From: Candidatus Micrarchaeota archaeon
GTDB taxonomy: Archaea; Micrarchaeota; Micrarchaeia; Norongarragalinales; Norongarragalinaceae
Assembly (NCBI GenBank): GCA_037444485.1
Contig: JBBIMI010000004.1
Coordinates: forward strand, 1-46,850
Direction of reading: 5' to 3'
DNA length: 46,850 nucleotides
The position numbers and the translations under genes are program-made. Under the pieces are notes generated by a model. The model saw only the letters and a list, made by a program, of their open reading frames with translations, did not search any database and was not told where the DNA came from. This document shows positions 1 through 46,850 of the stretch, one piece after another (position 1 is the first letter of the stretch; each line of letters starts with the position of its first letter).

Positions 1-1
1 G

Positions 2-130
2 CACATTCACGAACGTGAAGGCGAACGGCAAGCGTTGACGACGAAAGTAGTCAAGCTCGCGCCCCTCGAACACGGCAAAGCAGTCGCGCTAGAACTCGAA
101 ACGCTGGCGGCGAGATTCCTGCAAGCCTAG
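2..130 (+). CDS. 3' end of a hypothetical protein entering from the left edge
   Basis: Manual translation of frame 2 is open from the edge: HIHEREGERQALTTKVVKLAPLEHGKAVALELETLAARFLQA, then TAG at 128-130; codon style matches neighbouring genes. Confidence 0.5.
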   Translation, partial: HIHEREGERQALTTKVVKLAPLEHGKAVALELETLAARFLQA

Positions 131-187
131 AAAATTAGTTATCTAGTATTACGTTCGATGTAGTTTGCTATTTTAATGAGCCCCCCG

Positions 188-997
188 CTAACTCATCCTA
201 ATAACCTGACAATCTATAAAAAGTTCGCCATCTTTACGCGCGCACTTAACAACTCGGTCAACATTATCGCTGCATATAAATATAATTTTGTCGCTAAGGA
301 TTTTATGACACTTTGTCAGGTAAATACGGGAATCGGGGTAGTGCTTACAAATTAATAATTGGTTATCTATAAAAACACAGCGATTCAAAGTTGCAGTAGT
401 TTGAGGCGCAGATTTAATCGTTGTTTCTTCTAACTTTTGCGCTTGCGTGCTAGCGCTAGAAGTTGCAGTAGTTTGAGACGCAGATTTAATTATTGTTTCT
501 TCTAACTTTTGCGCTTGCGTGCTAGCGCTAGAAATTTGGGTAGAAATACTTTCAAGAGGCTGCGTAGTAAACTGTTGGTTGAAGAATTGAGGATAAAAAC
601 ACTTGTTTAGTTTGTTGCCATTCATCGACTGGCATTCTATTATTTCATTACTGTTACACTGGAATATAGCAGGACTTCCAATTTGATTACAATCATAAAA
701 TTTTGTTTGATCGCAAGAAATAGTTTTGTCCGAGAGTATACAGTCGGGTAATATAGTCTCCACTGCTCCGGCGTATGTAGGTGTGTTATCGCCTCCACCA
801 GCGCCAGGCGTCTGTTCTGTCTTCTTTTCCTCGCCGCACCCATCTACGCCTTTCCTGCAGCAAACGTAATCGCTTTTCTGCGCGTTCCAGTTGCAGCGGT
901 TGTAAGTGTTGGCGCCTGAAATGTCGCACATTGTCGGCAAGAACGATTTTTGGTTGTAGTAATCTCTTATCAGCACGCAAGACGTTGCTCTAGAAAG
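188..997 (-). CDS. Cys-rich, Thr/Ser/Gln-linker protein; probably the frameshifted C-terminal continuation of the giant surface protein (alternative independent start ATG at 931)
   Basis: Open frame overlaps the end of 970-6675 on the same strand. The first ~49 codons of the tracked ORF look like shadow sequence. It has no signal peptide of its own, many Cys and a 24-aa duplicated linker. Confidence 0.6.
   Translation of the reverse strand, partial: LSRATSCVLIRDYYNQKSFLPTMCDISGANTYNRCNWNAQKSDYVCCRKGVDGCGEEKKTEQTPGAGGGDNTPTYAGAVETILPDCILSDKTISCDQTKFYDCNQIGSPAIFQCNSNEIIECQSMNGNKLNKCFYPQFFNQQFTTQPLESISTQISSASTQAQKLEETIIKSASQTTATSSASTQAQKLEETTIKSAPQTTATLNRCVFIDNQLLICKHYPDSRIYLTKCHKILSDKIIFICSDNVDRVVKCARKDGELFIDCQVIRMS
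389..532. repeat. 72-bp in-frame tandem duplication (2 copies)
   Basis: Units 389-460 and 461-532 are nearly identical and encode SSASTQAQKLEET(I/T)IKSA(S/P)QTTAT. Confidence 0.95.
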
Positions 998-3900
998 AAA
1001 GTTCCTGGGTCGCACTGCGACTGCGTGCCACCGAGGTAGTAGGAAAGACAGCCGGTCACGCCTTCCAGCGAGCCAGGAATTCCTTTCGAGCTTTGCTGCC
1101 TTCCAAACCAAACTAGCGTGCCTTCCAAGTTTTTCGTCTTCCAACCGTCCGCGCTCTTGTCTATCAAGTCCCGCGAGTCGAAAGTTGGGTGGAAAGACTT
1201 TACGAACACCGCGTCACCCTCCGGAAGCTCAGGCATCTTAACCTGTTCCGACAGTTCCTGAGAATTGCTTTGTGTGCCGCTTTCGGTTTGCGTTTTGATT
1301 TGCGAGCTCCACGCTTGCTTCTTGAAGGGAACGTTAATCCACAATTTCAGTGGAACCACGAAAGTCGGCTTGTAGTAAGTGCCGCGTTGCGTGTACAACG
1401 CGCCGGTAACGCGGTTTTGCAGCCACGGCCAAAAAGTTCCAGGCGGCAATCCTTGACCTAACGCGAAGTTGATTAACTGCGAATTGCAGGCAGTGTAAGT
1501 GAAAGCGTCTCCGAACGCTTCAGCGAATCCCCGCGAGCGAACGTCTCCGTACAACGGGTCGTAACCAGAATACAATCCAGGGTTAGTCAACCTCTGCGTG
1601 CAAGCGTTCCGCAAGTCAGTCAACGGGTCTGTCCCGAAAATCTTGCATAACGGGTAAATCGCGAGTTGAGCCATGAAGTCGGCTTTAGCCAAGTCGAAAG
1701 CTTGGTTGAACGCGTTAAGCGTTCCGTCAATCACGTTTCCATCGTAAACTGTTTCCAACTGGCTTGCCAACGCAACGAAAATTTTGTTTACGTCTTGTTG
1801 CACATTGTCCAAAGACATTTTAACGTCGCTCGCGGAACAACAAACGTCGCCACTACACTTGAGCGGCTCGTAATTTTGAATCAAATCTTTTAAAGTCACG
1901 CTCTCCAGCTGCATGCCAGATTCTTTAACTTCAACTTTGATTTTTATGGAGTCTGGGTCTTTGTTGAAACGCGTTATCATGAAACCATTGCTTTTCACAA
2001 CGCCTTCATTGCTCCCCTCCATCATCGAGTCTGACGGGGTTAAAACCACGTTTTTGCCTGCTTGAATGTTGTTCGCAAAAATAGCGTTGTAGTAAAGCTC
2101 GCTTCCGTCATTATTGTATTCCGTGAATGGAGTGAATAAGAAAGCGTACCTGCCAATCAAGTCAGCGCTCTCGCCTGCGTACGGTTCGATAATCAAGTTT
2201 ACAGTTACGCAGTCTATATTGCGGCCGCCGAACTGTAGGGTTTGACAAACTTTGAAGGACGCAGTGTTCTTTCCCTGCTTTGGCTCGACACTCCAGATTT
2301 TTTTGTCAGCATCATACTTGAAAGTAACGCAGTCATGCGTTGGTTTGAATACGAGCATCCAAGTGTTTACGCGCGTAATCGCGCCAACGCCTGGAGTAAT
2401 CCAATCACCTGAAGCAATGTTTTGAAGAAGCGTGTGCGTCGGGTCAACGTTCTTAAAACCGAAGCACCCGCTGCCACCTATGTTAGACGTGTCCTTAAAC
2501 AAAGCTTGCACAGTCGTGACTCCACCCAAATCGTTCCAAACACTGAACGCTAAAGCGTTCGTTGGAATGATTGGGTTGATGTAACGCGTGCAAGTTATTT
2601 CCTTGTTGCCGTTAAGAGTGCAAGGCAAATTGCCGTTAGAGTCGTACTCGCTGTAAACGAATATTCCTTGCACTGTTGCAGAAATCTTGGTTCCAGCACT
2701 CACACCCACTTTCGCAGCCTCGATGGTTGGATTAAGCAAGTAATTACCGTAATACTGGCCCAAACGGTTTGCGAGAATGTCTTTAAAGTTGAAGCGCGGC
2801 GTTAGACAGTCTGGAGGCACCTTGTATTTCACGCACTTGTCGAAAGCGCGTTGACGGAATTGGTTGAAAGTACCGCCGTAAGGATAACCGTACTCTGGGT
2901 AAGGATTAGTGTAGCCTGGAGGAACGTAGTAAACCCAGTTGTTTAAACCACCGTAAGGCACTCCAGGCAAGCCAGGCAATTGACTCAAGTAATTCGGCAT
3001 GCAAGTCTTGTTCTGCAACAACAACAAGCACTGCGCTTCATCGCAAGCCCCGCAATTCTCTGGCCCGCAGCCAGGCGTTGGGGAAGGCGAAGGCGACGGT
3101 TTAGCAACGCATTCCTTGAAAACTGAAGCGTTGCCGGGAATCGTCACGTAACGCGGTTCACAGTACTGCGACAACGCGAGGCATTCTTGCTCGTTGCAAG
3201 CAGGACAATTCGCTGAATTGCACGCGCTTGGAGTAACGTTTGCTGTTGGAGTTGGGCTCGGCTCTAACGCTTTACAGTTTACGTTAATCCAAGCAGTCTG
3301 CGAATCAGCTGCGCCGCTGGACTCGAGCACAGAGTTGAACGTCAAGTAACAAACGCCGTTCCGCAAAGGCGTGAGAACGAGTTGCGTTGCCTTGCCTTTC
3401 TTTACAGTGAAACCAGTTTGCGTCACTCCACCGCCGGAGACAGTAACGCACGGGCTGCCGCTGAAACTCATCGTCACCGGCACGTCGACGTTCAAGCGAG
3501 TTGAAACGTCTACGCGTTGGTCGTCGCACGACAACTGCAGCGCGCTCACGTCTGGATTGAATTCCAGGAAATCGCGCGCGCTTACAACCACTCTCGCGCT
3601 TGCTTTCTTGAAGCCTGTTCGTTCAGCAACAGCATCGATTACGCCAATAGAGCCAGGCTGCAAGTCTTTGAAAACGTAGACGCCGTCCTCGCCGTTGCCC
3701 GTAGTGCCGTCGCCTTGAATGTCGTAAACGCCGTTCGGCGAGCCATCGAACGGAAAACCTTCAACTTCTTTTAACGAGACGCGCGCGTCAGTAACAGGAG
3801 CTCCATTGTCTTTCCTTGTAACGAAAACTTTAAGCGTGTTGCGTTCATTAGAGTAAATAGTGGCAGGCTGCGTTACTACAGTAAGCGCTCCAGTGCCTTG

Positions 3901-6675
3901 AATTATTATGAAGCGTTCCGCGCTTACTAGCTCGCCGCTTTCGCCACCGAACTCGAACTTGAGTGCAGCGTACTGTGAAGGCAGGTTCGCGAGTGCAGTA
4001 ATGCTGCCGCTCACGCTGTTTTCAGCGTCTAACGCGACTTGCGTGTTGATTTCAGTGCCTCCGCGCGCGTCGCCGCTCGCGCCGCCGAAAACGTATTTTC
4101 CTAACGCGACTGCCGAGTCTACAGAAACCTTAATGTAGGGCGCGGTGACTGCGTCGAACGCGCGAGCATTAACGTTTATCGCGAATCCGTTGCCGAGGTT
4201 TACAGTCAAACCGTTGCCTACAGTCTGGTTGCCTGCAACGAACGTAATCGTCAAGCAAGCTGATTCGCTGCAAGTCGATTGGCCTGCGTTTATCGAATAC
4301 TCTTTCTCGTAACTGTCAGCGTAACACTCGTCCTTGTTTGGAGTGCGTTGACTGTAATTCAATTCAGCGTCGACAGGCTTACGCACCCACGCGCCGTTCG
4401 CGTTCGAGTAAGCGCGGTAAAAGAATTTTATGGTGCTTCCAGACTCTGCAGTCGGGCGGACGAATGCTTTCGCGGCAATCGTGTGAACACCGAATTCTGT
4501 TCCAGGAAAAGCGTAGTCAACCCACTTTGTTTCAGTGTCTTGATTCGCTTCATCGCTCGCGCAATCAGGTCCCGGAGAATAAGTTTGCCCGAAGCGTATT
4601 CCCGCATTCGCTGGCTTTTCAAAGAACGAGAAGAAAGCAGGGTCTTCTGCAACGCTTTGCGATTCGCCTACGCGTTGGAAAACGCCGTTCTCGTTAACTC
4701 CGCTCGGGAAATTCACTGTAAACAATGTTTTGTAATGCCTTCCGCGGTCAAGTGAAGTCAAGTTGCCGGAAGCGTTTACTTGGTCGACTGTTGAAGGCGT
4801 CAAGCGGTAGTCGAGAACGCGCAGTTCGCTCGACAACTCTGTTGGAAGCATCAACACGTCTTTCTGCACTATGGAATCCGGCAGGAGCGTAATTAATTCG
4901 CTCGTCGTCTGCACGTAGCCGGTCGCTTCCGCTTTAATGATAAATCGCTTGTTTGCCTTGGCGATGAAATCGCAAGTTGGAGTGTTTGCGTTAGTGCAAG
5001 AAGCGAGAGGGGTTGAAGGCGAGCTCTCGAGAAAAGCGGTTACAGTCGCGACTATCGAAGAATTTGTGGTAACGTCAATCGGCTTTACGCGCAAAATAGC
5101 GACCGGAGGCTCCAAGCGGATTGGAATAGTCAGCGTTTCCTGAATCGTCGGCGTGAAAGCGTCGCTCACGCCCTTCAGCGTTCCGCGCACTGCGTAGAAA
5201 CGCAGTTGGGTTTCAAGCGGCAGTCCAGAAAAAAGCGTTGAACCGTCTGCGCCCGTGTCCTGCGGAGGTATTCCAGTATAAAAACCGTCGCTGTAATAAG
5301 CTTGAACGCTAGCGAACTCGACTGGTTTCCCGTCGTCGTCTGAAACAATTGCCTTCGCTTCACCTGAATTGCCTGGAACAAGAGCGGCTAAAGTGATTGT
5401 CTTAAAATCTCCTGGCGCGAGGTCTCGCTCGATTGCAGGCAGGAAATCGGTTTTGTAAACAGTCGCGTAAACGCTTGCGTCGTTAGCAACTTGAAAACTC
5501 GTTTCGCCGGACGCGTTAGTGGTTTGGGAAAGCAAAACGCGCCGCGGGTTGCTTGAAAGCAAGAGCGTTACTGTCGCGCCTTCCACTACAGCGTTCTTCT
5601 CGTCAACAACCTTGACTTTAATTAACGACGTTGTTTCAGTCACGTCACTCTGTTTTTCTAGAGTCACGCGGAATTCGATCGTTCCTTCCGCGACTGCTTG
5701 AACGTCGTTCACCGCACCGCCATTATACGAAGCAAAGTGTTGCGAATCTTCGGGTTCTACTAGAACGTACACTTGAGTTCCGACTACTGCAACATCTTGA
5801 AAAAACGCTGGACTTGATTCAGTCGAGTGCCCCGCAGCGATTTCATTCACTGAATTAGCGTCGTAAACCGTGACTTTCGCCGGAACCCAGTTTCCGTCAG
5901 CGTCTTTCACGTAAACAACTATGCTGCCTTTTTTTTCTTGCGTTCCTCCATCCTCGGGAGGAACCTCGCTTTCTGGAGTCAATTTGATAATGCACTCGGG
6001 TTGCGACGCAAAGCAAGTCTGCGTTTTCGCGGTGAAGCCTTCGCGCGAGACTTTAACGCGGAAAATGTCTTCCTCGCTCGCAAAACTCAACTCTACAATC
6101 CCGTCAGCGTTAGTAGTCGCTTGCTGCACCACGCCGGACGCTGGGTCGAGATAACTCAACACCGCGTCGCCAAGCGCGTTACCATCAGGGTTCGTGACGA
6201 GCACGCGCAGCTTCCGCGCTTCTGGTGTTGGCGTGAGTTCCGCGCTAAACGCCGCAGTGCTCGTAGACTCTATTTGCTTGAGAAACACTTCATACCCAGC
6301 TTGTTCGATTCGCAGCATCGCGCGCTTGCCTGCAGGAATGCCTTTAAATTCAGCCAAGCCGTTCTCGTCAGTCTTCGCGAAAAACGGTTGGTCGACTCCC
6401 TCGACTAACAGTCGAACGCGCACGTCAGGCAGTGGAACGCCTTCACTTGACACGCTCACGCGCACCGACACCGCCTGCGGTCCTAAAGAAAGCGAAGAAA
6501 CCAGGAAAAACACTCCAGCGAGAATAAATGCTGTCAACAAAACAAAAACCGGGAAAGAAGGAACTCCGCGCGACTCGATTGGATTCACGAAAAACTCGTA
6601 AACCTTGAAGCCTTTCGCTTCAAACCAATCCATTAAATTATAATACTTTTCTTCGAGCGACGCGTAAATCCCCAT
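970..6675 (-). CDS. Giant membrane-anchored surface protein (~1900 aa) with repeated carboxypeptidase-regulatory-like/Ig-like beta-sandwich domains
   Basis: N-terminal YASLEEKYY...NPIESRGVPSFPVF segment, one TM helix, repeats of VxVxDxxGxPVxxAxV...TxxxG, Cys modules. ATG at 6675 lies 24 nt below a TATA-like box. Confidence 0.85.
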   Translation of the reverse strand: MGIYASLEEKYYNLMDWFEAKGFKVYEFFVNPIESRGVPSFPVFVLLTAFILAGVFFLVSSLSLGPQAVSVRVSVSSEGVPLPDVRVRLLVEGVDQPFFAKTDENGLAEFKGIPAGKRAMLRIEQAGYEVFLKQIESTSTAAFSAELTPTPEARKLRVLVTNPDGNALGDAVLSYLDPASGVVQQATTNADGIVELSFASEEDIFRVKVSREGFTAKTQTCFASQPECIIKLTPESEVPPEDGGTQEKKGSIVVYVKDADGNWVPAKVTVYDANSVNEIAAGHSTESSPAFFQDVAVVGTQVYVLVEPEDSQHFASYNGGAVNDVQAVAEGTIEFRVTLEKQSDVTETTSLIKVKVVDEKNAVVEGATVTLLLSSNPRRVLLSQTTNASGETSFQVANDASVYATVYKTDFLPAIERDLAPGDFKTITLAALVPGNSGEAKAIVSDDDGKPVEFASVQAYYSDGFYTGIPPQDTGADGSTLFSGLPLETQLRFYAVRGTLKGVSDAFTPTIQETLTIPIRLEPPVAILRVKPIDVTTNSSIVATVTAFLESSPSTPLASCTNANTPTCDFIAKANKRFIIKAEATGYVQTTSELITLLPDSIVQKDVLMLPTELSSELRVLDYRLTPSTVDQVNASGNLTSLDRGRHYKTLFTVNFPSGVNENGVFQRVGESQSVAEDPAFFSFFEKPANAGIRFGQTYSPGPDCASDEANQDTETKWVDYAFPGTEFGVHTIAAKAFVRPTAESGSTIKFFYRAYSNANGAWVRKPVDAELNYSQRTPNKDECYADSYEKEYSINAGQSTCSESACLTITFVAGNQTVGNGLTVNLGNGFAINVNARAFDAVTAPYIKVSVDSAVALGKYVFGGASGDARGGTEINTQVALDAENSVSGSITALANLPSQYAALKFEFGGESGELVSAERFIIIQGTGALTVVTQPATIYSNERNTLKVFVTRKDNGAPVTDARVSLKEVEGFPFDGSPNGVYDIQGDGTTGNGEDGVYVFKDLQPGSIGVIDAVAERTGFKKASARVVVSARDFLEFNPDVSALQLSCDDQRVDVSTRLNVDVPVTMSFSGSPCVTVSGGGVTQTGFTVKKGKATQLVLTPLRNGVCYLTFNSVLESSGAADSQTAWINVNCKALEPSPTPTANVTPSACNSANCPACNEQECLALSQYCEPRYVTIPGNASVFKECVAKPSPSPSPTPGCGPENCGACDEAQCLLLLQNKTCMPNYLSQLPGLPGVPYGGLNNWVYYVPPGYTNPYPEYGYPYGGTFNQFRQRAFDKCVKYKVPPDCLTPRFNFKDILANRLGQYYGNYLLNPTIEAAKVGVSAGTKISATVQGIFVYSEYDSNGNLPCTLNGNKEITCTRYINPIIPTNALAFSVWNDLGGVTTVQALFKDTSNIGGSGCFGFKNVDPTHTLLQNIASGDWITPGVGAITRVNTWMLVFKPTHDCVTFKYDADKKIWSVEPKQGKNTASFKVCQTLQFGGRNIDCVTVNLIIEPYAGESADLIGRYAFLFTPFTEYNNDGSELYYNAIFANNIQAGKNVVLTPSDSMMEGSNEGVVKSNGFMITRFNKDPDSIKIKVEVKESGMQLESVTLKDLIQNYEPLKCSGDVCCSASDVKMSLDNVQQDVNKIFVALASQLETVYDGNVIDGTLNAFNQAFDLAKADFMAQLAIYPLCKIFGTDPLTDLRNACTQRLTNPGLYSGYDPLYGDVRSRGFAEAFGDAFTYTACNSQLINFALGQGLPPGTFWPWLQNRVTGALYTQRGTYYKPTFVVPLKLWINVPFKKQAWSSQIKTQTESGTQSNSQELSEQVKMPELPEGDAVFVKSFHPTFDSRDLIDKSADGWKTKNLEGTLVWFGRQQSSKGIPGSLEGVTGCLSYYLGGTQSQCDPGTFFLEQRLAC

Positions 6676-6698
6676 GAACAAAAAATATGTGTGACAAG

Positions 6699-6706
6699 TA
6701 TTTAAA
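6699..6706 (-). promoter_or_regulatory. TATA-box-like element (TTTAAATA) for the giant surface protein gene, probably leaderless
   Basis: Reverse complement of tatttaaa, at archaeal TATA spacing from ATG 6675. Confidence 0.5.
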
Positions 6707-6740
6707 ATGCTTGTTTTTTGTAAACGCTTTCAAGCGCTTT

Positions 6741-6920
6741 ACACCACCAACAACTCTCCCAAAAACGCTTTAAAATTTGAGACCACTAACAACTCTCCCA
6801 AAAAAAACGCTTTACAAACGCTTTACTTTTACTTTAACTTTACTTTTAAATTACACCACAAACAATTCCCACAACAACAATTACACCACAAACAATTCCC
6901 ACAACAACAACAATTCCCCA
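6741..6920. repeat. C/A-rich intergenic repeats including a perfect 30-bp tandem pair
   Basis: ttacaccacaaacaattcccacaacaacaa at 6851-6880 and 6881-6910; ccac(c/t)aacaactctcccaaaaa occurs twice upstream. Confidence 0.9.
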
Positions 6921-7024
6921 AAAAAAACCGCTTTAAAAAAAACGCCTTTAAAACAAAGTAAAAAAGAAAGAAAAAAATAGTGGAAGCGAGCGGATGCACG
7001 CGAATTCCAGTAAATCAAAAGCTT

Positions 7025-7071
7025 TTTAAATAGTCATGACGTTGTCATGATTGTTTCGCGACGTTGTCGCG
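7025..7071 (+). promoter_or_regulatory. TATA-like box followed by two palindromic operator-like sites
   Basis: TTTAAATA at 7025-7032 after a purine-rich BRE-like run; TCATGAC-GTT-GTCATGA at 7034-7050 and CGCGAC-GTT-GTCGCG at 7057-7071. Confidence 0.5.
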
Positions 7072-7282
7072 TTAACGTCACGCTACAGTCGCGCCATAGT
7101 CGCGCCATATTAGTCGCGTTTGATTAGTTGCGTTTGACTGCGTTCGTAGCGCTTGACTGCGCGTTGAAGGCGCGTTGATGCAGCCAGACCGCGTGGCCGC
7201 GTTGCGCGCGTCGTCGCTGTGTTGCCGTCGCAGTCCAGGTGTCGCGGCGCTGGCTCGTGGTTTTTGAAGGGGGTTAAAGCAG

Positions 7283-7807
7283 TTGGGTGAAAAAAATTTC
7301 GTTGCGCGTCCACCGGAGTCAAATAAAAGCGAGTCCGAATTTGCTGGCATAGCTAGAGAGCTCGCGTCAAGCGAGTTCGCGAGCGTCGCAATGGACTTCA
7401 AAAAGCTTTCAGAGAGAATTCGCGATCCAATAGTCGTTGGAGCACTATTGTGGAGGTTGAGTGAAGAAAAAGCTTCAAGCAACCTGATGCTTAAAGAAAT
7501 CAGGGAAAAACTCGAAAAGCTGGACGAGCTTGAAGCCAGACTAAAGCGCGTTGAACAAACGCTTCAGGCGGCAAACGCGCACGCGAATCCGCAGCGCGAA
7601 AGCGCGGAGGAAGTGTTGTTGCCTGAAGTTGACGAGCAAATAATGTCGTTAGTGAAAACACAGAAACGCGTTACAGCAAGCGACGTGCAGAAAAAACTCG
7701 ATTACAAGGGAACGAACGCGGCCTCCGCGAGGTTGAACAACTTGTTCAAACAAGGACTATTGGACAAGAAGCAAGTAGGCAGGAAAGTGTTTTTTGTAAT
7801 AAAGTGA
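7283..7807 (+). CDS. Coiled-coil plus C-terminal winged helix-turn-helix protein (putative transcription regulator)
   Basis: GGGGG RBS 9 nt before TTG; heptad-rich middle; C-terminal VTASDVQKKLDYKGTNAASARLNNLFKQGLLDKKQVGRKVFF is a wHTH pattern. Confidence 0.75.
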   Translation: MGEKNFVARPPESNKSESEFAGIARELASSEFASVAMDFKKLSERIRDPIVVGALLWRLSEEKASSNLMLKEIREKLEKLDELEARLKRVEQTLQAANAHANPQRESAEEVLLPEVDEQIMSLVKTQKRVTASDVQKKLDYKGTNAASARLNNLFKQGLLDKKQVGRKVFFVIK

Positions 7808-7949
7808 GATTTTGTAATATAGAGATTTTGTAATATAAGTTGGGTGAATGGAAGACAAGAAAAAAAATTGCGCTTGAATTCGAGTGCCTGAATGAATGTC
7901 TTTCATGACGCGAGGGGCGCTTGATTCAACACACCTTCACAAAACCCTT

Positions 7950-7992
7950 GGGCCGGGAGTGCTTTTAAACCCCCACCGAAGCAACCCGGTCC
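7950..7992 (+). other. Isolated GC-rich hairpin between convergent genes
   Basis: GGGCCGGG/CCCGGTCC stem (8 bp, one G-U) plus TGCTT/AAGCA inner stem and a 14-nt loop. Confidence 0.55.
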
Positions 7993-8147
7993 AACCTTAT
8001 TCTACATTATTCTACGCTTTGACATTATTCTACGCTTTGCGGCATCCACGCTTTACGGCAAGCGAGCCTTCAGCCCGCCTGCATCAAAAAACAAAGAAAA
8101 AAAATAAAAGAAAAAAAAAGAGGAAAGAGAGAAAAAGGAAAAAGTGT

Positions 8148-10844
8148 TTAATCTTTCTTTTTCTTTCCGCGCACGAGCAAGTATGCTGACAACGCGAGCA
8201 GAATCAAGAGTAATGCGATTCCGCCCCACAATCCGTAGTCAAAACCACTTGCTGTAACCAAGCCTGTTCCAGCGCTTAAGGTAGGCGTCGGACTAGCTGT
8301 GATGGTGCCAGCAATCGTTGGAGCGACAGTCGGACTAGCTGTGATGGTGCCAGCAATCGTTGGAGCGACAGTCGGACTCGGACTCGCTCCACCAGTCGGA
8401 CTAACAGTCGGTGTCGTTGTTACAGTAAGCGTTGGAGTCGGGAGAGTTTCACCCCCGCCACCGCCGCCAGTCGTTCCACCGCCGATGGTTGTAAACGCGT
8501 AGTCAGCTGATTGCGCGCAGTTGCATTGCGCGTCGCAAGCATTAATTCGGTAGTGGTATTGCGTGCCTGAACTCAAGCCAGTCAACAAGACAGAGTGGCT
8601 GGTTGCGAAAGCCGCGTTAGTGAAAACGCTTCCGTAACTCGCGCTCGTCCCGTAATCGATTGACTCGTTAGTCGACTCGTCAGTGTTCCAACCAAGCAGT
8701 ACAGTGTTTTGCGTGACGTCAATCACGTGCACGTTCGAAATAATTGGAGGCGAGAGGTCGAGCGTTAACGTCATTGCTTGGCTTGCAGTCAATTGTGTTG
8801 TTGCACTCGCTTGAGCGCAGCCGTTCGTGACGCGCACGGTGTAAGGAGTGTTATTAGTAGAATTCGTTACAGTGTTATTGAACCCGGCTTCGTAATACTC
8901 TTGAAGCGTTTGGCGTGGAATGTTGCCGCTCGCGTCAGTCGCGCCTGAAAACACTGTGTTGCCGAAAGCGTCAGTAATCGTGACTTGCGCAGCGTTCACC
9001 GCGGACCCGTTCAAGTCTTGCACGTGAACGTCGAGGTACCAACTTACGGTAACGTTGCTTTCATTCAACGACATGAATTCGTTAGTCACACGATTTACTG
9101 GAGTGTTAATAAAGTAAATCGAGGAACTTCCGCCTGAAGACAAGTCTGGAGTTCCAGGCGTGGAAATAATTGTATTGTCAATAAAACGGTTTTCTTGCCC
9201 GCCCGACACGCGAGTAACCCCGTCAAACCACGATTGGTCGTAAATGAAGTTCACGATGTTCGCGTTCTTTGCGTAGAGAATGTAGCCGCCAGCCAACGCG
9301 TTGTTGCCAATCGTGTTGCCAGTAAACGTGTTGCGTTCAACCACGCAGTTTCCGTGCGTTGCAACAGGACACTGGTGCATTCCCAGAATTATTCCAGCGT
9401 ACTTGCTGCCAGTAATAGAATTATTGTTTACAACGTTGTCGTCGTTGTCTTGCGAGAACAAGATTCCATGCATGTTGCTGTCTGAAATCTGGTTGCCTGT
9501 AATCGTGGTGAAGTAAGCCCGCGTGAGCGTCAAGCCTGCTCTTGCAACGTTCTCGTGTATTGCCGACGCGTTTCTAATAACGTTATTCGATACAGTGCCG
9601 TAACCGCCACTAAACCAAACGCCGCTGCCTGCAGGGTTTTCAATAGTGTTAGCGTCAATCATCGAGTAATTACCGTAGAAAGTCTCGATTCCAGTTCCCT
9701 TTACGTCGTTAATCGTGTTCCCGCGAATCACGTTGTTGTTTTGGCTGATGCCGCCGCACGATGAAGCAGACGAATTCCAAACATTATAGTGGTGAGTGTT
9801 CGGAAAAGCGATGCCTTTCTCTGTGCCGGTAACAACGTTGTTCAACGCTTGCGTGTTGCTGGTGCAAACCATTTGAATGCCGCAAGCGTACTCGCAACCA
9901 ATGTCAAAGTAATCACACCAAAACTGGTTGTCAGCACACGTTTGCGAGTGGTTACTCCAAACTTTATTGTTTTCGATTACGGCGTCATTCGAATTCTGGA
10001 CGTAAATCTCGGCGCTGTGATTAACTGGCGTCGAGCCATTGAAACCGTTTTCGTAAACAGTGTTGCCGCGCACGATGTTGCCTGTAGAGTAAGAATCGGC
10101 CGGCCTCCACTCCCTGCATTGAAGCGGGTAACCCGGCCAGTTATACCACCAAGAACAGTTTATCTCGCTTCCAGCAACGCGGATACCGAATTTAAGGTTT
10201 CCAGTAACAGTGTTGTACTCAATCAACGTAGAATTAGAGTTGAATGATTCTATTCCACTACAAAAATGCGCGTCTACAGTGTTTCCTGAAACTTGCGAGT
10301 TAAGCGAGTCTTTCACTAGAATTCCATGCGAGTCAGACTGCGTGAAATTACAAGCTACCGGGTTAACGTCTGACAGATGCGTCAAAAGTTTGTTGACTTT
10401 AATAACAACGTTGTTTGCTCCATCAGAAATAATGCCGTTCCTAAAGTTGACGATAGTACAATTTTGCACTAACGCGTTATCGCCGTTAGAAGTAATCAAC
10501 ACTGCGGTAGCGTCACTCGACAAGCCAGGTCCATCAATATTGTAACTCCCGCACTCTAGAGTCACGTTAGAAGCGTTGATAGTCAAACAAACGCCTGCGC
10601 CCGCGCTTATGCTAGCGTTCAACTCGTAAACGTCAGAAACATTAAGCGTTTGACAAGAGTCAATGTAAGTCAACGCGGAAGCGAATCCCGCGAAAACCGC
10701 GAGCGCGAAAGCAAGAGCGAAAACTAGCGCAAACGCGTTTAAACCAAACGCGTTTAAACCCCTGCGCAGGAAACCAGTGCGTGAAAAACCCGTGCCCAAA
10801 AAACCAGTACACAGAAAACCAGTGCGTAAATCCACAGAATTCAT
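8148..10844 (-). CDS. Surface protein: right-handed parallel beta-helix (NosD/pectin-lyase-like) + fibronectin III domain + Pro/Thr linker + TM anchor
   Basis: Signal-like FALVFALAFALAVFAGFASA; many IxxNxI/GI beta-helix repeats; FN3-like LGWNTDE...LTGLSSGTQYHYRI; C-terminal TM helix and RGKKKKD tail. Confidence 0.85.
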   Translation of the reverse strand: MNSVDLRTGFLCTGFLGTGFSRTGFLRRGLNAFGLNAFALVFALAFALAVFAGFASALTYIDSCQTLNVSDVYELNASISAGAGVCLTINASNVTLECGSYNIDGPGLSSDATAVLITSNGDNALVQNCTIVNFRNGIISDGANNVVIKVNKLLTHLSDVNPVACNFTQSDSHGILVKDSLNSQVSGNTVDAHFCSGIESFNSNSTLIEYNTVTGNLKFGIRVAGSEINCSWWYNWPGYPLQCREWRPADSYSTGNIVRGNTVYENGFNGSTPVNHSAEIYVQNSNDAVIENNKVWSNHSQTCADNQFWCDYFDIGCEYACGIQMVCTSNTQALNNVVTGTEKGIAFPNTHHYNVWNSSASSCGGISQNNNVIRGNTINDVKGTGIETFYGNYSMIDANTIENPAGSGVWFSGGYGTVSNNVIRNASAIHENVARAGLTLTRAYFTTITGNQISDSNMHGILFSQDNDDNVVNNNSITGSKYAGIILGMHQCPVATHGNCVVERNTFTGNTIGNNALAGGYILYAKNANIVNFIYDQSWFDGVTRVSGGQENRFIDNTIISTPGTPDLSSGGSSSIYFINTPVNRVTNEFMSLNESNVTVSWYLDVHVQDLNGSAVNAAQVTITDAFGNTVFSGATDASGNIPRQTLQEYYEAGFNNTVTNSTNNTPYTVRVTNGCAQASATTQLTASQAMTLTLDLSPPIISNVHVIDVTQNTVLLGWNTDESTNESIDYGTSASYGSVFTNAAFATSHSVLLTGLSSGTQYHYRINACDAQCNCAQSADYAFTTIGGGTTGGGGGGETLPTPTLTVTTTPTVSPTGGASPSPTVAPTIAGTITASPTVAPTIAGTITASPTPTLSAGTGLVTASGFDYGLWGGIALLLILLALSAYLLVRGKKKKD
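8287..8378. repeat. 42-bp in-frame tandem repeat (2 copies plus a partial)
   Basis: Units 8287-8328 and 8329-8370 are identical and encode SPTVAPTIAGTITA. Confidence 0.95.
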
Positions 10845-11015
10845 TCCACCTAACCCCCACCCGACGAAGATTCTTGATTTTACTTTGTTTCAGTGGTTAT
10901 TTTTTGAAGAAAACGGTTTAAAAGGGTTTCTATAACGCAGAAGGCATTTTAAAACCTTACGAAAACATCGACCCCTACGCTCGAACATTAACCCCTACGC
11001 TCGAGCGGCAGTCGT

Positions 11016-11276
11016 TCACGCGCTTGCCGCGCTCGCGAGAATTTCTTGCAGCGTGAATCCGACGTACAAGTAAATCATTACTGCAGCAATAAAAACGCCG
11101 ACTGCGGTGCAAAACAACATTAAAAGTATTTTCGGCGTTTTCTCGTATTTCTCTGAAAGCCAGTCGTAGAAGAAACTCAACACGAAAACCAAGGGAAAAA
11201 TAATTATCGCTGTTGCGAGCGAGATGAGAGCCAAGAGCGGCAAGTCTTTAAGGAATGAAACAACGTCTAAAACCAT
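11016..11276 (-). CDS. Small membrane protein (2 TM, ~86 aa)
   Basis: From ATG 11276: MVLDVVSFLKDLPLLALISLA...; the upstream part of the tracked ORF overlaps the next gene and is repeat-derived. Confidence 0.65.
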   Translation of the reverse strand: MVLDVVSFLKDLPLLALISLATAIIIFPLVFVLSFFYDWLSEKYEKTPKILLMLFCTAVGVFIAAVMIYLYVGFTLQEILASAASA

Positions 11277-11333
11277 GCACGTTAATACGAAAAACACGTT
11301 TTTTAAGCACACGTTTTTTAAGCAAGCGTTTCC

Positions 11334-12938
11334 TTGAAAACAATCATGACGGTCACCGAATTCACGATTTCGGAAGCGCTGGCTGCCGTGGCGTATTACG
11401 CTTTTATCTTCGCAGGCAGCATTACTATGGGTTACTTGTTCCTGCGCTTGACGCATCCTGAAGTTCGCACGCTGCCGAAAAAACAAAAAACGCGTAACGC
11501 TTTTCTGGCAGGCGCTGGCTTTCTAGCTTTAACAATCGCGGTCGACGCGGTCATGAACGGTTTCGAGAACGTCGCGCGCGTCAACAGCTTCACGCCGCTG
11601 ATCGCGAGCCTCCTCGCCGGATTCACGTTCGTGTTATTCAACCTCGCAACCAACCTCAAAACGAGGCCGCTCGTCGTCGGAGTACGGATTCCAAAAAACC
11701 GCGAGCGCGTTGCGCGCGGGCTTGCTTACGTTGAAGAAGTAATAGTTAAACCCGTGAGTGCACCGCCTTTAGTGGCTAGAGAGTTAATCGAAAAAGTCGA
11801 AAAAGAAAAGCCGGCTGCAGGACCAATGAAGACAGAAAAAACAGAGAAAAGCGTTCACGAAAAACTCGAAGAACTAAAACGCGCTGGAGTGATTCGCGTT
11901 GAAAAGCCGGCAGTCGAAAAGCCGGCGCTAGAAAAACCAGTAATCGAAAAACCACCAGTAATCGAAAAACTAGGAGAGGAAAAACCATTACTTGCACCTG
12001 CAACTCTCGCACCCGCAACTCAGGCACCAACAAAGCCAACAGCTGCGCCGACAACCACGCTCCAAGTAAAAAAACCCGGGTTTTTCGCTCGCTTGTTCGG
12101 CGGCAAACCGAAAACGAAACCCAAAACGCTTGCAACAACACCGCCCGCAACACCCGCAAAAAAAGAAGAAACCGAAATAGAAGTCATCATTAAAGAACTA
12201 GGCTTAGTTCAAGAAAAGCCTGCAGTGGCACGCGCTGCACGCGCTGCGACTACTGCGCCGGCTGCGGCTGCCGCAAAACAAACCGCGCCGCCAAGCGGCG
12301 AGAGGCACAGGCTTTACTTGCACGCGAAGGAAGCTGCTGAAAAACAAAAAACAGGAGGAGTTTCCGATCAAAAAGAACGCGAGGAAGTAAGCGCGTTCGT
12401 TAAAGACGTTTACGCGCAGTTGAAGGCAGAACAAAAACCTGAAGGACTACGCGAAAAAGTCGGCGTGCGCCAACCAAAGAAGGAATTAAGGGAACGCGCA
12501 CGCGAAGCGCGGGAAGCCAAGGCAGCTGAAGAAAAACCATTGTCTTTAGCCGACTTACTCGGAACAGAAAAGCCGACTGAAGCGCCGACTCCAGCGGGTG
12601 CGGGAGCGCCTGCAAGCGGATTGTTTGCGGAACTAGAAGCGCTTGCTGGCGGGAAAAAGGAAGAAAAGAAAGAAGAAGCTAAAGCCGGAAAAAAAGATAA
12701 AGAAACCGAATTAGTGTTCGTGAAAATGCAGGCGCCCGGCGTTGGTTGTCCCACATGCCATACGAAGAACACTAAAATCATTTTCTGTCCTTACTGTGGA
12801 ACCGGCTTGTGCGCCAACTGCGCGACTTCAATCAAAACAACTCCTGAAGCGTTTATCTACACGTGCCCCAAATGCGGCGAAGAAATCACGGTAAAGCGAA
12901 AGGCAGTCGCTGCAGCAACCGCGTTCAGACTCGGTTGA
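11334..12938 (+). CDS. Membrane protein: 3 N-terminal TM helices, long Lys/Glu/Pro/Ala disordered region, C-terminal 8-Cys double zinc finger
   Basis: Hydrophobic N-terminus, EKP repeats, CPTC-x9-CPYC-x4-CANC-x14-CPKC. Start may be ATG 11346. Confidence 0.8.
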   Translation: MKTIMTVTEFTISEALAAVAYYAFIFAGSITMGYLFLRLTHPEVRTLPKKQKTRNAFLAGAGFLALTIAVDAVMNGFENVARVNSFTPLIASLLAGFTFVLFNLATNLKTRPLVVGVRIPKNRERVARGLAYVEEVIVKPVSAPPLVARELIEKVEKEKPAAGPMKTEKTEKSVHEKLEELKRAGVIRVEKPAVEKPALEKPVIEKPPVIEKLGEEKPLLAPATLAPATQAPTKPTAAPTTTLQVKKPGFFARLFGGKPKTKPKTLATTPPATPAKKEETEIEVIIKELGLVQEKPAVARAARAATTAPAAAAAKQTAPPSGERHRLYLHAKEAAEKQKTGGVSDQKEREEVSAFVKDVYAQLKAEQKPEGLREKVGVRQPKKELRERAREAREAKAAEEKPLSLADLLGTEKPTEAPTPAGAGAPASGLFAELEALAGGKKEEKKEEAKAGKKDKETELVFVKMQAPGVGCPTCHTKNTKIIFCPYCGTGLCANCATSIKTTPEAFIYTCPKCGEEITVKRKAVAAATAFRLG

Positions 12939-12977
12939 AACAACCCTCTTTAAAAAAAAATTTAAACGAATACGGAT

Positions 12978-13253
12978 TTAAACGAATATGAATAGAATCA
13001 GCGCGAGTAGTATTATGAATAACACTGCCGCGATTACTGTACTGAAGTAAGCGAGCACTGCTAGCAAGAGTGGAAGCAAGAGGAAAACCCATTCAGGAGT
13101 GTTAAAGTAAAGCGCGAGTTTTGGAACAGCTAAAAGCCCGTATAAAGAGCCTAGAAAAAACAACACCATCAACAACGCGACGAACCTGCGCAGCGTCGTA
13201 GTCAAACCCTTCCACAATCCATGCAGAAAGTCTTCAAACCAACCCAACAACAA
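12978..13253 (-). CDS. Small membrane protein (3 TM)
   Basis: Hydrophobic 91-aa ORF with a GGAG RBS upstream of TTG. Confidence 0.65.
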   Translation of the reverse strand: MLLGWFEDFLHGLWKGLTTTLRRFVALLMVLFFLGSLYGLLAVPKLALYFNTPEWVFLLLPLLLAVLAYFSTVIAAVLFIILLALILFIFV

Positions 13254-13380
13254 TCAACTCCACAACAATCAACCACACGATAATCAACCACATGGCAAAC
13301 AACCACACAAACAAAACAACAAACCTGCGCCAACAACAAACAAAACAACAATCAACCACACAAACCCAACACAATCAACT
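13251..13380. repeat. Degenerate CAA-rich repeat (caatcaaccaca-like units)
   Basis: About five degenerate caatcaac(c/t) units plus acaaacaaaacaac twice. Confidence 0.8.
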
Positions 13381-13589
13381 TTGATTTAAAAAAGCAGAAT
13401 GAATTCAACCATTATTTTTATTTAATATTTAATAAAATGAATATTAACTTAATCAAAATAAATTCAATAAAATCGATTTAATCAAAATCGATTAAAAGCC
13501 AAGATTTAACCAAGATTTAATTAAACCAGCGGATTAAAAATACTTTCTCCTTAAAAAACAAAAGCGAAAAAGAAGGTTAAAGAAAAAAA

Positions 13590-14579
13590 ATGCCTGAAAT
13601 ACGCGACGTTGTCGACGTTGTAATAATAGGCGCTGGCGCTGCTGGCTTAAGCGCCGCCATTTACGCGACGCGCAAGAAACTCTCGACGCTAATAGTTTCG
13701 CTTGACGTCGGCGGGCAAACTAACCTCACTAACAGAATAGAAAACTATCCAGGCGTGCTGCCGCAGCCAGGACACGAACTAATGAAAACCATGCTCGCGC
13801 AAGCTGAAGGTTTTGGCGCCGAGCTGGTTCAAGGAAAAGCTGTCCGCATTCAAGAGAAAACCAGTGACGTTAATGGCAAGAAAACGTTTGCCGTCACGTT
13901 GGCGGATGGGAGAGAAATCAATTGTCGCGCGGTGATAATCGCTTCAGGTAAAGTGCCGCGAACGCTCGGCGTGCCCGGCGAAGAAAATTTTTTCGGGAAA
14001 GGCATTTCCACTTGCGTCACTTGCGACGCGCCGTTGTTCGCGAAGAAAACCGTTGCTGTTGTGGGCGGCGGAAACAGCGCTTTCGAAGGCGTTCTGGAAC
14101 TCGCGAAAATCGGTGCTGCTAAAATCTATTTGATTGTGCGCGAGAACAAGTTTGTCGCCGACGAACTCACGGTCGAGAAAGTCAAGACGCTTGCTAACCA
14201 AAAACCAGGTTTGATTGAAATACTCGTTGAAACCGTTGTTAAGGAATTTAAGGGAAGCAAGTTCCTCGAAAAAATCGTTGTTGAAAACACTGCGAACAAG
14301 CAAACGCGAGAGATTCCATTAAACGGTGTTTTTCTTGAAATAGGTTACGTCGTCGACTCCAGCTTGTTTAAAAACTTCGTGAAAACAAACGAAAAAAACG
14401 AAGTGGTGGTCGACGAACGCTGCCGCACGAGCCGCGAAGGCGTTTTCGCTGCCGGCGACGTGACTACGATTCCCTTCAAGCAAACGATTACTTCTGCAGG
14501 CGAAGGCGTGAAAGCAGCGCTGCAGTGCCACAGGTGGCTTTCAGGAATCAAGGGCGAAGGCGCTGCAATAGAGTGGTAA
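13590..14579 (+). CDS. trxB: Thioredoxin reductase
   Basis: IIGAGAAG FAD motif, GISTCVTCD redox CxxC, VVGGGNSA, GVFAAGD. Confidence 0.93.
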   Translation: MPEIRDVVDVVIIGAGAAGLSAAIYATRKKLSTLIVSLDVGGQTNLTNRIENYPGVLPQPGHELMKTMLAQAEGFGAELVQGKAVRIQEKTSDVNGKKTFAVTLADGREINCRAVIIASGKVPRTLGVPGEENFFGKGISTCVTCDAPLFAKKTVAVVGGGNSAFEGVLELAKIGAAKIYLIVRENKFVADELTVEKVKTLANQKPGLIEILVETVVKEFKGSKFLEKIVVENTANKQTREIPLNGVFLEIGYVVDSSLFKNFVKTNEKNEVVVDERCRTSREGVFAAGDVTTIPFKQTITSAGEGVKAALQCHRWLSGIKGEGAAIEW

Positions 14580-14640
14580 CGCGCTTTCACTCGCTTTCTT
14601 TCATTCACTCACTTTCATCGTTTCTTTTCCATCCTTTCAT

Positions 14641-15420
14641 TCACTCGCTTTCTTCGTTCACTCGCTTTTTTCCGGTAACGCGCGCCAGCGCTTGCTCGAA
14701 ACTCTTTTCCACTCCCAAGCGCTTGAAGAAAGACAAAATGTTGAAAACGTCTCTTTCAAGAAACTCTCGCGCGTGCGGGTGCTTGACGCTCACGCCCTGC
14801 GCCCAGTCAAACAAGAACGGCTTGCCCTCGTGCATTATTATGTTGAAGGAACTCAAATCCGCGTGCACTACGCCGGCTTCGTAAGCCTTCTTCACGTCGC
14901 CTAAAATCTCGTCCAACAACTCTTCCGGGTTTTCGACGACAACGTCTTCAAGCAACGCGCTCGACACGCCGCCAACGCCAAGAAAACGCATTACTACAAC
15001 GTTTTCCTTGCACGCGATTGGTTCAGGCACGCGCACGCCGGCGTCGAACGCTGCACGCAAGTTCGCGAATTCTTTTTTTGCCCACAAGTGCACGAAAGCG
15101 CGTATTCCCCGCTTGGCTTCATCGAGCTTGAACCGCGGGTCGCCCTCGACGTACTTCACGCTGTGCTTGAACGCTGAAGTCTCGTACTTGAATATCTTCA
15201 CGGCCAAATGCCCGCCGCCGCGCGTAGTCGCGCGGAAGACGACTGCCTCTTTACCGCTCGCAATCGGGTAATCCAGGCTTTTAAAGACGCCTGCGTTGAT
15301 GAAGTTTACGAGCACCGCAATCGTGCGGTCGTCGAAAACCTTGTGCGCGATTTTCGACACTTCCCTTAACGGCTTTTTTTCGCGCGGAGGCCGCTTGCGT
15401 TTCCACAACTTCATTGACAC
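14641..15420 (-). CDS. rio1: RIO1-family serine/threonine kinase
   Basis: IASGKEAVVF, AVKIFK, WAKKEFANL, VPEP, VHADLSSFNI, DWAQGV. Confidence 0.92.
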   Translation of the reverse strand: MSMKLWKRKRPPREKKPLREVSKIAHKVFDDRTIAVLVNFINAGVFKSLDYPIASGKEAVVFRATTRGGGHLAVKIFKYETSAFKHSVKYVEGDPRFKLDEAKRGIRAFVHLWAKKEFANLRAAFDAGVRVPEPIACKENVVVMRFLGVGGVSSALLEDVVVENPEELLDEILGDVKKAYEAGVVHADLSSFNIIMHEGKPFLFDWAQGVSVKHPHAREFLERDVFNILSFFKRLGVEKSFEQALARVTGKKRVNEESE

Positions 15421-15511
15421 GCTAGAACACCTTTTTCTTGAAAAACTTTAAAGAGTTTGCGGGCGATGCAAACAATAAATTGCGGCAGTAAACAAAACAG
15501 TAAACACAAAA

Positions 15512-15636
15512 TATAAAACAATAAAAACAATAAATAAACCAGTGCAAAACAATAAAGTAAACACAAAATAGATGCTATAAAACAATAAATATATAAAACA
15601 ATAAAAACAATAAATAAACCAGTGCAAAACAATAAA
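15512..15636. repeat. Two identical 45-bp A-rich blocks (80-bp period)
   Basis: tataaaacaataaaaacaataaataaaccagtgcaaaacaataaa at 15512-15556 and 15592-15636. Confidence 0.9.
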
Positions 15637-15668
15637 TAAAACGGCGTTTAAGTTTTAATTAAGCTTGG

Positions 15669-16439
15669 TTAAACCCTTAAACTCGCGCGAGTTGCGAGTT
15701 TCTTGAACTCTAACGCGTTTTCGTAACAGTAAACGTTGTTGAAGAAAACCCACGCGCCAACGCATTTTTTCTTTAAACCAACGATTTTCTTCCTCAAATT
15801 CAACAACTCTTTAATCGAAAAACGGTAGTTGTACACCGAAGTTTTTCCGAAGCCGTGCACGCGAAAATAAGCTGTCTTGCTTTCACCGAAGTACTGCGGT
15901 TCATTGCGGAACGGGTCCACGCAATTAATTAAATCGAATTCCTCGCACTTTTTTTTGATTAAGTCAGGAGTTTTCCACCATTCGCCACGCGGCTCCCACG
16001 CCAACGCGACGCCCGCGTCTTCACGGTCGCGCGCAGTTTTCTTGAAGAAGCCACGCATGCGCGCAATGTTCTCGCTGGACGGCTTGAAGCCAGCCGGCGA
16101 TTGAAGCAAGAGCACGGGCGATTCAAGCGCGTTGCAAACGCCGAGCATTCGGCGAAACACCCAAACGCTGCGCTCGCCGAACGCTTGCGGCGCGTGCGTC
16201 ACGAGTTGCGAACACTTGACGGTGAAAACGAATTCAGGATTCACTGCGCGGGCTTCCTCCAACCATTTCGCTGCAGTGGTTTTCTTCGGAATCTTGTAGA
16301 AACTAGAATTCACTTCAACGCAGTCGAACTTGCGCGCGTAAGCCGCGAGCACGCTTGAAAACTTTTTCTTCCACGCTCCACCAAAGTAGTCGACTGGCTG
16401 AAAGTAATTCCAACCACAGTTACCCACACGCACGAACAA
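15669..16439 (-). CDS. DUF72 (UPF0759) TIM-barrel protein
   Basis: VGNCGW, YARKFDCVEVNSSFY, FTVK, LLQSPAGF, WEPRG, YFRVHG, VFFNN; TTG at 16439 behind a GGGGGG RBS. Confidence 0.88.
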   Translation of the reverse strand: MFVRVGNCGWNYFQPVDYFGGAWKKKFSSVLAAYARKFDCVEVNSSFYKIPKKTTAAKWLEEARAVNPEFVFTVKCSQLVTHAPQAFGERSVWVFRRMLGVCNALESPVLLLQSPAGFKPSSENIARMRGFFKKTARDREDAGVALAWEPRGEWWKTPDLIKKKCEEFDLINCVDPFRNEPQYFGESKTAYFRVHGFGKTSVYNYRFSIKELLNLRKKIVGLKKKCVGAWVFFNNVYCYENALEFKKLATRASLRV

Positions 16440-16575
16440 CGCAATCCCCCCGCCTTTAGAGAAAAAGGAATTCTTTCTTAAAAACCCCGTCGAATTTGAA
16501 TTACGCACTTCACTAGACTTCACTGGCAGGCAGGTCAACGCAAGTTTTTAAGCCACCGTCAAGCGAATTCTATTC

Positions 16576-17676
16576 ATGCAAAAAATGCGGAAAACCGGAG
16601 TCGCGAACCTGCCGCTGCATTCCGGCAGCTGTCCGCCTTGGCTTTTTCCGCGGATGAAAGCGCTTGGCGCCGAAATCACGCAAGCGATTGTTTTCGAGCA
16701 CGGCGAACGCGAGTTCCTGCGCAGGATTTCGAATCCGTTCTTCTTCCAATCGCTCGGCTGCCTGCTCGCATTCGACTGGCACTCAAGCGGCTTGACTACA
16801 ACCGTGTGCGGCGCGCTGAAAGAAGGACTGCGCGAAAGCGATTCCAGCGTGCGCGTGCTCGGCGGAAAAGGCAAAACATCGCGCAAGACACCCACTGAAA
16901 TCGAGGAACTCGGCGAACGCTTTCCTTTTTCAACAAAAAAAATTTTGGAGTTAAAGAAAGCAAGCAGGTTGAGCGCGAAGGTAGACAACGCGGCGGTGCA
17001 AGACGGCTACCAATTATACCACCACTCGTTTTTCGTTTCGGAAAAAGGCGATTGGGCTGTAGTACAACAAGGAATGAATGTTGAAACGCGTTACGCGCGG
17101 CGCTACCACTGGCTCGGCGAAAGCATCGCGAGCCGCATCGCGAGCTTTACGAACGAACCGCATTCAGCGGTGTGCAGCGACGAACGCGGAAGCGCGGTGC
17201 TGAACATGGTCGCGCGGGAGAGCGAGCAAGCGCGGCGCGCGAGCGTCGACCTCGCTAAGGAAAAAAACTTCGCGCGGCGCTTCGCGGCGCAGAAAACGCT
17301 TTACGATTACGAATTCGGCGAGCTGCGCATGGGCGTGAGGCACTCGATTGACTTGAAGGACTACCGCGGGCTTGAAAACGCCTACGAGTTCCAGCCCCGC
17401 AACTACGAAGAACTACTTCTCGTCAAGGGAATGGGACCAAAGACGATTCGAGCCCTCGCGCTCGTGAGCGAACTAATTTACGGAGCGAAGCTGAGCTGGC
17501 GTGACCCCGCACGGTACGCATTCGCCCACGGCGGCAAGGACGGTTATCCCTTTTTCACAGAACGCAAGTTGATGGCCGAGTCGACGAGAATTCTCGAGAA
17601 TGCAGTCGAACAAGCGAGAATCGGGCGAGGCGAAAAGCTTGCCGCAATTCGGCGGTTGAAGGAATTCCTTGCTTGA
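16576..17676 (+). CDS. DUF763 family protein
   Basis: GVANLPLHSG, FDWHSSGLTT, GGKGKTSRKTP, AKVDNAAVQDGYQLYHH, FAHGGKDG. Confidence 0.88.
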   Translation: MQKMRKTGVANLPLHSGSCPPWLFPRMKALGAEITQAIVFEHGEREFLRRISNPFFFQSLGCLLAFDWHSSGLTTTVCGALKEGLRESDSSVRVLGGKGKTSRKTPTEIEELGERFPFSTKKILELKKASRLSAKVDNAAVQDGYQLYHHSFFVSEKGDWAVVQQGMNVETRYARRYHWLGESIASRIASFTNEPHSAVCSDERGSAVLNMVARESEQARRASVDLAKEKNFARRFAAQKTLYDYEFGELRMGVRHSIDLKDYRGLENAYEFQPRNYEELLLVKGMGPKTIRALALVSELIYGAKLSWRDPARYAFAHGGKDGYPFFTERKLMAESTRILENAVEQARIGRGEKLAAIRRLKEFLA

Positions 17677-17738
17677 CGCCAACGGAAAGAATATATATGA
17701 GTTATGAAGTATTACTTATGCAGTATGAGGTGATTGGG

Positions 17739-17945
17739 TTGGGTTTGATTAGGACGACTATAACGCTTGACGAAGCTATCGCGGCAAAAGTCAAGCAATT
17801 GTTTGAAGGAAACCTTTCTAAAGGAGTAAACGCGTTGTTGTTCGAACACTTGTTTAAAGAAAAGAAGAAAAGCGCGTTCGGCATCCTTGAGGGAAAGAAT
17901 TACTTGAAGGATTTAGAGAAACTCGAAAAGGAAGAAAAGTATTGA
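17739..17945 (+). CDS. vapB: Type II antitoxin (VapB-like, ribbon-helix-helix/CopG-like N-terminus)
   Basis: GAGGTGA RBS then TTG; RTTITLDE N-terminus; SAFGIL C-terminal motif; directly upstream of a PIN gene. Confidence 0.7.
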   Translation: MGLIRTTITLDEAIAAKVKQLFEGNLSKGVNALLFEHLFKEKKKSAFGILEGKNYLKDLEKLEKEEKY

Positions 17946-17956
17946 GGTGAACGGAA

Positions 17957-18322
17957 TTGGAGACGTTCGTCGTCGACTCTCACGCGTGGATGTCTTACTT
18001 TCACAAAAACCTTTCCTTAAAAGCGTTCATCGAAGAAAACAATTTGAAAACGCCTTCAATGGCAGTAGCCGAACTAGCGACGGTGCTGCGCAAGCGAAGA
18101 GAACCAGAACAAAAAATAAGGGAAATCTTGGAATTCGTGTTTGAACGAAGCACTATCTTAGACCTCGACTATGCGCATGCAGTAAAAGCAGGAGAAATAG
18201 TTGTTAAAGAAAAAATGCATTTGAGCGACGCGATAATTTACTCGTACGCATCGAAGGACGAATGCGTGCTTACCGGCGACAAAGATTTCGCAGGCAAGCA
18301 GTTCGTGAAGCTCGTGAAGTGA
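17957..18322 (+). CDS. vapC: PIN-domain toxin (VapC)
   Basis: GAGGTGA RBS; FVVDSHAW, AVAEL, HLSDAII, LTGDKDF acidic PIN motifs. Confidence 0.88.
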   Translation: METFVVDSHAWMSYFHKNLSLKAFIEENNLKTPSMAVAELATVLRKRREPEQKIREILEFVFERSTILDLDYAHAVKAGEIVVKEKMHLSDAIIYSYASKDECVLTGDKDFAGKQFVKLVK

Positions 18323-18324
18323 CT

Positions 18325-18741
18325 TCATTTTCTCGCGTGAGTCCAAAAGTAGTTGAACAAGCGCTTGTAGCCTTCCGCAGTCGCCTTGTTTTCCACTACA
18401 CAGCGACAGGCGGCCGAGCTGTCCAAACGAATAAAACGATTTTATTGCCGAAAATCATTGTGTCAGTCGGACAGAATGCTTCGCTGGGCACGAAGCGCGC
18501 GCTGCCCACGTAATCCTCGAGCAGCTTCGGATTTTTTTTTCTTGACGTTTTCGTCGAAAAACCTTATTTTGCGTTCGAGAGCGACGAATGCGCGCATTGC
18601 ATCGTCGTGGCAGCGTCAAGCTTGCTCGAGGTCGTCACTGCGTTCCGCAGGCACTCGCTTGACAATCAAGTAGTAGGCAGGCAACTCGTTTTTGACTACT
18701 TGCTCGAAGCGATACAAACAGCGGAACGACAGAAACACCAT
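18325..18741 (-). pseudogene. Remnant of a TrmB-like regulator (effector/PLD-like C-terminal domain)
   Basis: Manual three-frame join gives RKIRFFDENVKK/NPKLLEDYVGSARFVPSEAFCPTDTMIFGNKIVLFVWTARPPVAV/VVENKATAEGYKRLFNYFWTHARK*. In-frame TGA at 18616-18618; frameshifts at the T9 run 18532-18540 and near 18400. Confidence 0.7.
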
Positions 18742-18797
18742 TAACGGTTATAAGCTTGAACACAATTAAAATTCTTTGCGTGATTGCGTGAAAGTGA

Positions 18798-19760
18798 TTG
18801 AATGAAAGTGATTGCGTGAACTTGTCTGAAGCCTCACAAAAACTCTTGCGCGAGTACATCGGTTTGAAAGCCGGCGAACACGTCGTATTAGTGACGGATG
18901 GCAACGCCCCAAATTTGTTTAAAGCACTCCGCGAAAACGCAAAACAATTAGGTGCTGCGGTCAGCGTGTTTGCAGTAAGCCAGAAAAGGCGGGACAGCGA
19001 ACCAATTCCTCAAGCCCGCTCGTTATTCAACTCGGCTGACGTCATCATCGCACCCACCGCGAAAAGCATTAGTCATTGCCCTGAAACGCGTGTGGCGCGA
19101 AAGCATTTCGGCGCGCGAGTCGCTTCAATGCCTGGAATCACTGAAAAACTTTTCTTGAAAGCGCTGGATTGCAACGCTTCGCGTGTTAGGAAAACGTGCG
19201 CGAGATTGCTGAAACAATTGAAGCACGCGCGTATAGTGTGCGTGAAAACTGCGAGTGGAACTGATTTGATGATTCGGTTGGGGCGTGAGAAGTTCAAGCC
19301 GGACGACGGGGTTTTGACAAAGCGCGGACGGTTGTCAAACATTCCGTTTGGTGAAGTCGGCGCCGCTCCAATCGAAAGCGCAGACGGCATCCTTGCAGTC
19401 GATTGTTGGAAGAAAACCATAAAACCTTCAGACAAGGCGGTATTGCAAATAAAAAACGGCAGAATAACTGGGTGGAGTGCGGCTGCAACGCCTCTCGTAA
19501 GACACTTGAAAAAAGCTGGCGAAAACGCGACGCGCGTCGTGGAATTTAGTTTTGGAACCAACACGTTCTTCAAAAAACCGGTTGGACTCACTTTATGTGA
19601 TGAAAAGATTGCTGGCACCGCGCACCTTGCGTTCGGTGGGTGGGGAAATGCGCGGAAAGCACGCGTTCACGAAGACGTGATTCTACTAGCGCCTAAAGCG
19701 TGGATTATGGAAAACGAGAGACTCACACCAATCAAACTAAAAAAAACACAATCAAACTAA
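18798..19760 (+). CDS. M29-family (thermophilic metalloprotease/AmpS-like) aminopeptidase
   Basis: RVASMPGIT, NIPFGEV, VVEFSFGTN, DEKIAGTAHLAFG, HED metal-ligand motifs. Start may be GTG 18816. Confidence 0.85.
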   Translation: MNESDCVNLSEASQKLLREYIGLKAGEHVVLVTDGNAPNLFKALRENAKQLGAAVSVFAVSQKRRDSEPIPQARSLFNSADVIIAPTAKSISHCPETRVARKHFGARVASMPGITEKLFLKALDCNASRVRKTCARLLKQLKHARIVCVKTASGTDLMIRLGREKFKPDDGVLTKRGRLSNIPFGEVGAAPIESADGILAVDCWKKTIKPSDKAVLQIKNGRITGWSAAATPLVRHLKKAGENATRVVEFSFGTNTFFKKPVGLTLCDEKIAGTAHLAFGGWGNARKARVHEDVILLAPKAWIMENERLTPIKLKKTQSN

Positions 19761-19814
19761 AAAAAACTAAAACACGTCTTTTAAACTGAAATACTAAATA
19801 CTGGAATACGTGTT

Positions 19815-20381
19815 TTAAGCGCGTTTCAAAACCAGCGCAGGCTTTTTGTTTTCTTCAAGCGCGTGGAACGCGAAAACGTTTTCGTTGGCGACAAAGTGCT
19901 TGTACAAAAGCGGTGAGACGAGCGCGGCGAGCGTGACGCTGCCAAGCAAGTGCGTGAGCGTGAACGGGATTTGTCCGACTACCGTCTGCGCGAGCGTTTG
20001 ATGAAATTCGAGGCCGAAGAAAAACGCGGTTACAGCATCGTAAAAAAGCGTTCCAAAAACCGCGAAGCCCACGAAGTGCCTGCGACCCACGCGTGAAACG
20101 CGTTGCAGGTAAACAGCAGCAAGCCAACCCACCACGCCGTAAGTCACCGCAGTATAAATCGTCCACAACCCGAGCTTGCCTGAAATTAAGTCGATTGCCG
20201 CCAGCGTGGCGAAAGCGAAGAGAAAGCCTGCGGTTTTGCCGAAGCGTTTAGCGAAAGGCATTGTAGTCGCGAGAATAGGCTCGAAGTTAGGCGGGTGCGG
20301 AATGAAGCGCGCGAGAACAGTAAACGCGATTCCAGTTGCGAACTTCAAGGAATTCTGGAGTTGCTTCAAAGTTCTCTCCAC
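19815..20381 (-). CDS. DUF6580-like putative ECF transporter S-component
   Basis: RFIPHPPNFEPI motif, ~6 TM helices, QIPFTLTHLLG. Confidence 0.7.
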   Translation of the reverse strand: MERTLKQLQNSLKFATGIAFTVLARFIPHPPNFEPILATTMPFAKRFGKTAGFLFAFATLAAIDLISGKLGLWTIYTAVTYGVVGWLAAVYLQRVSRVGRRHFVGFAVFGTLFYDAVTAFFFGLEFHQTLAQTVVGQIPFTLTHLLGSVTLAALVSPLLYKHFVANENVFAFHALEENKKPALVLKRA

Positions 20382-20498
20382 GAGTTGATAAACAATTTAA
20401 TAAGTTTTAGTAATGATTAGTAATGAAAGCGTTTGCGAATAAAAATGTTTTGCAGAGCATTGCAAAGTGCCGCGTTCATACCAATTTTTTTATACCAA

Positions 20499-20560
20499 TT
20501 TTTTAATACTTTTTTATACTATTTTGAAGTTTTTTAATACTTTTTTATACTATTTTGAAG
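20499..20560. repeat. Perfect 31-bp tandem duplication in a divergent promoter region
   Basis: ttttttaatacttttttatactattttgaag at 20499-20529 and 20530-20560. Confidence 0.92.
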
Positions 20561-20654
20561 CGCGTAACGTTGGCGTACTGGTTTAGTAACGTTAATGTAC
20601 TAGTTTAAGGTAAGCTTATTTCAAAACTCTTTTTTTCAAGGAGGCTTTCTTGCA

Positions 20655-21310
20655 GTGTTTAAGCCCGTTATAGGAGTGAGCAAACTGCGAGAGATAGCAC
20701 GCAAGCTACGCATTCAAGTCCTAGTTATGACTACTCGCGCTGGTTCTGGTAACCCCGGCGGTTCGCTTAGCAGCGCAGACATAATCACTGCATTATATTT
20801 CAATAAGATGAGGCACGACCCTGAAAATCTTGATTGGGAGCAGCGGGACCGTTTCGTTTTAAGTGAGGGCCACAGTTGTCCAATCGTATACGCTGCTCTC
20901 GCTGAATGCGGTTATTTTCCTAAAGAAGAGTTGAAAACGCTGCGTAAGCTTGGAAGCATTCTGCAAGGACATCCGGACGCGAAGAAAACTCCTGGAATAG
21001 AGTTTTCAACTGGCTCGCTTGGCCAGGGTTTGTCGCACGCGAACGGTATTGCGATGGCACTCCAACACGAGAACGTTAACTCGCGCGTTTACGTTTTGAT
21101 GGGCGACGGCGAGCTCCAGGAAGGACAAGTTTGGGAAGCATCGTTGCGGAAACGCTTGCTGAACGCGGAATTAGTATTTCCTTTAAGCGCGTAGGAACTA
21201 TTGGCTTTGGCGAGTCGAGTAATCCAGACGCGTTGCTTAAATCGCGTGGAATGGATGCTGAAAGCATCGCGCGACACGTTGAAAAGTTACTCAAGAAAAA
21301 TCAAGAATAA
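20655..21310 (+). pseudogene. tkt: Transketolase pseudogene: N-terminal subunit fused out of frame to the tail of the C-terminal subunit by an internal deletion
   Basis: GSGNPGGSLSSAD, RDRFVLSEGH, LQGHP, STGSLGQG, MGDGELQEGQVWEA, then a break. Another frame from 21138 reads SIVAETLAERG...KRVG...FGESSNPDALLKSRGMDAESI to TAA 21310, resembling a transketolase C-subunit terminus. Confidence 0.88.
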
Positions 21311-21376
21311 GAAAAGAGAAAGCAGGAAAAAAGTAAGACGAGCGAGAGTGGACAAGTGAGAGTAAACAAGTGAGAG

Positions 21377-21527
21377 TGGGCCTGCGGAGAATCCCGCCGC
21401 TTTTCTTTTTTCCAAGGTTTTTTCTTTTCCTAAAAGAAAAAAGCTTTTTTCCAAGAAAGAAAAGCTTTATCGAACTCCGGTTCTCCAGTGTGTGAGACTG
21501 GCGTCTTAACCACTCGACTACAGGCCC
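21377..21527 (-). tRNA. tRNA-Val(CAC) with a 78-nt intron at position 59/60
   Basis: Acceptor GGGCCTG/CAGGCCC, D arm GTCG/AGAC, anticodon arm CCAGT-CT CAC AC-ACTGG, T stem CGGAG/CTCCG. The T loop TTCGAT|T is split by 21468-21391. No CCA. Confidence 0.9.
21391..21468 (-). other. tRNA-Val intron (78 nt), long hairpin with bulge-helix-bulge-like ends
   Basis: Central helix TTCG/CGGG, 3-nt bulges AT^A and AT^T, intron stem GCTTTTCTTT/AAAGAAAAGC. Confidence 0.8.
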
Positions 21528-21642
21528 AGCTTAAACTATTCTAAAGCGCTCTTAAGCGTTGTTAAGCGCTTTAAAGTATTGAGCGAAAACTGGATTAAAA
21601 AACGCTGCGCTGAATTCCACTGGATTCAAGATTCCACTCGAT

Positions 21643-22062
21643 TCAAGCGCCGACGGCAGGTTCAGCATTTGACTCGTCTTGCGACTCGTTTTGCTCCTCG
21701 TTTTGCTGCGCGCTTTGGGTTTCGGTTTCGCTTTGAAGCGTTTCGTTTTGGGTGGCTTGGCGGGGCGCGTGTTCGCGGAGTCGTTCGTGGTAGCGGGAGT
21801 AGCGTTCGCGTTCTTGCGCGCGTTCTCGGTTGCGTTCGAGTTGGCGTTTCTTTTTCTCGTAGACGCGTAAGTGTTTTCCGCAGCCTGGGCAGTAGGCGAC
21901 TTCGCGTGTTATCACGCGCGTGTAAGGTTGTCCTTCTGCTACGTCTTTGCGTTCTAACGGGTTCGTGAAAACTGGTTTTTCTATGAATACTGCTTTGTCT
22001 CTGCGGACCATGCGCCCGCATTTTTCGCAAGTTACTAGGCGTTCTCTGCCTCTGTGCCCCAT
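21643..22062 (-). CDS. rps26e: 30S ribosomal protein eS26 with an acidic C-terminal extension
   Basis: VTCEKCGRMVRRDKAV and YCPGCGKH zinc-ribbon pattern of S26e; basic core, then an E/Q-rich tail. Confidence 0.8.
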   Translation of the reverse strand: MGHRGRERLVTCEKCGRMVRRDKAVFIEKPVFTNPLERKDVAEGQPYTRVITREVAYCPGCGKHLRVYEKKKRQLERNRERAQERERYSRYHERLREHAPRQATQNETLQSETETQSAQQNEEQNESQDESNAEPAVGA

Positions 22063-22212
22063 TGAAACCAACTCTTTTTTGAAGCGTGAATGTTTTTAGC
22101 ATTGTCGGTGATGAAAAGATTTTTATTTAATTAGCTTGTTGATTGGGATTGTTGTTGATTGGTTGTTGATTGGGATTGTTGAGAATAGTTTTAGTTGGTT
22201 GGGGGTTTTAAA

Positions 22213-23589
22213 ATGATTGGTTTGATGACGGGTTTACGGTTTAAAGCGTTTTGCTTCGCGTTGCTGGCGGTGGCCTTACTTGTTTTTTCTTTAAGCGCGT
22301 CTGCGCAGGAACCGCAGGCGCAGGGTGGTGGTGTTGACGGTGACGGTGTTGAAGCACAGTTGTTTCAAGCGACTGGCTGCGCGTTGCCTTTACAATGCGT
22401 TCCTTTGAACGTGGTTGGCCAGCAGATCAGCTATTGTAAGCGCGTTGATTTATCTTGCGGCGATCCAGCGCTCGCGTGCGTGCAATGCGTTCAAGAATTG
22501 AATGTTACGCGCGTTGCGTACTTGCTGAAGCAAGTCGCGAAAGGCAATGCGACCGCGCTTGCAGAATTGCGGGTTTTAATTAATCAAGTCAGGGAAGCGA
22601 AAGCAGCCGGCAGGCAAGCGTTCATCGAGAATTTCTTCATTAAAACGAGACTCGCTGCAAGTGCGAACGCGACTGCTTTCGACTCGCTTGGCCGCGCGTT
22701 ACGCGTCCGACGCGCGGCGCTGTTCTCCCTGCTGCAGGAAAACGGTTTGCAGTTAGTCGAGATTCCAGTCGAATTGCCGAACGGCGCCGTGCTCAAGAGT
22801 TTCCGCGATCCTGAAACCGGGGTTTCGCTTGAGAACGGCAAGCTAGTGATTCCAATGCGTGAAGGCAACAACATCGTGGGCGGCATCATCGCGGACGTCG
22901 ATGCCGGAAAAGCGAACGCAAGCGCGAACGGTAACGTAATCATGCGAATCAAGCAAGCGCGGCTCGCGTTCCGCGAGAAAATGGCTTTGTTTGACGACAA
23001 GTTTTTCGCCGCCAGCGTGAACGCGCGGTTGAAGAGAATAACTGAAAACGCGAGTGCCAGCATCGACTTGAAAAAAGTTCTCGGAGAAAAAACGCGCGCC
23101 AAGTTTGAAGCGCTCGCAAAACAAAAACGCTTTAGTTTACGCGAGTTAAGCGCAGTCATCGAAATTAAGAAAGCAGGTTTGCGCGACAAAAACGAAATCG
23201 ATGACGCCGAAATAGTGTTCCGCGTGCCAATGAGTTGGGTTCGCGCGCAGGGGGGCGTAAACAACGTGCGCGTCTTGCGCGAGGCTGACGATGGGAGCGT
23301 GGAAGAACTAGAAACAAGACTCATTAAAACAGGCTTGTTCGGAAACGCTGTTTTCAGCGCCGTAAGCCCGAATGGCTTAAGCGTTTTCGCTGTTTATTCA
23401 GTGCAATTCCTAAAGCCAGAATCAGGAAGTGTTACTCAAGCCCGGCCTTCAATTGAAGCGAGCGCTAGTCCGCCTGCAGAAGAAAAACGCGTTGTAGCAA
23501 CGCGGTTTGAAGAAATTTGGTTTATTGCAGTCGTACTCGTAATCGTTGGAATAGCCGCATTTTTTTACTCGAGGAAAAAGAAAACTTGA
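22213..23589 (+). CDS. Secreted/anchored protein with a PGF-pre-PGF-like domain
   Basis: Signal peptide, Cys-rich N-terminus, FRVPMSWV...LREADDG...ELET...AVSPNGLSVFAV (PGF-pre-PGF-like), TM helix and RKKKT tail; GGGGG RBS before ATG 22213. Confidence 0.78.
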   Translation: MIGLMTGLRFKAFCFALLAVALLVFSLSASAQEPQAQGGGVDGDGVEAQLFQATGCALPLQCVPLNVVGQQISYCKRVDLSCGDPALACVQCVQELNVTRVAYLLKQVAKGNATALAELRVLINQVREAKAAGRQAFIENFFIKTRLAASANATAFDSLGRALRVRRAALFSLLQENGLQLVEIPVELPNGAVLKSFRDPETGVSLENGKLVIPMREGNNIVGGIIADVDAGKANASANGNVIMRIKQARLAFREKMALFDDKFFAASVNARLKRITENASASIDLKKVLGEKTRAKFEALAKQKRFSLRELSAVIEIKKAGLRDKNEIDDAEIVFRVPMSWVRAQGGVNNVRVLREADDGSVEELETRLIKTGLFGNAVFSAVSPNGLSVFAVYSVQFLKPESGSVTQARPSIEASASPPAEEKRVVATRFEEIWFIAVVLVIVGIAAFFYSRKKKT

Positions 23590-23628
23590 TTACGTGGTTT
23601 GATTACGCGCACGGTTTGATTTAATTAA

Positions 23629-24198
23629 TTACACGGTGACGAACGCAAACAGTTGGTATGCGGAGAACACTAGCGCTATGGCCGCGAGCGCCGTGAGGAC
23701 TCCCTTCCATCCAGAGTTCTTCGAAGCGGTTTCAGCTGCGAAGCCGAACAAAGCGAATTGGTAGTAGGGAATCAAGCTTAACGCGAGCGGCACTGCAGCC
23801 GCGTTTCCAAGCACTGATTCAAAGAGAAAAACGATTATAGCCTCGATTGGCAGGAAGAACACTTGCACACTCAAGAACGTGGCGGCAGTCAAAAACGCGG
23901 TTGCAGCAAAACCTTGTCTTGAACCTAACGCGCGCGCAACCGCGAACACGATTGCGAGGAGGACTGCGAATACCGCGAGCACGACGAAGTAGTTGTAAAC
24001 GCTTCCGCCGAGCGTCGCGGCAGCCAAGTCTGTGGGAAAAGCAGCGATTAGCGCGGAAACGAGTAGGACGACGAGCAGGTTTTTCAGCGAAGCGCGTTTT
24101 TCAAGCGCGAGAATGCTCTCTTCGTTGAAGAAAACCAGCCCAACGTAGTCAAGCAACTTGTCCAATTTTTTCGACTTTGATTCTTTTTTCTTACCCAC
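23629..24198 (-). CDS. Multi-pass membrane protein (YIP1-like topology)
   Basis: About five hydrophobic helices after a basic N-terminus; GGGTG RBS before GTG 24198. Confidence 0.65.
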   Translation of the reverse strand: MGKKKESKSKKLDKLLDYVGLVFFNEESILALEKRASLKNLLVVLLVSALIAAFPTDLAAATLGGSVYNYFVVLAVFAVLLAIVFAVARALGSRQGFAATAFLTAATFLSVQVFFLPIEAIIVFLFESVLGNAAAVPLALSLIPYYQFALFGFAAETASKNSGWKGVLTALAAIALVFSAYQLFAFVTV

Positions 24199-24234
24199 GA
24201 AAAACACCCGCTCATTACTTGACTTTATACACTT

Positions 24235-25182
24235 TCAGTACTTGACTTTATACACTTTCACCGGCTTTGCTTTTCCCTTCAACAAAACTTCCTCGACTTC
24301 CTTGTGGAATTCAACCTGGTTTTTCACAAGCGAGTAGGTCGCTTCACTAACCACGATTTCTCCTGATTTTGCGACGCCATTCAATCGCGACGCGGTGTTA
24401 GGCACGTCGCCGATTACCGTGTAATCGACGAACTGGTGCGACCCGACGTTTCCCACGACAGCTTCTCCTGAATTGATTCCAATACCCACATTTACTTGTT
24501 CTTTGCCCTGCCGCACGAGTTCCGCGTTGACTTCAGCGAGCTTTTTCTGGATTTCGATGCTCGCCTTGACGGCGCGCAGCGCGTGGTCGGGCTGCGGAAC
24601 CGGCGCGTTGAAGAAAGCCATCACCGCGTCTCCAATGTACTTGTCTACAGTCGCGTCGTACTTCAACAAGACGTTCGTCACGACGTCGAAATACTTTTCA
24701 TTCAACAGCTTGACCAGTTCTTCTGGAGCGACGCGCTCGCTCAAGCTCGTAAAGCCACGGATGTCAGTAAAGAGAACGGTCACCATGTGCTTTTCGCCGC
24801 CGAGCTTCACGTCAGGATGCTCCATCAGCTCGTCAATAATGCGTTCCGAAACGTACTTCTGGAAAAAGCTTTTCACCTTCATCTTCTCGGCGCGCTCGCG
24901 CCTGCGGCTGGACTCGAGATAGCTGTAAGCGAAAAAGAAAATCAAGGGAATGAACGTGGCGACGAATGAAGTTTGTTCAAAGAAAGACTGCAAACGCGCG
25001 CCGTACAACGCGAGCCACTCGCTGCTCGCCACCAGCACGAGCGCGGCTACTAAAATCGGATAGCGGTACTTGCCGGAAGCCCAAAACGCCTTCATGAAGC
25101 GGACTATGCCGTAAAGAGAAAATAGAATCACGAACGCGTGAAAGTAAAAAATGAATTCAATCACTTTAACCACTACCGCCAC
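24235..25182 (-). CDS. Class III adenylate/guanylate cyclase with 3 N-terminal TM helices (adenylyl-type residues)
   Basis: VLFTDIRGFT, DKYIGDAVMAFF, GIGINSGEAVVGNVG, YTVIGDVPNTASRL, LLKGK. Confidence 0.92.
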   Translation of the reverse strand: MAVVVKVIEFIFYFHAFVILFSLYGIVRFMKAFWASGKYRYPILVAALVLVASSEWLALYGARLQSFFEQTSFVATFIPLIFFFAYSYLESSRRRERAEKMKVKSFFQKYVSERIIDELMEHPDVKLGGEKHMVTVLFTDIRGFTSLSERVAPEELVKLLNEKYFDVVTNVLLKYDATVDKYIGDAVMAFFNAPVPQPDHALRAVKASIEIQKKLAEVNAELVRQGKEQVNVGIGINSGEAVVGNVGSHQFVDYTVIGDVPNTASRLNGVAKSGEIVVSEATYSLVKNQVEFHKEVEEVLLKGKAKPVKVYKVKY

Positions 25183-25198
25183 TCATTGTTTCGCGTAT

Positions 25199-25585
25199 TT
25201 AATTCGCGTATTTAATTAAATCCTGCGGCTTGAAAACTTTTGAAACCAGTGCTCTTGCTGAAAATTCTTTGATTAGCTCGAAAGAAGCTAATTCCTTGCA
25301 TTTTGAAAAGGCGTAAGCGACTTTCATCGCTACCGTCTTTTCGACGTAGCCTTCCTTCGCGAATACGTACATCAAATCGCATTCGTCAATCAAGTCGCAT
25401 TCGTCAATCAAGTCGAAAGTGCGGAACAAAGCTTTTCTCTCGCCTTCAAAAACACGGTCGCCCAAACCTTTCTTTGGAGTCGAAACTTTAACGCCTTCAC
25501 CAGCTTCAGCAGCGCAGGCTTCGGCTAGTTTTTCTACGTCGTCGAAAAACCTTCTGCTGCCCGCGATGTAAACGCGTTTCAACAA
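25199..25585 (-). CDS. Nucleoside 2-deoxyribosyltransferase-like (flavodoxin-fold) protein, possibly degenerate
   Basis: VYIAGS N-terminus and IDECDLMYVFAKEGYVEKTVAMKVAYA resemble the DxxYV...GYxGxSxxxExxYA pattern; in-frame 18-nt duplication. Confidence 0.55.
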   Translation of the reverse strand: MLKRVYIAGSRRFFDDVEKLAEACAAEAGEGVKVSTPKKGLGDRVFEGERKALFRTFDLIDECDLIDECDLMYVFAKEGYVEKTVAMKVAYAFSKCKELASFELIKEFSARALVSKVFKPQDLIKYAN

Positions 25586-25587
25586 GT

Positions 25588-26331
25588 TCAGTTCCTTCCG
25601 CCATACTTTCTCAAGTGCTTTATTTTCCCCAGCCGCAAGCCACTCAAGGAAAACGCGGTTGCGTTGTTCAAGTCGAACAAGTTGTTTGCGAAAAACGGTC
25701 CTAAAAGCCTTTCTCCAGAATTCGCTGACGCGCTACCCACAATCGCATTGAATGCGGGAAACCACACCACGCGCTGCTTGCGCGTTCCAAACTTTTTGCT
25801 CGCCTTCATCTCGCCGATTATCCACGCGCGCTGGCTCCACGCGCCAGTCTTTTCGCGGAATCTGATTGCGGGGTGCTGGTGTCCGAAGCACAGCGTGTCT
25901 GCAGCCAATACTTCGCTGGACGGCCAAGCGTGACCGTGACACAAACCGATTTTTTTCTTTCCGTCACGCAAAACGATTCCCTGCGGTTGTTCGACTGAAA
26001 GCTTCGCAAAGCCGTAAGACTCGAGTTGCGAGTCGTGGTTGCCTTTAATCACGAGAACGCGCGGGCAGTCGAGCGCGTCGAGGAACTCGCCGACCAAACG
26101 CTTTTCCCGTTCTTCAAAACCATAAACGTCGTGCTTGAAATCGCCGAGCACTACGACTTCATTCGCGTCGAATTCCGCGAGCAACGCGTTGAGCTTGCGC
26201 GCCAAACGCTTGTGCTGCAGTGGAAGCATTATCTTGTTTTCGCGCGCTTCGAACTCGATTCCCAAATGCAGGTCGGAAATCACGATGCGATTGCCTATGA
26301 CAGCAGCCGGTTCACCGAAAACGAATTTCAC
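25588..26331 (-). CDS. Calcineurin-like metallophosphoesterase (archaeal COG1407/ICC-like type)
   Basis: ISDLHLG, LGDFKH, KGNHD, HGH, FGHQHP, PAFN. Start uncertain (26331 or 26355). Confidence 0.88.
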   Translation of the reverse strand: MKFVFGEPAAVIGNRIVISDLHLGIEFEARENKIMLPLQHKRLARKLNALLAEFDANEVVVLGDFKHDVYGFEEREKRLVGEFLDALDCPRVLVIKGNHDSQLESYGFAKLSVEQPQGIVLRDGKKKIGLCHGHAWPSSEVLAADTLCFGHQHPAIRFREKTGAWSQRAWIIGEMKASKKFGTRKQRVVWFPAFNAIVGSASANSGERLLGPFFANNLFDLNNATAFSLSGLRLGKIKHLRKYGGRN

Positions 26332-26630
26332 GAGTAACAAAAAGAAGCTCCTCAAATAAAAAACAAAATGTTTAATAAGCGCGCTCGCGAAAAACAGTGC
26401 GAGGTGTCAACATTCATGGGCGAATTTGAAACAGCTGGGAAAAAAAAGAAAACGAAGTCAAAGCGCGGCTGTTCCTGTTATTGAATTGATTCACGTTCTC
26501 GCGTTCGCATGGGCGTCGAACGACGTCAAACAATTAACTTGTTTTCCGTTTCGTTTACCGAGAGGTTTTTATCGTTCAACCAACTAAAACATGAGAAAAA
26601 ACGTGAGGGAAAACTTGGGAGGAATTCGAA

Positions 26631-28553
26631 ATGAAGATTCTGCAACTTCATTGCGATTACATTCAATTCAAGCCGAAAACCAAGGCGCTGAAAACCGCGC
26701 CCGAGCTCACTGAAGAAGAAAAGAAAGGCTTCAGGCTTGAAAACGTGGTGGTGCTCTTCACTTCATTTGAAGCTAGCGACGACGCGAGCGTGCTCGAGGA
26801 AGCAAAGCGGCAAGTAGAGAAAGACTACAAGGACGTGAAAGCCGAAAACATTTTAGTTTACCCGTACGCGCACTTGAGCGCAGACCTCGCTCCGCCGCAA
26901 AAAGCAGTCGAACTCTTGAATGCGTTCCTCCACAAAGTTCGAGAAATAAACCCGAACGCGAAGAAAGCGCCGTTCGGCTACTACAAGGAATTCGAGTTAA
27001 AATGCAAGGGCCACCCGCTCGCTGAATTAAGCAAAACCATTAACGCGGCGAAAATCGAGCGCGAGGCTGACGCGCTCGGCGCGAAGGAAGTCGTGGTCGA
27101 AGCAGCAGTCAAACAAAAGCCAGCTGTTGAAACAGCGTTAAGCGAATCACTCAAGAAAGAAGCAGTCATGAAAAGCAGGTTTTACATTCTCTCGCTGGAC
27201 GGCGAACTCACAGACGCGGACAACTTCGACTACAAGAATCACGAGTTGCTCAAGAAATTCGCTGATTACGAAATTCGTAAAGTCCGCGTTTACGCGCAAG
27301 AACCGCCACACATTAAACTCATGAAAGAACACAAGATTGCTGGTTACGAGCCAGCGAGCGACGCAGGCAACTTCCGCTGGCTGCCGAAAGGCAGGTTAAT
27401 GAAAAAACTCTTGGAACGCTACATAAGCGAAACATGCATTGATTACGGCGCTACTGAAGTTGAAACCCCACTCATGTACGACTACGAACACCCCGCGCTC
27501 AAAAAATATCTTAACCGTTTTCCAGCAAGACAATACGTCGTCAAAAGCGACGAGAAAGAATACTTTCTCCGCTTTGCAGCGTGCTTCGGTCAATTCCTCA
27601 TCGCACACGATTCGACGATTTCCTACAAAAACCTTCCACTCAAAATATACGAGTTGACGCGTTACTCGTTCAGACGCGAGCAAAGCGGCGAACTCGCCGG
27701 CTTAAAACGCGTCCGCGCGCTGACGATGCCGGACATGCACACTATTTGCGTTGACTTGAAGCAAGCGCGCGAAGAATTCGAACGCCAGTTTAACTTGTGC
27801 TACGATTGGCTAAGCGATTTCAACATTCCGTTCGAAGCAGGCTTTCGAATTCAAACCGATTTTTACAACGAAAACAAAGACTGGTACTCGCACTTGATAA
27901 AGAAATTCGGCAAGCCCGTGCTGGTAGAAATGTTTGACGAACGCTACGCTTACTTCATCACGAAATTCGAGTTCAACTTCGTTGACAACCTCGACAAGGC
28001 AAGCGCGTTAAGCACAGTACAAATCGACGTGGAAAACGCGGAAACTTACGACCTCGCTTTTACAGACGAGAAGGGCGCGCGCAAGCGCCCGCCGATTCTG
28101 CACGCGAGCATAAGCGGCAGCCTCGAACGCGTGATTTACGCGATTCTCGAAAACGAAGCGAGAAAAATCAAGGAAGGTAAAACACCTGAATTTCCCTTAT
28201 GGCTCTCACCAACTCAAGTACGCCTAGTGCCAGTAAGCGACAAGCAAAACGCTTACTGCGAGAAACTCCTTGCAGAATTCGAAAAACGCAGCGTGCGCGT
28301 GGATTTCGACGACCGCAATGAAACCCTGCAAAGCAAAATACGCGACGCGGAACGCGAGTGGATTCCATTCATTGCAGTAGTAGGCGAAAAGGAAGAGAAA
28401 AACAGCGTGCTTTCAGTGCGCGTGCGTTCAAAAGGAACACGAGAAACAATCGAACCCAGCAAGCTTGCTGACGCGGTTGAAAAACAAACTGCTGGAAAAC
28501 CATTCGAAAAACTACCCTTGTCAAACCACTTAAGCAAGAGACCAGCATTCTAA
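26631..28553 (+). CDS. thrS: Threonine--tRNA ligase, archaeal type with N-terminal editing domain
   Basis: MKILQLHCDY, VYPYAHLS, APFGYYKEFELKCKGHPLAELS, FAACFGQF, MPDMHT, LHASISGSLER, WLSPTQVR. Confidence 0.96.
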   Translation: MKILQLHCDYIQFKPKTKALKTAPELTEEEKKGFRLENVVVLFTSFEASDDASVLEEAKRQVEKDYKDVKAENILVYPYAHLSADLAPPQKAVELLNAFLHKVREINPNAKKAPFGYYKEFELKCKGHPLAELSKTINAAKIEREADALGAKEVVVEAAVKQKPAVETALSESLKKEAVMKSRFYILSLDGELTDADNFDYKNHELLKKFADYEIRKVRVYAQEPPHIKLMKEHKIAGYEPASDAGNFRWLPKGRLMKKLLERYISETCIDYGATEVETPLMYDYEHPALKKYLNRFPARQYVVKSDEKEYFLRFAACFGQFLIAHDSTISYKNLPLKIYELTRYSFRREQSGELAGLKRVRALTMPDMHTICVDLKQAREEFERQFNLCYDWLSDFNIPFEAGFRIQTDFYNENKDWYSHLIKKFGKPVLVEMFDERYAYFITKFEFNFVDNLDKASALSTVQIDVENAETYDLAFTDEKGARKRPPILHASISGSLERVIYAILENEARKIKEGKTPEFPLWLSPTQVRLVPVSDKQNAYCEKLLAEFEKRSVRVDFDDRNETLQSKIRDAEREWIPFIAVVGEKEEKNSVLSVRVRSKGTRETIEPSKLADAVEKQTAGKPFEKLPLSNHLSKRPAF

Positions 28554-28734
28554 AATTCTAAAACATGAAACTCTAAAAACAGTTCCACCTATTCAACACC
28601 AACTTACTCGAGTTATTAATTATTCGAATCATTAAACAGTTTATACCGCAGTTTATTAATTTGTTTACCGCAGTTTATTAATTTGTTCGACGACTAACAA
28701 AATTGTTGGCGCGCTAAAACAAGGGCACGCGCCC

Positions 28735-28936
28735 GGGCCTGTAGCTCAGCCTGGATAGAGCGGCAAGCTTTTCTTTCTTGGAAAAAAGCTTTTTTCTTTT
28801 GGGAAAAGAAAAAACCTTGAAAAAAAGAAAACATTGAAAAAAACATTGAAAGAAAGAAACAAAAAAAATTGAAGAGAAAGAAGGGCACGCAAGCCTTCTA
28901 AGCTGACGGTCGAGGGTTCGAATCCCTTCAGGCCCG
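28735..28936 (+). tRNA. tRNA-Arg(TCT) with a 127-nt intron at position 29/30
   Basis: Acceptor GGGCCTG/CAGGCCC, D arm GCTC/GAGC, anticodon arm GCA|GC-CT TCT AA-GCTGA after removing 28766-28892, T arm GAGGG-TTCGAAT-CCCTT. No CCA. Confidence 0.88.
28766..28892 (+). other. tRNA-Arg intron (127 nt), homologous to the tRNA-Val intron
   Basis: 11-bp terminal stem GCTTTTCTTTC/GAAAGAAGGGC (two G-U), central helix GCGG/ACGC, bulges CA^A and AA^G. The first 66 nt match the Val intron at 64/66. Confidence 0.8.
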
Positions 28937-28955
28937 CTTCACAAAGGCGGTTTCG

Positions 28956-29453
28956 ATGACTGAAAACGAAAAACGCGGAAAAAAGTTGAAAGTCGGTTTT
29001 TTCTCGCTCACTTGCGATGAAGGCTGCATGATTGAAGTCCTAGAAATAATGAACAAAAAGTTTTTCGAGTGGAAAAACTTGCTTGAATTCAAACACTTCC
29101 GCCTCCTGCAAACGAAAAACATTGTTGAAGACATTGACGTCGCCTTCGTGGAAGGCGCGATTGCGACTTTCGAGGAAGAGAAAACAGTCAAGGAAATCCG
29201 CGCGAATTCAAAACGCGTCGTAGCGCTAGGCAGTTGCGCCATAAACGGCTCGCCCTCCAACCACAGAAATTTTTTCGACGCGAAAACTATTGCGGAAATA
29301 AAACCTATTCTAGAAAAATTCGGGCACCGCGAGAAAATCGTTCCACTTAACGAATTGATTAAAGTAGACGCTGAAGTGCCAGGCTGCCCGATTGCCGACG
29401 AAGAATTTATCAAAATCTTGAAAAACTACTTGAAAGAATTCGGAGTATGCTGA
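28956..29453 (+). CDS. [NiFe] hydrogenase small subunit, group 3b (delta)-like, short single-cluster form
   Basis: KVGFFSLTCDEGC, VAFVEGAI, VALGSCAING, VPGCP; ends at 165 aa with no medial/distal FeS domain. Confidence 0.85.
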   Translation: MTENEKRGKKLKVGFFSLTCDEGCMIEVLEIMNKKFFEWKNLLEFKHFRLLQTKNIVEDIDVAFVEGAIATFEEEKTVKEIRANSKRVVALGSCAINGSPSNHRNFFDAKTIAEIKPILEKFGHREKIVPLNELIKVDAEVPGCPIADEEFIKILKNYLKEFGVC

Positions 29454-29496
29454 ATCGAGTACACCAATAGAGTATGCTGAAGAGGGTTCACCGAAA

Positions 29497-30783
29497 ATGC
29501 ATGAAACCAACTTCGACATTGAAATAAGCAATTTGAGCAAAATCGAAGGACGCGCGAACCTGGAAGTCAAAGTGCGCGACAACGTGGTGGAAGACGTAAA
29601 GCTGAAAATCAGCGAAAACAAGCGCTTCTACACGCGCGCGGTAGTCGGCAAGCCTGCATTGAGCGTTCCCAGCGTGGTCGCCCGCATTTGCGGCACTTGC
29701 AGCATCGCCCACTTGACCGCGTGCATCAAGGCAGTTGAAGACGCTTTCACAATCACGCCAAGCGAACAAACCATCGCGCTCCGCAAGCTTGCTTTGGACG
29801 GTTTGATGATTCGAGACCACGCGATGCACTTGTACTTGTTCAGCTTGCCCGACATTTTCGGGAAAGACTCAGTGCTCGAGTTCGAGGGACCGCTCGAAAA
29901 GTGGGTGCGGCAGGCGTTCAAAGTAAAAAGCGCCGGCAACGCGTTGTGCACGACCATCGCCGGCAAGGCCGTGCACCCGCCTTACGAAGTCGTCGGCAGC
30001 TTCTCGAGAATCCCGGACGCTGAGAGCGTAAAGAAAACAATCGCTGAATTAAAAGAATGCAGGAGCGATGTGCTAGAGTTGATTCAAGCTTTTCACGCGT
30101 CAGACTATTCCTTCGCTAAGAAAACATTCTTCGTCTCGCTCGTAAACAACGACTTCAACTTTCTCGACGGCGAGTTGGAAAGCACTAGCGGAATATGCAT
30201 TCCCAAAAACGCTTTTTTCAAGTACTTTAAGAGAATCGTGATTCCCTATTCGCAAGCAACCGGATTCACGTTCGAAGGCCAAGGCTACAGAGTTGGTGCC
30301 TTGTCGCGCTTGAACTTAAACAAGAAAAGCCTGCATAAGAACACGCGTAAAGACGCGGCCAAGTTCCTCAAAAACTTTCCTTCGTACAACATTTTCGACA
30401 ACAACCTCGCACAAGCAATCGAAATGCTGCACTGCATCGACTCCAGCGTCGAAAAACTCGAGTCGCTCGACTTCAAGGAAGAACCGCGCGCCGAAGCCCG
30501 CCCGAAGAAAGGAACCGGCATCGGCGTAATCGAAGCGCCGCGAGGCACGCTTTACTACGCGCTTTCCACCACGCAAGACGGCAAAATCGCCGAGGCGGAT
30601 TTGGTGATTCCCACTCAACAAAACCAAGTTAATATGGAGAAGGACATTGCCGAGCTCGTGAACGCGCTTTTGAAGAAAAAGGCTGACAGGCACCAGATTC
30701 AAATAGAAATCGAGCACTTGATTCGCGCTTACGACCCGTGCATGAGTTGCGCCTCGCATTTCCTCAAAATAAAGTGGCTTTGA
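29497..30783 (+). CDS. [NiFe] hydrogenase large subunit, group 3b (alpha)-like
   Basis: KIEG, L1 RICGTCSIAH, EAPRGTL, L2 RAYDPCMSCASH followed by a cleavable tail FLKIKWL. Confidence 0.93.
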   Translation: MHETNFDIEISNLSKIEGRANLEVKVRDNVVEDVKLKISENKRFYTRAVVGKPALSVPSVVARICGTCSIAHLTACIKAVEDAFTITPSEQTIALRKLALDGLMIRDHAMHLYLFSLPDIFGKDSVLEFEGPLEKWVRQAFKVKSAGNALCTTIAGKAVHPPYEVVGSFSRIPDAESVKKTIAELKECRSDVLELIQAFHASDYSFAKKTFFVSLVNNDFNFLDGELESTSGICIPKNAFFKYFKRIVIPYSQATGFTFEGQGYRVGALSRLNLNKKSLHKNTRKDAAKFLKNFPSYNIFDNNLAQAIEMLHCIDSSVEKLESLDFKEEPRAEARPKKGTGIGVIEAPRGTLYYALSTTQDGKIAEADLVIPTQQNQVNMEKDIAELVNALLKKKADRHQIQIEIEHLIRAYDPCMSCASHFLKIKWL

Positions 30784-30785
30784 AG

Positions 30786-31272
30786 GTGGAAAGAAATATC
30801 GGGTGCAATAAGAAAATTAGGGCGTTCTAAAGAAGTTTACGGCGGGCTAGCAAAAGTTTTTCCAGAGCTTACCGAATTGCGCAAAAGAGAAGTTGCTGAG
30901 ATTAGAAAATTTCTTGAAAACGAGCACGTTGTTTTAGACGTTGGCTGCGGTTGGGGCAGAAAATAAAGAATTAGCGCCATTTTGCAAAAAAGTTGTCGGA
31001 ATAGATTTCGATGCAAAAGAAATAGAAGATGCGGAACAACGCCTTAAAGGCGTTCCGAATGTAGAATTATTCGCGAAAAACGCGGAAAAACTCGTTTTCC
31101 CGATGAAACCTTTGACGTTATAATCTCTACTTGGAACACTTTCGGGAATTTCGGAAAGAATAAAGAAATTGTTTTAAAGGAAATGAAGCGATTGATTAAA
31201 AAAAGAGGAAGGATTTTGCTTAGCGTATACTCGAAGGGCAGCGAACGACAAAGGCGGCCCCGCGGACATTAA
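30786..31272 (+). pseudogene. Class I SAM-dependent methyltransferase pseudogene
   Basis: VLDVGCGWGR / KKVVGIDFD...NAEKLVF / PDETFDVII...LKEMKRLIKKRGRILL lie in three successive frames; frameshifts near 30960 and 31100; no in-frame start. Confidence 0.85.
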
Positions 31273-31281
31273 GGCAAATCA

Positions 31282-31674
31282 TCAAAAAATTGTTTTAAAC
31301 AATGCCTTTAACTCGCGGAATGTTTTTTCTTCGCCAGCGTTTTTCGGAACGCAGAAAATCACTACCGAATCCACTAGTCCGGCTTTTTTCAAGAGCTTGA
31401 GGTAGTGGGCCAAGCCGAAGTCGTGCAACGAAAAAAGCTTTCTAGCCTCCAGCCCTTCGACCGACTTCGCGACTACCGTTTTTTTGATTCCATCGGCAGA
31501 GTCCAGAATAAGCAGGTTTCTGCCTTCCTTCTCTAAGTCTTCAACAGAATCTATTTCCTTAAACTCGATTTCCGGAAACTCTGCACGCAAGCGCGGCAGC
31601 AACCGCAACGGCAGCGAGTCGAAACTAAGGAGCGGATTGCCGAAAACCAGCATTTTCCGTTTGGTTTTTTTCAT
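31282..31674 (-). CDS. Hydrogenase maturation endopeptidase (HycI/HyaD-like)
   Basis: VFGNPLLSFDS, LILDSA, SLHDFGL, VIFCVP. Start is 31674 or 31653. Confidence 0.78.
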   Translation of the reverse strand: MKKTKRKMLVFGNPLLSFDSLPLRLLPRLRAEFPEIEFKEIDSVEDLEKEGRNLLILDSADGIKKTVVAKSVEGLEARKLFSLHDFGLAHYLKLLKKAGLVDSVVIFCVPKNAGEEKTFRELKALFKTIF

Positions 31675-31727
31675 TAGAACCACGCGAGGTTTATGTTTAT
31701 TAAACAACTTCAATTAAAACAAATATC

Positions 31728-32648
31728 ATGAAGCTTGAAAACAAGGGTGTTCTGTTCGCCCTTCTCACGGCGGTAGTGAGCGGAGTCAGCATTTTCGCCA
31801 ACAGCTTTGCGGTGAAAGGCATCGACGCGTTCGTTTTGACTACTTTCAGAAATCTTTCCGTCTCTTTTCTTCTCGTCGGGCTGATTGTGTTGCTGAAAGA
31901 GTGGAAGAGCGTAAAAGCGCTTTCGAGAAAAGATTGGGTGAAGCTCGCCGCGCTCGGACTCGTGGGCGGCAGCGTTCCGTTTCTCTTGTTTTTCTACGCG
32001 TTGACGCAGACCAGCGCGGTGAACGCGGGCTTCATTCACAAGACGATGTTCGTCTGGACTACGCTGCTTGCAGTTGTTTTTCTCAAGGAAAAACCCGGAA
32101 AAACATTCCTCGCAGCTGCAGGACTCTTGCTGGCGGGAAACCTATTACTTTCCCTAAATATTTCGAGCTTTACAACCGCGGACTTAATCGTTTTCGCGGC
32201 GGTATTGTTATGGAGCGTAGAAAACGTTTTCGCGAAAAGCATTTTGAACACGAGCGAGTTGAACGGACGAATTGTGGCATTCGGCAGAATGTTTTTCGGC
32301 GCGCTTTTCATGCTCGCTTTTCTCGCGGCTACGGGCGGCTTGGCGAAAGCCGCGGGTCTTTCGCTTCCGCAAGCCGGCTGGATTTTGTTGACGATGCCGT
32401 TGTTGTTCGGCTACGTCACATTTTGGTACTCTGGCCTCAAGACTATCGACGTTTCGCGCGCTACTGCGATTCTCATGCTCGGCCAGCCAATCACCGTGCT
32501 GCTTTCCGCAGCGGTTTTAGGGAGGATTTCGCTGGTTGAAATTGCCGCAAGCGCTTTAATCACGCTGGGCGTGATTCTCGCTGTCGAAAAGGCGTTATTC
32601 CAACAACTCTTGAAAGCAAGAGGCGCTTCACTTGCCGAAAAACGCTAG
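31728..32648 (+). CDS. EamA/DMT-family transporter
   Basis: Two ~140-aa hydrophobic repeats, 10 TM helices, LFFYALTQTSAVNAGFI, LKTIDVSRA. Confidence 0.9.
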   Translation: MKLENKGVLFALLTAVVSGVSIFANSFAVKGIDAFVLTTFRNLSVSFLLVGLIVLLKEWKSVKALSRKDWVKLAALGLVGGSVPFLLFFYALTQTSAVNAGFIHKTMFVWTTLLAVVFLKEKPGKTFLAAAGLLLAGNLLLSLNISSFTTADLIVFAAVLLWSVENVFAKSILNTSELNGRIVAFGRMFFGALFMLAFLAATGGLAKAAGLSLPQAGWILLTMPLLFGYVTFWYSGLKTIDVSRATAILMLGQPITVLLSAAVLGRISLVEIAASALITLGVILAVEKALFQQLLKARGASLAEKR

Positions 32649-33390
32649 AAGTAGGCTTGCGAGCGAATTCGAGGCGTTAACCTTCGCCTGCAAGTACTCA
32701 TTCATTACTAACAAGCTCGGCTACTGCGGACTGCCTGATTCTCACGAAAAATTCCGCGAGTTGGTCGAAGAAAAGAAAACGCGCGAAATCGCGGAAGTCA
32801 AAAAGCGACTTGAAAGCTTCTACGGCCTTTACGCCTACCTCAAACTCATCGCCCGCTGCAACCACCTCAAACCATTCGACTACAAAGTCATCGAAGCATA
32901 CTGGCTTGGAAACGAGCTGCTGCGAAAAGTCCCGCGGAAAGAAATCGCGAAAATGATTTTGCGCGACTTGAGCGCACCTGGCTTGCTGCCGCGCGCTAGG
33001 GCAAAGCTCGCAGCATCACGAATTCCGGAAAACTCCGTTCCACACCACTCGTTCCACGGGCTTTACGTCAAGTTCGTCACAAAAAAACTCAAGCCGACTC
33101 TTGAAAACACGGACTCCTGCCTAGTAAAATGGGGTAGGGTGACACGCGTCCGCGGCGCGCGCGTTGAAGTAGACGGCGTCAAGCTCGCTAAAAACGCGCG
33201 CGGGCTTTTTTACTTGAAGCGCGCAAAGCTAACGCTTTCGAAAGGCATTGGATTCAACGCTGGGAAAAGCGATTTGGTTTCAATCCACTGGAACACCGCA
33301 ATAGAGCGTTTAAGCAAAAGGCAAGCGCGAAACCTCGAGCATTACACGCTCGAAAACATTAAGGCAGTAAACAAGGCCCGAAAAAACTGA
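32632..33390 (+). CDS. DUF6390-like protein
   Basis: FACKYSFITNKLGYCG, FYGLYAYLKLIA, FDYKVIEAYWLGN, PHHSFH, DSCLVKWG, VSIHW. Confidence 0.75.
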   Translation: MPKNARSRLASEFEALTFACKYSFITNKLGYCGLPDSHEKFRELVEEKKTREIAEVKKRLESFYGLYAYLKLIARCNHLKPFDYKVIEAYWLGNELLRKVPRKEIAKMILRDLSAPGLLPRARAKLAASRIPENSVPHHSFHGLYVKFVTKKLKPTLENTDSCLVKWGRVTRVRGARVEVDGVKLAKNARGLFYLKRAKLTLSKGIGFNAGKSDLVSIHWNTAIERLSKRQARNLEHYTLENIKAVNKARKN

Positions 33391-33628
33391 AAAAAGCTTG
33401 AAAAGCGCGGCTCAAAAAAAAACGAGAAAACAAGCTTTTTTAAACGCTTTCTGACTATATTTATTCTGACTATATTTTATTTAGTTAGACAAAATTAGTC
33501 AAGAAAAAAGGTTGAAAAATAAATATAGCGGTAGCAGTCACAGTAAACCTATTGTTGCTAGCAGGCGTCTTGCCAATTTGCGCTCTGCGCGCTGCAGACG
33601 GCGCTGGCCTAGTTCGGCTTTCAGTGAA

Positions 33629-36616
33629 ATGATGAAGGTAGAAAAAAACATTGCGTTTGCTTTTCTCTTCGCGGCTATAGTCTCCAGCATTTTCCTTGCA
33701 GGGTTAGTTAACGCCGCGGATACTTTAGCTATAGCAGCTTACCGTTCGAACACTGGTGCCTGCGCTGTAAACCTTTTAAACTGCCCCAAAATCAGGCTGT
33801 GGAATTCTTCAACTCAAGCTTGGGGTGCTGAACAAGAACTGGCAACTGCAGGCTCGCCGATTCGTGAAGCACTCATCAAAGCTTCTCCTGTTTCCAAGAA
33901 AATGATTCTAGTCACGCTTAGCGACGACGGTTATCTGGACGCTTATGCATGCAATTCATCTTGTTGGAATCCCGCATCCTGGACTGTTACAAACAACATT
34001 GGCAGAACTTGGACTACTGCTCCAGCAACCCACTTCAGAGGCTTCAACTTTGCGTTCGAAAGCGCGACCGGGGATGCGGTCTTGGTTTACGCTGACAAGA
34101 GTTCGAACGCGTCGCGCGACTTGGCTTACAAAATACTTCCAGCGAACGCGACGGACTTCTCCGGCATTCAAGAACAATACATTGACGACGCCGGCCATGC
34201 GACTAACGTCGACTACACTTGGATTTCGATGGCTGGCAATCCAAAGCCGACAAGCGAAGAGTTGATTCTCGCCGGTTTCGACGGCAACAACACCGACATT
34301 AACGCGTGGGTTTGGAATGGAACCGCGTGGACGAATCAAACCCAAGTTTCCGGAACCGCAACCGCCACCAACGGCTACGAAGCTCTGGGCGTAATTTACT
34401 CTTCAGACGGCAGCAATGGAACCGCGCTCGGCGGAGACGGAACTTCGGGTAATGTTAACACTAAGTTTTGGAATGGTTCCAGTTGGTCTACAACCATCAC
34501 TTTCGACATTGACCCAAGCAATAATGATGCTTACTGGTTGACCGTAAAAGCAGACCCGCTCTCTGACGACTTGCAAGTTGTTATTGTAGACAGCGGCTCA
34601 GACCTGCATACTGCTTATTGGAGTGGAACTACTTGGAGCGTTACTTCAGACCTCGACACTAGCGTAGACATTAAAACGGCGCGACCAGCCGACTTTGCCT
34701 GGAATCCAGTGCCTCCAAGCGGAGGTCAAATCGTTTGGGACACGGATGCTACTGGAACAACTTTGAGTAACCGGAGTTGCACACCGCAATGTACTTCCGC
34801 AACTACAACTGTTTCCGGGAGTTACGCTGGAAGGGGCAGGTGGATAACCAGTTACACTGTCCCCGGCGACTCGACGGACGTCCGCATACTGTCATTGCGC
34901 TTAAATAGCAACTTTGACATAGGTTCATTCAACTGGACCGGCTTAAATCACTATAACTACGGCGACTCGGCACTAACGGCGGACACCACTGTATCAACTT
35001 ACGAAAGCTATTCTCTAGCGTTCGAGACACCTACAAGGCCTTACGAAGTAACCATACTTACGCCAACTAACGACACTTGGACAACACAACGCTACTTGAA
35101 CATCACCGGAATCTGCAAGTCTTTGAGTACTCCATTAATTAATGCAACCCTCAACTACAACACATTCACAGTTGGTAACACAACCATAAGCAACGCAACG
35201 CCCTTCTACTTCAATGTTTCAACAGCAAGCGACGGTTATTACTACTACAACATCACGTGCTACTCGACGAACTCGCTGTCGAACACGAGCGAAACCAGGC
35301 TCTTGACTGTGGACGCGACGCAGCCGTCTTACGGACCAGATTACGACAGCGCAGGCGGCGTTACGTACGAGGGAACGATCGTCAACATTTACGTATACTG
35401 GACTGACGCGGGAAGCGGTTTGGACACCGCAGTATTCAGGAGCAATCAAACTGGCGTGTGGACGAATGTCAGCGCTTGCGTTTTCGCAGGCGCGGCAAGC
35501 GGTTGGTGTAACACTACTATCAACACTGTTGGAAGCGTTGGGCAAACCATTTGCTGGAACCAGTACGCGAACGATACTCTCGCTAGTTTGAACGCTTCGA
35601 TGCCTGAAAACACGCATTGTTTTTACGTGACTGCAAACAAACCACCGCAAATCGCGTTAAACCAGCCAGCGAATGACACGCAGTACAATGATACTGTAAA
35701 TGGAACTATAAATGGAGACTTTAACTTTACTGCAACAGACGACCAGAATACCACGTTCTCTTGCTCTATTTTCTTGAATTCAGTGTTAAACCAAACGAAC
35801 AGCTCTACGCTTAACAACACGCTAACCGATTTTTTGATAAACGGAATTATTGCCGGAAACCACACTTGGTTCATCAATTGTTCCGACGGGCAGTTGACTA
35901 ATGTTTCTGAAACCAGAAGCTTCAGCGTGGCTGGAGTAGCGCCCACGCCTTCACCAACCCCAAGCGGCGGGGGCGGCGGGCCTCAGTGCACCGACAACTC
36001 GCAGTGTCCCAGCGGGCAGTACTGCAATGGCGGCGTTTGCGTCGCTTGCTCTTGCAGTTTCGACGGCGTTTGCCACGTTTGTTGTACGATAATCGGGCAA
36101 AGCGATCCGGACTGCCAAGCGCCAACGCCCAATCCAACAATCTTTCCAACCCTAATGTCGACGCTTAGTCCAAGTTCAACTGCAAACACGAGTGTAACGC
36201 CTACAATCACGCTCTTCCCAACGCCTTTCGTCACGCCGTCAATAAAACAAACGCTCGCACCCACGCCTACGCCGAAAGTGAAGTTGAAGGACGTGGAGGA
36301 CTTGTTGGACAAGGTTTCAAGTCTATTTAGTGAAGCGCAAAGCCTTGGGTTGAATACCGATGCGGAGAGGAGTGCTTACGACAGGGCGAGGCAGCAGTTG
36401 GCTGCAGGCAATTTTGATTCAGCGTGGGATTACGGTGTTGCAGCTAGAGATTCGCTAGATCAACGCATAGCGCGGGCTAAGACAGTTACCCTCGTTCGCA
36501 ACACATCACTCGCAATCGTGATCATTCTTTTGCTTTTGTCCCTGTTTTTTGCGTGGAAACGGCGGCGGGAGTTTGCTTGGCACCACAAGCTCGAAAAAAA
36601 AATGTTAGGTCGCTGA
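33629..36616 (+). CDS. Large surface protein: beta-propeller-like N-terminus, Ig-like domains, 10-Cys module, Pro/Thr linker, helical domain, TM anchor
   Basis: Signal peptide from ATG 33629; Trp-rich WNGxxW repeats; many NxS/T sequons; C-terminal TM helix and KRRR. Confidence 0.85.
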   Translation: MMKVEKNIAFAFLFAAIVSSIFLAGLVNAADTLAIAAYRSNTGACAVNLLNCPKIRLWNSSTQAWGAEQELATAGSPIREALIKASPVSKKMILVTLSDDGYLDAYACNSSCWNPASWTVTNNIGRTWTTAPATHFRGFNFAFESATGDAVLVYADKSSNASRDLAYKILPANATDFSGIQEQYIDDAGHATNVDYTWISMAGNPKPTSEELILAGFDGNNTDINAWVWNGTAWTNQTQVSGTATATNGYEALGVIYSSDGSNGTALGGDGTSGNVNTKFWNGSSWSTTITFDIDPSNNDAYWLTVKADPLSDDLQVVIVDSGSDLHTAYWSGTTWSVTSDLDTSVDIKTARPADFAWNPVPPSGGQIVWDTDATGTTLSNRSCTPQCTSATTTVSGSYAGRGRWITSYTVPGDSTDVRILSLRLNSNFDIGSFNWTGLNHYNYGDSALTADTTVSTYESYSLAFETPTRPYEVTILTPTNDTWTTQRYLNITGICKSLSTPLINATLNYNTFTVGNTTISNATPFYFNVSTASDGYYYYNITCYSTNSLSNTSETRLLTVDATQPSYGPDYDSAGGVTYEGTIVNIYVYWTDAGSGLDTAVFRSNQTGVWTNVSACVFAGAASGWCNTTINTVGSVGQTICWNQYANDTLASLNASMPENTHCFYVTANKPPQIALNQPANDTQYNDTVNGTINGDFNFTATDDQNTTFSCSIFLNSVLNQTNSSTLNNTLTDFLINGIIAGNHTWFINCSDGQLTNVSETRSFSVAGVAPTPSPTPSGGGGGPQCTDNSQCPSGQYCNGGVCVACSCSFDGVCHVCCTIIGQSDPDCQAPTPNPTIFPTLMSTLSPSSTANTSVTPTITLFPTPFVTPSIKQTLAPTPTPKVKLKDVEDLLDKVSSLFSEAQSLGLNTDAERSAYDRARQQLAAGNFDSAWDYGVAARDSLDQRIARAKTVTLVRNTSLAIVIILLLLSLFFAWKRRREFAWHHKLEKKMLGR

Positions 36617-36761
36617 TTGACGAAAAAAGGCTTGAAAAAAAAGTTTTTAATAATCCTTTCATTTGAAAATAACTAGTTGTTTTCTTCCACCAGGAGTCGA
36701 ACGATTTTAACGAGAATATTAACGACAATATTCCACCATTCGACATGCGAGTTTGATTGAA

Positions 36762-37334
36762 ATGATTGAAATTCGTTTTCACGGACGCGCAGGACAAGGA
36801 ATCGTTACTGCAGCTGACTTAGTCGCTGTAGCAGCGGGATTCGAAAACAAGTACTCGCAAGCATTCCCGTTTTTCGGAAGCGAAAAACGCGGGCCGCCAG
36901 TCACGAGTTACTGCCGCGTTTCCGCAAAACCAATCACTATTCACGAGCAAGTGCGACAGCCGCACGTCGTCGTAGTCGCGGACGCGACTGTCATCGGCGC
37001 TGTCGACGTCGCCGCGGGACTGCGCGAAAACGGTTTGATTCTAGTCAACGCGCACGACGAGACGCGCTTGCCAGAATTGCGTGTGCCAGCTGGCGCGAAA
37101 ATCATGACTATCGACGGAAACGAAATCGCGTTGAAGCACTTTAAAAAACTCGTTACGAACACTGTAATGCTCGGCGCGCTCGCCAAGGCAACTGACGTTG
37201 TTGGACTGGAAGCAATAAAGAAAGCACTCGAAGAACGATTTCCGCAGAAGACTGCGGAAGAAAACATTTCAGTAGTGCAAGAATGCTTTGATTTGTTTGA
37301 AGGAGAAAAAATTTTTTTCGCGAAAGAATTGTGA
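36762..37334 (+). CDS. porG: Pyruvate/2-oxoacid:ferredoxin oxidoreductase gamma subunit
   Basis: IEIRFHGRAGQG, FFGSEKRGPPV, NTVMLGA. Confidence 0.93.
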   Translation: MIEIRFHGRAGQGIVTAADLVAVAAGFENKYSQAFPFFGSEKRGPPVTSYCRVSAKPITIHEQVRQPHVVVVADATVIGAVDVAAGLRENGLILVNAHDETRLPELRVPAGAKIMTIDGNEIALKHFKKLVTNTVMLGALAKATDVVGLEAIKKALEERFPQKTAEENISVVQECFDLFEGEKIFFAKEL

Positions 37335-37346
37335 GTTGAAAAAAAA

Positions 37347-37598
37347 GTGAAGGTTCCGTACAGCAAGCCGGGCACAACAACTAGCGTGAAGACAGGCGAG
37401 TGGAAGGCGTTCAAACCAGTCGTGGACGAAAAGAAATGCATCAAGTGCGGGATTTGCCAAAACTTTTGTCCGGAAGGAATAATGGGTGTTCCCGGCGAAA
37501 TTCCCGACATTGATTACGACTACTGTAAAGGCTGCTCGCTGTGCGCGAACGAGTGCCCAGTAAAATGCATTAAAATGATTCAAGAAGAAAAGATTTAA
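37347..37598 (+). CDS. porD: Pyruvate/2-oxoacid:ferredoxin oxidoreductase delta subunit, 2x[4Fe-4S]
   Basis: KTGEWK, CIKCGICQNFCP, YDYCKGCSLCANECP. Confidence 0.93.
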   Translation: MKVPYSKPGTTTSVKTGEWKAFKPVVDEKKCIKCGICQNFCPEGIMGVPGEIPDIDYDYCKGCSLCANECPVKCIKMIQEEKI

Positions 37599-37623
37599 GA
37601 AAAGATTTAAGGTTCTCCAAACA

Positions 37624-38766
37624 ATGGTTTTGAAAACAATGGAAGGCGCTTACGCGGTTGCCGACGTCGTCGCAGCGTGCGACATCGACGTCGCGGCGTG
37701 CTACCCAATAACTCCAAGCACGCACGTTGCAGAACGCCTCGCAAAGCATTACGCGGACGGAGCACTAAAAAACTATCTCGCAGTCGAGTCGGAACACTCA
37801 GCAATGTCCGCGCTCGTGGGTGCGAGCGCGGCAGGCGGACGCGCGTTCACCGCGACCAGCGCGCAGGGACTCTTCCTGATGCATGAAGCGTTGTTTGCAG
37901 CCAGCGGAATGCGTTTACCCATCGTAATGCTGGTAGCAAACCGCGCTGTGAGCGCGCCCCTCAACATTTGGAATGACGAGCAAGACTCTGTTTCAGAACG
38001 CGATTCAGGGTGGATTCAATTCTATTGCGAAAGCAATCAAGAAGCAGTAGACTCGATTCCAGTAGCATTCAAGATTGCTGAACAAACCTTGATTCCAGTA
38101 ATGGTTTGCGTTGACGGCCACTATCTCACGCACGCGGTCGAACAACTAGAGATTCCGGACGCAGCGCTAATCAAGAAATTTCTTCCAGCATTCAAGCCTA
38201 AAGTCAAGCTCGACCCCGAAAACCCTGTTTCGCTTGGAGTTTACGCTCCCCCGCAATACTATCAAGATTTCCGCGAAGACCTCGACGCTGACTTGCAGAA
38301 CGCAAAAAAAACCATTATCGAAACGCATGCAGAGTACGCGAAGCTCACCGGCAGGAATTACGGTAACGGCTTGATTGACGCGCTGCAAGTGGAAGACGCA
38401 GAACGCGTTGTAGTCGGGTTAGGTAGCGCAACGGGAAACGCGAAAGCCTCCGCGCTAGAACTCCGCGCAGCTGGCGAGAAGGTGGGCGTGCTGCGCTTGC
38501 GCGCACTGCGGCCTTTTCCCCGCGAGGAATTGTCGCGTTCGCTCGCTGGAAAAAAAATTGCTGTTGTCGAACGCGACTTTAGTCCCGGCGGCGTGCCACC
38601 GGTTTACGCGGAAGTTTGCGAAGCGCTTGCTGGCACGAACGCAGTTGTTTCAAGTTTTCACGGCGCGCTCGGCGGACGCGAAGTTAATAGAATGTTGTTT
38701 AAAGAAATTTTCGGAAAACTCGAGGACGGAAAGCCCGTCAACGAGTGGATTAAAGGCGTTTACTGA
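37624..38766 (+). CDS. porA: Pyruvate/2-oxoacid:ferredoxin oxidoreductase alpha subunit
   Basis: YPITPST, ESEHSA, TATSAQG, NRAVSAPLNIWND, LRPFP. Confidence 0.95.
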   Translation: MVLKTMEGAYAVADVVAACDIDVAACYPITPSTHVAERLAKHYADGALKNYLAVESEHSAMSALVGASAAGGRAFTATSAQGLFLMHEALFAASGMRLPIVMLVANRAVSAPLNIWNDEQDSVSERDSGWIQFYCESNQEAVDSIPVAFKIAEQTLIPVMVCVDGHYLTHAVEQLEIPDAALIKKFLPAFKPKVKLDPENPVSLGVYAPPQYYQDFREDLDADLQNAKKTIIETHAEYAKLTGRNYGNGLIDALQVEDAERVVVGLGSATGNAKASALELRAAGEKVGVLRLRALRPFPREELSRSLAGKKIAVVERDFSPGGVPPVYAEVCEALAGTNAVVSSFHGALGGREVNRMLFKEIFGKLEDGKPVNEWIKGVY

Positions 38767-38810
38767 AGTTAAAGCATTAAATTAAAAAACGAAGTTAAAA
38801 GTGGGTTACG

Positions 38811-39692
38811 ATGACTAAAACGACTGAAACGCACTTGTTCGCGCCAGGCCACTTTGGTTGCCCCGGTTGCGGGCCGAGCACTACCATGATTCAAGTGGCG
38901 GACGCGCTCGGCAAAGACGCGATAGTCGTCAACGCGACCGGATGCATGGAAATCACGAGCTCGCAGTACCCGACGAGTGCTTGGCGCTTGCCTTACATCC
39001 ACGTTCTCTTCGAAAACACTGCTGCAGTCGCGAGCGGAATCGCCGCCGCGCTGCGCGCGCGCGGCAACGAGCACACGCGCGTTGTAGTCATCGCTGGCGA
39101 CGGCGCGACTTACGACATTGGCTTCGGCGCGTTGAGCGGAATGCTTGAACGCGGAGACGACGTCCTATACGTTTGTTATAACAACGAGACTTACGCGAAC
39201 ACTGGAGTGCAAAAGAGTGGCGCGACTCCGTTCGGCGCTGCGACTACGACTACTCCGGCAGGCAGCAAACTGCACGGCAAGACTACTGACAGAAAGCCGT
39301 TGTTTGAAATAGTTGCTGCGCACGAGCCTGCTTACGCGGCGACTGCAAGCATCGCATTCATCGCCGACTTGAAGATGAAGCTCAAAAAAGCGATTCAGTT
39401 GCGCGGGCCGCGGTTTATTGACGTGAATGCGCCTTGCGCGTTGGGTGCGGGTTTTGACGGCGGGCTCACCGCTCAAGTCGCGCGGCTAGCAGTCCAAACG
39501 CGCATGTGGCCGCTTCTAGAGTACGAGAAAAACGTAATGAAACTCAACTTCAACCCGACCCCGCCCAAGCCAGTGGAAGAGTATTTAAAGCTGCAAAAGC
39601 GTTTCAAGCACTTGACTCCTGAAGACGTCAAAGAAGTGCAAAAGCGCGTGGACGCTTATTGGGAGCGATTAATAACTCGCGTACAAAAATAA
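38811..39692 (+). CDS. porB: Pyruvate/2-oxoacid:ferredoxin oxidoreductase beta subunit (ThDP-binding)
   Basis: GHFGCPGCG, NATGC, GDG...DIGFGALS...NNETYANTGVQ. Confidence 0.95.
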   Translation: MTKTTETHLFAPGHFGCPGCGPSTTMIQVADALGKDAIVVNATGCMEITSSQYPTSAWRLPYIHVLFENTAAVASGIAAALRARGNEHTRVVVIAGDGATYDIGFGALSGMLERGDDVLYVCYNNETYANTGVQKSGATPFGAATTTTPAGSKLHGKTTDRKPLFEIVAAHEPAYAATASIAFIADLKMKLKKAIQLRGPRFIDVNAPCALGAGFDGGLTAQVARLAVQTRMWPLLEYEKNVMKLNFNPTPPKPVEEYLKLQKRFKHLTPEDVKEVQKRVDAYWERLITRVQK

Positions 39693-39834
39693 AGAAGCGA
39701 CGAAAAGCATGAAATCATAAAACAAGAAAAAAACGAAAACAAAACAAAAAAAAACAAAACAAAAAAAACAAAATCATTAAAACGTGAAAATGCGGGTTTA
39801 ACGCTTGTTTTAAGTTTGAGAGGTGTTAAAAACA

Positions 39835-40086
39835 TTGGTGGTGAAAATACAGCACGACAGGCCGAACTGCATTGGATGCGCTGCTTGCACTGCAGTAGCG
39901 CCAGAGTTCTGGAGCATGAACGAAGACGGAAAAAGCGATTTGAAGGGCGCAAAGCCGAGCGCGAGCGCAAGTGGTTGGACTGAACTCGAAATCGAAGAAA
40001 AAGATTTCGAGTTGAACAAAAGCGCTGCTGAAGCATGCCCGGTAAACGTTATTCACATCCTCAAAAACGGCGACAAAATAATTTAG
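39835..40086 (+). CDS. Ferredoxin (single cluster)
   Basis: CIGCAAC...AAEACPVNVI; GAGGTG RBS 9 nt before TTG 39835. Confidence 0.9.
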   Translation: MVVKIQHDRPNCIGCAACTAVAPEFWSMNEDGKSDLKGAKPSASASGWTELEIEEKDFELNKSAAEACPVNVIHILKNGDKII

Positions 40087-40150
40087 TTTACTCAACGCCT
40101 TTTATTTTTTCTTCTTTTTTTCTTTGCCTTTTATTTTTCTTCTTTTTTTC

Positions 40151-40624
40151 TTAAAGTCCTAGCAGCGTCCAAGCCAGCGTAAGCACGCTGCCTGCGCCGA
40201 GCGCGACTCCAGACATTTTACCCATTGACGCGCTTAATGGAGTGCGCGCTTCAGAAATGCCGCGCGCGCGAAGCCAAGACGCGACTGCACCTTCCCACAA
40301 TCCGCCGAAGCCGTCAGACAAAGCGTTGCCGGCCGCGCTGCCGAAAACAGCGCCGACAACGCCGGCAAGTGAAGCGCCTGCGAAAGCGAAAACGCCGAGA
40401 ATCCCTCCGTCGACAATGCCGTAAATGACGTCGGCGCCGATTGACTTGAGCGAACGCCCCACGAGCTTTACCGGAATCAACGGCAGTAATCCGAAAAGCA
40501 AAACCGTTGGACCGACGAGCCGCTTGCTTGAAGCAACAAAGTTGAAGAGCAATACAACTAGAATGAAGAACGCGGCGAACGCTGCAAACGCGTTTCCCAA
40601 TCCTTCCTTGGACGCGGTAAGCAC
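40151..40624 (-). CDS. Gly-rich membrane protein, tentatively TMEM65-like
   Basis: YGIVD, GNALSD..G and GK..GV..G motifs in helical hairpins; recognised from memory only. Confidence 0.5.
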   Translation of the reverse strand: MLTASKEGLGNAFAAFAAFFILVVLLFNFVASSKRLVGPTVLLFGLLPLIPVKLVGRSLKSIGADVIYGIVDGGILGVFAFAGASLAGVVGAVFGSAAGNALSDGFGGLWEGAVASWLRARGISEARTPLSASMGKMSGVALGAGSVLTLAWTLLGL

Positions 40625-40682
40625 AAGACCACGAAAAATCGTTAATCCCCAAAAATATTAAAAAAAATATTTAAATGTAGCG

Positions 40683-40751
40683 CGCCGCAAAGCACGCCAA
40701 CGCCGCAAAGCACGCCAACGCCGCAAAGCACGCCAACGCCGCAAAGCACGC
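40683..40751. repeat. 18-bp perfect tandem repeat, 3.8 copies
   Basis: cgccgcaaagcacgccaa at 40683, 40701 and 40719, plus a partial copy at 40737. Confidence 0.95.
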
Positions 40752-40839
40752 TTCGCGTTCGCGGCGAAACGCAACGCTTTTTTAACTCGCTACAGTAACT
40801 AGATTAACTTAAGTAACGTAACTAAAGCAACTAAAACAC

Positions 40840-41110
40840 GATTACAACCAGATAATGACTAAAAAACAATAAAAAAATGACTAAAAAACAATAAAAAAAT
40901 AACAAAAAAACAAAAACAAAAAACAATAAAACAAAAAACAATAACTGCGATTGAAGGTTATTAAGGATAAAGCAGGAAAAAATAAAACAGAGTAAAAAAA
41001 TAAAACAGAGTAAAACAAGAAAGAAAGAATAAAACAAGAAAGAAAGAATAAAACAAATAAGAATAAAACAAGAAAGAAAGAATAAAACAAATAAGAATAA
41101 AACAAGAAAA
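40840..41110. repeat. A-rich low-complexity tract built from nested short duplications
   Basis: Repeated aataaaacaagaaagaaag, aataaaacagagtaaaa and atgactaaaaaacaataaaaaa units. Confidence 0.85.
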
Positions 41111-41127
41111 AAGGTTTTTTTAGGAAA

Positions 41128-41838
41128 ATGGCTGTTTTGAAGCGCGTGAAAAGCGGGGTTCCCGGGTTAGATGAGCTCATTGAAGGCGGTTTTCCGGAGT
41201 CCAGCAGCATAATGGTTAGTGGAACTGCTGGAACTGGAAAAAGCATCTTGTGCCTCGAGTACTTGTATGCCGGCGCGCGCGAGTTCCGCGAGCCCAGCGT
41301 TTACGTTACTCTCGAAGAGGGCCCACACAACTTGTGGTGGAACATGCAGCGCTTCAAGTGGGACTTCATGACTCTCGAAAAACAAGGATTACTGAAGATA
41401 TACAAGTTTGAACCCACTCCCGAAATGAAGGAAAACGTTGAAGAGCAAGTGACGCGCATCGTCGACAAAGCACGCGAAAACAATGCCAAGCGACTCGTCA
41501 TCGACTCCATAACAGCATTCTCGTTTTGGATTACTGACGTTGCGAAAATGCGTTACGCGGTCTACCGCTTAATCGATGAACTCCGCAAAATCAATTGCAC
41601 TACCTTGCTTACAGTTGAAACAGCCGGCGGCAAGAACGATGTTTCGCGTTTCGGAGTCGAGGAATTCCTTGTAGACGGCATCATCCAACTTTTCTTCTTT
41701 CCGCCTTACCGCAGTTTGTTCGTCCGCAAAATGCGTGGCACGAACCATGATAAACGCGTCCACCCGCTTGAAATAAGCGATGCTGGCTTGAGCGTGAATT
41801 CCCGCGAGGAAGTATTGTGGGAAGCACTAAAAATCTAG
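41128..41838 (+). CDS. KaiC/RAD55-family single-domain ATPase
   Basis: SGVPGLDELIEGG, Walker A GTAGTGKS, Walker B RLVIDSI, RKMRGT. Confidence 0.9.
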   Translation: MAVLKRVKSGVPGLDELIEGGFPESSSIMVSGTAGTGKSILCLEYLYAGAREFREPSVYVTLEEGPHNLWWNMQRFKWDFMTLEKQGLLKIYKFEPTPEMKENVEEQVTRIVDKARENNAKRLVIDSITAFSFWITDVAKMRYAVYRLIDELRKINCTTLLTVETAGGKNDVSRFGVEEFLVDGIIQLFFFPPYRSLFVRKMRGTNHDKRVHPLEISDAGLSVNSREEVLWEALKI

Positions 41839-41956
41839 GCTTCGCTTCCGCTTTTTCGAAACTATTTTAAACGCCGCCAGACTACTTTTAACTACTTTTA
41901 AATCGAAGTAACCACCTTCAAAAAAAATTAGAGAGCGTAACGAGCGTAATCGAGAC

Positions 41957-42787
41957 ATGTCCATCGTTGAAAACCAGAATGTAGGCTTCCAGTCACAAAC
42001 ACAGCCGCGAACACAACCACAAACACAACCACAAACTCAAGCAAACGAGAAAATAGATTTGCTTGAGATAGTCGTACAACCCACTTGGCGCGAGTTACTC
42101 ACGGAACTCGTTGCCAGCGAAAAAATGGATCCTTGGAGCATAGACTTATGCAAAGTCGCGGACGCTTACCTCGCGCGCGTGCGCGCGCTGCAAGCACTCG
42201 ACCTACGCATTCCCGCAAACGTGATTCTCGCAAGCGCGCTGCTGCTTCGCTTTAAAGCAGAAGCACTCAACTTCGAAGAAGAAGAAACACTCGTGGAAAG
42301 CGAGGAAGCGCCAACGCTGATTGAAGAAGAAATTCCGGACCTCGTTTTACGCGCGAACCGCCCGCGCGCGCGCCGCGTCACGCTGCAGGAACTAATGCGC
42401 GCTGTCGAAGAAGTGATGCGGCAAGGCAAACGCTTGCTGCCGGCAAGCGGCGTCGCGTTCGAACCAACTGTCCTCGAACTCGAGCTTCCAAAGCAAAGCA
42501 TGAACGAGCGAATGAAAAGCGTGTTCGAACGCGCGCTTGCACTCAAAGACGAGGAAAACTTGTTGTTGTTCTCGGCGCTCGTAGCTGCAGCGCGCAAAGA
42601 ACTCAACGGCCACGCTCCACCAGACAACATCATGGTAGCGCACGAACTGCTGCCAGTATTACACTTGATTCAAGAAAAAAAGCTGGCTGCTTGGCAGGAC
42701 GAGTTTTTCGGCGAAATCTTCCTTAAAATCCTGGACGAAAAAGAAGAGTGGAACGAGAAAAATAAAACTAGACTAAAAGAAAACTAG
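41957..42787 (+). CDS. scpA: Segregation and condensation protein A (kleisin)
   Basis: PTWRELL...MDPWSIDL, ANVILASALLLRFKAEAL, VTLQEL, LPVLHL...QDEFFGEI. Confidence 0.88.
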   Translation: MSIVENQNVGFQSQTQPRTQPQTQPQTQANEKIDLLEIVVQPTWRELLTELVASEKMDPWSIDLCKVADAYLARVRALQALDLRIPANVILASALLLRFKAEALNFEEEETLVESEEAPTLIEEEIPDLVLRANRPRARRVTLQELMRAVEEVMRQGKRLLPASGVAFEPTVLELELPKQSMNERMKSVFERALALKDEENLLLFSALVAAARKELNGHAPPDNIMVAHELLPVLHLIQEKKLAAWQDEFFGEIFLKILDEKEEWNEKNKTRLKEN

Positions 42788-42919
42788 ACTAAAAGAAAAA
42801 CTGATTGCTGTATTCTCTCCCCGCTTTTCTTTCCATCCCAACTTTTCTCCCTCTTTCCGCTAATACACCAATTTTCACTAATAACTAATACATTTTATTT
42901 AATTTTAATAAATTTAATT

Positions 42920-44110
42920 TTAATAATACATTTTATTTAATAGCCAAGCGAACAGTGTGGCGAAAACGCGTGCGATGAAGGCGAAGAATGCCGCGATGCT
43001 CGTTACTAGAATCGCCATGACGAGCGAAAAGTTGTTGTAAAACGCGACGAACCAAGGCATTCTACCCAACAATTCTTTAGTCGAGGACGAGATTAAAGGC
43101 GAAAACGATTGCGTTATATTCCCACCAACGCGGCTAACTTGGGTCTGCATTTTCAAGTCTGAAAGCATGGTTGGGATGTCGGTGCCGACGTTAGCGTAAA
43201 CGTCGTCAATAAGCTTTTGCCGCACGTCCTCTTCAAAAACGCTTCTATTAGAAATCGAGTTCCAACCCGGAATGCCTTTCAAGAGCGCTGCGCGAACCCG
43301 TTCTATAGTTATGACTCGCGCTATCTCGTCGCGCGTCACCGCGCTCTTAACTGCTTCTGGCGTGAGCAAGCTCGCGACGTCAAGCGACAGCGTCTGCATT
43401 CCGCCGCCGGCGGCGCTTGCGCCTTGCAGCGAAAGCGCTGCTGCTACTCCGCTTTCAATGAATTGGTTCACGTAAGCGTCCTTGTTTGAAGCGATTTTAA
43501 CAAAAGAAACCGCGAAAGTTAATGCGATGAATAACAGCAACGCGATTTCAAGCGTTGTCCAAATCGACGAAATTTTTTTTCCTGCTTCTGACGAGTAGAA
43601 TGAAGCGATTAACGCTGCTGCACTAACTGAAAGCGCGAAGACGATGAAGGGCAGCATTAACGCGTTCGGGTAGAACAACGCGATTATTATTGCTGGGATT
43701 AAGGTAACTGGTAGGACGAGGCTGGCGAGCAGCCACCCTTGCCCGAAGCCGTAAAAAACCGCAATCGCTAGCGCGAACGCGAAGAGAAGCAGGAAAACAA
43801 TGAATGAAACGCTCCAAAACTTTTGAATGTTGTACTGCAAGCGGTTGAAGTCAACTAAGTCAGTAGAGTGAAAATTCGCTTTTTCAAACATCACGAGCGA
43901 AAAAGCGAAAGTCAAGAGCAAAAGCAAGAGGAAAGGCAGCTTGGCTTGAAAGTCTCTACTCGCGTGCACTGAAATAGAAGGCAGCGTTATAGTAATTTGC
44001 TTTCCGACAACGCTGCGCTGCACGGGCGCGGGCGCAGTCGTCGCTTGCGCGTGCACCGGCGGCTTTGCGCGCGAGTGCGTTGCGGCCTCGAGTTTTTCCC
44101 TCAAAGACAA
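42920..44110 (-). CDS. Multi-pass membrane protein of unknown function
   Basis: About 7 TM segments and an extracytoplasmic loop; start uncertain (TTG 44110 or GTG 44122 behind GGAGAG). Confidence 0.72.
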   Translation of the reverse strand: MSLREKLEAATHSRAKPPVHAQATTAPAPVQRSVVGKQITITLPSISVHASRDFQAKLPFLLLLLLTFAFSLVMFEKANFHSTDLVDFNRLQYNIQKFWSVSFIVFLLLFAFALAIAVFYGFGQGWLLASLVLPVTLIPAIIIALFYPNALMLPFIVFALSVSAAALIASFYSSEAGKKISSIWTTLEIALLLFIALTFAVSFVKIASNKDAYVNQFIESGVAAALSLQGASAAGGGMQTLSLDVASLLTPEAVKSAVTRDEIARVITIERVRAALLKGIPGWNSISNRSVFEEDVRQKLIDDVYANVGTDIPTMLSDLKMQTQVSRVGGNITQSFSPLISSSTKELLGRMPWFVAFYNNFSLVMAILVTSIAAFFAFIARVFATLFAWLLNKMYY

Positions 44111-44389
44111 CTTGATAATCACTCTCCTTCGGCGTTCAGCAGCTTTCAAAACCGCGAGCGCTGTTCGAAGTACACGAAGTACAAGCAATCGCGTAACCAA
44201 CTATTGAGTAACAACGATTGCGTAACCAATTCATTAATCAAACTCAATAAGCGTTTTAAAAACTTGTGATTACTCGCGATTCGCGATTTACAGGATTCCG
44301 ACGAATTCCATTCCGGCGAGTTCCCGTGAATTCCCTTGCCCACGAATTCTCTGGATTCCACAAATCCTCCGCACTCCACGAAAATTTTT

Positions 44390-45340
44390 TCAACCGAGCA
44401 CTCTCACCGAATCCTTTTCCACGAGCACAGTCACTTCAGCCTGCGACACGAGCGCGTCGAGCGCCGCGTTCACTTCTACGAGAACAGGGTATTCGCGTAA
44501 CACGTCCTGCCGCAGCAAGTCGTTTAACGCGAGTTCTGCGGACGGCAACGACATCCTCTTTGCTAGCCAACGTTTAGCGAATGGGAGAACGTGAAAATCG
44601 TTTAAAGCTATTTCGAGGAGCTTCCTGCTTTGCGGCAGCCGCACGTTCTTCGGATTCGCGACAGAGTAAATCTCGCAAACGCTTCCTTCTTCAACGCGGC
44701 CAGCGCCCGTCGTCGCGAAAGGCTCGATTGCAAAGACCTCTCCCTCCTCGAAAACGTGGTTTCCGCGCGGCACGTTCGGAATCTCGATGCCGGCGTGAAT
44801 AGAAAAAGCTTCAAGCGAGTGCCCGCACAAGTTTTCGATTGGCTTGAAACCGAATTCTTCAATAGTTTTTTGAATTTCAGCTCCAACGTCACGCGAGTTC
44901 TTGCCAGCCCGCATGACTGAAATCGCGTTTTCAAGCGCGCGTTCGCTTGCCTCGACGAGCTTCGCGTTCTCGCCGCTTAAGTCTATGGAAATCGCGGAGT
45001 CGTTGATGAAGCCGTTCACGTGCACTCCCACGTCAATCTTTACTAGGTCTTTCTCACCGAAAACTTTTTCGTCGCCTGCCTTGGGCGTGTAATGCGCTGC
45101 GGCCGCATTCAAAGAAATGTTTATTGGAAACGCGGGTTTCGCTTTCGCAGCGATTATCTCGTTTTCCAGCGCTTCAGCAACGCTTAACAGCGTTACTCCG
45201 GGCTTAACGAGGTCTTGCGCTATAGCGCGCACGCTCGCCGCAACGCGCGCTGCCTCCAAATAATTTTTTAACTCGTTAACTTCCCCTTCTTCTCTCGGTT
45301 CTTCCTCATTTTCCTTCAATTCTTTTTCGTCTTCCTTCAA
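44390..45340 (-). CDS. map: Methionine aminopeptidase, type II
   Basis: AFPINIS...AAHYTP, KIDVGVHVNGFINDSA, NLCGH, FAIEPFAT, SQAEVTV (terminal H appears as V). Confidence 0.93.
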   Translation of the reverse strand: MKEDEKELKENEEEPREEGEVNELKNYLEAARVAASVRAIAQDLVKPGVTLLSVAEALENEIIAAKAKPAFPINISLNAAAAHYTPKAGDEKVFGEKDLVKIDVGVHVNGFINDSAISIDLSGENAKLVEASERALENAISVMRAGKNSRDVGAEIQKTIEEFGFKPIENLCGHSLEAFSIHAGIEIPNVPRGNHVFEEGEVFAIEPFATTGAGRVEEGSVCEIYSVANPKNVRLPQSRKLLEIALNDFHVLPFAKRWLAKRMSLPSAELALNDLLRQDVLREYPVLVEVNAALDALVSQAEVTVLVEKDSVRVLG

Positions 45341-45519
45341 TTCTTTCCCCTACTCTCCCATTTTTTTCGTGTTTCCTATTTTTTTCTCCGTCCTCCAAGC
45401 ATTTTCTCTCAATATTTTTTTGTTTAAGCAATTTTTCCGACTCTAAATTATTTACGCACAAAACTTTATTTACACGCAAAACTTAAAACCCTCCCTTTCC
45501 TCAAAAAACAAAGAAAAAT

Positions 45520-45672
45520 AATGGAGAAAATAAAGAAAAAATAAGGAAAACAAAAAAAGAAAATAAAGAAAATAAAAGAAAAAAAACAAAAGAAAAAACA
45601 AAAGAAAAAAAGAAAAAAATTAAAATAAAAGAAAAAAAACAAAAGAAAAAACAAAAGAAAAAAAGAAAAAAA
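45520..45672. repeat. A-rich tract (T-rich on the coding strand) with duplicated units; possible terminator
   Basis: aaaaaaacaaaagaaaaaacaaaagaaaaaaagaaaaaaatt occurs twice, directly downstream of the 45674 stop. Confidence 0.75.
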
Positions 45673-45673
45673 T

Positions 45674-46850
45674 TTATTCTTCTTGGGATTCTTGTTCTTG
45701 AGGCGCTGGATTTCTCGCGCTGCCTTTCTTTTTCTTGTAATAATAGTAACCTCCAGCAATCGCGGCAACTATTATTACAATCAAGCCAGCAAGCTCCCAA
45801 GGCACTTGCGCAGCTGTCGGCTCAAGAACGCGGAAAACACACTTCGCGCTTGAACCACCAAGCGAAGAAACAATTGCTTGGTAATTTCCAGGTTTCAGGC
45901 CGCTTGCAACGAAAACGTGCGCGCCGTTCGAAACACAGTTGCTTGAATCAGCGAGAGTCAAAACTCGTTTCTCGCCGCCAGGCATAACCACGCTTGCTTG
46001 CATGCTTGGGTCGCACGCCGGCGTTCCGTCACGCGTTAAAAACGCGTTAACGCTCGCATTCTCGCCTGCGGGCGCGTTAGCGCACTTGAGTGACAACGCG
46101 TATTTAGGCGCAGTAGTCGGAACCGTCGGCGCAGGAGTTTCAGGCCATTCCGGCTGTTCAGGAAATTCTGAAGGTAGTCCTGTTGGACTCGGAGTCACTT
46201 GAGTTCCGCCTGGAGTAGTGCAATCAGGGTCTTCCACATTGATTTTCGGTTTAGAACAACACGGGTTGCACAAGTTGTCTTTCTGACAATAGCATAAAGC
46301 GCAGTAGCCTTGTCCAGTGCAGAACAATCCAGTCGGACAATCGGAATCCGCGCTGCACTGCACTGCACCGCCGCCGGCACCGCCGCCGGCACCGCCGCCG
46401 GGACCGCCGCCGCCAGTTGTTTGAATCGTGAAGCTAACAGTGTTTGAAGCCGCATAGTATTGGGGTGCTTGCGACGCGCTGCAGTTTACTAGAATAGAGT
46501 GCATTCCTTCACTCAAGTCAGACAGCGTGTCAGCGTAAGAAACGCCGTTGTTTACTGTTCCAAGCGGGGTCGTCGTGCCATCGAAAGTTTTCGAGCAAGA
46601 GTATTGTTGGAAAGAGCCTGTAACGCTGAATTCGAATGGCACCATGCTGGAAGAATAAGTGTTTCCAGCTTGCGGCGAGTAGATTACTGGCGTGTTTACG
46701 CCTGGAGTCGGAGTAGGACTCGGAGTTGAAGTAGAACTAGGAGTCGCGCTTGGACTCGGAGTTGAAGTAGAACTAGGAGTCGCGCTTGGACTCGAAGTTG
46801 GGGTTGGGCCGCCCAAGTTAACTTTAAAGTATACTGGAGTTGATTCACTG
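45674..46850 (-). CDS. C-terminal part of a surface protein (Ig-like domains, 10-Cys module, TM anchor); starts beyond the window
   Basis: Frame is open to the right edge (SESTPVYFKVNLGG...); Pro/Thr/Ser linkers, C-terminal TM helix and YKKKKG. Confidence 0.85.
   Translation of the reverse strand, partial: SESTPVYFKVNLGGPTPTSSPSATPSSTSTPSPSATPSSTSTPSPTPTPGVNTPVIYSPQAGNTYSSSMVPFEFSVTGSFQQYSCSKTFDGTTTPLGTVNNGVSYADTLSDLSEGMHSILVNCSASQAPQYYAASNTVSFTIQTTGGGGPGGGAGGGAGGGAVQCSADSDCPTGLFCTGQGYCALCYCQKDNLCNPCCSKPKINVEDPDCTTPGGTQVTPSPTGLPSEFPEQPEWPETPAPTVPTTAPKYALSLKCANAPAGENASVNAFLTRDGTPACDPSMQASVVMPGGEKRVLTLADSSNCVSNGAHVFVASGLKPGNYQAIVSSLGGSSAKCVFRVLEPTAAQVPWELAGLIVIIVAAIAGGYYYYKKKKGSARNPAPQEQESQEE
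46716..46800. repeat. 36-bp in-frame tandem repeat (2 copies plus a partial)
   Basis: Units 46716-46751 and 46752-46787 encode SPSATPSSTSTP. Confidence 0.95.

What the first reader, a model, noticed from the sequence alone, without database searches (positions are those of the whole stretch)
21377..28936. The same hairpin element forms the intron of two different tRNAs at two different positions: candidate mobile tRNA intron
Seen: tRNA-Val(CAC) intron (78 nt, 59/60, minus strand) and tRNA-Arg(TCT) intron (127 nt, 29/30, plus strand) share AGCTTTTCTTTCTTGGAAAAAAGCTTTTTTCTTTT(A/G)GGAAAAGAAAAAACCTTG(G/A)AAAAAAGAAAA, 64/66 identical (21466-21401 vs 28766-28831). The core has an 11-bp inner stem, an internal CTTG(G/A)AAAAAAG direct repeat and self-pairing ends. 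The few nucleotides after it differ and in each case complement that tRNA's own 5' exon, rebuilding a bulge-helix-bulge. Established: BHB introns are cut by archaeal EndA, and intron transposition between tRNAs has been proposed for Thermoproteales. Inference: a recently spreading non-coding element that is harmless because splicing removes it, either an intron moving by reverse splicing/recombination or a MITE domesticated as an intron. No mobilising enzyme is in the window.
Basis: partly seen in the sequence, partly recalled or inferred. Interest (0 to 1): 0.9.

Follow-up and report, generated by a model that had tools for sequence, protein, structure and literature searches.

The report
Repeated hairpin inside archaeal tRNA introns
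Two tRNA genes of a tiny DPANN archaeon are each split by an intron carrying the same 66-base hairpin, which belongs to a many-copy hairpin family that lives in tRNA introns and has recently spread between introns that already existed.

Summary
tRNA-Val(CAC) (21377-21527, minus) has a 78-nt intron at 59/60. tRNA-Arg(UCU) (28735-28936, plus) has a 127-nt intron at 29/30. The introns share a 66-nt core, 64/66 identical, and removing them gives clean cloverleaves. The organism is a Micrarchaeota (DPANN) archaeon, a lineage already known for non-canonical tRNA introns.

The core is not limited to two copies. In the source metagenome its inner hairpin reaches about 55-60 times genome depth and the full core about 6-10 times. 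At least four more tRNA genes carry it: Val-UAC, Gln-UUG, Thr-CGU and one unidentified.

Both intron sites are older than the shared core. A 77% relative has a 29-nt textbook bulge-helix-bulge (BHB) intron at the same Arg 29/30 site, with the orthologous 3' tail. A 90% relative has the Val 59/60 intron with a different hairpin variant. So what spreads or is homogenised is an internal pyrimidine-arm/purine-arm hairpin module, not the whole intron.

Related hairpins sit in tRNA introns across Micrarchaeota. Similar introns in different tRNAs are already known from Thermoproteales, so this is a new variant of a known kind. Splicing and the spreading mechanism remain untested.

The parts
21377..21527 (-). 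tRNA-Val(CAC) gene, interrupted
   Evidence: The spliced sequence is called tRNA-Val(cac), 73 nt, by ARAGORN. Rfam tRNA matches the 5' part weakly. The 5' exon is 59/59 identical in relative L114.
21469..21527 (-). Val 5' exon (tRNA positions 1-59)
21391..21468 (-). Val intron, 78 nt, in the T-loop at 59/60
21377..21390 (-). Val 3' exon (positions 60-73)
21401..21466 (-). 66-nt shared core, copy 1 (outer arms GCUUUUCUUU / AAAGAAAAGC enclosing the inner hairpin)
21417..21444 (-). Inner hairpin GCUUUUUUCUUUU-AGG-AAAAGAAAAAAC, the most highly repeated unit
   Evidence: Folding. Summed depth is about 1300-1380x against 21-24x in the flanks.
21391..21400 (-). Val-specific 3' tail GCGGCGGGAU. CGGG can pair with U54-G57 to form the central BHB helix, and AU|U forms the 3' bulge.
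   Evidence: Read from the sequence; folding.
28735..28936 (+). tRNA-Arg(UCU) gene, interrupted
   Evidence: The spliced sequence is called tRNA-Arg(tct), 75 nt. Its exons are 73/75 identical to the syntenic gene in L113.
28735..28765 (+). Arg 5' exon (positions 1-29)
28766..28892 (+). Arg intron, 127 nt, in the anticodon stem at 29/30
28893..28936 (+). Arg 3' exon (positions 30-73)
28766..28831 (+). 66-nt shared core, copy 2
28788..28815 (+). Inner hairpin GCUUUUUUCUUUU-GGG-AAAAGAAAAAAC. It contains a T6 run at 28790-28795.
   Evidence: Depth is 1300-1450x.
28777..28788 (+). Direct repeat CTTGGAAAAAAG, left of the inner hairpin
28816..28827 (+). Direct repeat CTTGAAAAAAAG, right of the inner hairpin
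28832..28892 (+). Arg-specific purine-rich tail. It contains degenerate (C)ATTGAAA repeats. GAGAAAGAAGGGC pairs with the intron's 5' arm. The final ACGCAA is orthologous to CCGCAU in L113.

Best explanation
These are two working tRNA genes (Val-CAC and Arg-UCU) of a Micrarchaeota (DPANN) archaeon. Each is interrupted by a protein-spliced, bulge-helix-bulge (BHB) type intron at a known non-canonical hot spot: 59/60 in the T-loop and 29/30 in the anticodon stem.

Shown: both introns carry the same 66-nt nested hairpin. This is a genome-specific variant of a hairpin module with a pyrimidine-rich 5' arm and a purine-rich 3' arm, which sits at the 5' end of tRNA introns throughout Micrarchaeota.

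Inferred: in the pre-tRNA the hairpin forms or extends the distal helix (h') of the splice motif. The short site-specific 3' tail pairs with the 5' exon to make the central helix. A broad-specificity splicing endonuclease cuts in the two bulges, an RtcB-type ligase joins the exons, and the hairpin leaves with the intron, so it costs the cell little.

Shown: the two intron sites predate the shared core, because orthologous genes in 77% and 90% relatives have introns at the same sites with different interiors.

Inferred: the 97% identity reflects recent spread or homogenisation of the hairpin module among pre-existing introns. The route is either insertion of a small palindromic DNA unit or gene conversion between related hairpins. 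The evidence does not point to recent arrival of whole introns.
For: - Spliced sequences are canonical tRNAs.
- Exons are under purifying selection. Val 5' exon is 59/59 identical in L114, whose neighbouring protein is 90% identical. Arg exons are 73/75 identical in L113, whose ThrRS is 77% identical. The introns differ.
- No intronless copy of either gene appears among the contigs of the source run.
- L113 has a 29-nt intron at the same 29/30 site with a strict BHB: GCGG:CCGC, bulges CA|A and AU|G, and a 9-bp h'.
- L114 has the same 59/60 site with another hairpin variant that differs by three compensatory pair changes.
- L002 (ThrRS 69% identical) has the syntenic Arg gene with no 29/30 intron but a strict-BHB T-loop intron.
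- Depth in the source run is about 24x for the genome, about 150-270x for the outer arm and 1300-1450x for the inner hairpin.
- Further contexts at genome depth are tRNA-Gln(UUG) T-loop, tRNA-Val(UAC) T-loop, tRNA-Thr(CGU) anticodon loop, and an unidentified tRNA at about 29/30, all in the same orientation.
- The only copies in 46.8 kb of window are in the only two tRNA genes.
- Related hairpins occur in tRNA introns of L002, L005, L012, L020, L035, L043, L074, L114 and an Aenigmatarchaeote, L076.
- Ca. Micrarchaeum has 56% disrupted tRNA genes, including 59/60 introns, and an endonuclease that cuts relaxed BHBs (PMC3239211).
Against: - There are no RNA data, so splicing is inferred and not seen.
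- The endonuclease and ligase genes are not in the window.
- The window's own BHBs are degenerate. In Arg the central helix is 3 bp plus a G-A mismatch with no clear outer helix. In Val the central helix needs two G-U pairs and is separated from h' by a 2x2 mismatch.
- Both introns contain a T6 run in the sense strand, which could act as an archaeal terminator.
- Most of the roughly 55-60 hairpin copies have unresolved contexts, and several recovered flanks are A-rich and not recognisable as tRNA exons.
- The L114 contig ends inside the intron, so its tail cannot be compared.
- The 90% relative L112 has a run of N exactly where tRNA-Arg should be.
- The short L113 intron could in principle be a deletion derivative of a long one.
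Confidence: 0.65

Rival explanations
1. Whole-intron transposition. A complete BHB intron, splice sites included, recently moved by reverse splicing or recombination into new positions of Val and Arg. Its 3' end was then adapted to each site.
For: The same core occurs at three different tRNA positions in the same genome. The 69% relative L002 lacks the 29/30 intron, so introns are gained and lost in this clade. tRNA-Gly(UCC) is intronless in L003 but carries T-loop introns in the 88-92% relatives L004 and L026. Thermoproteales offer a precedent (PMC4090602).
Against: The 29/30 site, with its orthologous 3' tail, is already occupied by a 29-nt intron in L113. The 59/60 site is occupied in L114 by a different variant. 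ThrRS and neighbour-protein divergence of 10-23% is far older than the 3% divergence of the cores. Depth shows that the unit repeated about 55 times is the 28-35-nt inner hairpin, not the intron.
Confidence: 0.12
2. A DNA-level palindromic mini-element (MITE, REP or PATE-like), mobilised in trans by a transposase elsewhere in the genome. It inserts into the loops of existing intron hairpins and survives only there because splicing removes it.
For: A 12-nt direct repeat flanks the inner hairpin. Deleting the hairpin plus one repeat leaves a perfect 10-bp hairpin, GCTTTTCTTT-CTTGGAAA-AAAGAAAAGC (sequence). Copy number is high and the copies are nearly identical. A second variant is 51/56 identical between L114 and L020, although their lineages share only about 56% ThrRS identity. 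L020's 88% relative L012 has diverged at the orthologous site. That same variant is also present at about 10-17 copy equivalents in the source run. In L004, an intron-like sequence lies in reverse orientation outside any intron, between a tRNA and a 20-nt duplicate of its 3' end. Seven of 13 hairpins share a conserved C-C mismatch, reminiscent of the imperfect palindromes recognised by HUH transposases (the comparison rests on my own knowledge).
Against: The window has no transposase. The window has no copy outside tRNA genes. All resolved copies have the same orientation relative to the tRNA. The window and L114 introns are collinear, so the nested structure is not a fresh insertion relative to L114. 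The direct repeat could come from slippage or duplication. There are no hits in viral contigs.
Confidence: 0.25
3. Concerted evolution only. Ancient, independently inherited intron hairpins of the same family are kept alike within a genome by ectopic gene conversion, without any insertion events.
For: Copies within one genome are far more alike than orthologous copies in relatives (97% within the genome versus three compensatory changes against L114). All introns of the clade already carry a hairpin of the same pyrimidine-arm/purine-arm type to serve as a conversion partner.
Against: Conversion among about 55 dispersed tracts of 30-66 nt would need to be very frequent. It does not explain the near-identity of the second variant between distant lineages.
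Confidence: 0.2
4. The two genes are pseudogenes killed by a repeat insertion, or the loci are assembly chimeras across a repeat.
For: Assembly contigs break at the repeat. The BHBs are imperfect. The adjacent transketolase gene is a remnant.
Against: Exons are almost perfectly conserved against relatives while the surrounding genes have diverged. The same interrupted architecture is found in independent assemblies L113 and L114. No intronless copies are found in the run. The alternative join across the inverted repeat would not give a tRNA.
Confidence: 0.04

Closest known systems
'Translocatable' tRNA introns of Thermoproteales (Fujishima et al. 2010, as summarised in PMC4090602, PMC4033280 and PMC4390854)
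   Same: [quoted passage not shown] The introns are BHB-dependent and the mechanism of spread is unknown.
   Different: The host is DPANN, not Crenarchaeota. Here the shared unit is an internal hairpin module, and the two intron sites demonstrably predate it. There are about 55-60 copy equivalents. Relatives of the module sit in class II tRNAs (Ser, Leu), for which PMC4390854 states that no translocatable intron is known. I could not read the 2010 paper itself.
Non-canonical tRNA introns of Ca. Micrarchaeum acidiphilum ARMAN-2 and its epsilon2 splicing endonuclease (PMC3239211, PMC5829648)
   Same: Same phylum. [quoted passage not shown]
   Different: The ARMAN-2 introns described are short (13-25 nt), and no shared repeated core is reported in the passages I read. 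The endonuclease type of the present organism is unknown.
MITEs, REP elements and IS200/IS605-derived palindromic elements (own knowledge)
   Same: Short, non-coding, palindromic, many nearly identical copies, flanking direct repeat, imperfect palindrome with a conserved mismatch.
   Different: All resolved copies lie inside tRNA genes in one orientation. No transposase was seen. No intergenic copy was found in 46.8 kb.
tRNA gene disruption by an integrating element in Caldiarchaeum subterraneum (Sugahara et al. 2012, as described in PMC4033280)
   Same: A DNA insertion next to or inside a tRNA gene is proposed as the source of new introns. The L004 arrangement (tRNA, 223-nt insert, 20-nt duplicate of the tRNA 3' end) resembles this.
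   Different: That insertion was 1.8 kb and encoded a recombinase. Here the units are 30-220 nt and non-coding.

Membership tests
Archaeal BHB (protein-spliced) tRNA intron | Removal of the insert restores a canonical cloverleaf tRNA | tested here: met
   ARAGORN calls Val(cac) and Arg(tct) on the spliced sequences.
Archaeal BHB (protein-spliced) tRNA intron | A bulge-helix-bulge, or a relaxed hBH/HBh' motif, spans both splice sites | tested here: inconclusive
   Val has the T-stem, a 3-nt bulge AU|U, a 4-bp helix UUCG:CGGG with two G-U pairs, a bulge AU|A, and then a 10-bp h' after a 2x2 mismatch. Arg has only GCG:CGC plus a G-A mismatch, and a 13-bp h'. Orthologues and relatives L113 and L002 show strict BHBs at the same kinds of site.
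Archaeal BHB (protein-spliced) tRNA intron | Cleavage by EndA, ligation by RtcB, and spliced tRNA present in the cell | not testable with these tools
   No RNA run holds the locus. The enzyme genes are not in the window.
Archaeal BHB (protein-spliced) tRNA intron | Host gene is functional (exons under purifying selection, no intact second copy) | tested here: met
   Exon identity to relatives is 59/59 and 73/75. No intron-skipping joint was found in the source run.
Translocatable tRNA intron family (Thermoproteales type) | Near-identical intron sequence in non-homologous tRNAs at different positions of one genome | tested here: met
   64/66 identity between Val 59/60 and Arg 29/30. Further copies occur in the Gln, Val(UAC), Thr and one more tRNA gene.
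Translocatable tRNA intron family (Thermoproteales type) | The shared sequence marks a newly gained intron site | tested here: not met
   Both sites are occupied in relatives by introns without the 66-nt core (L113; L114).
MITE / REP-like DNA repeat | Terminal inverted repeats or a palindrome, and many near-identical copies | tested here: met
MITE / REP-like DNA repeat | Target-site duplication | tested here: inconclusive
   A 12-nt direct repeat flanks the inner hairpin, but the nested layout is shared with L114, so it is not a fresh insertion scar.
MITE / REP-like DNA repeat | Copies in intergenic DNA and in both orientations, and a cognate transposase | tested here: not met
   The window has no copy outside the two tRNAs and no transposase. 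All six resolved contexts share one orientation. The whole genome was not available.
Intron-encoded small RNA (for example C/D box sRNA in tRNA-Trp introns) | Match to a known small RNA family, or box motifs | tested here: not met
   Rfam returns only chance-level miRNA-like matches to the hairpin (E 5.6-7.4).

The most novel reading that the evidence does not exclude
The hairpin is a selfish palindromic mini-element specialised for life inside tRNA introns. It copies itself into the hairpins of existing introns and moves between DPANN lineages. One variant is 91% identical between genomes whose ThrRS proteins are 56% identical, while orthologous introns of close relatives differ. It may be recognised through its conserved outer helix, C-C mismatch and pyrimidine/purine stem. 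Alternatively, the same conserved architecture marks a functional RNA module that helps splicing or acts after excision as an abundant circular RNA.
Probability: 0.2. Interest if true: 0.75.

Novelty: new variant of a known kind. Interest (0 to 1): 0.5.

Why it matters
How archaeal tRNA introns arise and spread has been open since similar introns were found in different Thermoproteales tRNAs. Reviews still call the mechanism unknown (PMC4090602).

This locus offers a young, high-copy case in a small genome. Relatives at 90%, 77% and 69% protein identity show the same sites with a different hairpin, with a short textbook intron, or with no intron. That separates two questions that are usually confounded: where an intron site comes from, and where its sequence comes from.

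It also points to concrete tests, namely population variants, a closed genome, and endonuclease assays on strict versus degenerate BHBs.

There is a practical consequence too. Standard tRNA finders miss both genes, so tRNA complements of such MAGs are underestimated.

Tried and rejected
- **Collection scans for the inner hairpin.** Exact-pattern scans found nothing in genome contigs, metagenome contigs or viral contigs.
- **Looser metagenome pattern.** A scan with AAGCTTTTCTTTCTTKGAAAA gave 30 loci, all unrelated coding sequences.
- **Rfam.** No family passed at gathering score. At relaxed E-values only the 5' part of Val, a fragment of the Arg T-arm and chance miRNA-like matches to the hairpin appeared. 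A small-RNA reading was dropped.
- **RNA evidence.** No RNA run was available.
- **The 90% relative L112.** It has a run of N exactly at the tRNA-Arg position.
- **L115.** It lacks the Val region.
- **Covariance model.** A MAFFT alignment of 12 hairpins was not structurally consistent, so I built no model. I counted pairs on a five-sequence subset instead.
- **Fujishima 2010.** The paper is not held.
- **Split-tRNA reading.** I considered separate transcription of the two halves and rejected it, because the Val 3' exon is only 14 nt.
- **Target-site duplication at the intron borders.** I rejected it. GCAAGC occurs at both Arg junctions, but excision at equivalent points would leave one extra base in the anticodon stem.


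Full report
**Observation.** ARAGORN and Rfam at gathering score report no tRNA in the 46.85-kb window. A relaxed Rfam scan finds only the first two thirds of a tRNA at 21461-21527 (minus strand) and a T-arm/acceptor fragment at 28911-28928.

By hand, and then with ARAGORN on spliced sequences, the window holds two interrupted genes:
- tRNA-Val(CAC), 21377-21527, minus strand: 5' exon 21469-21527, intron 21391-21468 (78 nt, position 59/60), 3' exon 21377-21390.
- tRNA-Arg(UCU), 28735-28936, plus strand: 5' exon 28735-28765, intron 28766-28892 (127 nt, position 29/30), 3' exon 28893-28936.

The two introns share a 66-nt core (21466-21401 versus 28766-28831) that is 64/66 identical. A 24-mer from the core occurs only there, with none expected by chance.

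The core is a nested hairpin. Outer arms GCUUUUCUUU / AAAGAAAAGC enclose an inner 11-bp hairpin, GCUUUUUUCUUUU-RGG-AAAAGAAAAAAC. The inner hairpin is flanked by the direct repeat CUUG(G/A)AAAAAAG.

**Organism and support for the loci.** The adjacent threonyl-tRNA synthetase carries the archaea-specific editing domain. Its nearest relatives are Micrarchaeota MAGs. The best species representative is 69% identical (Ca. Norongarragalinales, L002). Closer proteins at 90% (a JGI metagenome) and 77% (NCBI GCA_013425445.1) exist.

The exact protein is found only on a 7,344-bp Logan contig of one subsurface-metagenome run. That contig runs exactly from one copy of the core to the other. Other contigs of the run cross the remaining exon-intron junctions.

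**The element is a family, not a pair.** In the source run the genome sits at about 21-26x. The summed word depth over the outer 5' arm is about 150-270x. Over the inner hairpin it is 1,300-1,450x. That corresponds to roughly 6-10 near-full cores and 55-60 inner hairpins per genome equivalent. About half carry the A and half the G loop variant.

Loose ends of contigs at genome depth show other hosts, all with the hairpin in the same orientation relative to the tRNA:
- tRNA-Gln(UUG), in the T-loop. Its tail GCGAAAA gives a perfect UUCG:CGAA helix.
- tRNA-Val(UAC), in the T-loop.
- tRNA-Thr(CGU), just after the anticodon. Only the inner hairpin is present there.
- An unidentified tRNA (GCGGAGGUCGCC...GGCGGCA|AGC) at about 29/30, with the same GCGGCA exon motif as Arg.

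Several other flanks are A-rich and cannot be assigned. In the window itself the hairpin occurs nowhere except in the only two tRNA genes. No endonuclease, ligase, transposase, integrase or reverse transcriptase is encoded among about 40 ORFs scanned.

**Relatives show that the intron sites are older than the core.**
- In L113 (ThrRS 77% identical) the syntenic tRNA-Arg(UCU) has exons 73/75 identical to the window. Its intron sits at the same 29/30 site but is only 29 nt: GAGCGGCA|AACUCUUUUUCUCAAAAAGGAGUCCGCAU|GCCUUCU.
- That intron folds into a textbook motif. The central helix is G24-G27:CCGC, the 3-nt bulges are CA|A and AU|G, and h' is 9 bp.
- The window's tail ...ACGCAA|GCC is the same tail with one change, which breaks one pair.
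- In L114 (neighbouring protein 90% identical) the orthologous tRNA-Val(CAC) has a 59/59 identical 5' exon and an intron at the same 59/60 site that begins with the same AAAGCUUUUCUUUCUU. Its hairpin is a different variant, GCUUUUCUUUCUU-GGA-AAGAAAGAAAAC, which differs from the window's by three compensatory pair changes.
- In L002 (69%) the syntenic tRNA-Arg(UCU) has no 29/30 intron. It has a 73-nt strict-BHB intron in the T-loop instead.

Introns therefore turn over in this clade. However, the two sites in the window existed before the 97%-identical core spread, and the site-specific tails are inherited, not rebuilt.

**A clade-wide hairpin module.** A simple structure-aware tRNA finder run on 1.2 Mb of relatives shows many Micrarchaeota tRNAs with long introns, mostly in the T-loop. 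Their 5' ends repeatedly carry a hairpin with a pyrimidine 5' arm and a purine 3' arm of the type CUUUUCUUU...AAAGAAAAG:

| Locus | tRNA | Intron position |
|---|---|---|
| L002 | Arg-UCU | T-loop |
| L005 | Ile-UAU | T-loop |
| L012, L020, L035 | Ser-CGA | T-loop |
| L043 | Ser | 37/38 |
| L074 | Leu-UAA | 37/38 |
| L114 | Val-CAC | 59/60 (T-loop) |
| L076 (an Aenigmatarchaeote) | Ile-GAU | near the variable/T-arm region |

- All four exact-arm hits in 1.24 Mb lie in tRNA introns.
- Seven of 13 hairpins share the layout of an outer 2-4 bp helix, a C-C mismatch and a 10-13-bp stem.
- On a five-sequence alignment 97% of cells pair. Five pairs show changes on both sides, and slid registers score worse. 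The sample is small, and a DNA palindrome would give the same signal.
- The L114 variant is 51/56 identical to the T-loop intron of tRNA-Ser(CGA) in L020, whose ThrRS is only 56% identical to the window's. L020's 88% relative L012 has a diverged hairpin at the orthologous site.
- The same variant is present in the source run at about 10-17 copy equivalents, on contigs at genome depth.

So several subfamilies coexist in one genome, and at least one is shared across distant lineages.

**Mechanism.** The best-supported reading is that these are ordinary protein-spliced introns whose distal helix has been occupied by a proliferating or homogenised hairpin.

What is shown: the gene structures, exon conservation, intron positions, copy number, tRNA association, orientation bias, and the greater age of the sites.

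What is inferred: splicing itself, the enzymes, and the way the hairpin spreads. Ca. Micrarchaeum has an endonuclease that cuts relaxed BHBs, and 56% of its tRNA genes are disrupted (PMC3239211). L3-loop enzymes elsewhere in DPANN correlate with tRNA gene disruption (PMC5829648).

For the mode of spread I cannot choose between two routes:
- Insertion of a small palindromic DNA unit. In favour are the 12-nt flanking repeat, a reconstructed empty site that is itself a perfect hairpin, the high copy number, and the cross-lineage identity.
- Gene conversion among related hairpins. In favour is that copies within one genome are much more alike than orthologous copies in relatives.

An RNA-mediated route is not excluded, but no reverse transcriptase was seen.

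Caveats are that the window's own BHBs are degenerate compared with those of relatives, and that a T6 run lies in both introns.

[quoted passage not shown] Non-canonical introns are established for Micrarchaeota (PMC3239211).

What differs here:
- The host phylum is DPANN.
- The shared unit is an internal module, not the whole intron.
- The copy number is high.
- The stem/mismatch architecture is conserved.
- The family occurs in class II tRNAs in relatives, for which PMC4390854 says no translocatable intron is known.
- There is direct comparative evidence that site origin and sequence origin are decoupled.

I rate it a new variant of a known kind with moderate interest (0.5). The more novel reading, an intron-resident selfish hairpin moving within and between DPANN genomes or a functional intron module, is not excluded. 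I give that reading a probability of about 0.2.

Noticed in passing
window 20655-21340: Transketolase remnant next to the 3' end of tRNA-Val. The ORF 20655-21194 matches only positions 5-165 of the 334-position Transketolase_N model. A different frame then encodes about 60 residues that weakly match the last 50 positions of Transketolase_C (E 0.009). It looks like an internally deleted gene.
   Followed up: partly
window 21344-21379: A 14-nt tandem repeat (GAGAGTGGACAAGT, 2.6 copies) abuts the 3' end of tRNA-Val. The Logan contig of the source run carries one extra unit at 21351, so copy number varies.
   Followed up: partly
window 21540-21574 and 28644-28687: Short tandem repeats lie in both tRNA upstream regions. 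Upstream of Val there are 3.6 copies of TCTTAAGCGC. Upstream of Arg there is an exact 22-nt duplication containing TTTATTAA, possibly a duplicated TATA-like promoter element. Many other intergenic regions of the window also carry short tandem repeats.
   Followed up: no
window 28721-28730 and 28881-28890: The 10-mer AAGGGCACGC occurs both in the 5' leader just upstream of tRNA-Arg and at the 3' end of its intron just upstream of the 3' exon. Each exon is thus preceded by the same motif. This is unexplained.
   Followed up: no
L004 1581-1895: An intact tRNA-Val(UAC) is followed by a 223-nt insert and then an exact duplicate of the tRNA's last 20 nt (TTCGATTCTCCGCGGGCCCA). The insert contains a family-type hairpin. 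In reverse orientation it also contains a 49-nt stretch 39/49 identical to the intron of the same genome's tRNA-Arg(CCU). This may be a snapshot of DNA-level insertion at a T-loop.
   Followed up: partly
L003 5673-5742, L004 8269-8398, L026 608-706: The same tRNA-Gly(UCC) is intronless in L003 but has T-loop introns of 60 nt in L004 and 29 nt in L026. The ThrRS proteins of these genomes are 88-92% identical, so intron gain or loss is rapid.
   Followed up: partly
L112 5535-6335: In the 90% relative, the position where tRNA-Arg should lie is a run of about 540 N. It is preceded by three roughly 60-nt tandem repeats and CTTGGGAAAAAAAC-like motifs. The assembly probably failed on the same kind of repeat.
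   Followed up: no
L113 1-575: A partial Phage_integrase gene lies at the contig end of the 77% relative. It replaces the gene order seen to the left of the cyclase gene in the window.
   Followed up: no
hairpins in window, L114, L020, L012, L002, L076: A single C-C mismatch lies between a short outer helix and the long pyrimidine/purine stem. It is conserved, and the outer helix changes from AAG:CUU to GGG:CCC in L012. Its meaning is unknown.
   Followed up: partly
L020 8041-8415: tRNA-Ser(CGA) with two long introns, 112 nt after position 37 and 179 nt in the T-loop. The gene spans 375 nt for an 85-nt tRNA.
   Followed up: yes
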